NCBI GenBank assembly: GCA_043814765.1
Contig: JBDRJQ010000013.1
Location: 1 to 14,594, forward strand
Source of the DNA: Nanobdellota archaeon
GTDB lineage: Archaea; Aenigmatarchaeota; Aenigmatarchaeia; QMZP01
DNA: 14,594 nt
Direction of reading: 5' to 3'
Each line of letters starts with the position of its first letter. Position 1 is the stretch's first letter. This document shows, in pieces, positions 1 through 14,594 of the stretch. The translations under genes were made by a program, and so were the position numbers. The notes under the pieces were generated by a model that saw only the letters and a list, made by a program, of their open reading frames with translations, was not told where the DNA came from and made no database searches.

Positions 1-35
1 ATGTTTGAGGTAGTGTTTGATACTTAGGGGGTTAA

Positions 36-1694
36 ATGAAGCTTGCTTCCCTTTTTTTGGTTCTGATATTTTTTTTCTCGCTAGTCCTTGCACTCAGCGC
101 AGTAAATGCGCAGCAGATGTCTGATGATGATTTCATAATATACCCTGATGTGCAGGGCTCTAGCGGAGGCAACGTAACCGACTCTAGTTTTGATTTAGAG
201 TTCACTGCTGGTCAGCCGACTGTTGAAAACACCACTGACAGCGAATACACAATACACTGGGGTTTTTGGGCGCCTAATGGTACAGTTATTAGTGTTGCAG
301 CTGCAGCCAACACAAATCCATACTACAAGGAATGGGTGCCTCTTATTCTATCGTATATAGACAGGGACAAGAACAACCCAGCGCCAGGCGAAACTGTTAA
401 TTTCTGGGTTTATGTTTATGATGATGAACAGGTTAACACAACATTAAATGTTACTTTTTACTGGAGAACAACTCCTATTTGGAACTCGCAGCAGATGACT
501 TATAACTATCCAATTGCAGGAGTCTATGGTCTTAATTTTAACGAACCTAGTATTGTAGCAAAAACTACAATGTGGTATTATGTCAATGCCTCTGATGAGG
601 CTTCTGGTGAAGAATTATATAATGTTACTCCAGTAACATTGCAAGATACTCTATACTGGGATAATCCGCCGGTAGGAACGACATCACCAGGCACAGGAAC
701 AGGCGGTGGCGGCGGTGGCGGTGGAACAACACCAGCAGGCAACGGTAAGATAGAGATAATGGAATATCCAACGTCTATAATAATTGAACAAGGCGGACTT
801 GAATATGAATATGTAAAAATTAAAAATACTGGAGACGGGACACTTACTGACGTGTATGTAACACTAGAAGGCATTGATTTGAACTGGTATACTGTTGATC
901 CTGTGGAAACAGATGTGAATCCAGATGATGAGGTTACGTTTATAATAAAATTCAAAATACCAGATGACGCAGAGAAAAAGGCATACAAATTCTTTGTTCA
1001 TGTCGGTTCTGATCAAGACACAGAAAGAGAGGCTTCTGAACTGGATATAATTGATTGGCCCAAGGGAGATATAATAAAAATTGATGATATTGAAATACCA
1101 GAGCTAAGAGTTAACACAGAAAGCACCATAAAAGTTATAGTTGAAAACACACTGTTCAGGGACAAGAATGTTACGCTCTCTTTAATTGTTCCTGGCGCAT
1201 GGAATCTCAACCCCGAAGAAGCAACAAGAAACATTCCTTCTTATGATAAAACAATTTATGAGTTTAAAATGACGCCTAAAACTCCTGGAGTTTTTGGCAT
1301 AATATTAATAGGAAGATATGATGACAAGCAGTTTTCAGAAGATATAATTGTTAACGTAAGGGAACTGTATGAATACGAATCTATTCCATTTTGGTGGTCA
1401 TTGATTCTGGCTATAATAGTAATTGTTTTATTAACCATCGCAATCATATTATATTATAGGCACAAAAAGAAGGCTCTAAGAGAGGTTACAGACGAAAAAA
1501 GAATGCTGATACACAAGGAAGTAAAGGATTTAAAGAATAAAGTTTTGAAACCAAAATTATCAGTAAAGGAAAAGGAGAGGCTTGAAGAAATACTAAAGAG
1601 CCTTGAAAAAGCCAGAAAAGAGGGCCTAATAACAGAACATATTTATTACAAATCAAGACAAAAGATAATTAAGAAATTAAGAGGTGGTGACTAA
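36..1694 (+). CDS. Secreted, C-terminally membrane-anchored cell-surface protein with Ig-like (CARDB/NEW3-type) domains
   Basis: Signal peptide (MKLASLFLVLIFFFSLVLALSAVNA), beta-rich acidic ectodomain, 8 N-x-S/T sequons, poly-Gly linker, CARDB-like motif (VKIKNTGDGTLTDVYVTLEG), TM helix (WWSLILAIIVIVLLTIAIILYY) followed by basic residues, Lys-rich cytoplasmic tail. G-rich SD-like site at 27-32. Confidence 0.75.
   Translation: MKLASLFLVLIFFFSLVLALSAVNAQQMSDDDFIIYPDVQGSSGGNVTDSSFDLEFTAGQPTVENTTDSEYTIHWGFWAPNGTVISVAAAANTNPYYKEWVPLILSYIDRDKNNPAPGETVNFWVYVYDDEQVNTTLNVTFYWRTTPIWNSQQMTYNYPIAGVYGLNFNEPSIVAKTTMWYYVNASDEASGEELYNVTPVTLQDTLYWDNPPVGTTSPGTGTGGGGGGGGTTPAGNGKIEIMEYPTSIIIEQGGLEYEYVKIKNTGDGTLTDVYVTLEGIDLNWYTVDPVETDVNPDDEVTFIIKFKIPDDAEKKAYKFFVHVGSDQDTEREASELDIIDWPKGDIIKIDDIEIPELRVNTESTIKVIVENTLFRDKNVTLSLIVPGAWNLNPEEATRNIPSYDKTIYEFKMTPKTPGVFGIILIGRYDDKQFSEDIIVNVRELYEYESIPFWWSLILAIIVIVLLTIAIILYYRHKKKALREVTDEKRMLIHKEVKDLKNKVLKPKLSVKEKERLEEILKSLEKARKEGLITEHIYYKSRQKIIKKLRGGD
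702..725 (+). repeat. GGN codon run encoding a Gly8 linker
   Basis: ggc ggt ggc ggc ggt ggc ggt gga, in frame with the 36..1694 CDS, inside a Thr/Pro/Gly linker. Confidence 0.85.
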
Positions 1695-2009
1695 ATGCCA
1701 GCTAAACCAAAAACAAAAAAAGTTGTAAAAGGTAATTCAACGAAGATTTTTTCTGATTTGAAGATAGAATTAGAAAAATTAAAGGCACAGAAAAAGGATT
1801 ATGATACAGCTCTTAAAACCATGCAAGAGGACATAAAAATAGTGCAGGATAACCAGTTAAAACTTAGAGATAAAATTTCTCAATTGGTGGCAAGAGAAAC
1901 AAACCTTACTGCTAAAAGAATGAGGATTGAAGAAAAAATAACATCAACTAAGGATAAGATTTCAAAAATGCAGAAAATTGGTACAGAACTTGAAGAAGTC
2001 TGGGAGTAA
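1695..2009 (+). CDS. Hypothetical coiled-coil protein
   Basis: 104-aa ORF directly abutting the upstream stop (TAA-ATG), with SD GAGGTGGTGA at 1681-1690. Heptad-like L/I/M pattern with many K/E residues. Confidence 0.75.
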   Translation: MPAKPKTKKVVKGNSTKIFSDLKIELEKLKAQKKDYDTALKTMQEDIKIVQDNQLKLRDKISQLVARETNLTAKRMRIEEKITSTKDKISKMQKIGTELEEVWE

Positions 2010-2059
2010 GCCTTCGCAGCAATCTCCCTGAGTTTCTATTTTTATAATTTTTAATCGGA

Positions 2060-2067
2060 TTTATAAA
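2060..2067 (+). promoter_or_regulatory. Putative TATA box of the tRNA gene
   Basis: TTTATAAA ending 26 nt upstream of the mature tRNA 5' end. The context is AT-rich, so the exact box is uncertain. Confidence 0.45.
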
Positions 2068-2130
2068 TCATATTTTATATATTCTTATTAATAGCCCTGT
2101 AGTGTAGTGGTCCAGCACGTCGGGTTTTGG

Positions 2131-2173
2131 ATTTCGGTTCAAAACTTTGAGTCCTTTTGGGCAGTGAGAAAAC
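2131..2173 (+). other. tRNA intron 1 (43 nt, canonical position 37/38)
   Basis: BHB motif: central helix U32-U35 (2125-2128) pairs with GAAA (2168-2171); 3-nt bulges GG|A (2129-2131) and AC|A (2172-2174). Confidence 0.88.
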
Positions 2174-2194
2174 ACCCGGCAACCCCGGTTCGAA

Positions 2195-2325
2195 CCTAAT
2201 CCCTTTTACGGGAGCGAAAAGCTTGACGGCTTTTCTCAATTGAAATAAGCCGTCTGTCTGTTTTCGCTTCCTCAAAGGTCTAAGGCTTACCCCAAAACAA
2301 GCAAATGAAAGGTGATTAGCGAAAC
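2195..2325 (+). other. tRNA intron 2 (131 nt, non-canonical T-loop position 59/60)
   Basis: Strict BHB motif: central helix UUCG (2189-2192) pairs with CGAA (2320-2323); bulges AA|C (2193-2195) and AC|U (2324-2326); flanked by the T-stem and an inner helix CUAAUC (2196-2201)/GAUUAG (2314-2319). Confidence 0.9.
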
Positions 2326-2336
2326 TCCGGGCGGGG

Positions 2337-2555
2337 CTATTTATTTTCTAAAAGACGAATACCTTTCTGCGTTATCACAAGGCATGTTCCTAATGATTCT
2401 ACCTTATCCACGTAACCCATGTCAATTAACCTTTCCACGTTAACTTGTGTGCTATTGCCGTTTTCCCTCTGTAAACGTGTAACTAATTCATGTTTTGTAA
2501 TAAGGTGCTTGCCTTTTAAAATAGCAAGAATCTGCTCTTCTGTTTCGCTCAGCAT
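2337..2555 (-). CDS. Small winged helix-turn-helix protein
   Basis: 72 aa with a wHTH-like pattern (LSETEEQILAIL...VERLIDMGYV...VITQKGIRLL). Its start overlaps the stop of the upstream DJ-1 gene (ATGCTGA), suggesting translational coupling. Confidence 0.7.
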   Translation of the reverse strand: MLSETEEQILAILKGKHLITKHELVTRLQRENGNSTQVNVERLIDMGYVDKVESLGTCLVITQKGIRLLENK

Positions 2556-3085
2556 ACTAAACCTCTCTTAGTCTGCTCTGCCTTTTCTTTTCCTGACAGA
2601 ATCTCCACTAGTTTTAATGCGAACTCTATTGCTGTGCCAGGACCCTTGGAAGTTATTATGTTGCCGTCTACTATAACATTTCCATCCCTTGGTCTGGGTA
2701 TTTCTCTCTCCATGCCAGGATATATTGTAGCTTTTTTGTTATCCAATATGCCTGCTTTTGCTAGAAGAGAGGGTGCTGCGCATATTGCTGCTATAACCTT
2801 GTTCTCAGAATTGAATTTCTTTATGGCTGCTGCAACGCTCTGCGTTTTTCCAAGATTGATATAGCCAGGATTTCCTCCTAACAAGACAAGGGCGTCAAAT
2901 TTGTCTAAATTAATCTCTTCAAACCTTTTATCCGCCATAAAGATTATATCATGCGCTCCTTTTACCATCGTTGCCGGTATGCCCGCTGTTACTGCATCCA
3001 AACCAGCCCTGCGCAGAACGTCTATTGTTGAGCTTGCTTCTATCTCTTCAAATCCTTCAGCAAGCGGAATTAGAACCCTTTTCAT
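2549..3085 (-). CDS. DJ-1/PfpI (ThiJ/YajL-type) glyoxalase III/deglycase family protein
   Basis: Motifs LAEGFEEIEA, LRRAG, GG, AAICAAP (nucleophile Cys), ATIYPG, DGNIITSKGPGTAIEFAL. Confidence 0.93.
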   Translation of the reverse strand: MKRVLIPLAEGFEEIEASSTIDVLRRAGLDAVTAGIPATMVKGAHDIIFMADKRFEEINLDKFDALVLLGGNPGYINLGKTQSVAAAIKKFNSENKVIAAICAAPSLLAKAGILDNKKATIYPGMEREIPRPRDGNVIVDGNIITSKGPGTAIEFALKLVEILSGKEKAEQTKRGLVC

Positions 3086-3216
3086 AAAATCTAGTCTCTC
3101 TTAATTTAATAGATAGTAAGTAATATATTGTTAACCAATAAGCACACTTTAAAAGTTAATTATTTAAGTATATACACTAATTTGGAGGATATAGTAACAA
3201 ACTAGAGGAGGTACAT

Positions 3217-3660
3217 ATGCCAATAATCGGTCTTTCTTTGAATTCAGTAACTGCAAAAAGAGAAAAAGACGCAAAAGGAGAAATAAAGATAAACTCTACT
3301 CCTAGGATAAACTCTATTGAAGAGAAAACCATAGAGCAGTTGGGTAAAAAGGTTCTCAGTATAGGGTTTGATTTCATTACTACATACGACAGTCTTGGAG
3401 AAATAAAACTCAGTGGTGACATGCTTTTCACGCACGATGATCAGGAGAAGATACTAAAACACTGGAAAGAAAATAAAATATTGTCTCAGGATGCTGCTGT
3501 TGATGTTTTCAACGCGCTTTTCGCAAAATGTCTTTTGAAATCATCCATGATAGCAGAGGAACTTCAGTTGCCTTTGCCATTGACCTTGCCACGTGTAAGG
3601 CCTGGTACAGTCGTGCCTGATTCAGAAGATAAAAAAACTGAAGACAAAAAAAAGAAGTAA
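3217..3660 (+). CDS. Conserved archaeal hypothetical protein, possibly SecB-like fold
   Basis: Strong SD GAGGAGGT upstream. Alternating beta-strand N-terminal half, C-terminal helix and LPLPLTLPR motif. The fold call is from recall and is unverified. Confidence 0.7.
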   Translation: MPIIGLSLNSVTAKREKDAKGEIKINSTPRINSIEEKTIEQLGKKVLSIGFDFITTYDSLGEIKLSGDMLFTHDDQEKILKHWKENKILSQDAAVDVFNALFAKCLLKSSMIAEELQLPLPLTLPRVRPGTVVPDSEDKKTEDKKKK

Positions 3661-3661
3661 T

Positions 3662-3940
3662 TTAAGCCATGAAAAGTATTGCTAGGAGTACAATGCCTAC
3701 TATGAATAGCAACACTATTATTTTTACTGATTTCATGAAAAACTTGAACAGAAAAAACAATACCACAGCTAATATCAAAACTGCTACAAGCAAGCCTGAT
3801 AAGCCAAAACCGCTTATGAATCCGAGAGAATCTCCAAGATTTCCTAACAAGGAAAGTAATGTTGCTATAGTACCAACACTATTGGATAGCACCGCACCTA
3901 CCATCTGAAATATTATAAGAAGAGGTGATTCTACTGCCAT
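3662..3940 (-). CDS. Small integral membrane protein
   Basis: 92 aa, almost entirely hydrophobic with 2-3 TM segments. Fills the gap downstream of fen on the same strand. Confidence 0.7.
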   Translation of the reverse strand: MAVESPLLIIFQMVGAVLSNSVGTIATLLSLLGNLGDSLGFISGFGLSGLLVAVLILAVVLFFLFKFFMKSVKIIVLLFIVGIVLLAILFMA

Positions 3941-3968
3941 GTTTTATTATTGATTTCTTATTATTAAA

Positions 3969-4997
3969 CTAACCAAAAAACTTACCCAAACTGGATTGTT
4001 TTCTTTTTCCCTGCAAGGATTCCAATTTATCAATTGTTCCGTTAACACGCTCTTCAGAGAAATCATGGTCATCTATGAGAAATTTCCTTAGCACTTCTTT
4101 ATTGAAATTGGGTTTTTTAGGCTCCTTCTTCTCAACAGGAGGGTTTTTGAAAAAATCAAACACTTTTTGCGGTTCTATGTCAAAGCTCCATTCCACATTC
4201 TTGAGGACGTTATCAAGTGTTTTATGTTCTTTGACTATTTTTAATGCGTTTTTAGGTCCTATGCCCTTTATTCCACCCGGAGAATAATCAGTGCCTACCA
4301 GCATTCCCAAAACAATTAATTGATCCCTGTTAATTCCAAGCTTTTTGAGTGTGGGTTCAAGTTCAATAAGCTCTGGTTTTACTATAATGTACTTCTCCTT
4401 TCTAGGAATCTTCCTTCTTCCTGTGATTGTGAGGTTCTTGGCTAGCCTTGGAGCTCCAAAAAGCAGTGAATCCCAGTCCTGTGAGCCCACAGCCCAACCC
4501 CTGCCTTCTTTAACAAGATAACTGGCCTGAGCTTCAGCCTCAGAGGGCGCCTGAAGCCATGCTACGCCCATGCTTGACAGGAGGGTTTTTGCCTCTTCAA
4601 TCATATGTGAAGTCAGCCGAATAGCTGCTTGAGAGTATTTTCGTATCTTTTCAATGTCCTTTTCCTCTACAGCATCTTTCCATTTTTCTTTAGCATCTTC
4701 GCGAATCTTTACTCTCTTTTCAATTGTACTGCTCTTGAATTCAGGAGGTTTTCCATCAAAAACATAAATGGGGTCTATTCCGCTTTCAATCATTCTGGCT
4801 GTCCTGTAAAGCAAACCAGAAAGATGAGAAGTTACATTGCCATGAGAATCCCTTAACGGTTCCCCAGTAAACCTGTCACGTATGCTTGAAAGGAACTGGT
4901 ACATAATGTTAGAAGCATCCAAGTAAATGGTTCTGCCGTTGAGATCAGCTAACTCTATCTCCTTGCCTTCAACTAAAACAGAAAGTGAAACACCCAT
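3969..4997 (-). CDS. fen: Flap endonuclease-1
   Basis: MGV start, YQFLSSIR, TSHLSGLLYRT, YVFDGKPP, APSEAEAQA, SQDWDSLLFGAP, GTDY...GIGPK (H3TH), C-terminal PIP box QSSLGKFF. Confidence 0.97.
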   Translation of the reverse strand: MGVSLSVLVEGKEIELADLNGRTIYLDASNIMYQFLSSIRDRFTGEPLRDSHGNVTSHLSGLLYRTARMIESGIDPIYVFDGKPPEFKSSTIEKRVKIREDAKEKWKDAVEEKDIEKIRKYSQAAIRLTSHMIEEAKTLLSSMGVAWLQAPSEAEAQASYLVKEGRGWAVGSQDWDSLLFGAPRLAKNLTITGRRKIPRKEKYIIVKPELIELEPTLKKLGINRDQLIVLGMLVGTDYSPGGIKGIGPKNALKIVKEHKTLDNVLKNVEWSFDIEPQKVFDFFKNPPVEKKEPKKPNFNKEVLRKFLIDDHDFSEERVNGTIDKLESLQGKRKQSSLGKFFG

Positions 4998-5060
4998 GTT
5001 ATAAAATTAAGTTTCGAAACTTTTAAAAACCATCCATACAAAATTTAATAGGGTATTTTT

Positions 5061-5483
5061 ATGGTTAGAAAAACTACTAAAAAAAGAACTGTTAAGAAAA
5101 GGGTTGTTAAGAAAGCAACCAAGAAAAAACCTGTTAGAAAGAAGCCTGTAAGAAAAAATATCAAAAGTAGAGTGATTAAGAGAAAACCTGTTAAGAGGAA
5201 AGCTGTTAAGAAAAAGCCTGCTGTAAAAAAAACTGAAAAAACGCTTATTGGAGCAGTAACTCATTTCTTCAGTGGTTTATCAGTTGCTGTAATTGAATTA
5301 AACAGTAGCTTGAAAATAGGTGATAAAATAATAGTTGAAGGAGCAACAACATCATTCCAGCAAAAAGTTTCTTCTATGCAAATAGAAAGGAAGGACATAA
5401 AAGAGGCAAAGAAGGGCGATGATATTGGAATGAAAGTTATTGACAGGGTAAGGCCAGGCGACAAGGTTTACAGGGTTGCTTAA
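5061..5483 (+). CDS. Translation-factor-like beta-barrel protein (EF-Tu domain II/U32 C-terminal-like) with a Lys/Arg-rich N-terminal tail
   Basis: C-terminal ~80 aa IGAVTHFFSGLSVAVIEL...LKIGDKI...FQQKVSSMQIE...AKKGDDIGMKV...VRPGDKVY. N-terminal ~58 aa of KKPVR-like repeats. Confidence 0.8.
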   Translation: MVRKTTKKRTVKKRVVKKATKKKPVRKKPVRKNIKSRVIKRKPVKRKAVKKKPAVKKTEKTLIGAVTHFFSGLSVAVIELNSSLKIGDKIIVEGATTSFQQKVSSMQIERKDIKEAKKGDDIGMKVIDRVRPGDKVYRVA

Positions 5484-5491
5484 ATTATTTT

Positions 5492-5510
5492 TCGGGTCGT
5501 TTTGGCCCGA
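5492..5510. terminator. Stem-loop between convergent genes, possible terminator or stability element
   Basis: TCGGGTCG-TTT-TGGCCCGA forms an 8-bp stem with two G-U pairs, in the 36-bp gap between the stops at 5483 and 5520, flanked by T/A-rich sequence. Confidence 0.5.
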
Positions 5511-5519
5511 TTATAAATA

Positions 5520-6179
5520 TTAGAATTTAATCAGATCTCTTAGAACAGTTTCCGGATCATCTGCATTGACAAAGGCAGATGCTAGAATAACCCCTTTGGT
5601 TCCCAGTTCTAGTGCGGCTCTAACGTCATCGCCTGTGGATATTCCAGCACCGCACAAAGGAACAGCATCAGAATTATTGTTCACAAAATCAGCAAAATCC
5701 CTGACTTTGCCAGGATGTGCTTTAGAAATAGGGATGCCTGAGCCTATTAGTTCTGGATCCTCAAAAGCAATATAATCTGGTTTGGAGTTTAATATTCCAT
5801 AAACTTCTTCCATGTCCTTGGCGCATACTGCAGTTTTAAGGCCAGATTCTTTGCACCTCTCTACAGCTTTTTTAAGATCTTCCATCTTCATCTTTTTTTC
5901 AGCATGATTCAGCACTGCGCCAACCGCACCGCTGGCTTTAACACTCTCAGCAAGAACATGCCCTGTGTTGGAGCCAAAGCCAATAGGATCAACATGCTGA
6001 GCAAAAACAGGCACTTTAACAGACTGTGAAACTCTAAAAACACTAAGCGCATCTGCGACAATAACAATGCTGGCTTTTTCCTCGTTAGCAACCCTGTCAA
6101 CAATTTTAGCCAATTCTAGTGCTTTTTCACCTATTCCCTTTTCATAGGTCTTGAAATTCAATAATATTATAGGTTTCAT
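5520..6179 (-). CDS. tpiA: Triosephosphate isomerase, archaeal short type
   Basis: NFKTY (catalytic Lys), AQHVD, GSNTGH, NHAE (His), AFEDPELIGSG (Glu), LCGAGIS, GVILASAFV. Start moved to ATG 6179 (MKPIILLNFK), which is preceded by an SD-like GGTGCTGA. Confidence 0.95.
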   Translation of the reverse strand: MKPIILLNFKTYEKGIGEKALELAKIVDRVANEEKASIVIVADALSVFRVSQSVKVPVFAQHVDPIGFGSNTGHVLAESVKASGAVGAVLNHAEKKMKMEDLKKAVERCKESGLKTAVCAKDMEEVYGILNSKPDYIAFEDPELIGSGIPISKAHPGKVRDFADFVNNNSDAVPLCGAGISTGDDVRAALELGTKGVILASAFVNADDPETVLRDLIKF

Positions 6180-6382
6180 GTCAGCACCAGCATATATGCA
6201 TATCATCAGTTCTTTGCTCTGGTAAAGACTTGTTTTGTCAGTTTTAATGGTTTCGGATTGTTTCTTTGTATGCGCATACCTATTGAAGTTTCTTTATTCA
6301 CTATATATTATAAATATTCACAATATTGAATATATTTCTGAATATAGCATATACTTATAAAGATATGGTATATTGAATAAAT

Positions 6383-7366
6383 ATGAGAAGAAAAGTCATC
6401 AAACAAGGGCATAACACGTTAACAGTGACTTTACCGAGCAAGTGGGCAAATAATTATGGGATAAAGCCTGGTGATGAGATAGATGTTACCGAGCAAGAGA
6501 AGTCTCTTATTATTTCTACAGACAATGGTCTGGATATTTCCAAGACTGTAGTTGATATTTCAGGCTTGACAAAGCCTATTGCTATATGGAGGTTTATTTC
6601 ATCAGCATACAGATCAGGCTATGATGAAATAATGGTAACAGGAATTGAGCCTGGCCACAAAAAGCTTTACACACCATTCACATTCAATACGCTCAGTTAT
6701 ATGAGACCTGAAGACATGGAAACAATGAGTCCGATTGAAACCATAAGCGCATGTGTCAATAGGTTGATCGGTGTAGAGATAGTAGAACAGAAAGGAAACT
6801 ACTGCCTAATTAAAGAGTTAAGCGAAACGAGCTATAAGGAGTTTGACAGCGCCATGAGAAGAATATTCCTTCTTCTAAAAACAGAAGCTGAAAACATATC
6901 AAACGGTCTTGAAGGCAACAAGGAAGACCTTAAGGCCATTCATATAATAGACACGAATTTGGACAGGTTTGAAGATTTCTGCATAAGGGTGCTGAACAGG
7001 AAGGGCTACGAGGTTTTCAGAAAGACACCGACTGTTTACTCTTCTGTACTGATATTCGAAATGATAGGCGACGAATTCAAGAAAATAGCAAGGCACGTAC
7101 TTGATATGAAGAAAAAACATTCTTCTGCAATAAAAGAACTGTTCAAAATACAGTCAGACCAATTGAACCGTTATCATAAGCTTTTCATTAAATTCAACAA
7201 GCCGCTGACCCAAGAGATATACCAGGAAGATGAAAATGGCACCAAAAAAATAAAAGAGCTTTATAACGAACTGAATGATGAGGAAAAGGAATTGCTGCAC
7301 CATTTCAAGAAAGTAGGAATATACATACTTTCGTTAACTGAACTTAGAATAGACCTAGAGTTTTAA
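6383..7366 (+). CDS. phoU: Archaeal PhoU-family phosphate uptake regulator with N-terminal AbrB/MazE-type DNA-binding domain
   Basis: N-terminus RRKVIKQGHNTLTVTLPSKWANNYGIKPGDEI (AbrB-like), SAYRSGYDEI, LIGVEIVEQ, PhoU-like helices DTNLDRF and EMIGD. Stop overlaps the convergent kinase stop by 4 nt. Confidence 0.85.
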   Translation: MRRKVIKQGHNTLTVTLPSKWANNYGIKPGDEIDVTEQEKSLIISTDNGLDISKTVVDISGLTKPIAIWRFISSAYRSGYDEIMVTGIEPGHKKLYTPFTFNTLSYMRPEDMETMSPIETISACVNRLIGVEIVEQKGNYCLIKELSETSYKEFDSAMRRIFLLLKTEAENISNGLEGNKEDLKAIHIIDTNLDRFEDFCIRVLNRKGYEVFRKTPTVYSSVLIFEMIGDEFKKIARHVLDMKKKHSSAIKELFKIQSDQLNRYHKLFIKFNKPLTQEIYQEDENGTKKIKELYNELNDEEKELLHHFKKVGIYILSLTELRIDLEF

Positions 7367-8265
7367 TCATGCTTGCTTAGAAAGTCATCAACCTCTTTTT
7401 TTGTTGGCAAAGCTGGCATTGCTCCTTTTTTAGTAGTTGATAGGGCCGCGACAGCGCTAGCGAAATGCACTGAATCACTGTCGTCTTTACTGTTGAGCAG
7501 GCTGCAGATAAACCCTGCAGCAAAGGCATCACCAGCACCAGTAGTGTCAATAGCATCAACTGGAAAAGCATAGTGCTCTATTGTTTTTCCGTCAATTCCG
7601 TCATGGTTTAAGTAAAGAATGCAGCCGTTTTCTCCTCTTGTTATGGCAATCTTTTTTATGCTATATTCTCTGCTAACTTGTTCCATTGTCCTTGAGCCAA
7701 ACATGTATTTGAATTCGCTCTCAGAGGATATCAGCACGTCTACAAACTCTAAAGCCCTGTACAAGTGTTTGTTTAGATTATTGCCCCACAAATCGCTGCG
7801 GATATTTGGGCTGAATGAAACCAAAGCGCCATGCATCCTAGCGGTATTCAAGCAGCTGAATAATGTGTTTCTTATTGTTTCATCTGTTAGCGATAATGAA
7901 CCGAAATGGAAAGCGGATGCATTTATGAAGGCCCTTTCATCAATGTCATTGTCTTTTATATCAAGATCAGCATCTCTATAGAATATAAATTTTGGCACGC
8001 CCCTTTTTAATTCAACAAATGCCAGACTTGTTTTACCTTCGCTCCTTTTAACATTCTTGACATCAACATTTTCATTTTTAAGGGTATCTACGAGCATATC
8101 ACCAAAAAAATCCTTACCAACAGAAGCTATCAGTTTTGACCTAAAGCCCAATCTTGCAAGCGCCACGCTGAAATTTGCAGGCGCCCCGCCAGGATAAGGA
8201 TGAAACCTGTCCTCGCCGTCGTTCTTTATCATGTCTACTAATAATTCACCAAAACTAATCAGCAT
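7363..8265 (-). CDS. PfkB/ribokinase-family carbohydrate kinase (fructokinase-like)
   Basis: FGELLVD, GGAPANFSVALARLG, VGKDFFG, FHFGSLSL, ITRGENG, DTTGAGDAFAAG. Start moved to ATG 8265 (SD GGAG upstream; overlaps the HAD gene end). Confidence 0.93.
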   Translation of the reverse strand: MLISFGELLVDMIKNDGEDRFHPYPGGAPANFSVALARLGFRSKLIASVGKDFFGDMLVDTLKNENVDVKNVKRSEGKTSLAFVELKRGVPKFIFYRDADLDIKDNDIDERAFINASAFHFGSLSLTDETIRNTLFSCLNTARMHGALVSFSPNIRSDLWGNNLNKHLYRALEFVDVLISSESEFKYMFGSRTMEQVSREYSIKKIAITRGENGCILYLNHDGIDGKTIEHYAFPVDAIDTTGAGDAFAAGFICSLLNSKDDSDSVHFASAVAALSTTKKGAMPALPTKKEVDDFLSKHD

Positions 8266-8971
8266 GCGCAACAACTCCTAAGCTTAAATATTCTCTAGCC
8301 GCGCTCACAACGTTATGCCAGTCTGCATCTCCTGGCAAATTTATCATTCCTTCAATTCTATCTCCAATAGCAATAGTCAGCCCTCCGCCATCACTAACGT
8401 ACTCGAACATTTTTTCGTCACCAGAACTGTCCCCTACCCCAATCTTACAGACGTCTCCGTTCATGAACTGTGCAACTTCTTCTATTCTGCGAGGCTTGCT
8501 TTCTCTTCCGCATGGTTTTTTTATCTTAATGTAATTACCATTTTCGTCTGGGTGTAATGTGGTTCCAACAACATCAAAGTTGATGTTTGGGAAATTATGC
8601 ATATAGAAGTTCATCAACCAATCCTGAGGACCGGCAGAAAACATTATTTTCCTTCCAGTTTCCGGATTCTTAAGAAATTCAGAAAACCCGTCTCTTAAGG
8701 AGTTTCTAGCATTTCTGCCACTTTCTCTTACAATATCCTGATTAACACCATGATATGCCAGCAGCATAGCCAGTTCGAGTCCTTCCTCATAGCTATCGCC
8801 ACGAAGAATCTCATTTCTATAATCAGCATCGCTTCTTATTCTTATGACCTCTTCCCAGAAGTCTTCAGCAGAATCTATGCCAGGCAGCATTTGACATAAA
8901 TAGTCTCGGCCTATATCACCCTTGGAAGCAGTCCCATCATGATCTATGCACCATAAATATGACATAATCAT
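8255..8971 (-). CDS. HAD-superfamily hydrolase (probable phosphatase, IB/PSP-like cap)
   Basis: Motif I IDHDGT, motif II FSAG, motif III Lys (ESKP), motif IV GDSSGD. Start is probably ATG 8971 or 8965 rather than 9040, since motif I normally lies near the N-terminus. Confidence 0.82.
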   Translation of the reverse strand: MIMSYLWCIDHDGTASKGDIGRDYLCQMLPGIDSAEDFWEEVIRIRSDADYRNEILRGDSYEEGLELAMLLAYHGVNQDIVRESGRNARNSLRDGFSEFLKNPETGRKIMFSAGPQDWLMNFYMHNFPNINFDVVGTTLHPDENGNYIKIKKPCGRESKPRRIEEVAQFMNGDVCKIGVGDSSGDEKMFEYVSDGGGLTIAIGDRIEGMINLPGDADWHNVVSAAREYLSLGVVAHAD

Positions 8972-9055
8972 ATTTAATTCAGCTCTTTTAAGTATTTTAC
9001 GCATATAAAATATATTCGGGTATATTCTAAAAACAGTCAAATCATTGCAATATAT

Positions 9056-10024
9056 TCAAATCCATTTTATATCAACTTCGTCTGTTCGCTGTCTGGGCAG
9101 AAGTTCAACTTTAGTTTTCTGCTTATGTTTGTGCATCAAAACGCCAGTCCAAGCAATCATTGTGCCATTGTCGCCTGCGAGTTCATGTGGAACAACATAG
9201 AATTTAGCGCCGCGCTCCTTGCACATTATGCTTAACATTTCTTGCAAACGTTTGTTTACAGCAACACCGCCTGTCAAAAGAACTTCCTTTTTCTCAGTGT
9301 GCGCAACAGCTCTTTCTGTCACTTCAGTAAGCATTGCAAACAAGGTTTCCTGTAAAGAGAAAGCTGTGTCTTTCAGTCCATGCTTCTCTTTTTTCCTTAT
9401 AGCATCAGTAACAATGCCCGAAAAGGCAAGATCCATGCCTTTTACAGTGTAAGGCAGTTCTACCCATTTACCGCCCTGGGCTTCTTTTTCTATCCTAGGC
9501 CCGGCAGGAAAACCAATACCCACTGCTCGGCCAAATTTATCCAGAGCATTGCCTATGCCAATATCCATTGATTCACCAAAGCAACGATAGCGGCCATCCA
9601 CATAAGCAAGTATCTGTGTATTGCCGCCACTAACATAGAGCGTAACAGGATCTTTGGCTTTGGTAGAAACCTTTCCAATCTCTATATGAGCAACACAGTG
9701 ATTTACACCGTACAAAGGTTTTTTGTTTTCCTTTGCAAGTTTCTTTGCAAAATCAAAACCTGCGTATAATGCAGGCGCCAGACCAGGCCCCTGTGAGAAT
9801 GACATGATATCAATATCTTCCATGGTTTTTTTGGCATCTGAAAGCGCTTTTTTCAAAATTTGGCCTGCAACCTCTTTATGATGATCCGATGCCTTGGATG
9901 GCTCAATACCCCATCCTTCTGGAGGCTTGTAAGTATCAGTAACATTGGCGAGAATTCTGCCTTTATCGTCAATTATGCCAATGCCAAATGTGTGCGCTGT
10001 TGATTCAATACCAAGCGATAACAT
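9056..10024 (-). CDS. kae1: tRNA N6-threonylcarbamoyladenosine synthesis protein Kae1 (KEOPS), not fused to Bud32
   Basis: LGIESTAHTFG, FSQGPGL, NHCVAHIEIG (metal-binding HxxxH), LYVSGGNTQ, IGNALDKFGR, LPYTVKGMD, GDNGTMIAW, QRTDEV. Confidence 0.97.
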   Translation of the reverse strand: MLSLGIESTAHTFGIGIIDDKGRILANVTDTYKPPEGWGIEPSKASDHHKEVAGQILKKALSDAKKTMEDIDIMSFSQGPGLAPALYAGFDFAKKLAKENKKPLYGVNHCVAHIEIGKVSTKAKDPVTLYVSGGNTQILAYVDGRYRCFGESMDIGIGNALDKFGRAVGIGFPAGPRIEKEAQGGKWVELPYTVKGMDLAFSGIVTDAIRKKEKHGLKDTAFSLQETLFAMLTEVTERAVAHTEKKEVLLTGGVAVNKRLQEMLSIMCKERGAKFYVVPHELAGDNGTMIAWTGVLMHKHKQKTKVELLPRQRTDEVDIKWI

Positions 10025-10084
10025 AATATATTCTTCCCTTCAAGAGGTTAAAAGTTTATAAGGAAGCATTATCTTCACTATGAT

Positions 10085-10363
10085 ATGGCAAAAGCAGTGT
10101 ATTTTCTGGTTCCTAGAGCTAACGGTTTTGATAGCATAGGCCATACAGCGGCAAGGATTATATGCAACTATAGTGATAACGGATTCGGTTTAGATGAAAT
10201 ATGTGATGTAACAAAAATAAATCCTGTAATAATAGATTACGTAATAGAGAACAAAAAACGTATAAGTGCAATTGTATCAAACCTGGAACATGATGATGAA
10301 AGTTCTTATAACAGCGAAAATTTAGAAGCTGGAAAAACCCCAGAGCATTACATATGTATATAA
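10085..10363 (+). CDS. Hypothetical protein, possible HTH
   Basis: 92-aa ORF filling the gap between kae1 and the purF-like gene, with TTTATAA about 25 nt upstream. GLDEICDVTKINPVIIDYVI resembles an HTH. Confidence 0.55.
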   Translation: MAKAVYFLVPRANGFDSIGHTAARIICNYSDNGFGLDEICDVTKINPVIIDYVIENKKRISAIVSNLEHDDESSYNSENLEAGKTPEHYICI

Positions 10364-10396
10364 AATTTTGACACCATAAAGTAAGAGTGAGTTTTT

Positions 10397-11725
10397 ATGG
10401 GGATAGCTGCAATTAATCATAAAGAGGAAAATGTTTTGTCTTATTTGAATGATGCTCTTTACCAAATAAATCATACAGGACAAGAGCATTGCGGAATTGC
10501 TGTTTACCAGCCATTGTTCTATGATGACAACAAAAATATTGTAAGATTATCAGAAAACGGGCTTGTTAAGGAACTTAAAATACCCGAAAACCTAGAAAGT
10601 TATTTCGGTATTGGTGCTGTATCTAAAAGCAGGGATCATCAACCAATTTATTTTGAAAATAGCCCGCTAGGTGAATTTTCAATCGTGTTTGATGGTTACA
10701 TAAGAAACAGAGAGCAGATAAAAAAGGATCTTGGAATGGGTCTTCTTTTCGGAACAGATGCTGAAATAGCCGGCCAATTAATTGCTAAGGGAGACAGCTT
10801 TCCGGACGGTATTACAAGAATGTCAGAAGAAATTGACGGCTGTTACTGTTTATGTACAATATCAGAAGAGGGTGTTCACGCGGCAAGAGATCCTACAGCA
10901 ATGAAACCATTATTAATGGGGCAAGGTAAAAGAGGATTTGGTATAATTTCAGATTCCAGGGCGTTCAGAAAAATAGGAATGTATCCTACCAGAGATTTTG
11001 AACCAGGAGAAATAGTTCAAATGGATAAATACGGAATTAGAAAAATAAAGATGCTTCCAAGCAAGGAAATAAAGCATTGCTCGTTTTTGTGGGGATATTA
11101 TGGCTGGGTAGATTCTGTTTTGGATGGAATTCCCGTGGTTCTTGCTAGAGAAAACGCAGTTAGAGGAGTTGCAGAAAGAGACCGTGAAGCTGGCATAAAA
11201 ATAGATCTTGTATCAGCAATAGAAGATTCAGGTAAAGCATACGGTGAAGGCTATGCAGAGATTATCGGTGTTCCTTACAAAAGCACGGTTATAAAATATC
11301 CATATTATCCGAGAAGTTATGATACAGCCAAACCCAGAAGGAGAAGCGTAGCTCACGGCAAAGTTTCAACTGTAGATCCTAGACTCGAGGGTAAATCGGT
11401 TGTTCTATGGGATGATTCTCTTAGAAGAGGCACTGTTATGAGAGAAATGATTGATCTTATAAGGAAAAGCGGAGTTGCTGAAATACATTTAAGATTTGGA
11501 ACAGGCAGGAACACAAGTTTTTGCACTTATGATGATAGGGACCAATCCGATGATGTTCTCCCGGCCAACAGATATTCAACAGATAAAGAGTTAGCTGAGC
11601 ATTTTGGTGTCGATACTTTGGGGTTTGTTACAACACAAGAGTTTGCACAGGGAATCTTAGAAGCACAAAGAATGGTTGGTGGAGATAAAATCAAACTAGA
11701 AGATTTGTGCCTGGACTGCTATTAA
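10397..11725 (+). CDS. purF: Amidophosphoribosyltransferase-like protein (PurF family) lacking N-terminal Cys
   Basis: Ntn-like N-terminal domain (NHTGQEHCGI, HQPI, TDAEI, ARDP...KPL, EPGEIV), PRTase domain (DSG, VVLWDDSLRRGT PRPP loop, GVAEIHLR), C-terminal LCLDC. Confidence 0.85.
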   Translation: MGIAAINHKEENVLSYLNDALYQINHTGQEHCGIAVYQPLFYDDNKNIVRLSENGLVKELKIPENLESYFGIGAVSKSRDHQPIYFENSPLGEFSIVFDGYIRNREQIKKDLGMGLLFGTDAEIAGQLIAKGDSFPDGITRMSEEIDGCYCLCTISEEGVHAARDPTAMKPLLMGQGKRGFGIISDSRAFRKIGMYPTRDFEPGEIVQMDKYGIRKIKMLPSKEIKHCSFLWGYYGWVDSVLDGIPVVLARENAVRGVAERDREAGIKIDLVSAIEDSGKAYGEGYAEIIGVPYKSTVIKYPYYPRSYDTAKPRRRSVAHGKVSTVDPRLEGKSVVLWDDSLRRGTVMREMIDLIRKSGVAEIHLRFGTGRNTSFCTYDDRDQSDDVLPANRYSTDKELAEHFGVDTLGFVTTQEFAQGILEAQRMVGGDKIKLEDLCLDCY

Positions 11726-11854
11726 TTTTATAAACCCATCATAACAATTACTCAAAGAGTTAATATGAATGGTGAATGTCGGATCCTGGGCTAAAAAAGA
11801 CGTTTTTGTTAATTCTCATAATTTTTATATAATAACAGATAATAGGAGTATATT

Positions 11855-14594
11855 ATGAAGCCATATAGCCCTAACGACGTGGAGAATAGGGTAATTGATT
11901 TTTGGAGTAAGAAGAAGATTTATGAAAAAACCAAGAAAAACCGTGAAGGGGCAAAACGATTTTACTTTGTAGACGGTCCTCCTTATGCCAGCGGTAACAT
12001 TCATGTCGGCACAGCCTTCAACAAGATAATGAAGGATGCTTACACCAGATTCTGGAGAATGCAGGGATTCAATGTTTGGGACCAGCCTGGTTATGACACG
12101 CACGGCACACCTATTGAAGTTAAGGTTGAAAAGGAACTGGGATTCAAGAACAAGAAAGACATTGAAAAATATGGTGTTGATAAATTCATTAAAAAATGCA
12201 GAAGCTACGCAACTCGTTATATTGATACAATGAGCAAGGCTTTTGCCAACATAGGTGTTTGGCAAGACTGGGATAATCCGTATCTTACACTGGATAACAG
12301 GTATATAGAAGGTGCTTGGTTCACATTCAAGCGCGCGTTTGAGAAGGGCTTTTTGTACAAGGGATCTTATCCTGTAACCACATGTTCCAGGTGCGAAACA
12401 GTGCTGGCTTACAACGAAGTTGAGCACAAAACACTCACTGACAAATCCGTTTATGTAAAGTTCCCTGTTAAAGGCAAGGAGAAAACATACCTTGTTATAT
12501 GGACAACGACCCCATGGACACTGCCAGCCAATACAGGAGTTATGGCTCATCCTGACTATGATTACGCCTATGTTAAAGTGGGCGATGAAACTCTGATAAT
12601 GGCAGCAGATATTGTAGAAAGAATCATGACAGAGGTTATTGAAACAGGAAACTATAATGTTGTTAAAAAGGTTAAGGGCAAAGACCTTGAGCATATGCAT
12701 TATGATCACCCGTTAAAGGATCTTGTTCCTGCGCTGCAGAAAGTTCAAAATGCGCATAGAGTTGTGCTCTCAGCACGCTATGTTAACCTTGAATCTGGCA
12801 CTGGTCTGGTTCATACTGCACCAGGTCACGGCACAGAAGATTTTGTTGTGGGAAAAGAGACTGGTCTGCCTGCAATATCTCCTGTAAGAATAGACGGTAC
12901 ATTCACGCCAGAAGCAGGAAAGTGGCTTGAAGGCAAATACACAAAAGACATGGACTGGGTAATTATTGAAAAACTGAGAGAAAGAGGGGTTTTGATTGCA
13001 ACAGAAGATGTTGCACACGAGTATCCGATATGCTGGAGATGCAAGACTCCTTTGCTGTTCATAAATGTTCCACAATGGTTCTTCAAGGTAGAGCACATAA
13101 AAAAGGATCTTCTCAATGAGAATAAAAAAATCAACTGGAATCCTCCATGGGCAGGACAGAGATTTAATGACTGGCTAGAGAATATTGGCGACTGGCCTGT
13201 TTCAAGGCAGAGATACTGGGGCATTCCATTGCCTATATGGGAATGCTCATGCGGTCATATTGAAGTCATTGGTTCGTGGGAAGAGCTGAAAAAGAAGGGC
13301 GGGTTGTCTAAAGAAATAGATTTCCACAAACCAGATATTGACAATGTGACCTTGGATTGCCCTAAATGCAAGAAAAAGATAAAGCGCGTGCCTGACGTAC
13401 TGGATGTATGGTTCGATTCTGGAGTTTGCTCATGGGCATCTCTCAATTATCCGCGCGATAAAAAACTGTTTGAAGAGATGTGGCCTACAGATTTCCAGAT
13501 AGAAGGTTCTGACCAGTTCAGGGGATGGTGGAATTCTCAGATGCTAACAAGCTATTTCACTTTTGGAAAGGCTCCCTACAAAAATATTCTAATGCATGGC
13601 ATGATTATGGATGCAAAAGGAGTTAAGATGTCCAAGTCTCTGGGCAACATTGTTACACCAGAAGACGTTATTGAGAAATACGGAAGAGATGCGCTGCGTT
13701 TCTATTTGCTTGGCGGAACACCATGGAACAATTTCTTCTTTAACATGGGAGAAGCCAAGGAAACGCACAGAACATTCAATGTTTACTGGAACACCTACAT
13801 GTTCGTTAAGACCTATGCAAACAGCAAGGTTAAGAAGCCTGTTAAATTCAATCCAGAAGACGGCTGGATACTTAGCAGAATGAACACCTTGATAGAGAAA
13901 TCCGAGTACGCAAAGAATATGAATTTGCATAAGTTTGTCAAGGATATTGAGGATTTCCTTCTGAATGATTTTTCCAGATGGTACATTAAACTAATTCGCG
14001 ACCGCGTTTCGCCTGGCTACAAGGGCAGTGATAGAGCTGCTGCAGAATGGACACTGCAGACAGTGCTAAAGAATCTAACGATTGTGATGTCACCTATAGC
14101 ACCTTACATAGCAGAAGAAATTTACAGTGATGTTTTTGGCGACAAAGAATCTGTGCACATGGAGGACTGGCCCAAGGCAGACAAGCCCAACAAAAAATAT
14201 GAAAATGCAATGGAAGTTGTAAAATCGCTTGTTGAATCAGCCAGCGCTGCAAGGCAAGAGAAGGAAATAAAACTAAGATGGCCTGTATCATGCCTCTACA
14301 TTAAGTCTAAAGGAAAAGAAACAGATGACGCAATAAAGAGATACGAAGACGCTGTAAAGCTCATGGCAAATGTAAAAGCAGTTGAGTTTGTCAACGCACT
14401 TCCAGAAAAGGGAGCAGAGTTTAATGGTGGAACGTTGTGTCTGGGTGATGTTAACATGGAAGATGCAATGATAAGAGATGTCATAAGAAATACCCAAGTT
14501 CTGAGAAAACAAAACAAACTCAATGTTATGGAAAGCATTCACGTTTTCTTCAAGGCCGATAAAGAAACTGAGAAAGTTTTAAATAGCAGGAAAG
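11855..14594 (+). CDS. ileS: Isoleucine--tRNA ligase (archaeal/eukaryotic type), 3' end truncated by the window edge
   Basis: Not in the ORF track because the frame is open to the window end. ATG 11855 follows SD GGAG (11845-11848). Translation MKPYSPNDVENRVIDFW...DGPPYASGNIHVGT (HIGH-like), GYDTHG, WTTTPWTLP, GTGLVH, YPICWRCKTPL, DWPVSRQRYWG, DVWFDSG, EGSDQFRGW, KMSKS at 13625-13639 in the same frame. Confidence 0.97.
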   Translation, partial: MKPYSPNDVENRVIDFWSKKKIYEKTKKNREGAKRFYFVDGPPYASGNIHVGTAFNKIMKDAYTRFWRMQGFNVWDQPGYDTHGTPIEVKVEKELGFKNKKDIEKYGVDKFIKKCRSYATRYIDTMSKAFANIGVWQDWDNPYLTLDNRYIEGAWFTFKRAFEKGFLYKGSYPVTTCSRCETVLAYNEVEHKTLTDKSVYVKFPVKGKEKTYLVIWTTTPWTLPANTGVMAHPDYDYAYVKVGDETLIMAADIVERIMTEVIETGNYNVVKKVKGKDLEHMHYDHPLKDLVPALQKVQNAHRVVLSARYVNLESGTGLVHTAPGHGTEDFVVGKETGLPAISPVRIDGTFTPEAGKWLEGKYTKDMDWVIIEKLRERGVLIATEDVAHEYPICWRCKTPLLFINVPQWFFKVEHIKKDLLNENKKINWNPPWAGQRFNDWLENIGDWPVSRQRYWGIPLPIWECSCGHIEVIGSWEELKKKGGLSKEIDFHKPDIDNVTLDCPKCKKKIKRVPDVLDVWFDSGVCSWASLNYPRDKKLFEEMWPTDFQIEGSDQFRGWWNSQMLTSYFTFGKAPYKNILMHGMIMDAKGVKMSKSLGNIVTPEDVIEKYGRDALRFYLLGGTPWNNFFFNMGEAKETHRTFNVYWNTYMFVKTYANSKVKKPVKFNPEDGWILSRMNTLIEKSEYAKNMNLHKFVKDIEDFLLNDFSRWYIKLIRDRVSPGYKGSDRAAAEWTLQTVLKNLTIVMSPIAPYIAEEIYSDVFGDKESVHMEDWPKADKPNKKYENAMEVVKSLVESASAARQEKEIKLRWPVSCLYIKSKGKETDDAIKRYEDAVKLMANVKAVEFVNALPEKGAEFNGGTLCLGDVNMEDAMIRDVIRNTQVLRKQNKLNVMESIHVFFKADKETEKVLNSRK

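Follow-up and report, generated by a model that had tools for sequence, protein, structure and literature searches.

In Haloferax volcanii, the tRNA-Trp intron of about 100 nt carries a box C/D guide RNA. More heavily disrupted tRNAs are found in ARMAN-2 (Candidatus Micrarchaeum acidiphilum), whose pre-tRNA-Cys(GCA) has a 13-nt intron at position 59/60 and whose pre-tRNA-Pro(GGG) has introns at 53/54 and 59/60 (PMC3239211, PMC3488258). The ARMAN-2 enzyme cleaves the 59/60 intron in vitro (PMC3239211), and roles have been assigned to its catalytic Tyr, His and Lys and to K161 of the ASL loop (PMC3488258). A 2018 report described this epsilon2 endonuclease as known only from Micrarchaeum-type archaea (PMC5829648). 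In the Thermoproteales, a tRNA can hold as many as three BHB introns, at the canonical site or elsewhere, and similar intron sequences occur across tRNA species by a transposition mechanism given as unknown in the reviews through which the primary studies (Sugahara 2008, Fujishima 2010) are known to us (PMC4033280, PMC4090602). In the sections drawn on here, a 2014 review (PMC4090602) and a 2026 preprint (bioRxiv 10.64898/2026.10.13.758758) both treat the gain of archaeal tRNA introns as an open question. A literature search, with GtRNAdb and SPLITSdb outside its scope, returned no paper on tRNA introns of Aenigmarchaeota.

Here, we analyzed a 14,594-nt stretch of DNA (the window) from a small DPANN archaeon most closely related to Candidatus Aenigmatarchaeota. 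At positions 2093-2339 of the + strand, it holds a tRNA-Gln(UUG) gene in three exons of 38, 21 and 14 nt. The system resembles ARMAN-2 in its DPANN host, in a single-chain three-unit EndA that retains both the catalytic triad and the ASL lysine, in a T-loop intron at 59/60, and in having several introns per tRNA and many disrupted tRNA genes. Unlike ARMAN-2, the host is Aenigmatarchaeota-like, with an EndA only 41-44% identical to Micrarchaeota records; the T-loop intron, at 131 nt instead of 13 nt, is ten times longer and bounded by a strict instead of a relaxed BHB; and it is built from modules, of which none is described for ARMAN-2 in the parts of PMC3239211 and PMC3488258 used here. With the Thermoproteales, as portrayed in the two reviews, it has in common multiple BHB introns, shared intron sequences and an endonuclease of broad specificity, which is predicted in our case. 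It differs from them in phylum, in the predicted epsilon2 instead of (alpha-beta)2 architecture of EndA, and in its shared units, which are nesting sub-intron modules that also occur in spacers and at gene 3' ends. A three-exon gene structure is already known; what is new is an intron 2 that is a mosaic of repeated modules. The gene and its flanks are organized as follows (positions of the window):

2060-2067, + strand: TATA-box-like element TTTATAAA, a putative promoter spanning -33 to -26 relative to the 5' end of the tRNA
2093-2130, + strand: exon 1, tRNA positions 1-37 (ARAGORN on the joined exons; alignment with seven orthologues), comprising the acceptor 5' strand, D arm, anticodon stem 5' strand, U33, anticodon UUG and G37
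2131-2173, + strand: intron 1, 43 nt, at the canonical site 37/38, with a BHB of weak outer helix
2174-2194, + strand: exon 2, tRNA positions 38-59 (ARAGORN; orthologue alignment), comprising A38, the anticodon stem 3' strand, a 4-nt variable loop, the T stem 5' strand and T-loop TTCGAA
2195-2325, + strand: intron 2, 131 nt, at site 59/60 and bounded by a strict hBHBh' motif; a mosaic made up of repeated modules
2326-2339, + strand: exon 3, tRNA positions 60-73, comprising U60, the T stem 3' strand, the acceptor 3' strand and discriminator A73
2340-2349, + strand: T-rich stretch TTTATTTTCT immediately 3' of the gene, which we take to be a likely archaeal oligo-T terminator

When the exons were joined by script, ARAGORN called a tRNA-Gln(ttg) of 73 bases and drew an acceptor stem of 7 bp, a D stem of 4 bp and anticodon and T stems of 5 bp each; this call has to be read against the tolerance of the program, which accepted 36 alternative D-loop junctions for the orthologue from a genome of the same genus (G001). 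The drawing also contains U33, A73 and the A1-U72 pair. Archaeal tRNA-Gln is identified by an anticodon UUG or CUG, U33, A73 and a first pair A1-U72. CCA is absent from the end of exon 3 and is not encoded in the gene. Upstream of the Ile(GAU) gene of the same genome, the one further gene for which the distance was counted, TATAAA lies at -33 to -28. The sequence at these positions and the ARAGORN call on the joined exons bear out the original prediction of a tRNA-Gln(UUG) in three exons, interrupted once at the canonical site and once at 59/60.

Both introns had also been proposed to be bounded by BHB motifs, and both indeed pass a mechanical BHB definition (central helix 4/4 paired, inner helix of at least 3 bp, outer helix of at least 2 bp, intron of 11-260 nt), with 3-4-3 geometry at each junction. 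For intron 2, the BHB is perfect and belongs to the minimum-energy fold. It takes the T stem CCCGG/CCGGG as inner helix, has TTCG/CGAA as its four central pairs and CUAAUC/GAUUAG as outer helix, and its 3-nt bulges read AA|C and AC|T. Forcing it in a fold with forced cloverleaf stems costs 0 kcal/mol (-87.6 either way). In the BHB of intron 1, the anticodon stem serves as inner helix, UUUU/GAAA (three A-U pairs and one G.U) forms the central helix, and GG|A and AC|A are bulged. On the outer side the helix is irregular: six of the first eight positions pair, and the first mismatch comes after 2 contiguous bp. This intron further holds an internal hairpin GUCC-UUUU-GGGC and a segment complementary to the anticodon loop (2137-2143), and forcing its BHB costs 6.2 kcal/mol compared to a rival hairpin fold. 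Across eight orthologues, among which the present genome (G000) is counted, the cost of forcing the 37/38 BHB ranges from 3.3 to 7.9 kcal/mol. In the whole genome, 79,625 BHB candidates, both introns included, were found among about 4.3e8 position pairs, a rate of 1.85e-4. As the cloverleaf sets the exon ends independently, two BHBs would occur there by chance with a probability of about 3e-8, assuming independence. Only 8 of the 283,046 two-intron combinations genome-wide yielded an ARAGORN tRNA spanning both junctions, and tRNA-Gln(UUG) was one of these 8. The two BHBs have no nucleotides in common, so that a free order of splicing, as originally suggested, is plausible, even though the fold predicted as ground state does not contain the intron 1 BHB.

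The enzymes for such a maturation are encoded in the genome. EndA is a single chain of 396 aa (Pfam tRNA_int_endo, E 8.6e-28), and its residues 18-396 align over the full length with 20-387 of the ARMAN-2 EndA structure 4fz2_A (E 2.5e-94). K160 aligns with K161 of 4fz2_A, the specificity lysine of the ASL loop, and the motifs RIY, WIHSKH and KKTF align with the catalytic residues Y236, H251 and K282. By this alignment the enzyme is of the epsilon2 (three-unit, ARMAN-2-like) type, in agreement with the earlier guess of an ARMAN-type endonuclease. EndA of this type was found in 31 loci, most of them labelled Aenigmatarchaeota, at 55-80% identity. An RtcB ligase (E 1.9e-157) and a CCA-adding enzyme domain (E 2.6e-44) are encoded as well. 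We propose that the gene would be transcribed from the TATA-like box at -33 to -26, giving a pre-tRNA that would present two independent BHBs, at 37/38 in the anticodon loop and at 59/60 in the T-loop. Within a BHB, EndA cuts after the second bulge base. The epsilon2 EndA would cut between the second and third base of each 3-nt bulge and release introns of 43 and 131 nt, whereupon the three exons would be joined by RtcB and CCA would be added. Growth of an intron may be tolerated because EndA would read nothing but the BHB at the intron borders.

The unspliced gene escapes detection. ARAGORN found no tRNA in the unspliced window, and Rfam gave no match in the window at gathering score, and none to a tRNA when E values up to 10 were allowed; over the genome, RF00005 gave 27 matches, none of them on the contig of tRNA-Gln(UUG). 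The expected failure of scanners on the unspliced gene was thus seen with ARAGORN and the Rfam tRNA model, the two that were run. Seven weak Rfam matches in the window (snoRNA, miRNA, CRISPR repeat and others; E 0.63-7.1) were judged to be chance. With its intron option, ARAGORN reported only 27 tRNAs in the genome, several of them miscalled, and a Gln(CUG) gene that lies on another contig (C1:10998-11101) and is interrupted in the D-loop was called Thr(tgt) by ARAGORN -i. No second tRNA-Gln(UUG) gene was found by ARAGORN, RF00005 and BHB-splicing searches of the assembly, which is 88% complete. The suggestion that the genome could seem to lack tRNA-Gln(UUG) is right insofar as the scanners miss the gene, but it applies to the UUG isoacceptor alone, as a Gln(CUG) gene exists. 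In 312 long ORFs, CAA makes up 1767 of the 3801 Gln codons (46%), and tRNA-Gln(UUG) is needed for reading them.

The gene is conserved among relatives. After landmark-based splicing of the exons, all eight orthologues (with that of the present genome) gave a tRNA-Gln(ttg) in silico, each with the UUG anticodon, U33, A73 and A1-U72. Compensatory variants occur in the T stem (CCCGG/CCGGG, CGCGG/CCGCG, GGCGG/CCGCC), and the acceptor pair 6:67 varies between U.G, G-C, U-A and C-G. A survey for introns at the same sites located the 37/38 intron in 8/8 orthologues and a 59/60 intron of 14-145 nt in 5/8; a D-loop intron is present in 2/8. Between the present genome and G001, identity is 68/74 in the exons, 36/44 in intron 1 and 106/145 in intron 2. 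Elsewhere in the genome, T-loop introns interrupt Leu(UAG) (81 nt), Val(GAC) (107 nt), Ala(UGC) (46 nt) and Pro(GGG) (62 nt). The gene had been considered unusual, but this is relative: 59/60 is a documented site, and at least four other tRNAs in this genome have a T-loop intron. Given these and the introns of the orthologues, the split gene is ordinary for the Aenigmatarchaeota-like lineage.

We conclude that 2093-2339 is very probably a functional intron-split tRNA-Gln(UUG) gene that is spliced and ligated as proposed, with a mosaic of modules as its intron 2. Intron 1 raises the question whether it might be removed via another register or after a structural switch, with a conserved anticodon-intron hairpin as the actual substrate. 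In the minimum-energy fold, anticodon loop positions 33-37 and two intron bases pair with 2137-2143, and an equivalent pairing appears in the stem-forced fold of four further orthologues (5/8 with the present genome); in the remaining ones it can be traced by eye, and position 32 covaries. Such a hairpin would, however, bury the 37/38 bond within a helix, and we know of no EndA that cuts a bond in this position. The BHB register at 37/38 has 4/4 central pairs and 3-nt bulges in 8/8 orthologues, and the central helix covaries (UUUU/GAAA, CUUU/GAAG, CUUU/AAAG, CUUU/GAGG, CCUU/GAGG); as read from the sequence, the central helix becomes poorer when the junction is moved by one base. Removal in another register or from the hairpin state is accordingly improbable. 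Still less credible is a dead tRNA-Gln that was destroyed by repeat insertion while another gene decodes Gln. Its exons are intact and give a canonical cloverleaf, and the BHBs bound both insertions in exactly the register that restores the tRNA. Likewise, the same-genus genome keeps the split architecture, with exons more conserved than introns, the stems show compensatory changes across the eight orthologues, and the promoter box is at its usual place. The repeat modules of the long intron are admittedly also found in spacers, and standard scanners find nothing at 2093-2339. A second intact Gln(UUG) gene could be hidden by the incomplete assembly (88%), yet no other UUG gene was found in a genome with this share of CAA codons.

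Intron 2 of the presumably functional gene can be resolved into the following parts:

2195-2215, + strand: 5' block of module M (CCUAAUCCCUUUU AC GGGAGC), from an alignment of 28 copies; 2196-2201 within it double as the 5' strand of the intron 2 BHB outer helix
2216-2265, + strand: 50-nt insert with hairpin H, from comparison with the G001 orthologue
2224-2255, + strand: hairpin H, arms GACGGCUU and AAGCCGUC
2266-2296, + strand: 3' block of module M (GCUUCC UCA followed by AAGGUCUAAGGCUUACCCCAAA), with a nearly invariant 22-nt stretch at 2275-2296
2308-2325, + strand: 3' closing segment of intron 2, AAAGG-U-GAUUAG, then CGAA, then AC; 2314-2319 are the outer-helix 3' strand, 2320-2323 the central helix CGAA, and AC the first two bulge bases

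Intron 2 is a mosaic of small repeated modules with a hairpin-plus-tail module, M, as its core (consensus CCYAAUCCCUUU in the 5' block and AAGGUCUARGGYUUACCCCAAA in the 3' block). The mosaic would have been built at the DNA level from modules shared with other tRNA introns and gene spacers of the lineage, and hairpin H is nested within the loop of M. G001 has only TAAC where the present genome has the 50-nt insert with H; comparison of these two genomes suggests an insertion in the present genome rather than a deletion in G001. Two further genes of the same genome, Ala(UGC) and Val(GAC), have copies of H in their introns at 59/60. A loose regular expression for H gave 14 matches versus 12 in the shuffled genome and has no value as a count; only near-perfect copies are cited here. 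A nested intron formed by H with its own BHB was discarded, as no strict candidate spans 2216-2265 and the fold is a continuous helix.

The motif of module M has 46 matches in 16 of the 91 genomes of the order and 72 matches in 31 of the 371 genomes of the phylum, compared to a single match of a reversed-pattern control, and its 22-nt block is present in 21 of 170 genera of the phylum. As read by eye, 14 of 30 copies sit within T-loop introns, all 14 in sense orientation. In three genera, the start of M falls exactly on the EndA stop codon; it also begins there in G001, where it is split by a nested element. Free-standing copies have mixed orientation relative to naive ORFs, and some are antisense to neighbouring genes. 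RNAalifold on 28 copies revealed a covarying 3-bp closing helix (C-G 18 versus G-C 7), with a second covarying closing pair that is broken in no copy (U-A 20 versus C-G 8). Hardly any variation is seen in the internal loop AAUC/UCUA and in the tail CUUACCCCAAA.

Several assignments of M and its intron were considered and dismissed. For a box C/D or H/ACA guide RNA in intron 2, there are no boxes by eye and no credible Rfam match, and a K-turn is contradicted by a loop lacking tandem G.A (by eye). Against an IS200/IS605-type (REP/RAYT-like) element, PF01797 and PF07282 have no match in the 88%-complete genome. An origin of the 59/60 BHB from a target-site duplication was rejected since exon and intron end of this gene share only CGAA; as judged by eye, complementarity rather than identity tracks the T-loop variants (TTCA with TGRR), so that selection for the BHB explains the match equally well. 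Intron 2 is thus comparable to the tRNA-Trp intron of Haloferax volcanii as a long archaeal tRNA intron with a conserved structured element, but differs from it in lacking visible C/D or H/ACA features and an antisense target of the 22-nt block. Module M may nevertheless be a functional structured RNA that rides in the intron and is not selfish DNA; it might bind a protein or belong to a circularised intron RNA that is stable, perhaps with a link to EndA. The covarying closing helix, the near-invariance of loop and tail, the retention of the 22-nt block in those 21 genera, the uniform sense orientation in T-loop introns and the position at the EndA stop codon would all fit this reading. We nonetheless regard it as rather unlikely. 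M matches no Rfam family, and its 22-nt block has no antisense target of at least 11 nt in the genome, which leaves a guide role unsupported: antisense 11-mers to 2275-2296 are absent from the whole genome, and three match the non-conserved flank 2291-2302, on two other contigs. The copies antisense to genes speak against a functional RNA as well, as does the insertion of other small elements into M, which would break a functional motif. With 1-7 copies per genome in only 16/91 genomes of the order, the distribution has a patchiness that fits mobile DNA, and a DNA palindrome predicts hairpin covariation equally well.

Alternatively, and no more than tentatively, M and its nested hairpins may be a family of small mobile elements from which new tRNA introns spliceable by EndA arise. 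Such an element would land in T-loop-like DNA of the sequence GGTTCRAA|TCC, where the palindromic TTCGAA would provide one strand of the 4-bp central helix, and the element together with its flank would provide the remainder of the BHB. Repeated insertion at the similar sequence TGGATGAARCC could account for the copies at the 3' end of the endonuclease gene.

For the organism, the gene fills a hole in the annotation: without tRNA-Gln(UUG), the genome appears unable to read CAA, and many tRNAs of the lineage would likewise escape such scanners. The two genomes of the same genus differ in the placement of modules and offer a concrete system in which to study the origin and growth of tRNA introns. 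If M is indeed mobile, this lineage would capture the gain and enlargement of archaeal tRNA introns as they happen.

Joining positions 2093-2130, 2174-2194 and 2326-2339 by script and analyzing the product with ARAGORN yielded a 73-nt tRNA-Gln(ttg) whose acceptor, D, anticodon and T arms are all regular; its variable loop is 4 nt long, and A73 and A1-U72 as first pair are present. The gene does not encode CCA.

2093-2130, + strand: exon 1 of tRNA-Gln(UUG) (script-joined, ARAGORN)
2131-2173, + strand: intron 1, 43 nt, between tRNA positions 37 and 38
2174-2194, + strand: exon 2 (script-joined, ARAGORN)
2195-2325, + strand: intron 2, 131 nt, between tRNA positions 59 and 60
2224-2255, + strand: hairpin H within intron 2, arms GACGGCUU/AAGCCGUC
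2326-2339, + strand: exon 3 (script-joined, ARAGORN)

The coordinates, exon lengths and junction words of the original prediction all agreed with the window sequence and the ARAGORN result on the joined exons. Its expectation that standard scans would miss the gene was borne out for ARAGORN and Rfam on the unspliced sequence: ARAGORN reported no tRNA in the window, and Rfam gave no match at the gathering score and no tRNA match up to E 10. Across the whole genome the Rfam tRNA model gave 27 matches, none of them on the contig of this gene. The sequence TTTATAAA occupies -33 to -26 from the 5' end of the gene, and the Ile(GAU) gene of the same genome has TATAAA at -33 to -28; a T-rich run directly follows the 3' end. 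Within 2010-2346, tblastx against four related genomes (G001, G022, G032 and G038; loci L003, L004, L009 and L018) showed the gene inverted relative to its flanking genes (DJ-1/PfpI side and 104-aa ORF side), the remaining gene order being kept.

Both introns are bounded by bulge-helix-bulge (BHB) motifs of 3-4-3 geometry. Intron 2 carries a textbook hBHBh' motif, in which the T stem (CCCGG/CCGGG) serves as inner helix, the T-loop UUCG pairs with intron CGAA (2320-2323) in a 4-bp central helix, the 3-nt bulges are AA|C and AC|U, and CUAAUC/GAUUAG forms the outer helix. With the cloverleaf stems forced, the ViennaRNA fold contains this motif, and its energy is -87.6 kcal/mol with or without forcing the BHB (cost 0). 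For intron 1, the anticodon stem provides the inner helix and U32-U35 form the central helix with GAAA (2168-2171); GG|A and AC|A bulge out, and the outer helix is irregular in the source genome. Forcing this motif costs 6.2 kcal/mol; in the rival fold, intron bases 2137-2143 pair with the anticodon loop. All four central pairs are nevertheless present in each of eight orthologues, source genome included, and the helix covaries among them (UUUU/GAAA, CUUU/GAAG, CUUU/AAAG, CUUU/GAGG, CCUU/GAGG). When 2120-2180 was compared with the orthologues, the competing hairpin between anticodon loop (32-37) and nearby intron segment also appeared conserved; it occurs in the stem-forced fold of 5/8 and can be drawn by eye in the others, covarying at position 32. 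A mechanical BHB definition selects 79,625 candidates from about 4.3e8 position pairs of the genome (1.85e-4), both introns among them. Because the exon ends are fixed independently by the cloverleaf, we infer that a chance origin of both motifs at these ends is negligible. Together, ARAGORN on the joined exons and the BHB tests confirmed the overall reading as a three-exon tRNA-Gln(UUG) with two BHB introns.

ARMAN-type archaea had been named among the groups in which such tRNAs are described, and the tRNA splicing endonuclease (EndA) of the genome fits: its 396 aa align along their full length with 4fz2_A, the epsilon2 enzyme of ARMAN-2 (E 2.5e-94). The specificity lysine (K161) and the catalytic residues Y236, H251 and K282, whose roles are described in PMC3488258, are conserved. 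In vitro cleavage of a 59/60 intron has been shown for the ARMAN-2 enzyme (PMC3239211). RtcB and an archaeal CCA-adding enzyme are also encoded. EndA homologues of the epsilon2 type with 55-80% identity were found at 31 loci (L022-L052), most titled Candidatus Aenigmatarchaeota; homologues titled Micrarchaeota are 41-44% identical. According to an account from 2018, the type was known from no archaea other than Micrarchaeum and Mancarchaeum (PMC5829648). Ordinary archaeal tRNA splicing by such a broad-specificity epsilon2 endonuclease would remove both introns, which is the best-supported mechanism; judged from sequence, the gene is probably expressed and spliced.

No other UUG gene was found in the 88%-complete assembly by ARAGORN with the intron option, by the Rfam tRNA model, by a BLAST search of the genome with the locus as query or by a census of one- to three-intron BHB splicing. 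A second glutamine tRNA lies at C1:10998-11101, where excising a D-loop intron of about 31 nt gives tRNA-Gln(ctg); ARAGORN -i wrongly calls tRNA-Thr(tgt) there, containing an intron in the anticodon loop. This second tRNA has the same acceptor, D and T arms as tRNA-Gln(UUG), and its D-loop intron resembles that of Gln(UUG) in G001, a genome of the same genus. A CUG anticodon cannot read CAA, the codon used for 1767 of 3801 glutamines across 312 long ORFs.

Orthologues were collected from seven related genomes. In-silico splicing produced Gln(ttg) in all eight genes, whose T and acceptor stems show compensatory changes.

Introns of tRNA-Gln(UUG) orthologues (nt; D-loop, 37/38, 59/60)
G000 (source genome): none, 43, 131
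G001 (same genus): 29, 44, 145
G022: none, 40, 47
G006: 40, 49, none
G028: none, 35, 14
G038: none, 45, 35
G032: none, 47, none
G025: none, 47, none

The 37/38 position is thus occupied in 8/8, 59/60 in 5/8 and the D-loop in 2/8, and the contents of the 59/60 introns are unrelated outside the genus. Further T-loop introns of the source genome lie in Leu(UAG) (81 nt), Val(GAC) (107 nt), Ala(UGC) (46 nt) and Pro(GGG) (62 nt). The combination of a long T-loop intron with a second intron, originally thought unusual, is therefore normal in this lineage. The Ala(UGC) gene follows the 16S rRNA gene. The latter is split over two contig ends (C29:3-1391 and C37:105-942); on C29, model positions 1162 and 1248 lie about 875 nt apart, and 1281 and 1344 about 134 nt, which suggests rRNA introns or insertions.

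Segments of intron 2 have matches at many further sites in related genomes, and two units can be separated. Its core is a hairpin-plus-tail module, M, consisting of a 5' block CCYAAUCCCUUU, a variable loop and a 3' block AAGGUCUARGGYUUACCCCAAA. Allowing up to 3 mismatches, the 22-nt 3' block (2275-2296) occurs 46 times in 16 of the 91 genomes of the order (reversed control, 0) and 72 times in 31 of 371 genomes across the phylum (reversed control, 1). The second unit, H, is nested in the loop of M within a 50-nt insert (2216-2265), where the G001 orthologue has TAAC only. At 59/60, H also constitutes the intron of Ala(UGC) and a portion of the Val(GAC) intron. G001 carries a different nested element, of about 62 nt, elsewhere in M; this element is found at the corresponding point in the M copy behind the G001 EndA gene and has about ten more copies in G001. 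The BHB ends CCUAAUC ... GAUUAGCGAAAC are identical in both genomes. Intron 2 is thus a stack of small repeats, whose placement differs between the two genomes while the BHB ends stay the same.

Related hairpins turned up elsewhere. The 60 nt upstream of many tRNA genes of the source genome, including Ile(GAU), Val(UAC), Ala(UGC), Arg(UCU) and His(GUG), contain H-like hairpins (GACGRCU..AGYCGUC) at about -45 to -10, with TATA-like sequences in their loops near the expected promoter-box position. In addition, the final ~12 nt of the EndA reading frame (GTGGATGAAACC-like) recur about 40-90 nt downstream, flanking a small insert, in the source genome (L001:2040-2150) and in 5/31 related loci (L022, L027, L031, L040, L044), with the protein end kept. 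In the source genome the insert is an H-like hairpin; the pattern suggests repeated insertion, with duplication of a T-loop-like target. The T-loop introns of Val(GAC) (C35:29441-29547) and Pro(GGG) (C8:~23251-23313) open with a common second module, AUAAACCUUUUY..AAAAGGUUUAAUCCAAAAG, apparently related to M but diverged from it.

M may be either selfish DNA or a functional RNA. Constraint is favored by RNAalifold on 28 copies, in which the closing helix of the hairpin covaries strongly (C-G 18 vs G-C 7, U-A 20 vs C-G 8) around an invariant internal loop AAUC/UCUA, and by the invariant tail, the wide spread and the orientation within introns: among 30 copies read, 14 were judged by eye to fall within the T-loop introns of different tRNAs, all in sense. 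Mobile DNA would in turn account for the patchy occurrence, the nested insertions and the antisense copies, two of the 30 lying directly upstream of, and antisense to, one gene, which we take to be rps10; M also has neither an Rfam match nor an antisense target. Against mobility, no Y1 transposase or TnpB was found in the source genome.

Three of the 30 copies start exactly at the EndA stop codon, tblastn showing EndA (64-66% identity) to end at the first bases of M; the remainder lie in spacers. In other families, copies occupy a D-loop intron and a spacer between tRNA genes. The stop-codon junction was seen in four genomes from three or four genera (L071, G007:C73; L080, G067:C56; L092, G021:C62; L103, G001:C24), the protein ending ..EIEWMKP with TAA inside CCUAAUCC. 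Among 31 Aenigmatarchaeota-type EndA loci, M is intact at the stop codon in 2 and split by a nested element in 1.

tRNA-Gln(UUG) belongs to a known class, the multi-intron, BHB-spliced archaeal tRNAs of hosts with epsilon2 EndA, and is not exceptional within its own lineage. Its long intron is probably a site where small repeated elements can insert and are tolerated. Reviews describe the mechanism of archaeal intron transposition as unknown (PMC4090602), and a 2026 preprint treats the route by which Asgard tRNA introns arrived as still open (bioRxiv 10.64898/2026.10.13.758758), which lends a modular intron some interest. Worth following are the modular T-loop intron and the association of M with tRNA T-loops and the end of the EndA gene.
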